Virus record (IMG/VR): IMGVR_UViG_2681813201_000017
Reading direction: 5' to 3' (one strand)
DNA length: 6,321 nucleotides
Source of the DNA: a virus
Taxonomy: Duplodnaviria; Heunggongvirae; Uroviricota; Caudoviricetes
Shown here: one piece after another, positions 1 through 6,321 of the stretch
How the letters are laid out: each line of letters opens with the position of its first letter
Position numbering within the stretch: position 1 is the stretch's first letter
Made by a program: the position numbers and the translations under genes
Notes under the pieces: model-generated
Told to the model about the DNA's origin: nothing
The model's input: only the letters and a program-made list of their open reading frames with translations
Databases searched by the model: none

Positions 1-50
1 GCGCCGGGAATGGCGCGGTCTGCAGAAAATGAGGCAGGAAAACGCATGCA

Positions 51-83
51 AAGCCATGCACCTTATCGATGCATGGCTTTTTT
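51..83. terminator. Rho-independent terminator-like hairpin, probably bidirectional, stronger on the + strand
   Basis: Perfect 10-bp stem (51-60 aagccatgca / 70-79 tgcatggctt) with 9-nt loop, followed on + strand by a T-run 78-83. On the - strand the stem is followed by tttgcatgcgtttt, a weaker U-tract. Lies just downstream of the psu stop (114). Confidence 0.55.
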
Positions 84-113
84 CAGTAAAAACGGGCGGA
101 TTTTCGGGGAATT

Positions 114-686
114 TTACACAGACTGACGTGATGCCAGTTGCGCACTTTTACGCGAAAAAATCATGTTCTGCGCAGGGGTGAATTTTTCACGGCTGTCATC
201 CACAGAAGCCGCGTCAGGCCTGAATCCGATAGTCGTTAAAATGTCGCTATCCTGTGCGGAATAATTAATTTTTTCACCCTTCGCAAGCCAGGACAGGAGG
301 GCTTCACGCAGGGCATCTGTGGCACGCTGTATGGCACAGTTTCGGGCAATGGCCGTCAGCTCACTGTAGCCCATCAGCTCCGGTGCCAGTGCCGCCGCCA
401 GTGCTGTGCCGTGCTGCTGCATAAAATCATTCAGCCGGTCGCGGATGCTGATGTGCTGAACGGCTTCATGCGAACGAATATAACGACCGGCGGCCTGATT
501 CACCTGCCATTTTCTGACTTCGATAATATTGCGTAATTCGTCCAGGCGACTGACGTTTCTGCCTTCTCCTGACAGAAGCCGCAGGTATTCCTGTTCGGCC
601 GCTGCCAGCTCATTTTTGCGTTGCAGCCATGCTGCTTTGTTATTCTGACAGGTGTCAAAGGCCTGCTGTAAGGCTGTGCTTTCCAT
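114..686 (-). CDS. psu: Psu, polarity suppression protein (Rho antagonist / capsid decoration) of P4-type satellites, 190 aa
   Basis: ORF of exactly 190 aa as in P4 Psu; N-terminus MESTALQQAFDTCQNNKAAW matches my recollection of P4 Psu; last gene of the sid-delta-psu operon order; AGAGA-type RBS upstream of ATG at 686. Confidence 0.9.
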   Translation of the reverse strand: MESTALQQAFDTCQNNKAAWLQRKNELAAAEQEYLRLLSGEGRNVSRLDELRNIIEVRKWQVNQAAGRYIRSHEAVQHISIRDRLNDFMQQHGTALAAALAPELMGYSELTAIARNCAIQRATDALREALLSWLAKGEKINYSAQDSDILTTIGFRPDAASVDDSREKFTPAQNMIFSRKSAQLASRQSV

Positions 687-759
687 CGTTATCTCTTTCT
701 CATCATGCTGAAGAATAAAAATACGGTGTGCGGCGACGGCCGGGGTTAACCGGCAGCCT

Positions 760-1260
760 TCATTCCAGACGCAGCGAATATGATTGTGTTTTTAACCGTA
801 CTGGCGGCAGTTCCTGTTTTTCATGCAGGCGTTCTGCCAGTTCGTCCGGCGTGACCGGGCGGACAATGAAGCGGGTGATGGTCTGAAGCGTTTTAAACAC
901 CAGACCACAGCCCGGATCCGTGCACACATAAAAACGCTCGGTGACTTCCTGAGACAGACGCCGCGATGTTCTTGACAGTGCAAGGCCTTTACATCTCCGA
1001 CAACAATATCCGGTAACAAGCATTCTTTTCGGGCGTTTCATACTGCCGGAGGCTGACGTCAGTGAATCGCGGTATCTCTGTTTGCCTGAAATGTATTCCA
1101 TTCCTGAATCTTTACAGTCAGAGAAAAAGCTTTCACTCGCTTCAAATGTCGCAGAGCAATAAATATTCCGGCACTGTGCAATCATTATCTTGGTGCCATC
1201 GTCCATGAAATGTGCGCGACGGGTGTGAGCAACATGTCCACACGACGGGCAGTAAATCAT
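760..1260 (-). CDS. delta: Delta, late-gene transcriptional activator with two tandem Ogr-type zinc-finger domains, 166 aa
   Basis: Start chosen at ATG 1260 (MIYCPSCGH...) rather than the ORF-track start at 1317, because this ATG overlaps the sid stop (ATGA at 1257-1260) and gives the 166 aa expected for P4 Delta. Two Cys4 modules are visible (CPSCGH...CRNIYC and CRRC...CTDPGC), as in Ogr/Delta. Confidence 0.85.
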   Translation of the reverse strand: MIYCPSCGHVAHTRRAHFMDDGTKIMIAQCRNIYCSATFEASESFFSDCKDSGMEYISGKQRYRDSLTSASGSMKRPKRMLVTGYCCRRCKGLALSRTSRRLSQEVTERFYVCTDPGCGLVFKTLQTITRFIVRPVTPDELAERLHEKQELPPVRLKTQSYSLRLE

Positions 1261-1991
1261 GACAGCAGTCCTCTGGCCTTCAGCTCTGCTCCCTGCTGGT
1301 CTATTTTGTCCTGCCACACCTTGCGCTGTGCCGGTGTGCCTGCCACCTCATAATCCATGTGCGGAAGTGTTGCCGCTGACAGTCCGGTCAGCCGGAGAAC
1401 CGGCTCACCGGTGAGGCTGATTTGCATCTGTTTAATTTTCTGTTCCAGCGATGATTTCACCTGCTGCATGACAGCCTTTTCCGGTGCGACATAGCCCTGA
1501 TGGCCGGTGGTGTTGGCGAGCGGATTTTCCTGTACCAGGATGCTCAGATGCATTGCCCGGACAAGCGCCTCACAGGTTTCATTCAGGGCGTGTTCCAGCT
1601 CATGCTCTGCATACAGACTCAGAAGATGATGATGTGCCTTCCGGTAGGCGGTGGCCGTGCTGTCACACGCCCCTTTCAGGCGTTCACGTTCAAAATTCAG
1701 CACCACGGCCAGATTGTCATATTCCTGTACCAGCTCCCGGCGTGCCACGCGCTCAATGTGGCGCTGTTTCAGCTCGTCGCTCAGGACACCACCGGCTGCA
1801 CGAAAGGCCGTGCGCCAGTCGTCAGCATCGTTTCCGTCGGCCTGCGTCAGCGCATTTTTTTCCTGCTCTGCCCGTTCAATGGCCGTGACGGTCTCATCCA
1901 TCAGGCGGGCGTTCTCAAGATGAGCGACTCTGGCCTTTTCCAGTTGTGCCAGTGCGGGTTGCAGATATTCAGGGATGGTGTTGTCAGACAT
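1257..1991 (-). CDS. sid: Sid, external scaffold protein that redirects helper capsid assembly to small size, 244 aa
   Basis: Start chosen at ATG 1991 (MSDNTIPEYLQ...) with GAGGAG RBS 2001-2006 on the - strand, giving 244 aa as in P4 Sid; the ORF track extends 6 codons further upstream (2009) without an RBS. Stop overlaps delta start. Confidence 0.9.
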   Translation of the reverse strand: MSDNTIPEYLQPALAQLEKARVAHLENARLMDETVTAIERAEQEKNALTQADGNDADDWRTAFRAAGGVLSDELKQRHIERVARRELVQEYDNLAVVLNFERERLKGACDSTATAYRKAHHHLLSLYAEHELEHALNETCEALVRAMHLSILVQENPLANTTGHQGYVAPEKAVMQQVKSSLEQKIKQMQISLTGEPVLRLTGLSAATLPHMDYEVAGTPAQRKVWQDKIDQQGAELKARGLLS

Positions 1992-2025
1992 TTTCCGGCT
2001 CCTCGTCACTTCAGGTTAAGAAAAT

Positions 2026-2043
2026 TGTGACGTACACCGGACA
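2026..2043. promoter_or_regulatory. TGT-N12-ACA dyad, candidate Ogr/Delta activator site of a late promoter
   Basis: TGT at 2026-2028, 12-nt spacer, ACA at 2041-2043, centre about 2034.5. Lies 35-50 bp upstream of the sid ATG (1991) on the other strand. Orientation and assignment (sid promoter versus a divergent rightward late promoter) cannot be settled from sequence alone. Confidence 0.4.
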
Positions 2044-2063
2044 ACAACACGACGCATTGCAGA

Positions 2064-2081
2064 TGTGCCAGCCCTGACACA
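2064..2081. promoter_or_regulatory. Second TGT-N12-ACA dyad, candidate Delta/Ogr site for the sid promoter
   Basis: TGT 2064-2066, 12-nt spacer, ACA 2079-2081, centre about 2073.5. If the site is centred near -55 as in P2/P4 late promoters, the leftward transcript would start near 2019, leaving a leader of about 28 nt before the sid ATG at 1991. Confidence 0.45.
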
Positions 2082-2140
2082 GGAGACTCATCCTCAGACC
2101 GGCAAGCCAGGAAAAGGTCGCAGGAAAAACCGGCTTACTG

Positions 2141-2178
2141 TTTGTTTTTTTATATTTTACTGTTCACCTCTGTTCACC
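2141..2178 (+). repeat. AT-rich tract plus two direct TGTTCACC octamers (alpha-binding type I iteron sequence), ori-like
   Basis: tgtttgtttttttatattttac (2141-2160, AT-rich) followed by TGTTCACC at 2161-2168 and 2171-2178, a 10-bp register. The same octamer recurs in the cluster downstream of alpha. The array abuts the N-run, so further copies may be hidden. Confidence 0.5.
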
Positions 2179-2187
2179 TTAAGAAAA

Positions 2188-2262
2188 NNNNNNNNNNNNN
2201 NNNNNNNNNNNNNNNNNNNNNNNNNNNNNNNNNNNNNNNNNNNNNNNNNNNNNNNNNNNNNN
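2188..2262. other. Run of 75 N (unresolved or masked sequence)
   Basis: Directly visible in the sequence; ORF-track reading frames that cross it are artefacts. Confidence 1.
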
Positions 2263-2317
2263 ACGATCCCATTATGCCGCGAGTCAATGGTAGCTCAGGC
2301 GGGGCAGCCTCCGGGCT

Positions 2318-2345
2318 GGCCGGTATTCTTCGAGGCCGGTATTCT
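2318..2345 (+). repeat. Tandem direct repeat GGCCGGTATTCT x2 (2318-2329 and 2334-2345) in the leader of the rightward operon
   Basis: Two perfect 12-nt copies 16 nt apart, separated by tcga. Position corresponds to the immunity region of P4-type elements, where short sequences pair with the CI antisense RNA; assignment is inference. Confidence 0.35.
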
Positions 2346-2358
2346 CACCCCCGTCTGG

Positions 2359-2400
2359 GCTATCGCCATCGAGCGTGAGAACTCCGGCGATAGCAGTTAT
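2359..2400 (+). promoter_or_regulatory. Hairpin (9-bp stem, 18-nt loop) followed by a U-rich stretch; candidate attenuator or terminator upstream of the first rightward ORF
   Basis: gctatcgcc (2359-2367) pairs with ggcgatagc (2386-2394); followed by cagttatttgct. It sits immediately before the AAGGAGG RBS at 2411-2417. Confidence 0.3.
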
Positions 2401-2424
2401 TTGCTACTCGAAGGAGGCTGCCTT

Positions 2425-2622
2425 ATGGCTACAACCCTTACCCCCTCACACCCTGAATTTGTCTTTGTGTTTGCGGCTGTCCGTCGCGCAGACCGTCATC
2501 CCCGTATCTGTATGCTTCGCACCGTCGCCGGTGATGAACGCAGTGCCCGCCGTTCCCTTGTCCGTGACTATGTGCTCTCCCTTGCTGCCCGTCTGCCGGT
2601 GGTGGAGGTGTCCCGTGCGTAA
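2425..2622 (+). CDS. Small 65-aa protein, first ORF of the rightward (early/left-operon-like) transcription unit; occupies the position of kil in P4
   Basis: ATG 2425 preceded by strong RBS AAGGAGG (2411-2417, 7-nt spacing); stop TAA 2620-2622 overlaps the GTG start of the next ORF. Identity with P4 Kil is inferred from position only. Confidence 0.45.
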
Positions 2623-2902
2623 TAAAAAAGCCCCTCAGACCGTCTCAGCGCGTCATGACGCCCGTGAACACCTCAGCATTGAGGCTTACCATAAGCTCAA
2701 CCGCGCCAGCGCCGTATCCCAGTTTGTTGGGGGTGATTTGATTCACCGTGAACTCTCCGGCCTGCATCAGCTCTACATTCCGCATATTTTCAGCTACCTG
2801 AATGAAGATATTGATTTTGTGCTGAATGAACTGAAAGCCAAAGGCCTGTGCCGCGATTTTCTCGCCCAGCAGAAAGACCGGGGAGACAGGACGCATGTTT
2901 GA
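2615..2902 (+). CDS. 95-aa protein at the position of P4 Epsilon (helper prophage derepression); start at GTG
   Basis: GTG 2615 preceded by GGAGG (2604-2608, 6-nt spacing). The longer ORF-track version (from 2375) has an N-terminal part that overlaps the 65-aa ORF in another frame and lacks an RBS. Stop TGA 2900-2902 overlaps the ATG of the next ORF. Size and synteny fit Epsilon; I cannot verify the sequence. Confidence 0.5.
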
Positions 2903-3350
2903 TTTTCCCCAGCCCGGTGAGATTTACCGTTCTGCCGGTTTTCCCGATGTGGCCGTGGTCGGCATTCTGGAAGACGGTATTCCGTGGGAAATGCCGTACC
3001 GCTGCCCGGAAATTGTCTGGAACCCGTACCGCCGTAAATTCAGTATCCTTGTGCGTATCCTCGCTGACGGACGCACCACAGACATCCCGCTGGGGCGTTT
3101 TCTGCGGGAATTTACCTGTGACCGTCCTGACCTGTTTAAACGCAGCCCCGTAAACCGGCATGCGGTACTGAAAGAAATGGCCGGAGACCCGGAATTACAG
3201 AAATGGCGGGAAAAATATCTGGATATTTACCCGCAGGACACTGTTCCGGTCAGCCGGGCAGCACCGGTGGCGCGGGAATGGCGGGAAATTCCCCGCACGG
3301 AGCCTGACCCGGAAACCACCCCGGATAACAGTTACCGCAATTATCTGTAA
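2895..3350 (+). CDS. 151-aa hypothetical protein (size and position of P4 orf151), function unknown
   Basis: ATG 2895 with GGAG 2882-2885 upstream; start overlaps the stop of the preceding ORF (ATGTTTGA); uninterrupted 151 codons in a compactly packed operon. Confidence 0.7.
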   Translation: MFDFPQPGEIYRSAGFPDVAVVGILEDGIPWEMPYRCPEIVWNPYRRKFSILVRILADGRTTDIPLGRFLREFTCDRPDLFKRSPVNRHAVLKEMAGDPELQKWREKYLDIYPQDTVPVSRAAPVAREWREIPRTEPDPETTPDNSYRNYL

Positions 3351-3378
3351 TTAAAAAACGACCCCCGAAAAATTAAAT

Positions 3379-3404
3379 GTGCGTATTCGCGCAGGGATAC
3401 GCAC
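3379..3404. promoter_or_regulatory. Inverted repeat / hairpin in the intergenic region between the 151-aa and 106-aa ORFs
   Basis: gtgcgtat (3379-3386) pairs with atacgcac (3397-3404), 8-bp stem and 10-nt loop. There is no T-run on the + strand; on the - strand it is followed by atttaatttttcggggg, so as a terminator it is oriented against the operon. Confidence 0.35.
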
Positions 3405-3423
3405 GTCTTCAGGAGACGCAGAT

Positions 3424-3489
3424 ATGCCTTATCAGTTAATGCAACCGGCACGGAATGCAGTCATCTGTCACAGGGAGAAAAGCAAATGA
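3424..3489 (+). CDS. Candidate 21-codon upstream ORF / leader peptide ([21 protein letters not shown]) coupled to the 106-aa ORF
   Basis: ATG 3424 preceded by AGGAG (3411-3415, 8-nt spacing); stop TGA 3487-3489 overlaps the ATG 3486-3488 of the next ORF (ATGA). Confidence 0.25.
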
Positions 3490-3806
3490 AAACACCCTTA
3501 CCGCCCGTCTTACGCGCTGCCCTTTACCGTCGCGCTGTCGCCTGTGCCTGGCTGACCGTGTGCGAACGTCAGCACCGCTACCCGCATCTCACCCTTGAGT
3601 CACTGGAGGCGGCCATCGCCGCTGAGCTGGAAGGCTTTTATCTGCGCCAGCACGGTGAGGAAAAAGGGCGTCAGATAGCCTGTGCCCTGCTGGAAGATTT
3701 AATGGAATCCGGCCCCCTGAAGGCCGCGCCGTCGCTGTCCTTTCTCGGGCTGGTTGTGATGGATGAACTCTGTGCCCGTCACATAAAAGCGCCGGTACTG
3801 CACTGA
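3486..3806 (+). CDS. 106-aa hypothetical protein immediately upstream of alpha, function unknown
   Basis: ATG 3486 with GGGAGA upstream; ends 14 nt before the alpha start; same strand and compact operon arrangement. Confidence 0.65.
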
Positions 3807-3820
3807 AGGAGAACAACACC

Positions 3821-6154
3821 ATGAAAATGAACGTAACCGCCACCGTCAGCCATGCGCTCGGCCACTGGCCGCGTATTCTCCCGGCGCTGGGGATTCAGGT
3901 GCTGAAAAACCGTCATCAGCCCTGTCCGGTCTGTGGCGGGAGTGACCGCTTCCGTTTTGATGACAGGGAGGGGCGCGGCACCTGGTACTGCAATCAGTGT
4001 GGTGCCGGTGACGGCCTGAAACTGGTTGAAAAGGTGTTTGGTGTTTCCCCGTCCGACGCGGCCGCAAAGGTGGCTGCCGTGACCGGCAGCCTGCCCACGG
4101 CTGACCCGGCAGTGACGGCCGCCGCCGGCGCTGAAACAGACGCTGCCCGGAAGAACGCCGCCGCACTGGCACAAACCCTGATGGCAAAAACCCGTCCCGG
4201 AACCGGTAACGCCTACCTGACCCGCAAGGGCTTTCCCGGCCGGGAATGCCGGATGCTGACCGGCACACACAGAGCCGGTGGCGTGAGCTGGCGCGCCGGT
4301 GACCTTGTGGTGCCACTGTATGACGACAGCGGCGAACTGGTTAACCTTCAGTTAATCAGTGCTGACGGCCGTAAGCGCACCCTGAAAGGCGGACAGGTCA
4401 GGGGCACCTGTCACACCCTTGAAGGACAGAATCAGGCCGGAAAACGTCTGTGGATAGCGGAGGGATACGCGACCGCACTTACCGTACATCACCTGACCGG
4501 TGAAACGGTGATGGTGGCGCTTTCTTCCGTGAACCTCCTTTCTCTGGCCAGCCTTGCCCGGCAGAAGCATCCGGCCTGTCAGATTGTCCTTGCCGCAGAC
4601 CGTGACCTCAGCGGTGACGGCCAGAAAAAAGCCGCCGCAGCCGCAGATGCGTGTGAGGGCGTTGTTGCCCTGCCGCCGGTCTTCGGTGACTGGAATGATG
4701 CCTTCACGCAGTACGGCGGGGAGGCCACCCGTAAGGCCATTTATGATGCCATCCGGCCACCGGCTGAAAGCCCGTTCGATACCATGAGCGAAGCGGAGTT
4801 TTCCGCCATGAGTACCAGCGAAAAGGCCATGCGTATCTATGAGCATTACGGCGAGGCGCTCGCGGTCGATGCCAACGGCCAGCTTCTGTCCCGCTATGAA
4901 AATGGTGTCTGGAAGGTGCTGCCGCCACAGGACTTTGCCCGGGATGTGGCCGGGCTGTTTCAGCGTCTGCGCGCGCCGTTCTCCTCCGGGAAGGTGGCCT
5001 CCGTGGTGGACACCCTGAAGCTGATTATTCCGCAGCAGGAAGCCCCCTCCCGCCGCCTGATTGGCTTTCGTAACGGCGTGCTCGACACGCAGAACGGCAC
5101 GTTCCACCCGCACAGTCCGTCACACTGGATGCGCACCCTGTGCGATGTGGATTTCACCCCGCCGGTGGACGGTGAAACGCTGGAGACCCACGCCCCCGCG
5201 TTCTGGCGCTGGCTTGACCGTGCCGCCGGTGGCCGTGCGGAAAAACGCGACGTGATTCTGGCCGCACTGTTTATGGTGCTGGCAAACCGCTACGACTGGC
5301 AGCTCTTTCTGGAGGTGACCGGTCCCGGCGGCAGCGGCAAAAGTATCATGGCCGAAATAGCCACCCTGCTGGCCGGGGAGGATAACGCCACGTCGGCCAC
5401 CATCGAGACGCTGGAATCCCCGCGTGAACGTGCCGCGTTAACTGGCTTCTCACTGATACGCCTGCCGGACCAGGAAAAATGGAGCGGCGACGGAGCCGGA
5501 CTCAAGGCCATCACCGGCGGCGATGCGGTGTCCGTTGACCCGAAATACCGGGATGCGTACTCCACGCATATCCCGGCGGTGATTCTGGCCGTGAACAATA
5601 ACCCGATGCGCTTCACCGACCGCAGCGGCGGCGTGTCACGCCGGCGGGTGATTATTCACTTCCCGGAACAGATAGCCCCGCAGGAGCGCGACCCGCAGCT
5701 TAAGGACAAAATCACCCGCGAGCTGGCGGTCATCGTGCGTCACCTGATGCAGAAGTTCAGCGACCCGATGCTCGCCCGGTCACTGCTTCAGTCCCAGCAG
5801 AACTCAGACGAGGCACTGAACATCAAACGGGATGCCGACCCGACGTTTGATTTTATCGGCTATCTGGAAACCCTGCCGCAGACCAGCGGCATGTATATGG
5901 GGAACGCCAGTATCATCCCGCGTAATTACCGTAAATACCTCTATCACGCCTATCTGGCCTACATGGAGGCAAACGGCTACCGGAATGTACTCAGTCTGAA
6001 AATGTTCGGGCTGGGGCTGCCGGTGATGCTGAAGGAATACGGACTGAATTACGAGAAGCGCCATACCAAACAGGGGATACAGACCAACCTGACGCTGAAA
6101 GAGGAAAGCTACGGCGACTGGCTGCCAAAATGTGACGACCCTGCAACAGCCTGA
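3821..6154 (+). CDS. alpha: Alpha, bifunctional DNA primase-helicase and origin-binding replication protein of P4-type satellites, 777 aa
   Basis: 777-aa ORF with AAGGAG RBS (3806-3811). N-terminal zinc-ribbon CPVCGG...CNQCG (nt 3923-4000), primase motif EGYATA (nt 4460-4477), Walker A GPGGSGKS (nt 5321-5344). N-terminus MKMNVTATVSHALGHWPRILPALG matches my recollection of P4 Alpha. Confidence 0.95.
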   Translation: MKMNVTATVSHALGHWPRILPALGIQVLKNRHQPCPVCGGSDRFRFDDREGRGTWYCNQCGAGDGLKLVEKVFGVSPSDAAAKVAAVTGSLPTADPAVTAAAGAETDAARKNAAALAQTLMAKTRPGTGNAYLTRKGFPGRECRMLTGTHRAGGVSWRAGDLVVPLYDDSGELVNLQLISADGRKRTLKGGQVRGTCHTLEGQNQAGKRLWIAEGYATALTVHHLTGETVMVALSSVNLLSLASLARQKHPACQIVLAADRDLSGDGQKKAAAAADACEGVVALPPVFGDWNDAFTQYGGEATRKAIYDAIRPPAESPFDTMSEAEFSAMSTSEKAMRIYEHYGEALAVDANGQLLSRYENGVWKVLPPQDFARDVAGLFQRLRAPFSSGKVASVVDTLKLIIPQQEAPSRRLIGFRNGVLDTQNGTFHPHSPSHWMRTLCDVDFTPPVDGETLETHAPAFWRWLDRAAGGRAEKRDVILAALFMVLANRYDWQLFLEVTGPGGSGKSIMAEIATLLAGEDNATSATIETLESPRERAALTGFSLIRLPDQEKWSGDGAGLKAITGGDAVSVDPKYRDAYSTHIPAVILAVNNNPMRFTDRSGGVSRRRVIIHFPEQIAPQERDPQLKDKITRELAVIVRHLMQKFSDPMLARSLLQSQQNSDEALNIKRDADPTFDFIGYLETLPQTSGMYMGNASIIPRNYRKYLYHAYLAYMEANGYRNVLSLKMFGLGLPVMLKEYGLNYEKRHTKQGIQTNLTLKEESYGDWLPKCDDPATA

Positions 6155-6161
6155 CCCACCT

Positions 6162-6186
6162 GACCGGCATCTGCCGGTCTTTTTTT
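6162..6186 (+). terminator. Rho-independent terminator of the alpha operon
   Basis: GC-rich hairpin gaccggc-atct-gccggtc (6162-6179) immediately followed by tttttttat (6180-6188), 8 nt after the alpha stop codon (6152-6154). Confidence 0.8.
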
Positions 6187-6204
6187 ATCCCTGAATTCCC
6201 CGAA

Positions 6205-6296
6205 GGTGAACAATCCACTGTTCACCCTTCACCGTATATTCACCCGTTATCACACTGAAATTAAAAGAGAAAAACGAAAGGTGAACAGTGTGAACA
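6205..6296. repeat. Cluster of TGTTCACC-type iterons in both orientations downstream of alpha (crr-like cis replication region)
   Basis: GGTGAACA 6205-6212 (inverted), TGTTCACC 6219-6226, degenerate cCTTCACC 6226-6233 and TaTTCACC 6237-6244, GGTGAACA 6280-6287, tGTGAACA 6289-6296. The first two form an inverted pair GGTGAACA-atccac-TGTTCACC. An A8/T6 tract follows at 6304-6320. Confidence 0.6.
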
Positions 6297-6321
6297 ATCA
6301 AATCAAAAAAAACTTTTTTCT

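Follow-up and report, generated by a model that had tools for sequence, protein, structure and literature searches.

The psu-adjacent edge of a P4-type satellite prophage as a probable part of the cos packaging module, with ATGCA boxes as candidate terminase-recognition sites

The first 113 positions of the window (by which is meant the whole 6,321-bp stretch of DNA analysed) probably represent the psu-proximal two-thirds of a cos packaging module of ~165 bp, with a set of ATGCA boxes as its putative terminase-recognition part; the comparison of sequences across P2- and P4-like elements leads us to give this reading a probability of roughly 0.65. The hairpin located in this region is composed of the same boxes: a triple ATGCA-box element (46-50, 56-60 and 69-73) provides its two arms, one from box 2 and one from box 3, and the pairing results from the inversion of box 3 with respect to box 2. 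As would be expected of an extended cos region, the sequence is contiguous with the cohesive end, is homologous to the corresponding region of helper phages, keeps a fixed distance and is retained while the cargo is swapped.

The window corresponds to a P4-type satellite prophage that runs in the opposite direction to the record of reference phage P4 (98.7% identity), with positions 1-2187 aligning to X51522 11573-9387 at 98.6% identity and positions 2270-6321 to X51522 8521-4469 at 98.8%. The P4 core genes are present in P4 order and are 98.6-98.8% identical to those of P4. The psu gene (114-686, minus strand, stop codon at 114-116) encodes the polarity suppression and capsid decoration protein of 190 aa, shows 98.7% DNA identity to P4 psu and has homologs with PF07455. 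The other members are delta (760-1260, minus strand), sid (1257-1991, minus strand), the CI RNA (2283-2370; Rfam C4 family, 74.3 bits), epsilon, orf151 and orf106, and alpha (3821-6154, plus strand) with the alpha terminator directly after it (6162-6179), so that the order psu-delta-sid ... alpha is common to the window and P4. A run of 75 N at 2188-2262 stands for 864 bp of P4 (8522-9386) that are also present in E. coli relatives, and the stretch that it hides comprises the ori repeats, vis/ORF88 and the PLE/PLL/Psid promoter region. The closest loci have 2-8 mismatches over window positions 1-2187, and the nearest E. coli match, in O145 strain RM9154-C1 (locus L003), is 99.9% identical. In an Rfam search (E <= 1) the CI RNA was the only match in the window, with nothing detected in positions 1-113. 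An ORF at 29-181 (plus strand, 50 aa), which appears as a gene call on one public contig, was rejected, as its start falls in a hypervariable spacer and 5 of 37 satellites have 1-nt indels within it.

On the P4 map, window position 1 falls at coordinate 11573, which leaves 51 nt to the right end of the mature P4 genome; the cos cleavage site is located 51 bp left of position 1, outside the window. The cohesive end GTGCTTTCCCCGCCTCGCC stops 51 nt short of position 1 both in P4 and in the E. coli locus with 99.9% identity, L003, where it occupies 13931-13949 and position 1 falls at 14001. The P2-type cos that the first-pass annotation suggested seeking on this side is present in these two relatives. 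The P2-family cos core is given as 55 bp and credited to Ziermann and Calendar 1990 in three papers (PMC5694545, PMC9594776 and PMC3931495), which describe the 55-bp core only, with no mention of the palindrome (+52 to +67) or the ATGCA boxes (+97 to +124). No part of this core is inside the window: it stops ~15 nt short of position 1, and the window carries on directly from it as part of the same packaging module. The cos region has been described as the sole region homologous between P2 and P4 (PMC9122126), and longer cos flanks on cosmids were accompanied by ~2,000-fold better transduction, for which the flanks were suggested by the authors as a possible cause (PMC9594776).

Two further features were observed around the cut site. 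In L003 the cohesive end adjoins a GC-rich hairpin, CCGCCC/GGGCGG with a TTTTAAT tail (13950-13975; 26-51 nt to the left of position 1). This hairpin resembles a plus-strand terminator and belongs to the 55-bp cos core, and in helpers it is found downstream of the portal gene Q. A mosaic cos was identified in E. coli Res13-Lact-PEA14-20 (L171, 6920-7000, compared with L003 13920-14000), where the cohesive end is of 186 type (AATGCTCTCCCCGCCACGCC) and the right arm of P4 type (CGCCCGCTTTGCAGGGCGG...), which marks a recombination junction at or within the cohesive end that fits the cos-mediated exchange proposed by Rousset et al.

Positions 1-113 differ from the P4 psu-cos spacer at a single base (112/113 identical) and consist of conserved islands separated by a variable segment. 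The palindrome GCGCCGGGAATGGCGC at 1-16, which can form a hairpin, is the second conserved island of the cos right arm; it has offsets of ~+52 to +67 from the cohesive end, its helper consensus is CGCCAG..CTGGCG at ~+52 to +65, and it is visible in an ungapped profile of 72 P2-like phages. Across an alignment of 37 satellites, on which conservation and covariation were computed throughout, a standard pair is present in 78% of its cells and its covariation is not above that of shuffles. In Silvania confinis (L031) a (TGGCGT)n tandem expansion is inserted where this palindrome sits. The hypervariable spacer between the islands (17-41) has a mean pairwise identity of 54% among the 37 satellites. 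It is followed by box 1, CGCATGCAAAG (42-52), which is nearly invariant in satellites and has its ATGCA at 46-50, at offset +97 from the cohesive end. The 5' arm of the hairpin (50-60) holds box 2, with ATGCA at 56-60, offset +107, 10 bp past box 1, and the 3' arm (70-80) holds box 3, with ATGCA at 69-73, offset ~+120; the loop between them (61-69) has a mean identity of 77% and carries 1-nt indels in 5 of 37 satellites. The T6 run at 78-83 on the plus strand, which together with the stem makes up a terminator-like signal, falls in an 8-nt insertion relative to the aligned helper phages. The remaining positions, 84-113, form a conserved A/T-tract block, CAGTAAAAACGGGCGGATTTTCGGGGAATTTT, with 77% mean identity among satellites and homology to AAAAAACGGGGAAATCGCGGA of 186/SW9/P2-type helpers. 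The A/T runs at 78-83, 88-92, 101-104 and 112-115 are spaced at ~10-12 bp.

For the helpers, an IMG/VR scan that required the cos core alone recovered 115 unique sites: 84 were assigned as P2-like from an upstream portal gene and 15 as P4-like from a downstream psu, which left 16 unclassified. Occurrences of ATGC[AG] at these sites concentrate at three offsets, with 108 at 96-100, 102 at 106-110 and 116 at 116-125, and the median offset of box 1 is +97. Boxes 1 and 2 are present in 78 of the 84 P2-like phages analysed and are spaced by 10 bp in 76 of these 78, as they are in all 15 P4-like sites. When all three boxes are required to be strict ATGCA, the count is 15/15 for satellites, 35/84 for P2-like phages and 0 of 5,750 for shuffles. 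P2-like phages align with P4 from cos to approximately window position 80-105, and BLAST matches and alignments to P2, 186, SW9, pro483, YpM50 and a Klebsiella phage reach window positions 51-105. In some helpers the boxes are plain direct repeats that form no hairpin; the perfect stem has a median of 5 bp in helpers and is at least 7 bp long in 15/15 satellites, and a stem of at least 7 bp combined with at least five T was found in 0/84 helpers, whereas satellites have a T-rich tail. The perfect stem and T-rich tail, being confined to satellites, suggest an added satellite-specific role such as termination.

The module remains intact while cargo is exchanged on either side of it. Among satellites with differing cargo, homology extends leftwards past the cohesive end by ~7 nt, to ~78 bp from position 1, and in helpers with other cargo it stops directly after box 3. 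A separate bidirectional terminator, AAAAAAACCGGC..GCCGGTTT, is located ~55 nt beyond box 3 in phage 186 (L181, 237-264), where it is annotated as t95b, in P2 (L082), and in several 186- and SW9-type helpers (among them L096, L138 and L164). Its loop differs between helper phages; it is missing from satellites, in which the psu stop codon takes its place. Other repeats were noted beside cos in more distant phages: the right end of phiCTX (L179) carries TTCTGCR and GGTAATT repeats near cos, with R3-R6 and an IHF site annotated in the record, and at the right end of HP1 (L180) TTTCCGTG repeats adjoin cos. These cases suggest that repeat arrays beside cos are general in Peduoviridae, with the phiCTX and HP1 arrays being lineage-specific.

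The same arrangement is widespread among satellites. Forty-one psu loci were collected from many genera, with Psu proteins ~54-66% identical in nearly all of them, and a cos core was located downstream of the psu match in 38 of 40 loci tested, at a distance of 165-205 nt in 37 of them, representing many enterobacterial genera; the psu-cos spacer is therefore a module of fixed size. Three of the psu contigs are labelled as an 'uncultured Clostridiales' MAG (L009), Vagococcus sp. (L025) and Flammeovirga aprica (L044), labels that probably reflect enterobacterial contamination of those assemblies. Mean pairwise identity in the 37 satellites, all drawn from this collection, is 90% at positions 42-60 and 97% at 70-77, and 78% in the T-run, which takes the forms TTTTTT, TTAATT, TTATTT and TTTTAT. 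The stem shows no compensatory change in these satellites (covariation score 0.078, compared with 0.079 for shuffles), and none of the three hairpins tested for covariation rose above shuffles. The G53-C77 pair of the window is found in 9/37 satellites, and 27/37 have an A.C mismatch instead. The compensatory stem changes and the kept T tract that diverged relatives of an intrinsic terminator would display are thus both missing from this alignment, and the near-invariance of the arms with no covariation points to a constraint on the primary sequence, not on an RNA stem.

With respect to the hairpin itself, the first-pass annotation had placed it at 51-83, with its T-run on the plus strand and in convergent orientation with psu, and these observations hold to within one base: a perfect 11-bp inverted repeat, AAAGCCATGCA (50-60) and TGCATGGCTTT (70-80), encloses the 9-nt loop CCTTATCGA, the T6 run (78-83) lies on the 3' side of the stem on the plus strand, and psu is on the minus strand. 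It is the longest perfect inverted repeat in the whole window. A consensus terminator scan missed it because the loop of 9 nt exceeds the maximum of 8 accepted by the tool, and neither P4 record (X51522, NC_001609) annotates it, despite the annotation of the cII and alpha terminators there. As an RNA the plus strand folds at -16.0 kcal/mol (z = -3.6; 1 of 200 shuffles as stable) and the minus strand at -21.5 kcal/mol (z = -5.05; 0 of 200). The hairpin therefore has the stable, G+C-containing stem-loop of an intrinsic terminator, and on the plus strand also the uninterrupted T tract 3' of the stem. On the minus strand the stem is followed by TTTGCATGCGTTTTCC, in which the tract is TTT only and continues as GCATGCGTTTT; the 33 nt between the end of the stem and the psu stop codon contain no other hairpin on this strand. 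When positions 1-125 were folded on the minus strand, a long-range pairing of 20-27 with 116-124 appeared, one partner of which lies in the hypervariable spacer. A d'Aubenton-Carafa-type discriminant, combined with modern energy parameters so that its threshold is approximate, gave about +8.0 for the plus strand and -2.6 for the minus strand in this lineage. The approximate score exceeds 0 in 4/37 satellites on the plus strand and in 8/37 on the minus strand, where its median is -6.5.

On the far side of cos, the first-pass annotation had expected variable cargo just outside the window, had held that no novel defence system could be supported from the window itself, and had named host DNA or a directly adjoining integrase with no cargo as the observation that would speak against this picture. 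The first two expectations agree with the relatives, in which the region outside the window was observed: variable cargo between cos and int begins ~78 bp left of position 1, the hotspot lies outside the window, and the flank is occupied by a helicase gene and a 140-aa ORF, not by host DNA or an integrase alone. In L003 the order is int (plus strand), a 623-aa ResIII/Helicase_C helicase (plus), the 140-aa ORF (plus), a strong terminator, cos and psu (minus), so that the cargo is convergent with psu. Contigs that carry the exact alpha protein of the window display int-helicase-140aa-cos-psu in 4 of the 5 places shown, with the fifth contig ending within the cargo. For the L003 cargo (11513-13803), PADLOC gave restriction-helicase-like matches only for the helicase, and no Pfam or PADLOC match was obtained for the 140-aa protein. 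The same psu-cos module (99.3-100% over window positions 1-700) adjoins differing cargo in either orientation; elements 99.3-99.6% identical over these positions carry ParA with a hypothetical protein, a four-gene ABC-three-component system on the psu strand, or an AAA ATPase, and they also carry other integrases. In reference P4 the cargo beyond cos is gop-beta-cII, of which gop and beta are co-directional with psu. The cargo region is the known psu-int hotspot, which adjoins cos and accepts cargo in either orientation (Rousset et al. 2022, PMC9122126). The pair of helicase and 140-aa protein (WP_000220867 and WP_000611230) is catalogued in Table S1A of that study, and the term 'ResIII' is absent from its main text.

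Transcription units that converge on cos differ in how they end. The L003 cargo has its own plus-strand terminator before cos (GAAGGCACC..GGTGCCTT + T7, 13818-13846), and some satellites have none; in L039, L041, L036, L043, L120, L042, L040 and L035 a convergent cargo ORF ends 1-46 nt from the cos core, so its transcript must cross cos before any terminator. The hotspots of helper and satellite lie on opposite sides of cos, that of P2 being on the box side (Q, cos, boxes, cargo, A; helper loci L004 and L006) and that of P4 on the other (int, cargo, cos, boxes, psu).

Two terminator readings of the hairpin have to be weighed against the packaging reading. The first-pass annotation had seen in it a plus-strand terminator that insulates psu, and of this claim the plausible score of the stem with T6 stands, whereas a dedicated or main role of this kind fits the comparative data poorly. 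It seems rather unlikely that a dedicated plus-strand intrinsic terminator stops transcription from the cargo and integrase side across cos and shields psu from antisense read-through, even though the perfect 11-bp stem runs into T6, the approximate discriminant reaches +8 in this lineage, the cargo of this element is convergent with psu, and at least eight satellites have a cargo ORF ending so close to cos (1-46 nt) that there is no room for a terminator of its own. The T-rich tail, specific to satellites and found in 0/84 helpers, also speaks for such a role. However, in the nearest relative the strong terminator of the cargo already precedes cos, and the second terminator-like hairpin (CCGCCC/GGGCGG + TTTTAAT) abuts the cohesive end. 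Only 4/37 satellites score above zero on the plus strand, the A.C mismatch separates stem and T-run in 27/37, covariation is absent, and the T-run, variable among the 37 satellites, is unrelated to cargo orientation, with TTTTTT in 9/21 convergent and 14/30 co-directional elements. The genes next to cos in reference P4 (gop, beta) are co-directional with psu, and the arms are family-wide boxes that in helpers are accompanied by no T-run and by a separate terminator further out. A minus-strand terminator of the late sid-delta-psu transcript, which would keep late transcription out of cos and the cargo, is possible but doubtful. At 33 nt past the psu stop, the hairpin is the first stable one on the way to cos, and its minus-strand form is the more stable of the two (z = -5), with UUU(U)GCAUGCGUUUU after the stem invariant in satellites; these also have no counterpart of the separate CCGGC terminator found at this place in helpers, and since Psu blocks Rho, as is established (PMC11718236), an intrinsic terminator would be the sole dependable late stop. 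On the other hand, the U-tract is interrupted as well as short, the approximate score comes to -2.6 in this lineage and is positive in 8/37 satellites only (median -6.5), X51522 and NC_001609 annotate no terminator there although those of cII and alpha are annotated, and the conserved tail is box 1 read backwards, which explains its conservation without termination. A secondary terminator role in the P4 lineage is plausible in either direction, given the better T-run of the plus strand and, for the minus strand, the more stable stem, the nearby psu stop and the lack of another terminator.

Other readings concern the boxes as DNA. It is unlikely, though conceivable, that they are bound by a host factor or work through intrinsic DNA curvature from phased A/T tracts and do not involve the terminase directly. 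IHF is used at lambda cosB, the A/T runs recur every ~10-12 bp, the T-run variants are all A/T-rich, and the phiCTX record annotates an IHF site near cos; but the IHF consensus, as judged by eye, is unmatched in 42-80, and ATGCA boxes are specific to enterobacterial P2/186/P4 elements, with phiCTX and HP1 having other repeats. Lineage-specific repeats of this kind fit a co-evolving phage protein better than a conserved host factor. That the block has no function, being kept uniform by frequent cos recombination as it hitch-hikes with the cohesive end, is very improbable. Mosaic cos junctions do exist, as in strain Res13 with its 186-type cohesive end and P4-type right arm, and cos-mediated exchange has been proposed by Rousset et al. 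(PMC9122126). Hitch-hiking is nevertheless difficult to reconcile with the spacer between the cos core and the boxes being 54% identical and the boxes, which are farther away, 90-97%, or with boxes that stay at fixed offsets even in very divergent helpers where all else has diverged.

The preferred reading is that the phased ATGCA boxes would act on the DNA level as recognition or assembly sites for the helper terminase, perhaps joined in this recognition by the flanking palindrome and A/T tracts, and the element would then be comparable to a cosB-type accessory site. A satellite would have to mimic the terminase site of its helper in order to be packaged, and the terminase is, to our knowledge, the only factor of the helper that acts at cos in cis on the two genomes. 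The fixed spacing, the family-wide retention and this satellite mimicry together point to terminase recognition. In the P4 lineage, boxes 2 and 3 would have become a perfect hairpin with T6 behind it through a G at position 53 and the inserted T-run; between psu and convergent cargo, this hairpin may also serve as an intrinsic terminator, weak and roughly bidirectional. A more specific version, in which the boxes (+97, +107 and ~+120) and the palindrome are an uncharacterised cosB-like part of the enterobacterial P2/186-type cos and the P4 lineage re-used boxes 2 and 3 as a terminator replacing the separate one of helpers, can be offered only tentatively. A counterpoint to the comparison with cosB is that the boxes sit at the right end of the mature genome, a position that, by analogy with lambda, may correspond to cosQ and not to cosB.

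The psu-cos spacer of a near-copy of P4 and the published defence hotspot outside the window are already known. The family-wide ATGCA-box architecture of the extended cos region is the only mildly new point, and it may already be contained in Ziermann and Calendar 1990. The analysis sharpens the extent of the cos module, which begins ~7 nt to the left of the cohesive end, reaches ~130-165 nt in the direction of psu and includes the phased boxes. Such a picture could help in designing P2/P4 cosmids and transducing particles, for which flank length reportedly matters, and the edge of the module provides a clean boundary for delimiting hotspot cargo.

Among known systems, the reference P4 psu-cos spacer (X51522 / NC_001609, 11461-11624) has a hairpin identical to that of the window but differs in its cargo, which is gop-beta-cII instead of the convergent ResIII helicase and 140-aa ORF of the window's relatives. 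The 55-bp cos core of the P2 family belongs to the same module, and the palindrome (+52 to +67) and boxes (+97 to +124) present in the window are the more distal islands of that module. The t95b terminator of phage 186 resembles the window hairpin in being a stem-loop between an A-run and a T-run and between convergent units; however, t95b (AAAAAAACCGGC..GCCGGT) forms a hairpin of its own, located ~55 nt past box 3, with a loop that varies between helpers, and the window hairpin shows no covariation and no conserved T-run. The cos region of phiCTX (NC_003278), also of Peduoviridae, is similar to that of P2/P4 in its annotated short repeats R3-R6 within ~300 bp of cosR and its IHF site, although the repeats are different (TTCTGCR, GGTAATT) and there is no satellite context. 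With regard to phage lambda, the sequences and the terminase family are unrelated to those of P2/P4 cos, and P2, according to work cited in PMC2231350, packages circular monomers. The R-sites of lambda cosB, with IHF, and cosQ are nonetheless similar to the window in that short boxes at fixed, roughly helical spacing stand beside the nicking site and are kept across relatives, and by analogy the ATGCA boxes may have the same role in terminase recognition or assembly as these accessory sites of lambda cos.

Follow-up and report, generated by a model that had tools for sequence, protein, structure and literature searches.

Two TGT-N12-ACA dyads in the satellite phage P4 late promoter Psid: a predicted activator site and a putative modulating site within the promoter core

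Upstream of sid in a 6,321-nucleotide stretch of viral DNA (the window, by which we mean the whole stretch analysed), two exact copies of the dyad TGT-N12-ACA stand close together. PMC3931495 gives TGT-N12-ACA as the P2 late-promoter consensus, and the pair raises the question of which promoter each copy serves: both may belong to leftward transcription of sid, or one may belong to a rightward promoter that faces away from it. Here, we find that positions 2026–2081 (56 bp) very probably constitute the regulatory core of the P4 late promoter Psid, driving sid–delta–psu from a distal activator site and carrying a putative proximal modulating site.

The window, its late operon and its identity with P4

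BLAST against phage records identified the window as satellite phage P4, with ~98.7% identity to NC_001609; segments 1–2187 and 2270–5199 align to NC_001609/X51522 at 98.6% and 98.8%, respectively. The genes sid, delta and psu follow one another in tandem on the minus strand, immediately downstream of the dyad promoter (Table 1), sid being the first and psu the last gene of the late operon sid–delta–psu under its control. Within Delta, Pfam PF04606 is matched in two stretches (E = 5.6e-22), corresponding to two Ogr_Delta zinc-finger domains. The rightward side follows the P4 order of CI RNA region, epsilon, orf151, orf106 and alpha. A program-made list of open reading frames starts sid at a GTG at 2009 (250 aa), a start that we rejected as lying only 8 nt past the predicted transcription start; the real start is the P4-annotated ATG, which has a GAGGAG Shine–Dalgarno sequence.

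The 191 bp upstream of sid (1992–2182), bounded by the sid ATG on one side and the first origin iterons on the other and including both dyads, align to reference P4 with 100% identity, so that the feature is the P4 late promoter Psid itself. Work of the 1980s and 1990s dissected Psid, whose activator site has become a textbook example in the P2/P4 system. On the strength of this alignment, we regard the dyad pair as a correct re-reading of an already known promoter and not as a new feature. The sequence-only reading that preceded this analysis had held the tandem arrangement worth mapping as something new, for which there is no need given a promoter identical to the long-studied P4 Psid; its assignment of the dyads to the Ogr/Delta type and to the sid late-promoter region is borne out.

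To the right of Psid, the alpha-binding type-1 iterons TGTTCACC are present as two origin copies at 2160–2179, with the crr copies at 6200–6300 after alpha. As the two origin copies lie directly to its right, Psid adjoins the replication origin. Positions 2188–2269 consist of 75 Ns (2188–2262) followed by 7 bases (2263–2269), where P4 has ~865 bp containing four of the six origin type-1 iterons, the type-2 repeats, PLL, vis/orf88, PLE and the 5′ part of the cI region. In E. coli genomes with matches on both sides of the run, this place is likewise longer, by ~700–720 bp, and the N run is probably an assembly gap or masked stretch, not a true deletion. Beyond it, the Rfam C4 antisense RNA family RF01695 is matched on the plus strand at 2283–2370 (74.3 bits, E = 1.2e-13). 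This match is the P4 CI immunity RNA and lies inside an open reading frame called ‘cI gene product’ in older records; among phage records, those of Klebsiella, Yersinia (PY54) and Enterobacter match the same ~110 bp at 75–84%.

Dyad geometry and the core promoter

A pattern search found both exact dyads that had been reported upstream of sid, TGTGACGTACACCGGACA at 2026–2043 (centre 2034.5) and TGTGCCAGCCCTGACACA at 2064–2081 (centre 2072.5), with 38 bp between their centres and a 20-bp gap between the dyads; the earlier figures of 2073.5 for the distal centre and 39 bp for the spacing are corrected accordingly. The pattern occurs three times in the 6.3-kb window against 1.2–1.3 expected, and at least three matches arise in 13–14% of shuffles, so the count by itself is unremarkable. 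The clustering is remarkable: two exact matches no more than 60 bp apart appear in only 1.9% of 5000 dinucleotide shuffles (P ~0.02), and for the 196-bp spacer from sid to the replication origin the expectation is only 0.037 matches. The third exact dyad, TGTGACGACCCTGCAACA at 6131–6148, overlaps the final codons of alpha, immediately ahead of the alpha terminator and crr, and is also found in reference P4 with one interior difference. We considered it as a promoter site and set it aside, as it has no promoter context and fits the roughly one match expected by chance.

Read on the sid strand, the promoter is laid out as TGTGTCAGGGCTGGCACA, a 20-nt gap, TGTCCGGTGTACGTCACAAT, TTTCTT and then A, the predicted start (Table 1). 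This start, derived from the position of the -10 and the dyad-to-start distances of the P2 late promoters, is located 26 nt upstream of the sid ATG. The position of a -35 element reads TCGTGT, which agrees with the consensus at 2/6 bases, and a sigma-70 consensus scan of 1900–2500 on both strands gave no promoter match; such a scan is uninformative on activator-dependent promoters and still argues against a rightward sigma-70 promoter. A weak -10 hexamer with no consensus -35 is as expected for an activator-dependent promoter. In place of the -35 region stands a conserved block, TCGTGTTGTTGT, which includes the left TGT of the proximal dyad and whose TCG and TGTTGT are invariant in 11 clade representatives.

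Table 1. Coordinates of the late operon and of the elements of its promoter in the window. Negative positions count from the predicted transcription start.
Feature	Position	Strand	Basis or remark
psu	114–686	-	190 aa; Pfam PF07455, E = 1.3e-88; P4 annotation
delta	760–1260	-	166 aa; P4 annotation and Pfam PF04606
sid	1257–1991	-	244 aa; 98% identity to P4 Sid protein; P4 annotation
sid start codon ATG	1991	-	As annotated in P4
sid Shine–Dalgarno GAGGAG	1999–2004	-	Sequence
Predicted Psid start, A	2017	-	7 nt past the -10; dyad-to-start distances of P2 late promoters
-10-like hexamer CACAAT	2024–2029	-	Only -10-like hexamer; CAGAAT in divergent relatives
Proximal dyad TGTCCGGTGTACGTCACA	2026–2043	- (sid strand)	-9 to -26, centre -17.5; exact match
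Conserved block TCGTGTTGTTGT	2041–2052	-	-24 to -35; in place of a -35 region
Distal dyad TGTGTCAGGGCTGGCACA	2064–2081	- (sid strand)	-47 to -64, centre -55.5; exact match

The distal dyad lies 52 bp upstream of CACAAT, and its centre at -55.5 agrees with the expectation, voiced from the sequence, of a site about 55 bp upstream of a leftward sid start. It also agrees with the P2 record, which annotates four late starts together with their activator sites; the TGT-N12 centres there lie 54.5–57.5 bp upstream, at -54.5 (PO), -56.5 (PV) and -57.5 (PF). [quoted passage not shown] Judged by its sequence and placement, the distal dyad is thus identified as the Delta/Ogr activator site of Psid. The proximal dyad shares three bases with the -10 hexamer and overlaps the core promoter, as had been proposed earlier.

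Relatives of Psid were collected by alignment of Sid homologues, which gave 22 loci from a set with one genome per species and 80 viral contigs. The upstream region was readable in 100 loci and reduced to 42 distinct sequences, the window's own copy included. Sid identity across the compared loci is 57–100%, with 11 clade representatives at 57–67% to P4, and the genera comprise Escherichia, Klebsiella, Raoultella, Citrobacter, Enterobacter, Mangrovibacter and others. Throughout the 42 sequences, the TGT and ACA of the distal dyad are invariant as its central 4–6 nt vary, giving the consensus TGTG[CT]CA-N4-T[GA][CG]CACA with invariant half-sites TGTG.CA and CACA, and the distance from the start of the distal dyad to the CA[CG]AAT hexamer is 52 bp in every one. 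Columns without variation among the 11 clade representatives comprise the distal half-sites, GCAA, TCG, TGTTGT, CA.AAT and the predicted +1, A 2017. These alignments are strong evidence for a conserved promoter built on a -55 activator site.

Two intermediate Sid variants, P0059 and P0070 (76–82% identity), and the Delta variant P0086 (84% identical) were considered and rejected: they belong to P4-type loci bearing frameshifts or indels, which probably come from noisy assemblies or decaying copies and add no phylogenetic contrast. Separately, a near-identical P4 element (L004, URND01000141.1; Sid 99%) occupies a 6.8-kb contig with the full origin region and no Ns; its bin is labelled ‘uncultured Clostridiales bacterium’, and the contig is most likely Escherichia-derived contamination of that bin. 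Further upstream in the alignment, a block at 2101–2127 (about -84 to -110) shows, among divergent P4-like satellites, a conservation nearly equal to that of the distal dyad. On the sid strand it reads TTTCCTG.GACCTTT..CTGGC..GCC, and a direct repeat, CAGGAAAA, occurs at 2108–2115 and 2121–2128 with a spacing of 13 bp. This block may bind Vis, IHF or some other factor, or else belong to the origin.

The role of the proximal dyad

In P4-type loci, the proximal half-sites show zero substitutions among the 34 upstream variants of 75 loci. The divergent relatives carry TGT-N12-AGA in the same register in 20/20 readable cases, because their -10 hexamer is CAGAAT where the P4 type has CACAAT, and in all 42 distinct sequences an element TGT-N12-A[CG]A starts 14 bp before the hexamer. 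Each end of the proximal dyad falls on an element that may be conserved for reasons of its own, the TGTTGT block on one side and the -10 hexamer on the other, so that conservation by itself cannot be ascribed to Delta binding, and the exactness of the dyad in P4 could be partly fortuitous. Other properties point towards a protein-binding site. As at the distal dyad, the interior differs from clade to clade between ends held in register; TGTTGTCCGGT, which forms the left half, agrees in 10/11 positions with the left half of the PV activator site of P2, TGTTGTCTGGT; and two of the relatives (L020 and L021) carry exactly the PV version. In footprinting attributed to Julien and Calendar in 1995, Delta reportedly protected a region near -55 in each of the six P2/P4 late promoters and, in Psid, a second site centred at -18. 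The exact TGT-N12-ACA centred at -17.5 here matches that reported -18 site. We therefore take the proximal dyad to be a second, weaker Delta-type site that most likely modulates Psid rather than activating it.

Several other readings have to be weighed against this one. The distal dyad may alone be functional, with the proximal dyad a by-product of the TGTTGT block and the -10 hexamer in which ACA arose by chance in the P4 lineage, and the composition of the element fits this: the left TGT sits within the invariant TGTTGT block, the right half over the invariant CA.AAT, and the 20/20 readable divergent loci with CAGAAT as their -10 have AGA and not ACA. Around one true site, moreover, the chance that another exact match falls no more than 60 bp away in either direction is ~0.03, which is not overwhelming. 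Set against this are the reported Delta footprint at -18, the likeness of the left half to the PV activator site, and a TGT...A[CG]A register that is kept exactly around a free interior as it is at the distal, protein-binding dyad. The third -10 position also matters here, as C and G should be equally acceptable there for sigma-70 recognition. On balance, we consider the by-product explanation unlikely and favour the modulating site. In a further reading, itself unlikely, the exact dyad would be derived in the P4/phiR73-type lineage by a single G-to-C change that turned CAGAAT into CACAAT and yielded a full Delta operator capping the feedback, a proposal that goes together with a 5-of-6 element being ancestral to all P4-like sid promoters. 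Were it true, natural variation at one base would tune how strongly each P4-like satellite limits its own late expression.

It is also conceivable that the second exact dyad co-evolved with the duplication of Delta, with a single tandem Delta engaging the two sites. According to PMC11718236, the parts of P4 Delta matched by shorter homologues are residues 1–40 and 120–160, and among the loci compared here 71/73 P4-type loci, with their two dyads, encode a tandem Delta, and 20/20 divergent loci, with one, encode a single-domain Delta of 67–87 aa. All of this amounts to a single phylogenetic contrast, however; a protein database search found no independent tandem-Delta lineage beyond the P4 clade (matches 84–100% identical). 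Three loci (L090, L099 and L109) combine a P4-type promoter and both exact dyads with an 81-aa single-domain Delta, so the link between second dyad and tandem Delta is not obligatory; P4-type sid and promoter joined to such a Delta show recombination between sid and delta. In addition, 38 bp is ~3.6 helical turns, which places the two dyads on different DNA faces and argues against simple cooperative bridging, and a tandem Delta is more simply understood as a covalent dimer that serves a single dyad. Such co-evolution is therefore very unlikely. Least probable is the rightward option, in which the proximal dyad would be the -55 activator site of a divergent late promoter starting at ~2089–2090. 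A palindromic dyad could in principle work in both directions, and the divergent P2 promoters PP and PO do share one site. At the required distance, however, neither dyad has a -10-like hexamer on its right (45–50 bp for the proximal one): 2077–2084 reads ACACAGGA, and the scan of 1900–2500 gave no promoter-like match on either strand. To the right there is no open reading frame, only origin iterons, so that both the second -10 and the downstream gene of a PP/PO-like shared site are missing; the ACA half-site is not conserved in relatives; and P4 already has a rightward late promoter, PLL, with its own exact dyad further right. Of the two roles that the proximal dyad was first given, modulation of sid from a second site is thus the tenable one, and the divergent rightward late promoter is unsupported.

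With the proximal dyad read as a modulating site, the observations can be assembled into a simple model. The promoter's identity to P4 Psid, its geometry, its conservation in relatives and the presence of the activator gene are observed; the actual binding, start site, alpha contact and role of the proximal site are drawn from the literature or by reasoning. Delta of P4, or Ogr of a P2-type helper, would bind the distal dyad, and the bound activator would recruit sigma-70 RNA polymerase through the alpha C-terminal domain, as at P2 late promoters; with a weak -10 and no usable -35, recruitment of polymerase by the activator is expected. Transcription would start at ~2017 on the minus strand and read sid, delta and psu. 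Delta would thereby activate the operon that contains its own gene, creating positive feedback. We envision that the proximal dyad, inside the core, modulates this loop; as delta lies in the Psid-driven operon, the simplest model is one in which its occupancy when Delta is abundant limits the positive feedback.

The discovery value of these results is small, the element being the reference P4 sid promoter that is already known. Nevertheless, the present check confirms that a genuine regulatory element, one already characterised by experiment, was located together with its geometry from the letters alone, and it removes the divergent-promoter alternative. Position 2027, as a single-base natural variant between the P4 type and the other clades, offers a handle on the role of the second site.

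Comparison with known late promoters

Psid of reference P4 (NC_001609/X51522, at about 9493–9582 of the record) shows no promoter differences from the window: dyads, -10, leader and Shine–Dalgarno sequence are all identical, and the same operon sid–delta–psu follows downstream. Relative to the P4 genome as a whole, the window differs by scattered substitutions outside the promoter (~1.3%) and by the N run to the right.

The P2 late promoters PP/PO, PV and PF resemble Psid in having a dyad ~55 bp upstream, a weak -10, no -35 and an activator of the Ogr/Delta type. Their sites (NC_001895) are imperfect, with TGT-N12-CCA or CAA, whereas the distal dyad of Psid is exact; the inexactness of the P2 activator sites indicates that exactness is not needed for function. 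No exact second dyad was seen inside the P2 late core promoters of this record, whereas Psid has one at -17.5. PLL, the P4 rightward late promoter upstream of vis/orf88, lies ~400 bp to the right of Psid and is missing from the window through the N run. It carries an exact dyad, TGTAAGACAGCCTGAACA (2475–2492 of locus L001), ~55 bp before a CAAAAT -10, but has no exact second dyad at -18, its nearest one-mismatch match lying 24 bp and not 14 bp before the -10.

Further parallels come from the divergent P4-like satellites of Klebsiella, Raoultella, Citrobacter, Enterobacter, Mangrovibacter and others. They have the same spacings, the exact distal dyad, GCAA, TCG, TGTTGT, CA.AAT and the +1 A; unlike P4, they combine a proximal TGT-N12-AGA and a CAGAAT -10 with a single-domain Delta of 67–87 aa. 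Taken together, the only new element to emerge is comparative: in these alignments of P4-like satellites, the -55 dyad and all spacings are invariant, and the element at -18 is a full dyad only in promoters of the P4/phiR73 type.

Follow-up and report, generated by a model that had tools for sequence, protein, structure and literature searches.

Two copies of the octamer TGTTCACC stand next to an AT-rich tract at positions 2141-2178 of a 6,321-nucleotide stretch of viral DNA (hereafter the window), shortly before a run of N. This arrangement raises the questions of whether it belongs to a replication origin, of which element, and which of its parts would be opened by the initiator. A reading made from the sequence only (hereafter the sequence-only reading) had described two perfect octamers in 10-bp register beside a 20-nt AT-rich tract, and the sequence at 2141-2178 agrees with this description. 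Our analysis assigns positions 2141-2187, with a probability of about 0.93, to the left (sid-proximal) end of a P4-type replication origin (ori1), of which they would hold two of the six iterons.

Megablast searches against phage records matched the window to phage P4 (X51522/NC_001609) with 98.8% identity over 99% of its length, on the P4 minus strand. Window positions 1-2187 corresponded to P4 11573-9387 (98.6% identity), and positions 2270-6321 to P4 8521-4469. Two P4-like prophages of E. coli O145, L085 and L003, were 99.9% and 99.6% identical to the window, respectively. O145-type E. coli genomes carry two such near-identical P4-like prophages each, and a close relative of the window was present in about 1,000 of 5,426 complete E. 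coli genomes. On the left side, psu, delta and sid (1257-1991), all on the minus strand, are followed by the origin and the N-run; to the right of the N-run come the CI (C4) immunity RNA, epsilon, ORF151, ORF106 (cnr), alpha, the alpha terminator and crr. The site at issue is located between sid and the ORF88/cI/epsilon/alpha operon, which is the position of a P4-type ori1, with ORF88 itself lying under the N-run. The CI RNA (2283-2370, plus strand), the P4 immunity RNA, matched the Rfam C4 antisense RNA family (RF01695) over its full length, scoring 74.3 bits where the gathering threshold is 45. All the genes visible in the window were intact and 98.8-99.9% identical to those of functional P4 or of complete prophages. 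The window is a P4-like satellite whose replication module (ori1, cnr, alpha and crr) is apparently complete. As for the insertion sites of the relatives, L003 lies at tRNA-Sec, adjoining the LEE island, and carries a GapS4a gene in its variable region, a hotspot between int and psu that in L085 is occupied by a DEAD/DEAH helicase gene.

Iteron 1 (2161-2168) and iteron 2 (2171-2178) are both perfect copies of TGTTCACC on the plus strand, with starts 10 bp apart. Since the alignment to P4 is colinear, the two octamers coincide exactly with features annotated in GenBank as 'ori type 1 repeat' (P4 9406-9413 and 9396-9403, respectively). The P4 rep_origin (9086..9809) encloses six such features (9310-9413), of which the window pair are the first two, so the octamers fall inside the aligned P4 ori and not elsewhere, as the sequence-only reading had allowed they might. 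Over the last 188 bases ahead of the N-run there is a single difference from P4 (G for T at window 2184, in the spacer that follows iteron 2).

On both strands of the window, we counted five exact copies of TGTTCACC where 0.20 were expected, and none of 200 dinucleotide shuffles reached five. The remaining three are located just 3' of the alpha gene, at 6205 (minus), 6219 (plus) and 6280 (minus). Octamers with one mismatch clustered only in this post-alpha region, at 6237 and 6289, the others being scattered singles at 271, 2663, 3808, 5005 and 5590. In the P4 genome (11,624 bp), all 11 exact octamers belong to ori (six) or crr (five), and in the 12-kb O145 locus of L085 all ten copies map either to the equivalent of ori or to the sequence immediately after the alpha gene. 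The comparison with shuffled sequences that had been proposed thus came out in favour of the sequence-only reading, and the octamer is not spread evenly over the element, its exact copies in P4 all being in ori or crr.

Two of the six iterons of a P4-type ori1 are therefore visible in the window as perfect copies, and the remaining four positions are masked by N. The full six-iteron array is present in P4, L003 and L085, as in every close complete relative examined, with starts at window-equivalent positions 2161, 2171, 2214 (inverted), 2236, 2247 and 2257, the last four being those at which L085 carries octamers within the interval hidden in the window (2214 on the minus strand). The spacings between starts in P4 and its close relatives are 10, 43, 22, 11 and 10 bp, all of them near multiples of the helical repeat. 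Iterons 3 and 4 (L085 7214-7243, masked in the window) form an 8-bp inverted repeat, GGTGAACA ... TGTTCACC, which a terminator scan flagged as a hairpin; it is possible that it acts as a cruciform or as a paired alpha-binding site inside ori.

The cognate initiator of a P4-type ori1 is encoded in the window. Alpha is an intact ORF of 777 aa (3821-6154, plus strand) for a primase-helicase initiator that ends in a winged-helix domain for origin binding. Its Pfam domains are Zn_Ribbon_Prim, Toprim_3, D5_N (of SF3-helicase type), DUF5906 and Pox_D5, with no Rep_3, and residues 671-770 match PDB 1KA8, the solved P4 origin-binding domain (E 1.1e-63). ORF106 (cnr; 3486-3806, plus strand), a 106-aa ORF that corresponds to P4 ORF106, matches Pfam DUF5375 (E 2.9e-63); Cnr is a negative regulator of P4 replication that acts via alpha by stabilising alpha-iteron complexes. 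The first 120-bp repeat of the partner site crr (P4 'crr 120bp direct repeat') occupies positions 6200-6319, and the window ends inside crr, with the second repeat beyond its end. Five type I repeats are located between 6205 and 6296: three exact copies of TGTTCACC at 6205-6212 (minus), 6219-6226 (plus) and 6280-6287 (minus), which are 'ori type 1 repeat' features in P4, and the one-mismatch variants TATTCACC at 6237-6244 (plus) and TGTTCACA at 6289-6296 (minus). The identification of the octamer as the repeat shared by P4 ori and crr was hence borne out at both places, the post-alpha cluster being the annotated crr. P4 ori1 requires crr in cis, and P4 replication is not known to need host DnaA, DnaB, DnaC or DnaG.

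Mapping and annotation of the P4 origin, with its TGTTCACC iterons and the partner site crr, date back decades and, judged from the alignment, the site is already known, being P4 ori1 itself in a near-identical relative. Because the window is a 98.8-99.9% copy of P4 and its relatives, nothing changes in what is known. Following the literature on P4, alpha, encoded 1.6 kb downstream, would bind the octamers of ori and crr by its C-terminal winged-helix domain, and bound alpha would open an adjoining AT-rich segment; it would then serve as helicase and lay primers, and replication would start without DnaA or DnaG. A passage of PMC4234260, citing Ziegelin and Lanka (1995) and Yeo et al. (2002), describes alpha as binding the origin repeats via the winged-helix domain and then unwinding and priming. 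Cnr (ORF106) would restrain initiation through alpha, and the origin would be bipartite, ori1 being functional only with crr, about 4.8 kb away. As far as the sequence lets us infer, the unwinding element would be the tract at 2141-2160, the spacer from 2179 onward, or both.

We also scanned one genome per species with the alpha protein. The 80 loci that this gave, in which alpha identity ranges from 57% to 100%, belong among others to Escherichia-like MAG contigs and to Enterobacter, Citrobacter, Klebsiella, Raoultella, Kluyvera, Pantoea, Erwinia, Pectobacterium, Serratia, Rahnella and Rosenbergiella. The ori layout was kept in 56 of these 80 alpha-homolog loci, 1.6-2.6 kb upstream of alpha. 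It consists of the AT tract, iteron 1, 2 bp, iteron 2, the 35-bp AT spacer and inverted iteron 3, followed after about 14 bp by three more iterons. The layout search was anchored on iterons 2 and 3, and the conservation of those two is therefore partly circular; iteron 1, the spacer and the tract did not serve as anchors. Over 55 distinct P4-like ori sequences, identity to the consensus was 0.84 for iteron 1 (63% A+T), 0.78 for the 35-bp spacer (83% A+T) and 0.68 for the equivalent of the 2141-2160 tract (84% A+T), with about 0.5 in the farther flanks (about 50% A+T). The family consensus of the iteron is T(G/A/C)TTCAC(C/T), and iteron-like words were about 30-fold denser at ori than elsewhere in the loci. 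That this layout extends from Escherichia to Serratia, Pectobacterium and Rosenbergiella is a modest addition to what is known. Among the loci scanned, four contigs (L005, L006, L007 and L040) filed under Ferruginibacter, Clostridiales and Ruminococcus MAGs have alpha 98-100% identical and are very likely mis-binned Escherichia satellite DNA; the MAG contigs L005 and L007, with alpha 100% identical, end before ori.

Two AT-rich segments adjoin the iteron pair. The tract TTTGTTTTTTTATATTTTAC (2141-2160; 18 of its 20 bases A or T, 90%), a candidate auxiliary unwinding or bending element, abuts the pair on the left. On the right, the first 9 bases of a 35-bp spacer between iterons 2 and 3, TTAAGAAAA (2179-2187), are visible by alignment to P4. 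In P4 this spacer is TTAATAAAAAAGATAAGTAATACAGTAAGTTAAAG, 35 bp with 83% A+T, and the gap between the annotated repeats (9360 to 9396) is exactly 35 bp; its location is L001 2230-2264 and L085 7179-7213 (window 2179 onward, mostly masked). We calculated nearest-neighbour duplex stability per 20-mer over the 7.2-kb essential region of P4 (mean of -28.3 kcal/mol, sd 2.9). The least stable 20-mer of that region is in the spacer (-18.3 kcal/mol), and the tract at 2141-2160 ranks second (-18.8 kcal/mol), so that iterons 1 and 2 are flanked by both least stable 20-mers, the AT-rich component of a P4-type ori1. The minimal ori1, reportedly described by Tocchetti et al. in 1999, is said to be a 123-bp segment made of six iterons and a 35-bp AT-rich region. 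The 35-bp gap between P4 repeats matches this region, and the earlier picture of iterons plus an unwinding element was right in kind; the tract that it named as that element comes second to the spacer in instability, however, and it may be the spacer, largely hidden under the N-run, that serves as the main unwinding element.

The alternative that comes closest to the preferred reading accepts the iteron pair as part of ori1 and places melting in the 35-bp spacer, the tract being kept for another reason, such as serving as part of the leader of the rightward late transcript or as an intrinsic bend. We give it a chance somewhat short of even. The spacer leads in instability (-18.3 against -18.8 kcal/mol) and is the better conserved in sequence (0.78 against 0.68 identity); it is situated within the array of iterons and the tract beyond its edge, and it is the segment whose length equals that of the AT-rich region counted in the reported minimal ori1. 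Moreover, the '5' untranslated region' annotated in X02534 begins at window 2133, which means that the tract would be transcribed. These points are tempered by a difference in stability of just 0.5 kcal/mol and by the A+T richness of the tract, which is kept in every clade examined despite changes in sequence, as would be the case for a compositional element. In addition, the homologous 650 bp of L085, examined for a promoter in the AT tract, showed no sigma-70-like promoter. X02534 further labels window 2148-2158, inside the tract, as 'put. ori consensus sequence'.

Conservation of the spacer extends beyond A+T content to its sequence, whose consensus, GATAAGTAATACAGTAAGTTAAAG, can still be discerned in loci with alpha only 57% identical. 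Its role may hence be more specific than easy melting, for instance in starting primers or in contacting a protein. An IHF site in the spacer was considered and rejected, given that, by eye, the P4 spacer does not fit WATCAANNNNTTR and a fit with one mismatch is found only in the Pectobacterium group.

The N-run (2188-2262) consists of 75 N that replace about 857 bp, and its flanks map to L001 2238 and 3104. In P4, the hidden interval (L001 2239-3096) measures 858 bp, and the O145 prophages have about 857 bp in its place. In the relatives it contains the rest of the spacer, inverted iteron 3, direct iterons 4-6, three 10-bp type 2 repeats and ORF88, by homology a vis-like HTH gene, and it also spans the promoter/leader region upstream of the CI RNA. 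The statement that the array runs straight into the N-run was correct in that the N-run cuts the array, but 9 bases (2179-2187) intervene between iteron 2 and the first N. The spacing of roughly 4 kb between ori and crr that had been read from the window did not hold. The initial iterons of ori and crr are 4,828 bp apart in P4 (9413 to 4585), and the window figure is too short because the N-run does not preserve length; distances measured across it are about 780 bp too short. The bases beside the N-run (2184 and 2263-2269) differ from both closest relatives, L003 and L085.

A second alternative regards the site as a decayed, inactive origin in a defective prophage, in which the N-run masks a real rearrangement and not an assembly gap, the iterons merely persisting or serving only as titration sites for alpha and Cnr. 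This is improbable. It could draw on the length of the N-run (75 against about 857 bp in the relatives) and on the slight differences from both close relatives in its flanking bases; yet all the visible genes are intact and nearly identical to those of functional P4 or complete prophages, the full six-iteron array is found in all close complete relatives examined, and twin P4-like prophages in O145-type genomes are a common source of short-read scaffold gaps. The N-run is likely a scaffold gap that arose from the two nearly identical P4-like prophages per genome.

That the octamers are a chance or unrelated direct repeat with no replication role, such as an operator for a transcription factor of sid or the late promoters, with which they share the intergenic region along with two nearby TGT-N12-ACA dyads, is so improbable as to be negligible, given the excess of five copies over 0.2 expected, their restriction to ori and crr in P4, their labelling as ori repeats in GenBank and the co-variation of their variants with the crr iterons described below. 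The dyads themselves (2026-2043 and 2064-2081) sit between sid and the origin, and we take TGT-N12-ACA to be the motif of the Ogr/Delta-activated late promoters (Psid and PLL). Its enrichment in the window was not significant (three copies against 1.2 expected, with 26 of 200 shuffles reaching three).

A P4-type ori1 thus being the preferred reading, the site can be set beside known origins. It shares with P4 ori1 (X51522 9310-9413) the octamer, the 10-bp register, the flanking AT tract and the placement, with sid on one side and the leftward operon running to alpha on the other, and it departs from it in one visible base (window 2184) and in having four of its six iterons masked by N. The type I octamers recur in P4 crr (X51522 4291-4590), where this alpha domain reads them as well; unlike ori1, crr is built of two direct repeats of 120 bp, each holding five iterons that differ in orientation, and it has no 35-bp AT spacer. 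Although crr is required in cis, it is not reported to be the site at which replication starts. With the plasmid and phage-plasmid iteron origins pSC101, R6K gamma, P1 oriR and F oriS, the site has in common helically phased direct repeats, an element-encoded initiator, an adjoining AT-rich region and a copy number limited by initiator-iteron complexes. Plasmid iterons measure 17-22 bp, however, and those of P4 measure 8 bp; in addition, the P4 initiator is itself helicase and primase, and the origin is bipartite, with its partner about 4.8 kb off. With 8-bp iterons and an alpha protein that lacks a Rep_3 domain, the P4 site works like an iteron origin yet falls outside the Rep_3/RepA class. 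The ori of SaPI/PICI satellites similarly combines a satellite-encoded helicase-type initiator with short iterons that flank an AT-rich region, but the SaPI ori is a single site directly downstream of rep, and its proteins and iteron sequences are not known to be related to those of P4.

Within the P4-like family, the share of iterons with a final T in place of C at ori was strongly correlated with that at the crr belonging to it (Spearman 0.90, n=29, a value that ignores shared ancestry). Such co-variation is what would be expected if one protein reads both sites, and it could help to predict the replication compatibility of co-resident satellites. We also compared residue 750 of alpha (window about 6068-6070), in the origin-binding domain, over loci L003-L084. 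Lys750 (motif HTKQG or RTKxG) pairs with C-ending iterons and Asn750 (RTNQG) with T-ending ones (Mann-Whitney p 1.4e-8, 29 against 21 loci, phylogeny being ignored), the association being the strongest among several associated columns. As a determinant of iteron specificity, residue 750 is only a lead.

A wider reading of the family, which we regard as rather unlikely, would have P4-type origins carry two conserved AT elements around iterons 1 and 2 together with an iteron-specificity switch. As to the first part, the tract at 2141-2160 may be a second unwinding or primer-start element outside the classical minimal ori. As to the second, the eighth base of the iteron (C or T) may shift jointly at ori and crr, tracking alpha residue 750. 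Such a switch, if true, would hint that incompatibility groups of co-resident P4-like satellites follow a simple code of recognition.

The post-alpha iteron cluster was shifted by 0.7-2 kb, or was not seen within 480 bp of the alpha stop, in L012, L032, L036, L059 and several loci with 57-61% alpha identity. Compared with ori, crr thus varies more in position.

Follow-up and report, generated by a model that had tools for sequence, protein, structure and literature searches.

The stretch of DNA analysed here (the window, 6,321 nucleotides) raises the question of what stands behind a run of N in the control region of a P4-type satellite. The run is single and occupies exactly positions 2188–2262 (75 bases), no other N being present anywhere in the window, and it lies between ori-like iterons and the leader of a rightward operon, as stated in a preliminary description made from the letters of the window. 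That description judged the interval between sid and the first rightward ribosome-binding site to be too short for a P4-type element, and offered three readings: the run stands for a longer segment, conceals an RNA gene similar to it in length, or belongs to a reduced control region. The first is the best supported, with 813–888 nt at this place in relatives and the features of a collapsed-repeat draft scaffold in the record itself. The run is probably an assembly gap over an ordinary, full-length P4 control module, rather than a biological feature.

The window is the whole of GenBank record JZDY01000137.1 (6,321 bp), with the N-run included at the same place, and this record is part of assembly GCA_000965565.1, the draft genome of the E. 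coli STEC strain St. Olav172. The strain was sequenced with MiSeq 2x300 reads, assembled using SPAdes 3.5.0 (coverage cut-off of 20 and minimum contig of 500 bp) and assessed for quality using REAPR, and many small contigs were ascribed by the authors to phage and mobile-element sequences (PMC4432327). The partial 119-aa product that starts at the edge of the gap matched this record alone, while the X-containing ORF 2065–2622 gave no match. Because the run is found in a deposited short-read draft record, it is a gap or a mask in a scaffold. The 75 N are unlikely to have arisen through masking of adaptors, through false merges by FLASH or through insertion of an IS. An engineered P4 vector, considered on account of an AflII site arising from T to G at 2183, was rejected, since five natural viral contigs whose intervals are full-length have the same variant.

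The readable part of the window comprises a leftward late operon, sid-delta-psu, and a rightward operon, epsilon-orf151-orf106-alpha, followed by crr, which is the arrangement of a P4-type satellite (Table 1). P4 itself (NC_001609 / X51522) has the same gene order and orientation, with 98% nucleotide identity over both window flanks, and its layout (sid - ori - PLL - vis (orf88) - PLE - eta/kil - cI - epsilon - orf151 - orf106 - alpha - crr) agrees, as do the relatives, with the late promoters, vis, early promoter and CI RNA that the preliminary description had named for P4. The TGTTCACC iterons of ori and crr and the CI RNA of P4 are at places homologous to those in the window; the P4 record annotates ori repeats at the positions homologous to window 2161–2178, and the window holds five matches to TGTTCACC vs 0.2 expected by chance. 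The psu product is identical to the protein of one relative (L009, the second of two P4-like islands of E. coli O145:H28, termed locus 2 below), the alpha product is identical to the O145:H28 locus 2 protein, and the sid product has identical copies in many E. coli genomes.

Table 1 Features of the window, with coordinates, strand and evidence
Feature	Position	Strand	Evidence
psu, polarity suppression / capsid decoration, 190 aa	114..686	-	ORF list; Pfam Psu in relatives
delta, Ogr/Delta zinc-finger late activator, 166 aa	760..1260	-	ORF list; Pfam Ogr_Delta on identical protein
sid, capsid size determination, 244 aa	1257..1991	-	ORF list; P4 annotation
First two of six P4 ori type-1 iterons, TGTTCACC	2161-2168 + 2171-2178	+	Pattern search
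75-N run, assembly gap or masked stretch	2188..2262	.	Deposited draft scaffold JZDY01000137.1
Last 20 nt of leader 5' of CI, ACGATCCCATTATGCCGC-GAGTC	2263..2282	+	Sequence searches
CI immunity RNA gene, Rfam C4 antisense RNA RF01695	2283..2370	+	cmscan
seqC target CTCGAAGG, overlapping GGAGG ribosome-binding site	2403..2415	+	Complementary to seqB
3' part of eta/ash (Phage_ASH), residues 84-196 of 196	2263..2622	+	Pfam, BLASTP
epsilon, helper derepression protein, 95 aa	2615..2902	+	Pfam Derepression E = 7.7e-51; P4 annotation
orf151	2895..3350	+	ORF list; P4 annotation
orf106 (DUF5375)	3486..3806	+	ORF list; P4 annotation
alpha primase-helicase, 777 aa	3821..6154	+	ORF list
First crr repeat copy, with TGTTCACC iterons at 6205, 6219, 6280	6200..6321	.	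Pattern search

The interval is really anomalously short. Between the sid start codon (1991, minus strand) and the GGAGG motif at 2411–2415 there are 196 + 148 = 344 nt of real sequence, which bears out the earlier remark on its length, and the ORF list contains no vis-like ORF of 88 aa in these 344 nt. No sigma-70-like promoter was detected in window 1900–2700 by a promoter scan that finds PLE in L009. From position 2187 to the start of the CI gene the window has 95 nt, vs 833–888 nt in 110 of 110 related loci.

Alignment to P4 and its relatives, as had been proposed, gives the gap a size: its equivalent measures 856 nt in L001 (the other O145:H28 island, locus 1), 848 nt in L009 and approximately 858 nt in P4, with collinear flanks in all three, so that about 858 nt of P4 are missing in the window. 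In complete E. coli genomes, sampled by an even draw of 60 from 987 matching genomes and counted where the match spans the whole query (57), the equivalent has a length of 813–869 nt in 57/57, and a HTH/AlpA regulator (vis) is annotated in all 57. The segment that relatives carry here is composed of four more type-1 ori iterons and three type-2 repeats, vis (Pfam AlpA), an isrK-family leader of 77–78 nt with a terminator and a c4-a1b1 target (seqA), and the first 83 codons of eta/ash. Directly after vis, the promoter scan of L009 places a candidate with the sequence TTGCCT-18-TATAGT; this sigma-70-like site is taken to be PLE. None of vis, PLL and PLE is in the visible window sequence, and all are present at the homologous place in every relative; in the window they are either concealed by the run or deleted.

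Both flanks of the gap end mid-feature. On the left, two of the six type-1 ori iterons are seen; a complete P4 ori comprises six type-1 and three type-2 repeats, and the remainder would be within the run. On the right, eta/ash is cut at the gap and is without its N-terminal 83 codons: the visible part is identical to L009 residues 84–196 (BLASTP, 113/113), and the Pfam Phage_ASH match covers profile positions 48–107 only. An internal ORF of 65 aa within eta/ash begins with the ATG at 2425, with GGAGG (2411–2415) upstream. A short form of the interval was found neither among the 110 related loci nor among the 57 sampled complete genomes; the preliminary description had reasoned that the gap would be uninformative if the true sequence were only 75 nt, with neither RNA-like structure nor promoter, and close relatives showed the same short interval, and none of these loci shows it. 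With flanks that end mid-feature and no relative of the short form, the reading as a reduced control region is not supported.

The CI RNA gene is not masked by the N-run and is readable directly to the right of the gap. The covariance-model search suggested earlier gave a match of the C4 family (RF01695) at 2283–2370, with 74.3 bits vs a gathering score of 45 (cmscan, E = 1.2e-13), covering the full model (positions 1–87 of 87), and the family also matches the homologous place in P4, L009 and L024. This family of antisense RNAs includes C4 of P1/P7 and CI of P4, with the targets c4-a1b1 (RF03163) and isrK (RF01394). The window resembles it in the full-length model match and in a loop complementary to a downstream target over the ribosome-binding site, and differs in that the upstream target seqA falls within the gap.

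It is extremely improbable that the control region is short but complete and that the run conceals just one RNA gene of some 75 nt, CI or another small RNA. The length would suit an isrK-like RNA, for which the model has 77 nt and matches the PLE leader in the segment missing from the window. However, CI is fully visible, which disposes of it as the masked gene. The isrK-like leader of relatives is separated from the left edge by 693 nt and from the right edge by 77 nt, a position that is not collinear with a 75-nt slot. The isrK/seqA-like leader is accompanied within the missing segment by about 770 further bases, and the flanks cut ori and eta mid-feature.

The preliminary description had also placed the lineage-specific immunity determinants in the gap. 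The main ones, seqB and seqC, are instead readable to its right; the upstream target seqA is outside the visible window sequence and in relatives lies within the gap segment. The seqB loop of CI, ATTCTTCGAG at about 2326–2335, is complementary to seqC, CTCGAAGG, over the ribosome-binding site. Among relatives the three elements seqA, seqB and seqC covary, giving at least five immunity types. The element is of the CTTCGAG/CTCGAAGG immunity type and not of the P4 type, the corresponding seqB/seqC pair being CTGTGAA/TTCACAGG in P4; the O145:H28 islands have the same CI, seqB and seqC as the window. The complementarity and covariation agree with the published mechanism, quoted in PMC4825925 and PMC10111431, by which CI RNA pairs with seqA and seqC, leading to transcription termination, and the role of seqC as a CI target comes from literature quoted in PMC4825925. 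By analogy with the P4 literature, CI would act in the same way in this element.

The covarying heptamers that define these types are CTGTGAA, CTTCGAG, CGATAAC, CGTTAGA and CTTGAAG, and the seqA/seqB/seqC series is a clear natural covariation for CI-target pairing. O145:H28 locus 1 is an immunity hybrid, with a P4-type seqA (TTCACAG) and the window-type seqB/seqC (CTTCGAG/CTCGAAGG); the hybrid region is at 4165–4522 of L001 and is also present in L013, L016 and L120. Judged by complementarity, the CI RNA of locus 1 should pair with seqC and not with seqA. Another mismatch among seqA, seqB and seqC, unlike that of L001, occurs in L167. The immunity hybrids have their recombination border immediately 5' of the CI gene.

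Two P4-like islands are present in complete O145:H28 genomes: locus 1 (L001/L206), located at tRNA-Sec beside the LEE, and locus 2 (L009), adjoining LysE/scpA genes. The flanks of locus 2 are 99.86% and 99.93% identical to the window, and 8/8 visible proteins are identical. At 4/4 flank positions where the window differs from locus 2 (outside 2263–2282) it has the locus-1 allele, so that it mixes alleles of both loci, and its ends coincide with the borders of their identity. These borders were taken from the related complete genomes RM12581 and 16003, not from St. Olav172: in RM12581, the exact k-mers common to both islands extend from window position 1 to 6321, except that their sharing stops at 2178 and resumes at 2281, bracketing the gap at 2188–2262; strain 16003 has the same identity borders at both window ends. 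The two pieces of the window extend 9 and 18 nt past the canonical borders of copy identity. Both loci have the full interval of 848–856 bp with vis and PLE, whereas the window has 75 N and a unique stretch of 20 nt.

The N-run thus stands in a short-read draft from a scaffolding assembler, with ends and gap coinciding with copy-identity borders of related genomes, and the window ends together with the internal break are, on sequence comparison, the signature of a collapsed two-copy repeat. At its right end, the contig stops at the last base of the first crr copy. This stop coincides with the start of divergence between the two O145:H28 islands; crr of relatives (L009 12380–12679) consists of two 120-nt direct repeats that are approximately 81% alike.

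Other assemblies break at the same place. In L198–L203, as in the window, N-runs or contig starts are found directly 5' of the CI gene. L198 and L202 are ENA metagenome scaffolds with breaks at the same right border as the window; about 180 nt are represented by 100 N in L198 and 32 nt by 10 N in L202, the length of the run being unequal to the true missing length in both of these comparable scaffolds. Four other public contigs, among L199–L203, start at the CI gene. The gaps of L198 and L202 differ from that of the window in that they hide only 32–180 nt and keep vis; the window is missing approximately 780 nt more.

In the assembly-gap reading, the scaffold would be a collapsed consensus of two nearly identical P4-type islands of the O145:H28 kind, in which the assembler may have merged the parts common to both copies and failed over the differing stretch of about 850 bp. 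The hidden sequence of St. Olav172 would then be of full length, the 75 N standing for the rest of ori, PLL, vis, PLE, the seqA/isrK-like leader with its terminator, and the start of eta/ash. In such a module, vis would be an AlpA-type regulator and PLE a constitutive early promoter; CI RNA would be processed from the PLE leader transcript, as in P4, and its seqB loop would pair with seqA upstream (hidden) and seqC downstream (visible), bringing about termination before epsilon and alpha. The N may alternatively have been written by REAPR, in replacement of a flagged stretch.

With a paired-end-only library, SPAdes normally cannot bridge 850 nt. If the 75 N are a distance estimate from SPAdes, the paired-end-only library therefore hints at a truly short spacing in some molecules, and such an estimate should be roughly right. 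This bears on a possible but unlikely alternative, in which one St. Olav172 copy has undergone a real deletion or rearrangement (about 780 bp) that extends from within ori almost to the CI gene, with approximately 75 nt that the assembler could not resolve. Such a copy would be without vis, PLL, PLE, seqA and the greater part of ori and, with both flanks ending mid-feature, would amount to a defective remnant, silent and unable to replicate, rather than a working hub in reduced form. The interval is subject to natural rearrangement: strain WWCOL-236 (L205, NZ_CP178552.1) carries an IS21-family insertion (istA/istB) in the ori region, between sid and vis. About 3% of the matching complete genomes are without a contiguous match. 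Against a deletion, however, are the lack of any short form in the 110 loci and 57 sampled complete genomes, the full-length intervals at both loci in all complete O145:H28 genomes examined, the otherwise intact element, with proteins identical to those of full-length relatives, and the collapsed two-copy signature, a setting in which joins are unreliable. In L205, the ash gene downstream of the IS21 insertion is annotated as partial.

The 20 nt at the right edge of the gap (2263–2282) also favour a deletion, being unique, rich in indels and absent from every collection searched. They differ from all 15 leader variants in relatives. By exact match, a 28-mer of the right edge is absent from 5426 complete E. 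coli genomes and IMG/VR, as well as from GTDB (one genome per species) and the JGI metagenomes; a 21-mer has no exact match in the viral, genome and metagenome collections, and none of the complete E. coli genomes aligns from the first base right of the gap. A 16-mer returned 84 viral matches, which were set aside as nearly all are from one unrelated phage family and none is in a P4 context. The unmatched 20 nt, together with the pieces that extend past the identity borders, would fit a strain-specific rearrangement. The 18-mer ACGATCCCATTATGCCGC is present in an unrelated phage family (L034–L117, IMG/VR contigs of about 50 kb) in a different context, and its occurrence there is judged to be a coincidence.

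The same 20 nt could instead be the visible end of a rare fourth type of leader and immunity module, as yet absent from the databases and hidden by the gap, which is very unlikely. The leader 5' of CI is indeed modular among relatives, with three main types and several hybrids, and compared with types A and B the window leader is 15 nt shorter between ATCC and GAGTC (the alignment anchor being uncertain), a shortening that keeps the eta reading frame. The absence of the 28-mer from all collections would nevertheless be odd for a circulating module, and the CATTATGCCGC core of 2263–2282 matches type B, though in another reading frame. We regard it as quite unlikely that St. Olav172 has a true deletion derivative, or a copy with a rare fourth leader module, in which the CI gene and the entire replication operon survive while their promoters, vis, seqA and most of ori have been lost or replaced; if it did, a copy making CI RNA by read-through could be a pure immunity decoy against incoming P4-like satellites.

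An assembly artefact, not new biology, is the most likely explanation of the short control region of the window. All that can be read is standard for P4 and already known from it and its relatives, and the control hub behind the gap is a textbook one; new from the readable part is only the assignment to the CTTCGAG/CTCGAAGG immunity type. As a caution for other drafts, N-runs in draft STEC scaffolds mark sites of divergence between co-resident satellite copies, and no biological conclusion can be drawn from their length.

Two further observations concern the wider distribution and content of these islands. A Sid-based scan of genome contigs returned only L118 (URND01000141.1), a 6.8-kb contig in a MAG labelled uncultured Clostridiales UMGS1151; its layout is P4-like and its sid 99% identical, and it most likely entered this MAG from E. 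coli as a binning contaminant. Beyond psu, to the left of window position 1, the content of L014–L033 differs from island to island and includes defence-type genes (HamA with a helicase, reverse transcriptases, SIR2, GAPS4 and OLD/UvrD-like pairs); this stretch is a known P4 defence hotspot.

Follow-up and report, generated by a model that had tools for sequence, protein, structure and literature searches.

The two copies of the 12-nt direct repeat GGCCGGTATTCT very probably represent parts of a regulatory RNA: they lie within the gene for the CI immunity RNA of satellite phage P4, where they correspond to the two arms of the second hairpin of this RNA together with the starts of its recognition boxes. 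Here, the window denotes the whole stretch of DNA analyzed (6,321 nt), with coordinates counted from its first letter. The preliminary description of this sequence named the right system, namely, P4-type immunity in which leader sequences pair with the CI antisense RNA, but considered the repeat to be a leader target of that RNA, whereas the repeat is inside the RNA gene itself. Both the feature and the RNA to which it belongs were known before: descriptions of this RNA, of its targets and of the repeat in P4 date from 1984-1999, and the family is curated in Rfam.

When the whole window was searched, GGCCGGTATTCT was found without mismatches only at positions 2318-2329 and 2334-2345, on the plus strand in both cases, with a start-to-start offset of 16 nt, which confirms the two identical 12-mers originally reported. 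The copies are perfect and close, but the term "tandem" does not strictly apply, given that a 4-nt spacer, TCGA, stands between them. Among the local direct repeats of the window (offsets of up to 30 nt), GGCCGGTATTCT is the longest, and it exceeds the usual chance expectation: in 200 dinucleotide-preserving shuffles of the window, the longest local repeat measured 8.5 nt on average, and a repeat of at least 12 nt arose twice. The repeat is located, as described, between a run of undetermined bases (N-run; 2188-2262) and the ribosome-binding site and ATG at 2411-2427. The exact reverse complement of the 12-mer does not occur in the window, and the sole near-match on the minus strand (2378-2389) contains three mismatches and belongs to the seqC target of the CI RNA. 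Since this is the only near-complement in the window, the 12-mer does not pair as a unit.

The window is collinear with P4 (X51522) at 98.7% identity; positions 1-2187 correspond to P4 11573-9387 and positions 2270-5290 to P4 8521-5500, both segments being 98.6-98.7% identical. The gene set is that of a P4-type satellite, with psu, delta and sid as well as the CI RNA, kil, epsilon, orf151, cnr and the alpha primase-helicase in the P4 order. The open reading frames (ORFs) of 190, 65, 95, 151, 106 and 777 aa agree with the P4 annotation, and the N-terminal extensions of the sid and delta ORFs in the window stem from the mechanical ORF call. The protein-coding genes are the following:

psu: 114-686, minus strand
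delta: about 760-1260, minus strand
sid: 1257 to about 1991, minus strand
kil: 2425-2622, plus strand; 65-aa Icd-like ORF (NCBIfam NF033153, phage_ICD_like, E = 1.6e-21, residues 12-59)
epsilon: 2615-2902, plus strand; match to the Derepression family PF25738
orf151: 2895-3350, plus strand
cnr: 3486-3806, plus strand
alpha: 3821-6154, plus strand

The first translated gene after the CI RNA is kil, the product of which is 100% identical to P4 Kil. This gene is the C-terminal part of a longer frame, eta, which in complete relatives spans 199 aa, encompasses a Phage_ASH domain (residues 22-146) and extends across the RNA gene. In P4, the transcript initiated at a constitutive promoter inside eta is rapidly terminated via RNA interactions at CI and seqA, and the stable CI RNA results from processing of that transcript; Kil is a truncated product, the late promoter is the only one from which full-length Eta is translated, and termination is prevented by Eta translation (PMC10111431). 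The 199-aa frame with its C-terminal 65-aa ORF fits this published eta/kil model. The protein frame that contains the RNA gene was found at 2263-2622 in the window, at 3506-4105 in the related locus L003 and at 8168-8584 in P4. The GenBank and RefSeq records of P4 still label this stretch as protein ("cI gene product AA 1-137," "transcriptional repressor"), a leftover misannotation.

A scan of the window against all of Rfam produced one match, to the C4 antisense RNA (RF01695), at 2283-2370 on the plus strand, with a score of 74.3 bits against a gathering threshold of 45 (E = 1.2e-13) and coverage of model positions 1-87 out of 87; the CI region of P4 scores 74.9 bits against the same model. 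Both copies of the 12-mer are contained in this gene, the C4 membership of which is thus observed directly, as are its fold and the place of the repeat in that fold. The minimum free energy (MFE) structure (-48 kcal/mol, z = -5.35) consists of three parts, a long closing stem around two adjacent hairpins, as in the Rfam C4 model, the second hairpin being the GCCGG/CCGGU stem. For comparative analysis, 85 related loci were collected using the 65-aa ORF (Kil) as the query, 5 from genome contigs and 80 from viral contigs; these, along with the records of P4 and of the Escherichia coli O145 prophage, gave 46 distinct segments, which together with the window make up the 47 sequences of alignment A1. 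The 27 pairs of the structure are 100% paired in all 47 sequences. The elements of the RNA, and the two copies of the repeat within it, are arranged as follows:

CI immunity RNA gene (c4-type antisense): 2283-2370, plus strand; assigned from RF01695, the MFE fold and the 98.7% identity to P4 from 2270 onward
Closing stem P1: 2289-2304 with 2349-2364, plus strand; 16 pairs, 100% paired in the 47 sequences, 3 pairs changed on both sides
Hairpin 1 (CAGCC UCCG GGCUG): 2305-2318, plus strand; 5 invariant pairs, the last G (2318) being the first base of copy 1
Hairpin 2: GCCGGU 2319-2324 with GCCGGU 2335-2340, plus strand; 6-bp stem with a 10-nt loop
Copy 1: 2318-2329, plus strand; G2318 closes hairpin 1, GCCGGU 2319-2324 forms the 5' arm of hairpin 2, and loop box a' begins with AUUCU 2325-2329
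Copy 2: 2334-2345, plus strand; G2334 (last loop base of a'), GCCGGU 2335-2340 (3' arm) and AUUCU 2341-2345 (start of b'/seqB)

A direct repeat can form a hairpin in this case because GCCGGU is self-complementary when G.U pairs are included (G.U, C-G, C-G, G-C, G-C, U.G); more generally, a direct repeat with a self-complementary core, such as CCGG, can represent the two arms of an RNA hairpin. Both arms of hairpin 2 are invariant in all 47 distinct sequences. Judging from the modeled fold, the mature CI RNA probably extends from approximately 2289, the base of the closing stem, to approximately 2368, the end of a GCCA tail that follows the closing stem directly (2365-2368). By analogy, this tail could be an RCCA-like RNase P determinant. 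The substrates of RNase P include CI RNA and C4 RNA (PMC5499578).

Between hairpin 2 and the ATG, the related sequences comprise 25 variants, in which changes in two boxes of the RNA are accompanied by changes in two boxes downstream:

Box a' (UUCUUCGAG): 2326-2334, plus strand; loop of hairpin 2, pairs with a2
Box b' (P4 seqB): 2342-2352, plus strand; joint UUCUCAC at 2342-2348 running into CCCC, pairs with b2 and b1
Box b2 (P4 seqC core, GAGCGUGAGAA): 2371-2381, plus strand; GUGAGAA, downstream target of b', with 7 pairs between b' and 2381-2375
Box a2 (CUCGAAGGA): 2407-2415, plus strand; target of a', overlaps the kil Shine-Dalgarno sequence AAGGAGG at 2411-2417

The Shine-Dalgarno sequence stands 7 nt before the ATG at 2425, so that the a2/b2 region covers the ribosome-binding site of an icd-like gene, and a' and b' are complementary to a2 and b2, respectively, as is characteristic of the C4 family. 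The comparison with P4 proposed at the outset proved informative: b' is seqB, b2 is seqC, and the upstream pair of boxes detected in relatives, b1-a1, is seqA, with limits for the three segments that we take to be the published ones. The four helices formed by the boxes of the CI RNA with their targets are supported as follows:

Helix a'-a2: 9 pairs (with 2415-2407), 99.0% of cells paired, 6 pairs changed on both sides (alignment A1)
Helix b'-b2: 7 pairs, 100% paired, 6 pairs changed on both sides (alignment A1)
Helix b1-b': 7 pairs, 99.7% paired, 6 pairs changed on both sides (relatives only)
Helix a1-a': 8 pairs, 98.1% paired, 6 pairs changed on both sides (relatives only)

The two upstream helices were counted in relatives only, given that the N-run masks this region in the window. 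That all four intermolecular helices covary is a direct observation: in the control, in which the 3' partners were slid by 1-3 columns, pairing of the whole structure was 34-50% for the downstream set and 38-53% for the upstream set. Prediction of RNA-RNA interactions, another check that had been suggested, gave a concordant result: the window's own a'/a2 duplex has a predicted energy of -12.9 kcal/mol, compared with a mean of -5.5 kcal/mol against non-cognate types, and across the types, cognate a'/a2 duplexes average -12.4 kcal/mol versus -5.5 kcal/mol for the non-cognate ones. The initial statement that a complement is missing from the visible sequence is accurate for the exact 12-mer, but imperfect partners are present at 2371-2381 and 2407-2415. 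The search for exact complements missed them because GGCCGG pairs inside the RNA and the partners are imperfect, with wobble pairs, a limitation that affects any search of this kind when antisense partners are imperfect. The suggestion that the partner could lie in the masked block was likewise partly right, in that seqA is located there in relatives; the other partners are in plain view.

A further conserved hairpin follows the CI RNA:

Conserved hairpin (GCUAUCGCC / GGCGAUAGC): 2359-2367 with 2386-2394, plus strand; 9 pairs, 98.8% paired, 3 changed on both sides

Its 18-nt loop contains b2 (seqC), AGUUAUUU comes immediately after it, and six bases of its 5' arm are also part of the 3' strand of the CI RNA closing stem; hence, on one unprocessed transcript, this hairpin and the closing stem are mutually exclusive. 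We take the hairpin to be a candidate for the P4 terminator t4, which Sabbattini et al. reportedly mapped at the site of the seqC hairpin in 1995. A simple scan for promoters and terminators in the region 1990-2700 detected none, the 18-nt loop of the seqC hairpin being outside the rules of the scanner.

Three other explanations of the repeat were considered. The first holds that the 12-mers are leader target sites for a CI antisense RNA encoded elsewhere, perhaps in the hidden block, that is, for an RNA complementary to GGCCGGUAUUCU. The early-operon leader transcript does include the repeat, which precedes the first strong ribosome-binding site, and P4 immunity does act by RNA pairing within the leader. 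However, the repeat is inside a structured RNA itself, the hidden block of the relatives contains seqA, a target, and no second C4-type RNA, and the GGCCGG segment never varies and pairs within the RNA, whereas the rest of the repeat pairs with 2371-2381 and 2407-2415. We therefore regard this explanation as very improbable. Still less credence can be given to the proposal that the copies are direct-repeat half-sites on DNA for a regulator such as the alpA-like Orf88, Cnr or the alpha protein, as the preliminary description envisaged for a DNA-binding protein. Two identical 12-mers at a fixed spacing of 16 bp with a GCCGGT core that is invariant in 47 of 47 sequences would be compatible with a protein-binding site, but this invariance is explained by the conserved RNA stem, and in most relatives, the copies share only 6-8 nt. 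Furthermore, the bases flanking the core vary only together with compensating bases 45-90 nt away, such that Watson-Crick pairing is maintained, a pattern that is not predicted for a protein site, and the known alpha motif, TGTTCACC, is unrelated to the repeat. Finally, a functionless by-product of chance or coding, either a peptide repeat in eta or a duplication caused by replication slippage, is just as implausible as the half-sites: although the eta ORF reads through the stretch and 2 of the 200 shuffles reach 12 nt, with an offset of 16 nt, the copies are read in different codon phases (WPVFF versus EAGIL) and do not encode a peptide repeat, and the core is invariant at both positions across diverged elements, including N15 and PY54.

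The assignment of the repeat to the CI RNA thus being strongly favored, a mechanism can be proposed for the element. The CI RNA, a c4-type antisense RNA of approximately 80 nt, would be cut from the leader transcript of the early operon, with RNase P, according to the literature, releasing it from the longer transcript. The processed RNA would then pair, either in trans or within the nascent transcript itself, with two bipartite targets: upstream, b1-a1 (seqA), which in this element would lie within the N-run, and downstream, b2-a2, that is, seqC at 2371-2381 and the kil Shine-Dalgarno region at 2407-2415. By extension from the published systems, such pairing is expected to block translation of kil and to promote premature termination of transcription, the likely sites being an intrinsic terminator that follows seqA, the hairpin that encloses seqC and, further downstream, the Rho-dependent timm. 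The genes epsilon, orf151, cnr and that of the alpha primase would consequently remain silent in the prophage. The 65-aa size of P4 Kil, the terminators t1, t4 and timm and the limits of seqA, seqB and seqC are taken as those established for P4. Secondary support for these is available (PMC4825925; PMC10111431), and pairing of the CI RNA with two segments that flank cI, seqA on the upstream side and seqC on the downstream side, has been reported to lead to termination (PMC4825925). The view of CI as the effector side rests on the family assignment and the literature, given that covariation alone does not tell which of the partners acts on the other.

The N-run deserves separate consideration. 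It consists of 75 N (2188-2262), whereas P4 has 865 nt at this place and the E. coli O145 prophage, the flanks of which are 99.8% identical to the window, has approximately 857 nt. In these closest relatives, the corresponding region (about 857-865 nt) contains the ori iterons, the alpA-like orf88, the early-promoter (PLE) region, positioned according to the literature rather than by a scan, seqA (b1-a1) and the intrinsic terminator t1. The seqA region of the relatives matches Rfam isrK (RF01394) and c4-a1b1 (RF03163), and b1-a1 is succeeded by a hairpin and a T run (GACGCGCCAUGCGUC UUUUUUU). The edges of the N-run (2180-2187 and 2263-2282) differ from all relatives, with ttaaGaaaa on the left and ACGATCC plus a 1-nt deletion on the right. 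The right edge, ACGATCCCATTATGCCGCGAGTCAATGG, had no matches in IMG/VR and is absent from all 5426 complete E. coli genomes, the best match (98.8%) starting from query base 8. The N-run looks like an assembly gap flanked by poor contig ends.

Comparison of the alleles shows how the perfect repeat came about. The conservation that had been expected of the repeat holds for the GCCGGT core (47 of 47 relatives) and not for the length of the perfect repeat, which varies between 6 and 12 nt: of the 86 loci, 16 have 6 nt, 45 have 7-8 nt, 3 have 9-10 nt, 11 have 11 nt, and another 11 have 12 nt. In the window, the a' allele UAUUCUUCGAGG is found together with the b' allele of P4, UAUUCUCAC. Relative to a' of P4 (UAUCCUGUGAAG), its a' box has four changes in 12 positions, three of which are matched by changes in a2, adjacent to the kil Shine-Dalgarno sequence, whereas the fourth, C to U at 2328, still pairs with a G of the Shine-Dalgarno sequence, as a G.U wobble. 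It is because of this C to U change and the final G of the loop that the repeat reaches 12 nt. The perfection of the 12-mer is therefore incidental, arising from the invariant arms in conjunction with one particular a' allele and the P4 b' allele.

Altogether, nine a-alleles and six b-alleles were seen in 15 combinations in the 86 loci. P4 has a' = CCUGUGAA with b' = UCUCAC, and the type found in the window has a' = UCUUCGAG with the same b' = UCUCAC, while types with UCCUAC also occur. Three loci, L003 (3601-3632), L063 and L077, are natural recombinants in which the upstream a1 does not fit the element's own a'; in L003 and L063, an a' of the window type is combined with a P4-type a1 (TTCACAGGC), and nine other loci with the same CI RNA have the matching a1, CTCGAAGGC. 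Since a1 is mismatched in the closest complete relatives of the window (E. coli O145; L003, L063), the a'-a1 contact may be absent in this element as well. In two further loci, L022 and L067, the a' allele TATCCTATGACG has no good partner on the Shine-Dalgarno side, with the best duplex at approximately -6.4 kcal/mol compared with -13 to -15 kcal/mol in the others, and the a2 region has a deletion of 1-2 nt; these may be decaying or escaped immunity modules. Tentatively, we consider a combinatorial immunity code, possible although rather doubtful at this stage, in which a' and b' are independent exchangeable modules, each with its own targets, so that the 12-mer would mark an immunity type that is partly heteroimmune to P4, with a1 being dispensable or used only in part. 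Heteroimmunity between P4 and phiR73 through seqB has reportedly been published already; the modular two-box picture and the mismatched recombinants are the only parts that might be new. The natural compensatory series available for all four CI-target helices, together with the a/b combinations, could be used to address the specificity of immunity among co-resident P4-like satellites.

The closest counterpart of the feature is the CI RNA of P4 itself, which occupies the same locus, with the fold, the b' box (UUCUCACCCCC), seqC and the Kil protein all identical to those of the window. In the 1984 GenBank record of P4, X02534, the same repeat is marked as "imp. direct repeat 4 / 4'" (GCCGGTATCCT / GCCGGTATTCT); the P4 repeat is imperfect over 11 nt, whereas that of the window is perfect over 12 nt through its a' allele. 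The c4 RNA of phages P1 and P7, encoded in immI (a1 b1 - c4 - a2 b2 - icd - ant), belongs to the same Rfam family, RF01695, and is accompanied by c4-a1b1 (RF03163). Members of the c4 family resemble the RNA of the window in having a long closing stem and two hairpins, with one box in a loop and one just 3' of hairpin 2, and targets both upstream, as seen in the relatives of the window, and downstream, of which the downstream one lies over the ribosome-binding site of an Icd-like gene. The Rfam C4 consensus reads GCCGGuUUcC...CCGGUuUgCc. The downstream genes differ, being epsilon, cnr and alpha in P4-type satellites, as opposed to an antirepressor gene in P1 and P7, and, unlike in P1 and P7, the reported outcome in the P4-type systems is termination of transcription in the leader (PMC4825925; PMC10111431). 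The comparison with P1 is founded on Rfam family membership and established knowledge, and in a tblastn search with Kil, P1 icd was not reached at E <= 1e-3. A 2010 catalogue already included the motifs of the c4 antisense RNA and of c4-a1b1 (PMC2864571).

The linear plasmid-prophages N15 and PY54 likewise encompass, in this order, an isrK-like a1b1 region with a terminator, a C4 RNA and icd, with matching boxes of their own in each case, and PY54 contains a near-repeat (GGCCGGUAUCC / GGCCGGUAUUCC). These are temperate phages rather than satellites, the Icd identity is 44-50%, and an antirepressor gene is located downstream in N15. In P4-type elements, the match to the IsrK sRNA of the Salmonella prophage Gifsy-1 (RF01394) falls in the seqA region, on the target side, and not in the repeat.

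Two groups of elements were noticed elsewhere in the window. Copies of the octamer TGTTCACC (GGTGAACA on the opposite strand), which is the "ori type 1 repeat" of the P4 record and the known binding motif of the alpha protein, are present at 2161-2178, where they represent a remnant of ori adjoining the N-run, and at 6206-6296, just past alpha. In addition, terminator-like hairpins with a T-run flank the gene blocks (40-80 and 6158-6190), gcaaagccatgca...tgcatggcttttttc being found near the end of psu and ccggcatctgccggtcttttttt after alpha.

Follow-up and report, generated by a model that had tools for sequence, protein, structure and literature searches.

The end of the CI RNA gene adjoins a2 and b2 target sequences upstream of kil in a P4-like satellite

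The immunity leader and its relatives

We analyzed a 6,321-nt stretch of DNA from a virus of the Caudoviricetes (IMG/VR record IMGVR_UViG_2681813201_000017), hereafter the window, with a focus on positions 2359-2424. The window was 98% identical in nucleotide sequence to satellite phage P4 (blastn) and shared its gene order, with psu, delta and sid on the minus strand followed by CI, kil, epsilon, orf151, cnr and alpha. Window positions 1650-2187 correspond to the sid/ori side of P4, and positions 2270-3000 correspond to P4 8521-7790. The Kil protein was 100% identical to the P4 product and 40-50% identical to the Icd proteins of N15 and PY54 (tblastn). Its homologues are named "host cell division inhibitor Icd-like protein" in RefSeq, and a search of Kil against Pfam returned no match. 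The identities to P4 bear out the first-pass annotation, made from the sequence alone, in placing a P4-type immunity leader just upstream of kil.

Part of the leader is masked by a run of 75 N. In all 89 relatives for which both flanks were available, this run stands in place of 845-867 bp, and P4 itself has 865 bp there. The corresponding segment of the relatives contains the ori repeats, vis, the promoter PLE, the isrK/seqA leader with its a1 and b1 boxes, and the terminator t1. The upstream a1/b1 targets and the promoter, seen in the 89 relatives, are thus hidden in the window, and the kil ribosome binding site (RBS) looks like the first rightward RBS because the N run masks the true start of the operon. 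In the closest relative, L062, a1 fits its own a′ box and b1 mismatches its own b′ box, so this lineage may have an impaired upstream half of the circuit.

The features of the region, in order of position, are as follows.

2188-2262, no strand: run of 75 N
2283-2370, plus strand: CI RNA gene (C4 family), a full-length match to Rfam RF01695 (74.3 bits against a gathering score of 45, E = 1.2e-13)
2288-2304 with 2349-2365, plus strand: closing helix P1 of CI, 17 bp, enclosing hairpins 1 and 2
2305-2318, plus strand: CI hairpin 1, inside helix P1
2319-2340, plus strand: CI hairpin 2, inside helix P1, with the b′ box as its loop
2326-2334, plus strand: b′ box (UUCUUCGAG), antisense to b2/seqC
2342-2348, plus strand: a′ box (UUCUCAC) in the single-stranded CI junction, antisense to a2
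2359-2367, plus strand: segment B, the left arm of the 9-bp stem, made up of the last 7 nt of the 3′ strand of helix P1 and the CC of the conserved CCA tail (2366-2368)
2371-2384, plus strand: a2 target hairpin, GAG (2371-2373) paired with CUC (2382-2384), whose 8-nt loop CGUGAGAA bears a2 (2375-2381)
2386-2394, plus strand: segment C, the right arm, complementary to B and also the 5′ arm of spacer hairpin C:D
2388-2410, plus strand: spacer hairpin C:D in predicted folds, with the core UAGCA (2391-2395)/UGCUA (2402-2406) and a loop that holds uuauuu (2397-2402)
2407-2415, plus strand: b2 box, the seqC of the P4 literature (CUCGAAGGA), which pairs with b′ (2326-2334) and overlaps the Shine-Dalgarno sequence
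2411-2417, plus strand: Shine-Dalgarno sequence AAGGAGG of kil, read from the sequence, 7 nt before the ATG at 2425
2425-2622, plus strand: kil (65 aa), encoding an Icd-like cell-division inhibitor, from the open reading frame list and homology; translated first after CI in the early (left) operon
2426-2582, plus strand: counterpart of the P4 sequence cloned as the Rho-dependent terminator timm (X51522 8365-8209, converted with the window-to-P4 map)

The CI segment is the same as the P4 sequence except in the loop, the fold of the CI RNA is identical to that of P4, and the P4 record carries an annotated dyad symmetry at the matching place. By analogy with the annotated 77-nt C4 RNA of phage P1, mature CI RNA would span about 2289-2368, ending near 2367-2368. 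Folding of this mature form predicted that the a′ box is fully exposed (P(unpaired) = 1.00). In P4, CI RNA pairs with seqA and seqC, resulting in premature termination (PMC4825925), and seqA and CI are the counterparts of IsrK and C4, respectively (PMC3632133). C4 RNAs carry a′ and b′ boxes that match a1b1 and a2b2 targets, one of which lies over an RBS (Weinberg et al., 2010, PMC2864571 supplement). Both CI and C4 RNAs are named among the substrates of RNase P (PMC5499578). With its CI RNA, a2 and b2 boxes and an Icd/Kil-like first gene, the element is a member of this group of C4/CI immunity modules. Its immunity system is one that is already known, a natural variant of that of P4 with another b-type specificity.

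To count pairs across relatives, we used an alignment (A2) of 97 distinct sequences that runs from CI to the start codon and is the basis of all pair counts given here. Relatives were gathered by way of the Kil protein, from annotated phages (N15, PY54, a Klebsiella phage, an N15-like coliphage and P1) and with a DNA pattern for the CI core. The Kil-based scan of contigs yielded at least five loci. The CI-core pattern missed the loop type of the window itself (UAUUC...), and sequences of this type were added by hand; one locus with a C4 RNA that lacks the downstream module (L130) was left out. In the alignment, the three CI helices (2288-2365) were paired in 100% of cells with many compensatory changes, including changes on both sides at five pairs of helix P1 and four pairs of hairpin 1. 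The CCA that follows the closing helix (2366-2368) was also conserved.

Pairing of CI with a2 and with the kil ribosome binding site

The a′ box (2342-2348) and a2 (2375-2381) form seven Watson-Crick pairs out of seven, and these were paired in 100% of cells among the 97 sequences. The boxes occurred as 10 sequence types, all perfect matches. Six of the seven a′:a2 pairs had changed on both sides, as had, in compensatory fashion, seven of the nine b′:b2 pairs (93% of cells paired), a signal that cannot separate pairing in cis from pairing in trans because CI and its targets share one element. Matched changes were also apparent between the window and P4, where the b′/b2 sequences CUUCGAG/CUCGAAG of the window are replaced by CCUGUGAA/UUCACAGG. 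The stem of the a2 hairpin itself covaries, with a G-C pair of GAG:CUC replaced by A-U in 12 sequences, and the shape of this hairpin is that of the upstream a1 hairpin (the c4-a1b1 motif).

An exact complement of at least 6 nt existed for every one of the four boxes (a1, b1, a2 and b2) in 114 of 131 distinct leaders. Computed hybrid energies were -9.2 kcal/mol for a′:a2 and -12.9 kcal/mol for b′:b2. In the record of phage P1, a2 is annotated at the same relative place, and b2 has the same position relative to icd. RBS occlusion, which the first-pass annotation had ascribed to the 9-bp hairpin, is thus better assigned to the b′ loop of CI on b2/seqC, where the covarying pairs lie.

Three further pairings were considered and rejected. 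A full-length duplex of CI with the leader (-63 kcal/mol) is weaker than the two RNAs folded apart (CI alone, -48 kcal/mol; folded leader 2369-2440, about -24 kcal/mol, a value that is our estimate rather than a computed one), so only partial, kissing-type binding is expected. The 5′ strand of CI hairpin 1 (2303-2312) has a perfect 10-nt complement in the Shine-Dalgarno region (2413-2422), which does not behave as a selected pairing: 86.5% of cells were paired compared to 85.4% in shuffles, with no compensatory signal. RNAalifold proposed that a freed CI 5′ end (2289-2293) pairs with 2418-2422, and none of these pairs had changed on both sides.

The 9-bp stem, its alternatives and the terminator question

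All three elements that had drawn attention to positions 2359-2424 are present. A perfect 9-bp inverted repeat, GCTATCGCC (2359-2367) and GGCGATAGC (2386-2394), has 18 nt between its arms and is followed in order by AG, ttattt (2397-2402), gctactcg (2403-2410) and AAGGAGG (2411-2417). The RBS had been described as directly following ttattt; the eight bases of gctactcg lie between them and belong to the C:D hairpin and the b2 box. The "large loop" of the stem holds as an 18-nt interval and fails as an unstructured loop, since GAG and CUC pair within it around an 8-nt loop. As a2 falls within this interval, the "large loop" is the a2 target hairpin.

By itself, the hairpin is unremarkable. The isolated fold of 2359-2424 consists of the B:C stem and the inner 3-bp stem at -23.3 kcal/mol, with a z-score of -1.6, and 14 of 200 shuffled sequences were as stable. 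Shuffled windows are expected to contain about one perfect 9-bp inverted repeat each (loop of at most 30 nt), and a terminator scan of 1900-2700 returned no site.

Conservation presents a different picture. Among the 97 distinct relatives, 99% of B:C cells were paired, with compensatory changes at three of the nine pairs that trace to only a few evolutionary events. The 28 haplotypes, drawn from P4-like satellites and N15-like phages, were free of internal mismatches. Without guidance, RNAalifold returned a truncated CI helix together with the B:C stem and the a2 hairpin. The spacer hairpin is also widespread: the 3′ part of C was paired in this way in 82 of the 97 relatives (median dG -7.7, median z -2.5).

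For the window sequence, B:C was absent from minimum-free-energy folds whenever the CI 5′ strand was included, and in the fold of 2263-2440 the left arm sits in the CI closing helix. Folding of the leader, as the first-pass annotation had proposed, returned the CI helix rather than the hairpin; a forced B:C stem came close in energy when the RNA ended near C. Nor is the hairpin an independent element: the left arm belongs to the CI/C4 RNA, and maturation of that RNA would carry it away. Since mature CI would end near 2367-2368, arms B and C would lie on different molecules once processing had occurred.

We compared folds containing the full CI helix with folds in which B:C was forced, at three RNA ends. 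For RNA ending at C, the median difference (B:C minus full helix) was +1.9 kcal/mol, and the window gave -52.3 kcal/mol for the full helix and -52.4 kcal/mol for B:C. Eight nucleotides past C, the median difference was +0.1 (window, -52.3 for the full helix and -55.2 for B:C), and in the complete leader it was +6.2 (window, -67.8 and -66.5 kcal/mol, respectively); differences of 1-2 kcal/mol between forms fall within the error of the folding model. Thus the two forms are near-isoenergetic when the RNA ends near C, and the complete leader favors the full helix with C:D.

Since B can pair with either A, its partner in the closing helix, or C, and C can pair with either B or D, the leader can toggle between A:B plus C:D and B:C. 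In the B:C form, a2 sits at the tip of a 12-bp interrupted stem directly ahead of the U-rich run. The arrangement was strongest in P4-like satellites, B:C was also kept in N15-like phages, and phage P1 has a similar layout. We tentatively suggest, well short of even odds, that A:B, B:C and C:D together make C4-type immunity leaders a conserved RNA switch with two states. If so, B would either complete an RNase P-type substrate or form an a2-displaying stem able to pause or stop RNA polymerase, coupling maturation of the repressor to presentation of its target on one transcript. In several C4 RNAs, a terminator hairpin is predicted whose 5′ half shares sequence with the 3′ half of helix P1, and it may be cis-regulatory or constitutive (Weinberg et al., PMC2864571). 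This one-sentence remark from 2010 (PMC2864571) was the only mention of such a switch in the literature searched, and no experimental dissection of it was found there. The conserved, near-isoenergetic alternative pairing, a candidate switch, is the sole aspect of the region that is less explored.

The first-pass annotation had read the hairpin and U-rich tract as a candidate terminator. A canonical intrinsic terminator at B:C is not supported: the scan returned no site, the d-score is negative and the U tract is not conserved. In place of a compact hairpin with a loop of 3-8 nt, B:C has an 18-nt loop or, counting the inner pairs, an interrupted stem. The tail AGUUAUUU contains 5 U in 8 nt from +2 and scores 1.1, giving d = -50.8. 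The d'Aubenton-Carafa d-score was negative in 97 of 97 sequences (-73 to -5), compared to +23.3 for t1 of P4. In the relatives, the number of U among the nine bases that follow the stem ranges from 0 to 5 (median 2), AAUAACCGC and GUAACCUGC are common tails, and most sequences lack the U run. The run is in the loop of the C:D hairpin and changes along with that hairpin. The left arm was held in the 17-bp CI helix in every minimum-free-energy snapshot, and forced B:C was isoenergetic with it for RNA ends at 2394-2402. A leaky or conditional (CI-dependent) terminator may nevertheless exist at B:C and the U run. For annotation, a hairpin and U run next to a C4-family RNA are not enough to call a terminator: one arm is part of the RNA gene itself, which also targets the loop and the RBS.

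P4 8365-8209 is the fragment cloned as the Rho-dependent terminator timm (PMC3177188). In window coordinates it covers 2426-2582, inside kil and downstream of the hairpin, so the B:C site is not timm. The first-pass expectation of termination upstream of kil is therefore not matched by timm, the only terminator with published coordinates in the literature searched. Briani and co-workers reportedly described in 2000 a further P4 terminator, t4, that lies between cI and timm, is Rho-independent without a typical structure and is the main stop in lysogens. Given timm at 2426-2582, the interval 2369-2425 would presumably suit t4. Coordinates for t4 did not turn up in the literature searched. Should the 3′ end of t4 coincide with the U run (P4 8394-8389), the B:C site is t4.

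Readings of the leader and related systems

We favor, with a probability of roughly 80%, the reading that positions 2359-2424 are the junction of the CI RNA gene 3′ end with the downstream a2/b2 target and work as an antisense switch, with no stand-alone terminator. The leader would be transcribed through CI, and CI would be cut out, its helix and CCA tail resembling an RNase P substrate as is known for the family. Mature CI would then act in trans on new leaders, where a′ would pair with a2 and the b′ loop with b2/seqC. Since b2 overlaps the kil Shine-Dalgarno sequence, we propose that CI bound there would prevent ribosomes from loading on kil. The untranslated transcript would end early, with Rho-dependent release at timm inside kil as one such stop, and as a result of this early termination the replication genes would stay off. 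Trans action, processing and termination are taken from the literature on P4 and would apply to this element by virtue of its 98% identity. B:C would be a conserved alternative pairing of the end of the CI closing helix with a downstream complement. With lower confidence, we suggest that it may contribute a leaky or CI-assisted pause or stop at 2397-2402, or else gate CI maturation. The region would then decide whether a P4-type satellite stays quiet in its host, with one small leader-derived RNA shutting off its own leader. The earlier proposal that entry into the early operon is controlled here survives as RNA pairing over the RBS together with premature termination, and not as control by the hairpin itself.

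A role for the hairpin is still conceivable. It is possible, at odds clearly below even, that B:C (2359-2394) with uuauuu ends PLE transcripts ahead of kil as a Rho-independent terminator or attenuator, perhaps aided by CI binding to a2 in the loop; such a stop would match the atypical t4 of P4 and is compatible with the antisense switch. The reported description of t4, between cI and timm, Rho-independent and atypical, fits this proposal. The base of the stem is 2 nt ahead of the stretch with 5 U in 8 nt, B:C is conserved and covarying, and its stability equals that of the CI helix base when RNA polymerase would sit on the U run. In P4, a1/b1 is followed by the canonical terminator t1, so a precedent exists for an a-box beside a terminator, and the remark of Weinberg et al. 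on a P1 3′ half that overlaps predicted terminator hairpins (PMC2864571) points the same way. Against this stand the empty scan, the 18-nt loop, the d-score (-51 in the window, negative in 97/97) and the unconserved U run, as well as the location of that run within the C:D loop and of the left arm within the 17-bp helix in minimum-free-energy snapshots. Moreover, a stop at 2402 cannot explain dependence on seqC, because b2/seqC would not yet be transcribed. A somewhat more doubtful alternative is that B:C does not terminate transcription but acts as a maturation or cis-regulatory switch. B:C would displace the bottom 7 bp of the CI helix and bury CCA, allowing unprocessed read-through transcripts to escape RNase P, and could spare a transcript from repression by the CI copy that it carries; after transcription of D, C:D would form and free B, and CI would fold and be processed. 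The A:B, B:C, C:D arrangement is conserved in P4-like elements, and the balance moves from about 0 towards full helix P1 (median 6 kcal/mol) once the leader is complete. N15-like phages keep B:C with C:D weak or absent, and phage P1 is similar, its B:C arm matching at 8/9 positions. The conserved CCA after the helix and the listing of CI/C4 among RNase P substrates (PMC5499578) are also consistent with this possibility. The support is structural modeling, however: the preference of the window for the full helix at full length is just 1.3 kcal/mol, and the near-zero folding differences lie within model error.

Occlusion of the RBS in cis, by CUCC (2382-2385) pairing with GGAG (2413-2416) around C:D without CI RNA, appears improbable. 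This pairing is present in the minimum-free-energy folds of 2263-2440 and 2369-2424, and the mean P(unpaired) of the Shine-Dalgarno sequence was 0.40 in the processed leader. However, the fold of 2369-2424 is ordinary (z = -1.4), CUCC:GGAG lacks compensatory changes, and both partners are conserved for other reasons, with CUC covarying with GAG 2371-2373 instead. That the inverted repeat is a functionless chance feature is strongly disfavored and, to our minds, hardly credible. The chance rate of about one such repeat per window and the isolated fold (z = -1.6) would allow it; the absence of internal mismatches in 28 haplotypes, the compensatory changes, the 8/9 counterpart in phage P1 and the choice of B:C by RNAalifold speak against it.

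The antisense switch finds counterparts in several known systems. Like the window, the c4 system of P1/P7 (C4 RNA with a′/b′, targets a1,b1/a2,b2 and the icd-ant operon) belongs to Rfam family RF01695, has a2 just after the RNA and b2 over the RBS of an Icd-like first gene, and shares the layout of the a2 hairpin, the B:C complement and a C:D-like hairpin. It differs in that the RNA controls an antirepressor (ant), whereas the target here would be the replication operon of a satellite. BLAST does not align the sequences, which have diverged too far, and the B:C arm of phage P1 has one A-C mismatch. The N15-like linear plasmid prophages (N15, PY54, phiKO2 and Klebsiella phages), with their CA RNA/icd-ant secondary immunity, are closer in sequence (blastn 76-83% over window 2287-2395, from CI through the C arm). 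They have isrK, C4 and an Icd-like gene in the same order and keep a′:a2 and B:C. Unlike the window, they have a weak or absent C:D, no U run after the C arm, and antirepressor genes downstream.

The U-rich stretch within 2 nt of the stem is shared with canonical Rho-independent terminators such as t1 of P4 (GACGCG-cca-CGCGUC followed by U7). B:C departs from t1 in its 18-nt loop or interrupted stem, in a U run that is broken, weak and not conserved, and in an arm shared with a 17-bp helix. Segments A-D also resemble trp-type leader attenuators (1:2/2:3/3:4) in having alternative pairings, with all three helices conserved. In contrast to those attenuators, the leader has no leader peptide, no helix is a canonical terminator, and the trigger would be antisense RNA or processing rather than ribosome position.

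The closest system is the P4 immunity region (the PLE leader with seqA, cI/CI RNA with seqB, seqC and kil, and the terminators t1, t4 and timm). The CI 3′ end, a2 hairpin, C arm and U run are identical between P4 and the window except for a 1-nt insertion, and the two share their a boxes. In its b′ loop and b2/seqC, the window is of another specificity type, so cross-immunity with P4 may be partial. Cataloguing specificities gave 10 a-types and 21 b-loop types among the 97 leaders, which predicts the mutual immunity of satellites.

Specificity boxes of the immunity RNA

CI RNA, the P4-type immunity RNA, carries boxes a′ and b′, which are antisense to targets upstream (a1, b1) and downstream (a2, b2) of it. 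The a boxes are common to the window element and P4. The b boxes differ between the two elements (window 2326-2334 and 2407-2415; P4, locus L001, 1460-1468 and 1541-1549), each pair being internally matched. As shared a boxes are combined with different, matched b boxes, we predict altered or partial cross-immunity between the window element and P4.

Ten a-types and 21 b-loop 9-mers occur among the 97 leaders, drawn from loci L001-L213, that we aligned from CI to the start codon (alignment A2). In the same alignment, 22 combinations of an a-type with a type of the B arm, the 3′ end of the CI closing helix, are represented. Judged by these sequences, the specificity boxes are modular, and the 22 combinations suggest that recombination within the immunity cassette of ~150 nt is frequent.

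The closest relative of the window (L062), 99.7% identical to it on both flanks, appears to carry a recombinant immunity region, the upstream target of which is half disabled. Its a1, a2, and b2 all match its own CI boxes. When 1174-1251 was compared with 1359-1446, its b1 proved to be of the P4 type (UUCACAGG) and mismatched to its own b′ loop, CUUCGAG. Of 131 leaders, 13 have no b1 match that reaches 6 nt. In another locus (L130, 8890-9037), we also observed a C4-family RNA that shows no relationship to the a2/C arm/b2 module on its 3′ side or downstream of it, and that is perhaps a broken copy or one put to another use.

Pairing of CI with its own leader

The entire leader downstream of CI (2369-2440) repeats CI (2289-2354) imperfectly in inverted orientation, with a duplex energy of -63 kcal/mol. 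For an RNA ending at 2424, the predicted fold flips so that CI pairs in cis with its own a2 and b2, making self-repression in cis thermodynamically possible. In addition, CI hairpin 1 has in its 5′ strand (2303-2312) a perfect 10-nt complement of the Shine-Dalgarno-to-spacer sequence (2413-2422; hybrid, -25 kcal/mol). This pairing shows no covariation across relatives, and the complementarity may be extra pairing in this lineage or a coincidence.

Surroundings of the cassette

Upstream of CI, P4 and 89 relatives carry 845-867 bp, containing the ori repeats, vis, the early-operon promoter PLE, the isrK/seqA leader, and terminator t1, where the window has a run of 75 Ns (2188-2262). Colinearity between the window and the real element is therefore lost there, and distances measured across the run are meaningless.

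Repeats of the TGTTCACC type lie on both sides of the early operon. Those at 2161-2180 match the annotated type 1 repeats of the P4 ori; those after alpha (6195-6300) resemble the second cis replication region. The 65-aa Kil/Icd-like protein (2425-2619) gave no hit in Pfam at E ≤ 0.01, although its homologues carry Icd-like names in RefSeq. Just past the end of psu (47-85), a perfect 11-bp hairpin (AAAGCCATGCA ... TGCATGGCTTT) followed by TTTTT looks like a strong terminator, possibly two-way.

What the first reader, a model, noticed from the sequence alone, without database searches (positions are those of the whole stretch)
2895..3806. Two uncharacterised proteins (151 aa and 106 aa) embedded between the epsilon-position gene and alpha
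Both ORFs have RBSs and operon context but no motif I can recognise. In P4-type satellites, genes at this position are poorly characterised. They are candidates for helper-interference or host-takeover functions.
Basis: inference. Interest (0 to 1): 0.4.

Follow-up and report, generated by a model that had tools for sequence, protein, structure and literature searches.

The report
P4 satellite genes ORF151 and cnr
The two reading frames are real, conserved genes of a phage-P4-type satellite prophage: the 106-codon one is almost certainly cnr, P4's known replication copy-number regulator, and the 151-codon one is P4's still-unexplained ORF151, which nearly always travels with the helper-derepression gene epsilon.

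Summary
The window is a P4-type prophage, 99.9% identical to E. coli O145 chromosomes and 98.6-98.8% to phage P4.

- **Identity.** ORF 2895-3350 is P4 ORF151 (one residue different). ORF 3486-3806 is identical to P4 ORF106. Both have Shine-Dalgarno sequences and evolve under purifying selection (dN/dS 0.17-0.32 and 0.08-0.14).
- **ORF106 is not uncharacterised.** It is Pfam DUF5375. It lies 8-20 nt upstream of the alpha primase-helicase gene in 75 of 76 loci with an intact alpha start. By elimination, and from my memory of the older literature, it is cnr, the negative regulator of P4 replication that acts through alpha.
- **ORF151 is still unexplained.** The family occurs only in Enterobacterales satellites, and a profile search of 1.84 billion proteins found no distant relatives. 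The model shows an SH3/Tudor-like barrel, a disordered linker and a conserved C-terminal peptide (PDNSYRHYL).
- **Linkage to epsilon.** ORF151 almost always directly follows epsilon, as a two-gene cassette scattered across the Cnr+alpha tree. There is one exception in each direction.
- **Best guess for ORF151.** It is a protein-interaction accessory of helper takeover. This is an inference, and ORF151 was not part of engineered constructs that derepress P2.
- **Verdict.** These are known genes and the novelty is low.

The parts
2615..2902 (+). epsilon, the helper-prophage derepression protein (95 aa, GTG start); first gene of the epsilon+ORF151 cassette
   Evidence: Pfam PF25738 at E=7.7e-51. 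P4 annotation 'epsilon gene product / helper derepression protein'. One residue different from P4.
2895..3350 (+). ORF151 (P4 ORF151, NP_042038 family, phrog_10748). Residues 1-110 form a folded SH3/Tudor-like barrel plus helices, 111-142 a variable disordered linker, and 143-151 the conserved C-terminal peptide PDNSYRNYL.
3378..3405 (+). Conserved 11-bp stem-loop (TGTGCGTATTC / GCGCAG / GGATACGCACG) in the ORF151-cnr spacer; role unknown (possibly an RNA processing or stability element, or a protein-binding site)
   Evidence: Present in all 9 aligned ORF151-bearing loci. RNAalifold gives -15.1 kcal/mol, but only 1 pair shows a compensatory change. Annotated as 'region of dyad symmetry' in X02534. 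Not terminator-like, because no T run follows.
3424..3489 (+). 21-codon mini-ORF with its own Shine-Dalgarno (AGGAGA at 3411-3416). Its TGA overlaps the cnr ATG (ATGA). It is the remnant of the phrog_10110 gene that precedes cnr in most P4-like elements.
   Evidence: The alignment with L039, L047, L049, L052, L056, L060 and L061 shows the same RBS and ATG starting a ~100-codon gene that also ends in ATGA on cnr. The window and P4 lack its interior. phrog_10110 assignment. The family is present before cnr in 64 of 67 loci.
3486..3806 (+). ORF106 = cnr (copy-number regulation), Pfam DUF5375; predicted four-helix bundle of 11.8 kDa
   Evidence: PF17345 at E=2.9e-63. Identical to P4 ORF106 / YQ55_BPP4. 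Lies 8-20 nt upstream of alpha in 75 of 76 loci. AF2 pLDDT 84.4. cnr assignment from PMC8628076 by elimination, plus memory of the primary literature.
3821..6154 (+). alpha primase-helicase and origin-binding protein (777 aa), the target of Cnr
   Evidence: P4 annotation. Six residues different from P4. Context only, not analysed further.

Best explanation
The stretch holds two known genes of satellite phage P4's early (left) operon, in a P4-type prophage of E. coli.

(1) ORF106 is cnr. It is a small helical protein made just upstream of the alpha primase-helicase gene. According to the primary literature, as I remember it, Cnr binds alpha, increases alpha's binding to the ori/crr iterons and thereby represses replication, which limits copy number in the plasmid state.

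(2) ORF151 is a satellite-specific protein of unknown biochemical function. It is the second gene of a mobile two-gene cassette, epsilon+ORF151. The cassette sits between the Ash-like gene and the phrog_10110/cnr/alpha block, and ORF151's start overlaps the epsilon stop codon.

Its architecture is an SH3/Tudor-like barrel with a long, highly conserved loop, then a flexible linker, then a conserved C-terminal peptide. That is the architecture of a protein-protein adaptor, and its pI of 5.5 argues against DNA binding. I infer that it acts alongside epsilon during takeover of the P2-type helper prophage or of the host transcription machinery, as an auxiliary factor. It is not part of the core anti-repressor.

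Shown: identity, coding status, conservation, synteny and fold class. Inferred: any partner or activity of ORF151.
For: Identity: 99.9% to P4 with the same annotated frames.

cnr:
- DUF5375 scores 210.9 bits against a cutoff of 30.
- It lies 8-20 nt before alpha in 75 of 76 loci.
- It also lies directly before DUF927-type primases in divergent Serratia and Citrobacter satellites.
- It is the most constrained gene of the three (dN/dS 0.08-0.14).
- PMC8628076 places P4 cnr in the family found in 90% of elements between epsilon and alpha. ORF151 is in only 12 of 80 loci.

ORF151:
- Purifying selection, dN/dS 0.17-0.32.
- Invariant N-terminus MFDFPQ..E and a conserved C-terminal Y..YL.
- Directly downstream of epsilon in 11 of 12 species-level loci, in this window, and in 5 further divergent contexts down to 43-46% identity.
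- The cassette is polyphyletic on the Cnr+alpha tree, with at least 6 placements.
- It appears as a clean 857-bp versus 23-bp indel between close relatives.
- The epsilon and ORF151 families have the same size and taxonomic range.
- Neither gene occurs in any of 50,697 phage records except P4.
Against: For cnr:
- I could not read the primary papers in the library.
- Public databases still call the protein uncharacterised. The mechanism rests on my memory plus one sentence in PMC8628076.

For ORF151:
- Linkage to epsilon is not absolute. L056 (Cedecea) has an intact ORF151 with no epsilon, and L091 (Citrobacter) has an epsilon homologue with no ORF151.
- As described in PMC9942202, epsilon and delta placed under an inducible promoter activate a P2 prophage. 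ORF151 is not among the genes added in that system, so it is apparently not needed for derepression.
- The AF2 model is only moderately confident (pLDDT 66.7), and the most conserved loop (residues 27-48) is poorly modelled.
- Co-inheritance may partly reflect physical adjacency rather than shared function.
Confidence: 0.6

Rival explanations
1. ORF151 is an independent accessory gene, for example an anti-defence or host-takeover factor aimed at a host protein. Its association with epsilon would then reflect only adjacency in a commonly exchanged DNA segment, not a shared pathway.
For: L056 keeps an intact, constrained ORF151 with no epsilon. L091 keeps epsilon with no ORF151. ORF151 is not part of the epsilon+delta constructs that activate a P2 prophage (PMC9942202). 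The nearest structural neighbours include VapX antitoxin and phage DUF1653 proteins, which are small binders of other proteins.
Against: There is no hit to any PADLOC defence model, and that library does not cover anti-defence proteins. The gene lies in the regulatory/replication operon, not in the psu-int defence hotspot described for P4-like elements (PMC8628076). The two genes stay together through at least 6 placements on the Cnr+alpha tree and down to 43% identity.
Confidence: 0.25
2. ORF151 belongs functionally with the replication module and modulates alpha or Cnr, for example in plasmid-state establishment. In that case it would have nothing to do with the helper.
For: It is co-transcribed with cnr and alpha in the same operon (gene order). 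The conserved hairpin, RBS and coupled mini-ORF link its 3' end to cnr expression.
Against: cnr and alpha are present in all 80 loci, whereas ORF151 is present in only 12. Its presence is uncorrelated with Cnr+alpha phylogeny. It persists next to a different, DUF927-type primase.
Confidence: 0.1
3. ORF151 is not a functional protein. The frame would be kept only because translation through it is needed for downstream expression (polarity or coupling), or it is an annotation relic.
For: No function has been reported since the frame was annotated as an unidentified reading frame in the deposited P4 records. My literature searches found no paper on it.
Against: dN/dS is 0.17-0.32 where synonymous sites are near saturation. 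Full-length conservation holds across at least 10 genera. Motifs at both termini are invariant. The predicted domain is folded.
Confidence: 0.03

Closest known systems
Phage P4 cnr (ORF106; UniProt YQ55_BPP4; Pfam DUF5375, PF17345)
   Same: The amino-acid sequence is identical. The position immediately upstream of alpha is the same. The Pfam match covers the full length.
   Different: Nothing differs at sequence level. The only gap is annotation: Pfam, RefSeq and UniProt label it DUF or uncharacterised, while the P4 literature names it cnr.
Phage P4 ORF151 (NP_042038; phrog_10748)
   Same: 99.3% identical (E39D is the only difference), with the same overlap with the epsilon stop codon and an identical downstream spacer.
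   Different: Nothing substantive. No function is known for the P4 protein either.
Bacterial Tudor/SH3-like RNA-polymerase-interacting domains (CarD/CdnL N-domain, Mfd RID, UvrD/PcrA C-terminal domain)
   Different: There is no sequence-profile relationship (no Pfam hit at E<=1; only eL21 at E=0.08 in PDB). ORF151 has a 20-residue conserved insertion loop and an extra helical subdomain. Eukaryotic Tudor domains, VapX and DUF1653 score equally well, so this is fold-class similarity only.
Tethering adaptors such as SspB (folded domain + flexible linker + C-terminal docking peptide)
   Same: The overall architecture is the same: a folded N-domain (1-110), a variable disordered linker, and a short C-terminal peptide conserved across the family.

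Membership tests
P4 Cnr / DUF5375 (PF17345) | Matches the family profile above the curated cutoff over its full length | tested here: met
   210.9 bits against a cutoff of 30; residues 1-106 match profile positions 1-106 of 106.
P4 Cnr / DUF5375 (PF17345) | Encoded immediately upstream of the satellite's primase-helicase (alpha) gene | tested here: met
   The gap is 8-20 nt in 75 of 76 loci with an intact alpha start, and 14 nt in the window (3806 to 3821).
P4 Cnr / DUF5375 (PF17345) | Binds alpha, stimulates its ori/crr binding and represses replication and copy number | not testable with these tools
   Known for the identical P4 protein from the literature as I remember it (Terzano 1994; Ziegelin 1997). 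Only the statement 'cnr controls the copy number' could be read here (PMC8628076).
P4 ORF151 family (phrog_10748) | Full-length profile match and near identity to P4 ORF151 | tested here: met
   phrog_10748 at E=2e-101 over residues 1-151; 99.3% identity to P4.
P4 ORF151 family (phrog_10748) | Located directly downstream of epsilon (PF25738) with overlapping or abutting stop and start codons | tested here: met
   The window has the ATGTTTGA overlap. The same order is seen in 11 of 12 species-level loci and in L084-L090. The exception is L056.
CarD_TRCF / UvrD-PcrA Tudor-like RNA-polymerase-interacting domains | Sequence-profile membership | tested here: not met
   No Pfam family at E<=1. No PDB sequence hit to these proteins.
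CarD_TRCF / UvrD-PcrA Tudor-like RNA-polymerase-interacting domains | Five-stranded Tudor-like barrel fold | tested here: inconclusive
CarD_TRCF / UvrD-PcrA Tudor-like RNA-polymerase-interacting domains | Binds the RNA polymerase beta subunit | not testable with these tools
   Needs a pull-down, a two-hybrid assay or a multimer prediction.
DUF1653 (PF07866) small phage/bacterial barrel proteins | Profile match | tested here: not met
Known anti-phage defence proteins (PADLOC-DB) | Match to any defence-system model | tested here: not met
   No hits for ORF151, ORF106, epsilon or the 75-aa neighbour at E<=0.1.

The most novel reading that the evidence does not exclude
Epsilon and ORF151 form a two-component helper-takeover module. 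In this reading, epsilon neutralises the helper's C repressor. ORF151, through its Tudor/SH3-like barrel and tethered C-terminal peptide, docks onto a second target, for example RNA polymerase's beta lobe or the repressor-epsilon complex. That would either extend or reinforce derepression to heteroimmune P2-like helpers, or redirect transcription. It would explain why the pair moves between satellite lineages as a unit.
Probability: 0.2. Interest if true: 0.5.

Novelty: already known. Interest (0 to 1): 0.25.

Why it matters
It matters little for discovery. Both frames have been annotated in P4 since the 1980s, and one of them has a published function.

Three practical points follow:
- **Annotation.** DUF5375 should be annotated as Cnr, a replication copy-number regulator, in more than a thousand E. 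coli genomes (1,426 of 5,426 complete genomes carry it).
- **ORF151 and epsilon.** ORF151 is one of the last unexplained genes of the best-studied satellite. Its cassette-like co-inheritance with epsilon gives a concrete, testable place to look for its role.
- **The 'epsilon' marker.** The marker used in published P4-like censuses (Pfam Phage_ASH) hits the neighbouring Ash ORF. The true epsilon, with ORF151, is present in only a minority of lineages outside E. coli. Most P4-like satellites may therefore derepress their helpers by another route.

Tried and rejected
- **Family scans.** Pfam, NCBIfam and PADLOC gave nothing for ORF151. NCBIfam also gave nothing for ORF106.
- **PDB sequence and profile searches.** The only hit was a borderline eL21 match at E=0.08 for ORF151, and nothing for ORF106.
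- **Profile search of 1.84 billion representative proteins with the ORF151 alignment.** There were 29 hits, all from the same family or fragments of it, and no distant relatives.
- **The idea that the 75-aa gene before cnr (phrog_10110) is an epsilon paralogue.** Rejected: hhalign probability 0.8%.
- **The idea that the spacer holds a promoter or intrinsic terminator.** The scan found no sigma-70-like site, and the only terminator-like site is on the minus strand inside cnr, which is no more than the shuffles give. Rfam found nothing in 2895-3806.
- **The idea that the hairpin is supported by covariation.** Only one compensatory pair was found, so conservation is mainly at sequence level.
- **Literature.** No paper in the library mentions orf151 with P4, DUF5375 or the accession numbers. 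The primary cnr and epsilon papers are not held.
- **Unavailable library.** The AlphaFold-database fold library was not available.
- **Minus-strand ORFs over the region** (2790-3161, 2924-3085, 3589-3843). I treated them as shadows of the conserved plus-strand genes and did not pursue them.

Full report
**What the window is**

The 6,321-base window matches E. coli O145 chromosomes at 99.9% over its whole length. It matches phage P4 (X51522) at 98.6-98.8% in two blocks. It is therefore a P4-type satellite prophage.

The gene order is as follows:

| Gene | Coordinates | Strand |
|---|---|---|
| psu | 114-686 | - |
| delta | about 760-1260 | - |
| sid | 1257 to about 1991 | - |
| 75-base run of N | 2188-2262 | . 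|
| Ash-like frame | 2266-2622 (visible part; its upstream end is hidden by the N run) | + |
| P4 immunity RNA (Rfam C4, RF01695), inside the Ash-like frame | 2283-2370 | + |
| epsilon | 2615-2902 | + |
| ORF151 | 2895-3350 | + |
| ORF106 | 3486-3806 | + |
| alpha | 3821-6154 | + |

The run of N stands for about 865 bases of P4: the origin type-2 repeats, ORF88 and the early promoters. The immunity RNA scores 74 bits.

**Checking the observation**

- The 912-base stretch is 99.9% identical to P4, where the frames carry the names ORF151 and ORF106.
- ORF106 and the 135-base spacer are identical to P4. ORF151 differs by one residue.
- Each start has a Shine-Dalgarno sequence.
- The ORF151 ATG overlaps the epsilon stop codon (ATGTTTGA).
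- Both are genuine coding genes. ORF151 has about 100 protein clusters in Escherichia, Salmonella, Kluyvera, Citrobacter, Klebsiella, Edwardsiella, Hafnia, Serratia and other genera, down to 43% identity. ORF106 has more than 220 clusters extending to Pantoea, Erwinia and Rosenbergiella.
- With synonymous sites near saturation, dN/dS is 0.17-0.32 for ORF151 and 0.08-0.14 for ORF106.

**ORF106 is cnr**

- ORF106 matches Pfam DUF5375 over its whole length (210.9 bits). Its exact sequence is UniProt 'Uncharacterized protein ORF106', YQ55_BPP4.
- I retrieved 80 loci, from one genome per species, using the ORF106 profile. The gene ends 8-20 nt before the alpha start in 75 of the 76 loci whose alpha N-terminus is intact.
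- It also sits directly before a different, DUF927-type primase in divergent Serratia and Citrobacter satellites.
- The P4-like census (PMC8628076) states that cnr controls the copy number of P4's plasmid stage. [quoted passage not shown]
- P4 has only ORF151 and ORF106 in that interval, and ORF151 occurs in just 12 of my 80 loci. The 90% family must therefore be ORF106.
- This agrees with what I remember of Terzano et al. 1994 and Ziegelin et al. 1997: Cnr is a 106-residue protein that binds alpha, stimulates its binding to the ori/crr iterons and represses replication. Those papers are not in the library, so the mechanism rests on memory.

**ORF151: what can be shown**

- No Pfam, NCBIfam or PADLOC model matches it. 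PHROGs files it as phrog_10748, 'unknown function'.
- A profile search of 1.84 billion representative proteins returned only 29 hits, all members or fragments of the same family.
- Among 50,697 phage records only P4 has it, and no plasmid record does.
- In complete E. coli genomes its DNA is in 1,001 of 5,426 genomes (1,209 places). For cnr the figures are 1,426 genomes and 1,841 places.
- The alignment shows three parts: an invariant N-terminus (MFDFPQ..E); a strongly conserved stretch at residues 23-46 (G.L..GIPW..PYRCP...WNP.R); and a variable segment at about 111-142 followed by a conserved C-terminal peptide (PDNSYRHYL).
- The AlphaFold model is moderate (pLDDT 66.7). Residues 1-110 fold into a small beta-barrel followed by helices, and residues 112-151 are disordered.
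- The viral structure library gives weak DUF1653-like matches. The PDB profile search gives a borderline match to the SH3-like eL21 (E=0.08).
- This supports a fold class, not a function. The protein is mildly acidic (pI 5.5), which argues against DNA binding.

**ORF151 travels with epsilon**

- In the 80 loci, ORF151 is present in 12. In 11 of these, the P4-type epsilon (PF25738) lies immediately upstream.
- No epsilon was found in the loci that lack ORF151.
- The most divergent ORF151 homologues (Serratia, 43-46% identity; Hafnia; Enterobacter) are again directly downstream of epsilon, even where the primase is of another type.
- On a neighbour-joining tree of Cnr+alpha, cassette-bearing elements fall in at least six separate places among cassette-free ones.
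- Between two closely related elements of one Kluyvera strain, the cassette is a clean indel: 857 bp in L049 against 23 bp in L042. It runs from the end of the Ash-like gene into the 5' end of the next gene.
- The epsilon family has the same size and taxonomic range as the ORF151 family.
- The linkage is not absolute. L056 (Cedecea) has an intact ORF151 and no epsilon. L091 (Citrobacter) has a 79-residue epsilon homologue and no ORF151.
- Engineered systems in which epsilon and delta are placed under an inducible promoter activate a P2 prophage (PMC9942202). ORF151 is not among the genes added there, so it is apparently not required for derepression itself.

**The spacer between ORF151 and cnr**

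All ORF151-bearing relatives share three features in this spacer:

- an A/T-rich stretch;
- a conserved 11-bp stem-loop (window 3378-3405, mostly sequence-conserved, with one compensatory pair);
- a strong Shine-Dalgarno sequence and an ATG.

In most relatives that ATG opens a gene of about 100 codons (75 codons in cassette-free elements; phrog_10110). The stop codon of that gene overlaps the cnr start as ATGA. The gene precedes cnr in 64 of 67 loci, and it is the '75-aa protein absent from P4' of PMC8628076.

In P4 and in this window the interior of that gene is deleted. A 21-codon ORF (3424-3489) remains, and it keeps both the ribosome-binding site and the ATGA overlap with cnr. The deletion thus seems to have preserved translational coupling into cnr. 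That reading is an inference.

The phrog_10110 family is not detectably related to epsilon (hhalign probability 0.8%).

**How it most likely works**

For cnr the mechanism is the published one: negative control of replication through alpha. I put about 0.9 on the identity. The mechanism itself is taken from the literature.

For ORF151 I commit to the following, at roughly 0.35. It is an auxiliary protein-protein adaptor of the epsilon cassette, acting during takeover of the P2-type helper or of host transcription. It would use the conserved barrel loop for one partner and the tethered C-terminal peptide for another.

The rivals are:

- an independent accessory or host-takeover gene that merely neighbours epsilon (0.25);
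- a modulator of the cnr/alpha replication module (0.10);
- a non-functional frame (0.03, contradicted by selection and motif conservation).

**Comparison with what is known, and novelty**

Both genes are members, by near identity, of long-annotated P4 gene families, so the finding is already known. The modest additions are these:

- DUF5375 is Cnr.
- Epsilon+ORF151 is a mobile cassette with a Tudor/SH3-like second component.
- P4 carries a deletion remnant of the widespread phrog_10110 gene.
- Pfam Phage_ASH is the marker used as 'epsilon' in one published P4-like census (PMC8628076), and the other equates Ash with epsilon (PMC10085698). It hits the ORF upstream of epsilon rather than epsilon itself.

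Interest is low, at about 0.25.

Noticed in passing
window 2188-2262: A run of 75 N replaces about 865 bases present in P4 (L001 2010-2874: origin type-2 repeats, ORF88/vis, early and late promoters). ORFs crossing it are artefacts of the mask.
   Followed up: partly
window 2283-2370 (+): Rfam C4 antisense RNA (RF01695, 74.3 bits, E=1.2e-13). This is the P4 CI immunity RNA, lying inside the Ash-like reading frame.
   Followed up: no
window 2266-2619 versus 2615-2902; L012 5229-5777; L039 4293-4934: Pfam Phage_ASH (PF10554) matches the ORF upstream of epsilon, while epsilon itself matches only PF25738 'Derepression'. PMC8628076 lists PF10554 as its epsilon marker, and PMC10085698 equates 'Ash (also called epsilon)'. 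Their 'epsilon' core gene therefore appears to be the Ash ORF. True epsilon is in only 11 of 80 species-level loci.
   Followed up: partly
window 3424-3489 (+): A 21-codon ORF with a strong RBS, whose TGA overlaps the cnr ATG. It is the deletion remnant of the phrog_10110 gene (75-100 aa) that precedes cnr in 64 of 67 related loci. The coupling junction is retained.
   Followed up: yes
window 3378-3405 (+): An 11-bp stem-loop conserved in all ORF151-bearing relatives, 5 nt upstream of the mini-ORF's RBS. It is not terminator-like and its role is unknown.
   Followed up: partly
L049 4946-5802 versus L042 5780-5802: Two P4-like elements of one Kluyvera sichuanensis strain differ by a clean 857-bp versus 23-bp replacement that carries epsilon, ORF151, the hairpin and the 5' extension of the next gene.
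   Followed up: yes
L056 about 5070-5240; L091 3074-3740: These are the exceptions to the epsilon-ORF151 linkage. The Cedecea element has ORF151 after about 170 nt of A/T-rich non-coding DNA and no epsilon. The Citrobacter element has a 79-aa epsilon homologue preceded by an unrelated 144-aa gene and no ORF151, plus a P2-type capsid-like gene.
   Followed up: partly
L084 5770-8811; L088 5536-8621; L091 3797-6900: DUF5375 (Cnr-like, 42% identity in L084) lies directly before DUF927-type primases. These share only the N-terminal roughly 310 residues with alpha (37-39% identity). Cnr-like control therefore appears not to be tied to alpha's D5-type helicase half.
   Followed up: no
window 3202-3213 and 3277-3288: A 12-bp direct repeat, AATGGCGGGAAA, inside ORF151 encodes a WRE motif twice (KWREK, EWREI). 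Both W-R positions are conserved in the family.
   Followed up: no
window 2161-2178 and 6205-6287: Alpha-binding type-1 iterons (TGTTCACC) of ori and of crr flank the operon, as in P4.
   Followed up: no

Follow-up and report, generated by a model that had tools for sequence, protein, structure and literature searches.

A 21-codon reading frame upstream of cnr in satellite phage P4 is probably the vestige of a small gene widespread in P4-like elements

The 21-codon open reading frame (ORF) that ends on the start codon of cnr in satellite phage P4 is probably the vestige of a longer gene, phrog_10110, and has kept the initiation module of that gene and its overlap with cnr. Among satellite phages, P4 serves as the reference, and its cnr gene negatively regulates replication and plasmid copy number. 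Judging from the comparison of sequences, the arrangement ahead of cnr appears to be an inherited coupling layout, and not a purpose-built leader peptide or attenuator.

The gap between orf151 and cnr

The window, that is, the whole stretch of 6,321 nt that was analysed, matches the P4 genome (X51522/NC_001609) with 98.8% identity in a megablast search. Its positions 3351-3500 are base-for-base those of P4 (X51522) and, therefore, the findings on this gap apply to P4 itself. Window positions 2188-2262 are a run of N, which replaces 865 nt of P4 containing ori repeats, ORF88 and the early promoter region. An apparent 784-nt 'deletion' of the window with respect to P4 was rejected as a biological difference, as it corresponds to this run of N. 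The 106-aa ORF is cnr, which encodes a DUF5375 protein (PF17345, E=3e-63). Homologues of Orf151, with 45-74% amino acid identity, are found in many Enterobacterales. Searches of Pfam and NCBIfam returned no function for orf151 or for the 86-aa gene described below. The features of the region are listed in Table 1.

Table 1. Features of the orf151-cnr region, in window coordinates
Feature	Position	Strand	Remarks
orf151	2895-3350	+	phrog_10748, function unknown; 3' flank always with the spacer/hairpin module
A-rich spacer	3351-3376	+	follows the orf151 stop; sequence differs among relatives
Stem-loop	3377-3406	+	12-bp RNA stem, core GTGCGTAT/ATACGCAC, loop GCGCAG
Shine-Dalgarno AGGAG	3411-3415	+	8 nt before the ATG; probable ribosome-binding site of the ancestral 86-aa gene
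21-codon stub ORF	3424-3489	+	probable remnant of the phrog_10110 86-aa gene
Shine-Dalgarno GGGAG of cnr	3473-3477	+	inside the 3' end of the stub
cnr/orf106	3486-3806	+	DUF5375; ATG overlaps the stub stop as ATGA
alpha	3821-6154		downstream of cnr

The original prediction described a 135-nt gap between the 151-aa and 106-aa ORFs, containing an 8-bp hairpin and then AGGAG and an ATG that opens a 21-codon ORF, whose stop overlaps the ATG of the 106-aa ORF as ATGA. This description proved accurate. The gap measures 135 nt, the arms of the hairpin lie at 3379-3386 and 3397-3404 (the RNA stem extends to 12 bp), and both AGGAG and the ATG at 3424 are present. The TGA of the small ORF, hereafter the stub, occupies 3487-3489 and overlaps the cnr ATG (3486-3488), which gives ATGA at 3486-3489. 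The description omitted the Shine-Dalgarno (SD) sequence of cnr itself, GGGAG, which sits 8 nt before the cnr ATG, is annotated as a potential ribosome-binding site in X05623 and reads GGGAGG in 175 of 181 relatives with a P4-type gap (P4-type loci). Both the stub and the intact 86-aa gene harbour this SD within their 3' ends. When the 135-nt gap was shuffled 20,000 times, 0.6% of the shuffles contained an ATG ORF that had an SD in front, comprised 21 codons or more and finished on ATGA; the arrangement is, thus, more than chance. The openness of a 20-codon frame, taken alone, is expected by chance in about 29% of shuffles.

The original prediction knew of no description of such a leader or attenuator for P4, but did not exclude one. 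The small ORF carries no annotation in X02534, X05623, X51522 or the RefSeq E. coli genomes. A dyad symmetry corresponding to window positions 3375-3409 was already annotated in the P4 record X02534, from the 1980s, as was a '-10 consensus' (3346-3351). The 21-aa peptide has no Pfam match. No description of the stub was found in the sequence records consulted or in the accessible literature.

The 86-aa gene next to cnr in relatives of P4

A scan based on Cnr alignments, using one genome per bacterial species, yielded 79 loci from many genera, among them Enterobacter, Citrobacter, Klebsiella, Kluyvera, Pantoea, Serratia and Edwardsiella. According to tblastn, about 73 of the 79 have a gene of 74-86 aa that stops right at the start of cnr. 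Among 75 loci from other Enterobacterales, 68 have a gene of 70 codons or more whose stop overlaps the cnr start codon as ATGA. This upstream gene belongs to phrog_10110, a family of unknown function, which intact genes match with E values of 1e-29 to 1e-46. A 75-aa family located between epsilon and alpha has been reported in 61% of P4-like elements and was called absent from P4 (de Sousa & Rocha 2021, PMC8628076); the phrog_10110 gene is evidently this family.

In elements bearing both orf151 and the phrog_10110 gene, the latter is 86-87 aa long and is preceded by a module with a fixed order: the orf151 stop, an A-rich spacer, GTGCGTAT-N10-ATACGCAC, GTCYTC, AGGAGAC, 5-6 nt and the ATG. The module is kept in every sampled orf151-bearing relative with an 86-aa gene (L004, L124, L126, L132, L134, L137, L141, L145, L146, L376, L379 and L383-385). 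Its conservation ahead of the 86-aa gene means that the hairpin, SD and ATG noted in the original prediction are the initiation region of that gene, while the ATGA at cnr is the conserved junction of the 86-aa gene with cnr. Among 5,426 complete E. coli genomes, about 918 carry the P4-type gap, and only 16 complete E. coli genomes carry the full arrangement of orf151 and the 86-aa gene.

Several alignments connect the stub with the two ends of this gene. In a MAFFT alignment, the P4 gap aligns to both ends of the 86-aa gene of locus L004, with about 195 nt missing in between. A blastn comparison of the L004 region with E. coli P4-type loci gave an alignment that runs 33 nt into the 86-aa gene, up to codon 11. 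Nucleotides 4-33 of the stub are identical to the 86-aa gene, in register, at 18 out of 30 positions (p~1e-4), and an anchored alignment of the stub with the 86-aa gene of a Salmonella allele (L385) reached z=4.1, with none of 1,000 shuffles scoring as well. At the other end, the last ~17 nt (GGGAG...ATGA) are common to the stub and the 86-aa gene. What the stub lacks is the conserved core of the gene (DLECLEHLRNVGQ...LDGVV.RC), and a net in-frame loss of 65 codons fits the lengths observed (86-65=21). The interior of the stub, about 43 nt, did not align significantly with the 86-aa gene or with cnr when free local alignments were run. The deletion junctions can be placed only roughly, and an in-frame AAT/AAT junction, identified by eye, may be one possibility.

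The stub resembles the phrog_10110 gene in its position directly upstream of cnr and in the ATGA overlap and, within the orf151-bearing sublineage, also in the hairpin, AGGAG, the ATG, codons 1-11 and the last few codons. It differs in that the core is gone, only 21 codons are left and no purifying selection is detected, so that it is better described as a remnant than as a member of the family.

We also compared the junctions across a wider set of loci. A metagenome scan using a pattern made of the 3' arm of the hairpin and the SD retrieved 120 loci, and further ones were obtained by looking up homologues of Orf151. At least four allele types follow the hairpin/SD/ATG module. Allele A is the intact 86-87-aa gene ending in ATGA on cnr. 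In allele B (L143, L232, L386 and L387), cnr itself starts at the ATG of the module, and the N-terminus of Cnr reads MPVQL... or MADQL...; we refer to these as fused cnr alleles. Allele C (L278, L296 and L382) is a 24-codon stub, MLYKQN(N/K)DAINHNNPCSLTGE(E/V)NI followed by a stop, which keeps the C-terminal LTGE.. and stop of the 86-aa gene as well as the ATGA. Allele D is the 21-codon stub of P4, found in 181 loci. The motif AGGAG(A/T)C-N5/6-ATG is conserved in alleles A to D. Representatives of A, B and C are all at a similar distance from P4, with 72-79% nucleotide identity in orf151 and 78-85% in cnr. The orf151-cnr junction, with its four or more allele types, is an evolutionary hot spot.

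Whichever of the four alleles is present, the reading frame opened by the conserved ATG either encodes Cnr or has its stop exactly at the cnr AUG. The 21- and 24-codon stubs have little peptide in common. The agreement in boundaries between two unlike stubs and the fused alleles is suggestive of selection preserving translation into the cnr start. Behind this argument on frame maintenance stand only two stub alleles and few independent events.

The stem-loop ahead of the initiation site

Positions 3300-3560 contain no inverted repeat of 7 nt or longer other than the pair GTGCGTAT/ATACGCAC, which has 8 perfect base pairs and a 10-bp spacer. Folded as RNA, positions 3377-3406 form the 12-bp stem with a free energy of -17.5 kcal/mol (z=-4.4), and none of 200 shuffles folds as well. 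Across the 181 P4-type loci, the stem-loop is the least polymorphic segment of the gap, with a single G-C to G.U change and a single 1-nt deletion, while the A-rich spacer is the most polymorphic. The stem-loop is present in every orf151-bearing relative sampled, even at 65-79% nucleotide identity in orf151. Compensatory changes were not found: none of the 12 stem pairs is altered on both sides, four pairs show compatible one-sided changes only, and L141 and L146 have a disrupted stem top. The stem-loop is, thus, conserved at the sequence level.

On the + strand, the stem is not followed by a U-tract but by CUUCAGGAG. An intrinsic (Rho-independent) terminator was considered and rejected, given the stem without a following U-run and a + strand scan that was empty in 2800-3900. 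The scan of 2800-3900 for promoters and terminators returned no promoter-like site and no + strand terminator-like site, and an internal cnr promoter was rejected, as a simple explanation, for lack of any promoter-like site there. On the - strand, the stem is followed by TTTAATTTTT, a T-rich, terminator-like arrangement, with no - strand gene upstream; we know of no transcription that runs into the stem from the - strand. The whole 180-nt junction folds no better than shuffled sequences (z=0.29) and shows no competing structures, and the SD of cnr is not sequestered by a stable structure in this fold. An Rfam search of the whole window (E<=1) had a single hit, the C4/CI RNA at 2283-2370, which lies outside the gap.

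The 3' end of the stem-loop lies about 1.3 kb downstream of the -10 annotated at X02534 2367-2372. The promoter PLE reportedly gives rise to RNAs of 1.3 and 4.1 kb, and PLL, located 400 nt upstream of PLE in P4, to RNAs of 1.7 and 4.5 kb. If RNAs of these sizes are made, the short ones may well end or be processed at this stem-loop. It is comparable to 3' barriers of the REP or malEFG type and to 5' hairpins of the ompA type in being a stable intercistronic stem-loop after an AU-rich single-stranded tract. It differs from REP elements in having no sequence relation to them and no Rfam match.

Proposed translation into the cnr start and its alternatives

The stub peptide is not under selection. 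Among the 181 P4-type loci, we counted 12 distinct substitution events in the stub, of which one is synonymous and 11 are nonsynonymous (pN/pS~2.5), against synonymous to nonsynonymous counts of 35:49 in orf151, 24:12 in cnr and 58:65 in the first 600 nt of alpha. Three nonsynonymous changes and one synonymous change separate the three C-type stubs. An intact SD and start codon are retained by the stub in 180 of the 181 loci, the exception being L010, in which the ATG is changed to ATA; a TGA to TGC change in L217 lies within a probable poly-C assembly artefact. No indels were found in the stub among these loci, which are all within ~3% of each other and show few indels anywhere; their polymorphism is, therefore, too uniform to bear on frame maintenance. 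The original prediction had proposed conservation of the 21-codon frame across P4-like elements as a check. An ORF running from ATG to ATGA is indeed kept in relatives, but its length is not, as it comprises 21, 24 or 86-87 codons, or the ORF is absent; within the P4 type, the start codon is lost in one of the 181 loci.

We propose that P4 lost the conserved core (~65 codons) of the 86-aa gene by a net in-frame deletion and kept the module, approximately codons 1-11, a few codons at the 3' end with the SD of cnr, and the stop/start overlap. Ribosomes would bind at AGGAG-N8-AUG, immediately downstream of the stem-loop, read the codons of the stub and stop at its UGA, which shares bases with the cnr AUG. 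Translation of the stub would keep the cnr initiation region translated and unfolded and would permit termination-reinitiation, and the stub stop would prevent upstream ribosomes from crossing the cnr start in another frame. The stub peptide itself would be functionless, and cnr could also initiate from its own SD. We infer that the stub is translated and that this translation matters for cnr; the vestige probably still delivers ribosomes to the cnr start. An alternative frame (ORF 3455-3598) reads about 110 nt into cnr, and the frame is, therefore, unlikely to be neutral for cnr. Given that the SD of cnr is good and no structure sequesters it, coupling may be dispensable. The layout resembles that of translationally coupled overlapping cistrons in many phage and ribosomal-protein operons, with which it shares the 4-nt stop/start overlap, a strong SD for the upstream ORF, and a downstream SD embedded in that ORF. 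It differs in that the upstream cistron is a 21-codon vestige without a selected product and the SD of cnr is accessible, and the coupling is putative.

A stronger version of this proposal, which we offer tentatively and consider rather unlikely to hold as a whole, takes the module as a conserved expression cassette. Selection would keep an ORF from the module ATG to the cnr AUG, or cnr itself, regardless of its content; ribosome traffic would set the level of Cnr or shield the cnr-alpha transcript from Rho or RNase, and the stem-loop would bound the 1.3- and 1.7-kb RNAs. If true, the 21-codon stub would be a functional, sequence-independent coupler. At the opposite end, the stub could be an inert relic, a decaying fragment without useful translation, with cnr initiated solely from its own SD and the ATGA frame an accident. 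We regard this as doubtful, though it has several observations on its side: the pN/pS of the stub, the start codon lost in L010, a GGGAG(G) at 8-nt spacing free of sequestering structure, a 20-codon frame that often stays open in shuffled gaps, and a prior probability of 1 in 3 that a single deletion is in frame. It sits poorly with the near-universal retention of SD and ATG, since AGGAG-N8-ATG is a strong initiation signal, with the 21- and 24-codon stubs both spanning the conserved ATG to ATGA and the fused cnr starting on the same ATG, and with the alternative frame, which would carry ribosomes well into cnr. A different origin for the 5' part of the stub, from a fused cnr allele of the L143/L232/L386 type, would make the gap a partial cnr duplication that arose by recombination between allele types. 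The first 16 nt of the stub do resemble the 5' end of fused alleles (ATGCCTTATCAGTTAA against ATGCCTGTTCAGTTAA of L232/L386, 14 of 16 positions matching; anchored z of 2.8-3.2), and its GCAGTCATCTGTCACAGG resembles cnr codons 17-22 (13 of 18 positions). However, alignment with the start of the 86-aa gene gives an equal or better score (z=3.3-4.1) with fewer gaps, and the blastn homology between L004 and P4 reaches codon 11 of that gene. Moreover, the shared start is uninformative because the fused alleles begin with the first codons of the 86-aa gene. This origin is, in our estimation, quite unlikely.

The interpretation given in the original prediction, a translationally coupled leader peptide or attenuator, survives in its first part: coupling is plausible, inherited and widely conserved. 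The second part does not survive. As a purpose-built device, the 21 codons would control a terminator through their translation, and hence transcription of cnr-alpha. An SD-equipped short ORF and a hairpin do share the gap, and P4 has a precedent for translation-controlled termination: translation of kil/eta upstream of the Rho-dependent terminator timm reportedly affects termination there, so that the two cases have in common a short ORF in a leader or intercistronic region of the same P4 operon, whose translation could shield the RNA from Rho. The timm terminator exists at X51522 8365-8209 (PMC3177188), which corresponds to window positions ~2425-2581, away from the cnr gap. In the gap itself, the hairpin precedes the ORF, with 4 nt between it and the SD, and does not follow it; neither a U-tract nor a + strand terminator-like site accompanies it; the 180-nt region offers no alternative pairings, and there is no run of regulatory codons. 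The gap, thus, differs from trp-type attenuators, which have terminator/antiterminator alternatives and a U-tract, in lacking both and in having its hairpin ahead of the ORF. The ORF itself, a truncated remnant of the 86-aa gene with a 1:11 ratio of synonymous to nonsynonymous changes, has 21, 24 or 86 codons or is missing, next to a hairpin that does not change. Altogether, it is highly improbable that the gap holds a purpose-built leader peptide or attenuator. The stem-loop could also serve primarily as a signal for RNA 3'-end formation or processing, by which the left operon is divided into a part through orf151 and a cnr-alpha part, the stub being incidental; it could be a 3' exonuclease barrier, or a 5'-protective hairpin next to an RNase E site in the AU-rich spacer. 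This is possible, if somewhat unlikely, and it can coexist with the vestige explanation. It agrees with the low polymorphism of the hairpin and its presence in all orf151-bearing lineages, with its location directly after an A/U-rich single-stranded spacer, and with the distance of its 3' end from the X02534 -10, given the reported 1.3- and 1.7-kb RNAs. It has to be set against the missing U-tract, by which the stem is not a canonical intrinsic terminator, the lack of compensatory changes in the 12 pairs and the disrupted stem top in two loci. Finally, the inverted repeat might work at the DNA level, as an operator recognised by a dimeric protein of the element, and not as an RNA structure. 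Its perfect 8-bp arms with a 10-bp spacer and a loop, GC(G/A)CAGG, conserved as strongly as the arms and without covariation, would suit an operator. Its half-site, however, is not enriched in the window (7 matches versus 4.0 +/- 2.1 expected), no promoter-like site is nearby, and the repeat is situated within a polycistronic operon, with an SD 4 nt away. We consider an operator very unlikely.

The preferred reading remains that the stub is what is left of the phrog_10110 gene. Truncated upstream cistrons that overlap the next gene by ATGA are an ordinary kind of feature, and the vestige together with the four-allele junction is a small new detail on the classical model. The findings bear on how the expression of cnr and alpha is set, and they entail no new regulatory principle or mechanism. 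A conserved stem-loop/SD module precedes whatever comes after orf151 in all relatives sampled, and P4 is atypical of its family at the orf151-cnr junction. P4 is probably not simply without the widespread small gene next to cnr, but would carry a 21-codon vestige of it, with its ribosome-binding site and its overlap.

Further alleles at the orf151-cnr junction

Four relatives (L143, L232, L386 and L387) show a precise absence of the 86-aa gene, with the ATG of the start module (A-rich spacer, stem-loop, AGGAG and ATG) itself serving as the cnr start; they come from a Scandinavium MAG, Citrobacter koseri and a metagenome contig. Cnr from these fused alleles begins with MADQL or MPVQL, not with MK(T/Q)PL. 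Three other loci (L278, L296 and L382) carry a second, differing stub of 24 codons, MLYKQNNDAINHNNPCSLTGEENI*, which has the same start module and ATGA overlap as the 21-codon stub of P4 and keeps motifs of the 86-aa gene, namely the N-terminal QN..AI and the C-terminal LTGE.

At the nucleotide level, window position 3478 is an A in the window and in P4, which is the minor allele, 175 out of 181 P4-type relatives having a G. The A changes the cnr SD from GGGAGG to GGGAGA and also alters stub codon 19 (K/E). Position 3482 (G/A, S20N in the stub) is a common polymorphism (71/181). Apparent stop loss or frameshifts in the stub and cnr of two metagenome/Logan contigs (L217 and L381) were left out of the biological variant count; they coincide with poly-C runs and with scattered indels of the kind that assembly or long-read errors typically produce.

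Interruptions of the junction and the N run

An IS66-family element (ISCro1) lies within the 5' arm of the hairpin in E. coli 2013C-4538 (L005, NZ_CP027582), and likewise in hits H59-H61. At these loci, orf151 and all sequence upstream of it are gone; the stub, cnr and alpha remain. In metagenome contig JGI20225J20221_1000029 (L179), unrelated sequence breaks the 86-aa gene after ~5 codons, leaving an 11-codon ORF; this interruption is probably an insertion.

In the window itself, ~75 N stand in place of 865 nt of P4 that comprise the ori type 1/2 repeats, ORF88/vis and the early/late promoter region. The apparent 784-nt deletion relative to P4 was rejected: the N run is a product of masking or of a gap in the assembly and has no biological meaning. 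The RF01695 match is the known P4 CI immunity RNA.

Coordinates of features in the window and in the compared loci
Sequence	Feature	Position	Strand	Source and score
Window	N run	2188-2262		
Window	C4 antisense RNA family RF01695	2283-2370	+	Rfam, 74.3 bits, E = 1e-13
Window	GTGCGTAT, third exact copy	3051-3058		
Window	Flank of the stem-loop, with TTTAATTTTT	3377-3351	-	
L003 (P4)	Sequence replaced by N	2188-3052		
L005	Junction with ISCro1 insertion	~1447-1520		
L007	74-75-aa gene version	1277-1504		
L008	74-75-aa gene version	1250-1474		
L143	Junction, cnr fused to module ATG	2450-2520		
L386	Junction, cnr fused to module ATG	1650-1760		
L296	Region with 24-codon stub	1918-2100		
L382	Region with 24-codon stub	1046-1192		

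The stem-loop and the 3' flank of orf151

On the minus strand, TTTAATTTTT follows the stem-loop, giving an intrinsic-terminator-like site that faces the cnr/alpha side. Upstream of the stem-loop, that strand has no known gene or promoter, and conservation of the T-run does not extend to L141 or L146. The GTGCGTAT copy tabulated above lies inside orf151; the number of copies in the window is not above chance.

In two E. coli elements that lack orf151 (L007 and L008), the 74-75-aa version of the gene also overlaps the stop codon of the gene before it, and the chain of overlapping cistrons is therefore unbroken. There is no hairpin between these overlapping cistrons. The hairpin module belongs specifically to the orf151 3' flank.

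Follow-up and report, generated by a model that had tools for sequence, protein, structure and literature searches.

Layout of the P4-like element

The window, by which we mean the whole stretch of DNA that was analysed (6,321 nucleotides), contains in the order of the P4 annotation psu, delta, sid, ori1, a run of N, cI/epsilon/ORF151, ORF106 (cnr), alpha, a terminator and crr (Table 1). We take cnr to be a negative regulator of P4 replication. When the whole window was compared with phage records using megablast, it matched Enterobacteria phage P4 (X51522.1 / NC_001609.1) with 98.8% identity over 99% of the query, in the reverse orientation. In the alignment with the P4 locus (L002), window positions 1-2187 correspond to 52-2238 and positions 2270-6321 to 3104-7156. 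The window is most closely related to P4-like prophages found in O145 and other strains of E. coli. The prophage of E. coli O145 RM9872 (L003) is 99.6-99.9% identical to the whole window, and more than 20 complete genomes match the last 622 bases of the window at 100%. Among the loci retrieved by the pattern scan described below, the closest to the window is 98.6% identical (L044), and none is identical. These sequence matches identify the window as a P4-like satellite or prophage.

The alpha product matches the Pfam domains Zn_Ribbon_Prim, Toprim_3, D5_N, DUF5906 and Pox_D5. Over residues 671-770, this product matches PDB 1KA8, the origin-binding domain of P4, at 100% identity. PMC2777425 refers to 1KA8 as the winged helix with which P4 alpha binds DNA, and credits it to the work of Yeo et al. 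2002 on the origin-binding domain. The alpha product would be the protein that binds the iterons of crr. As in P4, the alpha stop (6154) is followed by the terminator (6162-6187) and then by the crr unit, from 6200 onwards. No promoter-like sites were found in positions 6000-6321.

The visible part of ori1 consists of two octamers (2161 and 2171) that occupy the position of the first two of the six ori1 iterons of P4. The 82 N found at 2188-2269 stand for about 860 bp: the equivalent stretch has 865 bp in P4 (L002 2239-3103) and lies at 2215-3071 in the O145 prophage (L003). Of the P4 features, four of the six ori1 iterons fall in this stretch, together with the type 2 repeats, ORF88/alpA and the beginning of cI/icd. 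The N run probably reflects a gap in the assembly or masking, and the open reading frames that span it, e.g., 2065-2622, are artefacts. The O145 prophage has all six ori1 iterons and both crr units.

Table 1. Features of the window, with their positions, strands and the basis of each assignment.
Feature	Positions	Strand	Basis
ori1, visible part: two exact type I iterons TGTTCACC (2161, 2171)	2161-2178	+	P4 annotation
ORF106 / cnr (DUF5375)	3486-3806	+	ORF list, P4 annotation, Pfam
alpha: primase, SF3 helicase, C-terminal origin-binding domain; 777 aa	3821-6154	+	ORF, Pfam, PDB 1KA8
alpha rho-independent terminator: 7-pair stem (6 G-C), then T-run	6162-6187	+	'talpha' in P4
crr, first 120-bp direct-repeat unit	6200-6319	+	120/120 identity to P4 'crr 120bp direct repeat'
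Type I iteron TGTTCACC, exact; inverted pair, left arm	6205-6212	-	P4 'ori type 1 repeat'
Type I iteron TGTTCACC, exact; inverted pair, right arm, 6-bp spacer	6219-6226	+	P4-annotated
Degenerate iteron CCTTCACC, 2 mismatches; 1-base overlap with the 6219-6226 copy	6226-6233	+	Without P4 annotation
Type I iteron variant TATTCACC, 1 mismatch	6237-6244	+	P4-annotated
Type I iteron TGTTCACC, exact; tandem pair, first member	6280-6287	-	P4-annotated
Type I iteron variant TGTTCACA, 1 mismatch; tandem pair, second member, 9-bp register	6289-6296	-	P4-annotated
A8-C-T6 tract closing the crr unit	6305-6319		Read from sequence

The octamer cluster and the crr of P4

The cluster that follows alpha contains six octamers: three exact copies of TGTTCACC, two copies with one mismatch and one copy with two mismatches. 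The preliminary description of this DNA had given the same total, but its "at least four good" copies exceed by one the number found if good is understood as exact. It had also reported an inverted pair with a separation of 6 bp, which we recovered: the arms GGTGAACA and TGTTCACC (6205-6212 and 6219-6226) are 100% complementary and have 6 nt between them. Its placement of the cluster downstream of the alpha terminator was equally accurate, with a hairpin (6162-6179) and a T-run preceding the first octamer.

The octamers are much more frequent than expected from the composition of the window. We observed five exact copies of TGTTCACC in the whole window, where 0.20 were expected, and none of 200 shuffles reached this number. 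We then used first-order Markov models of the window to produce 2000 simulations. None of them contained a 120-bp stretch with at least four matches at one mismatch or less (five were observed), and none contained a 120-bp stretch with at least three exact matches (three were observed).

The cluster is, base for base, the annotated crr repeat of P4. Positions 6200-6319 of the window are identical to the first crr unit of P4 (X51522.1 4590-4471) at 120 of 120 positions, and 81.7% identical to the second unit. The P4 records (X05623.1, X51522.1) label these sequences 'direct repeat 1 cis replication region (crr)' and 'crr 120bp direct repeat', and give the coordinates of crr as 2733-2852 and 2913-3032 in X05623.1 and as 4291-4590 in X51522.1. 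Five 'ori type 1 repeats' are annotated in the first crr unit of P4. When their L002 coordinates are converted to those of the window (offset of 835), they fall at 6205(-), 6219(+), 6237(+), 6280(-) and 6289(-), in one-to-one correspondence with copies that had been found independently. Locally, the window differs from P4 only by four substitutions directly 5' of the crr unit, at 6192-6197 (GAATTC here, GATATC in P4), which are common to the O145 prophage.

The first crr unit ends 2 bp before the end of the window (6321). In P4 and in the O145 prophage, 60 bp of spacer separate this unit from a second one (L003 7181-7300), in which the iterons keep their offsets. The module is probably truncated in the window, which would include one of two crr units, as the preliminary description had suspected. 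The same description had interpreted the cluster as crr-like and proposed, among its checks, an alignment with the crr of P4 and an analysis of motif enrichment. Its interpretation stands, because the first revealed perfect homology over 120 bp and the second an octamer density far above background. The sequence data thus support the identification of the octamer cluster as the first 120-bp unit of the P4 crr, in a P4-like prophage. The crr at 6200-6319 was already known, since it was described for P4 in the 1980s. It is a real but ordinary site: the window confirms a known accessory site of P4 replication, and hence there is nothing new to explain.

Conservation of crr in P4-like elements

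Using a 134-bp crr query, we found crr in 1136 of the 5426 complete genomes of E. coli, always in the chromosome. The median number of places per genome was two, in line with a crr of two units. Among the RefSeq genomes of E. coli that were listed, the crr positions lacked an annotated feature ('none'). Many P4-like elements have a single 120-bp unit instead of two, e.g., L004, L005, L006 and L007 of E. coli and several loci of the pattern scan described below. In the prophage of E. coli O145 RM9872 (L003 7300-7900), the homology to P4 stops exactly where the second crr unit ends; past this point there is an unrelated AT-rich stretch, followed by a small hypothetical gene and by argO. Hence, the attachment region of this prophage differs from that of P4, and crr is the last block that they share. 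Since the homology ends with crr and the att region differs, crr moves with alpha, not with int.

We studied four diverged copies of crr (92%, 85%, 72% and 72% identity). Each of them is located directly 3' of a gene encoding an alpha-type primase, and all retain the offsets and the orientations of the iterons. In an alignment of six units the invariant columns cluster on the octamers, including TTCAC in the degenerate iteron (6226-6233) and GTGAACAGTGTGAACA at 6280-6287. The copy matching the degenerate iteron reads TGTTCACG in the E272 element. An A-run/T-run closes all six of the aligned units.

We scanned one genome per species with a crr pattern and identified 56 units in 45 loci, distributed among about 20 genera of Enterobacterales, including Enterobacter, Citrobacter, Klebsiella, Raoultella, Kluyvera, Serratia, Edwardsiella, Tatumella and Rosenbergiella. 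Around 50 of the 56 units shared the strand of an alpha homologue and lay 47-261 bp past its end, and the order alpha then crr was kept in 42 of the 45 loci. In some loci, the strict pattern was matched only by the unit located at about +240 after alpha. Four MAG contigs of 4-6 kb (L018, L027, L029 and L044) encode an alpha 98-99.7% identical to that of the window and also carry crr, in bins assigned to Clostridiales, Ferruginibacter, Ruminococcus or 'bacterium'. These contigs are most likely misbinned P4-like DNA from E. coli.

The pattern used in the scan forced three of the iterons. The evidence for conservation is therefore limited to the columns outside the pattern, and the fair test is provided by the other two iterons. 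We analysed these columns in 53 distinct units. The core GTGAA.A of the iteron at 6205-6212 is nearly invariant and the core TCAC of the iteron at 6237-6244 has 1.7-1.9 bits, both being outside the search pattern. Overall, positions 6206-6212 and 6240-6243 have 1.7-2.0 bits, save for 6211 (around 1.0), whereas most spacer columns have 0.1-0.9 bits. Iteron cores are thus conserved across genera while spacers vary freely. A few spacer positions (6214, 6217, 6248-6249 and 6256-6258) have 1.7-2.0 bits in these 53 units, like the iterons. The octamer alone explains neither these positions nor the A8-C-T6 tract (6305-6319) that closes the unit.

These results have practical uses. The crr sequence is useful for annotation, as RefSeq has 'none' at this place in about 1100 genomes of E. 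coli. Furthermore, the fixed layout of the iterons 47-261 bp past alpha reliably indicates where P4-like satellites of Enterobacterales have their right-hand end.

Some diverged elements of E. coli, of the E272 type (L006/L008) and of the EC07 type (L007/L009), have TGTTCACT in place of TGTTCACC, i.e., position 8 of the iteron is T in these elements and C in those of the P4 type. The sites of the E272 element (L006/L008) are at 3680-3772 and 8649-8740. Its ori1 has TGTTCACT in four of five copies, the same variant as its crr, meaning that ori1 and crr change together in this element (E272 only). The ori1 region of the second diverged element has one exact-core iteron only. The C-terminal binding domain of alpha in elements of the E272 and EC07 types is only 71-76% identical to that of the window. 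One might speculate, from the one element with both sites, that P4-like satellites fall into replication-specificity groups in which initiators do not cross-recognise origins, but we find this rather doubtful. If true, such groups would let several satellites share one cell, a matter that concerns the relatives and not the window.

Proposed role of crr and comparison with known systems

The C-terminus of alpha binds the type I iterons in the ori and in the crr of P4. P4 begins to replicate at ori1, with no need for DnaA, DnaB or DnaG. A second origin of P4, ori2, is located inside alpha and is also served by crr. Cnr strengthens the binding of alpha to DNA, and so limits the copy number of P4. 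Work on P4 replication includes that of Flensburg and Calendar 1987, Ziegelin et al. 1993/1995/1997 and Tocchetti et al. 1999. In the GenBank annotation of P4, crr is required in cis for replication, and it has been described as essential for P4 DNA replication (bioRxiv 10.64898/2026.03.30.715334). The P4 papers PMC12239096 and PMC8628076 make no mention of crr, and a text search of the literature for the octamer only returned unrelated primer sequences.

We propose, with a probability of around 0.95, that 6200-6319 is the first of two crr units and that the alpha-bound iterons of this unit work with ori1 in a replication of the P4 type. Each crr unit presents five to six type I iterons, of which two form an inverted pair, two more are direct and the opposite strand has a tandem pair. 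Following the literature on P4, the C-terminal winged-helix domain of alpha would bind these iterons. Alpha would also bind ori1, which has six identical iterons and lies some 4 kb from crr, and when present at both ori1 and crr it might join the two sites, by looping or by cooperative loading. The helicase of alpha would open the AT-rich part of ori1 and its primase would prime synthesis, such that the host DnaA, DnaB and DnaG would not be needed. As suggested by the same literature, crr would not be the start of synthesis and yet would be needed on the same molecule.

The role of crr might be mainly negative, i.e., crr might titrate alpha or promote handcuffing, and control copy number together with Cnr, instead of being a positive partner of ori1. 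Iteron arrays outside the start site are found in iteron plasmids, cnr (ORF106, DUF5375) is encoded directly upstream of alpha, and Cnr reportedly raises the binding of alpha to ori and crr. Yet, the annotation of P4 and the citing literature treat crr as a cis requirement, whereas a purely negative site would be dispensable, and the elements of many genera keep at least one unit beside alpha. Deleting crr from P4 reportedly abolishes replication instead of raising the copy number. We thus regard a mainly negative site as improbable, even if negative and positive roles of crr are compatible and may coexist.

It is very unlikely that the cluster is an independent replication origin, made of iterons and an A/T tract, at which synthesis would start. 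The iteron array is indeed beside the A8-C-T6 tract at 6305-6319, which is kept in all aligned units, but this tract has just 15 bp. Moreover, the P4 record puts the rep_origin at ori1, with crr merely required in cis, and the start of replication is said to have been mapped to ori1.

We rejected as almost certainly wrong the ideas that the octamers are a chance cluster, which is excluded by the shuffles and the Markov simulations, or that they are arm-type integrase sites of attP, which is about 200 bp from crr in P4 (and the prophage junction in E. coli adjoins crr), because the annotated arm repeats are different 12-mers located elsewhere (L002 7451-7474 and 7660-7710), the octamer is common to ori1 and crr, and crr is separable from att.

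Our preferred reading, that of a crr unit working with ori1, can be put next to better known systems. The window and the P4 crr are alike in the whole first unit, in the positions and orientations of the iterons, in their place after alpha and its terminator, and in the origin-binding domain of alpha. They differ in that the window holds only the first unit, within an element that is 98.8% identical to P4 and nearer to the prophages of E. coli O145. The ori1 and the crr of P4 have the octamer TGTTCACC in common and, according to the literature, are bound by the same alpha protein. Five of the six ori1 iterons are direct and around 10-11 bp apart, and synthesis is described to start there, whereas crr has iterons in mixed orientations (-,+,+,+,-,-) and is described as an auxiliary site. 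The iterons of theta plasmids (P1 incA, F, R6K) are likewise known to form clusters of initiator repeats, one in the origin and another elsewhere on the replicon. Yet, the initiators of these plasmids are of the Rep family, whereas that of P4 is a primase-helicase with a winged-helix tail and, unlike the arrays of theta plasmids, the second site of P4 (crr) is described as required for replication and not merely inhibitory.
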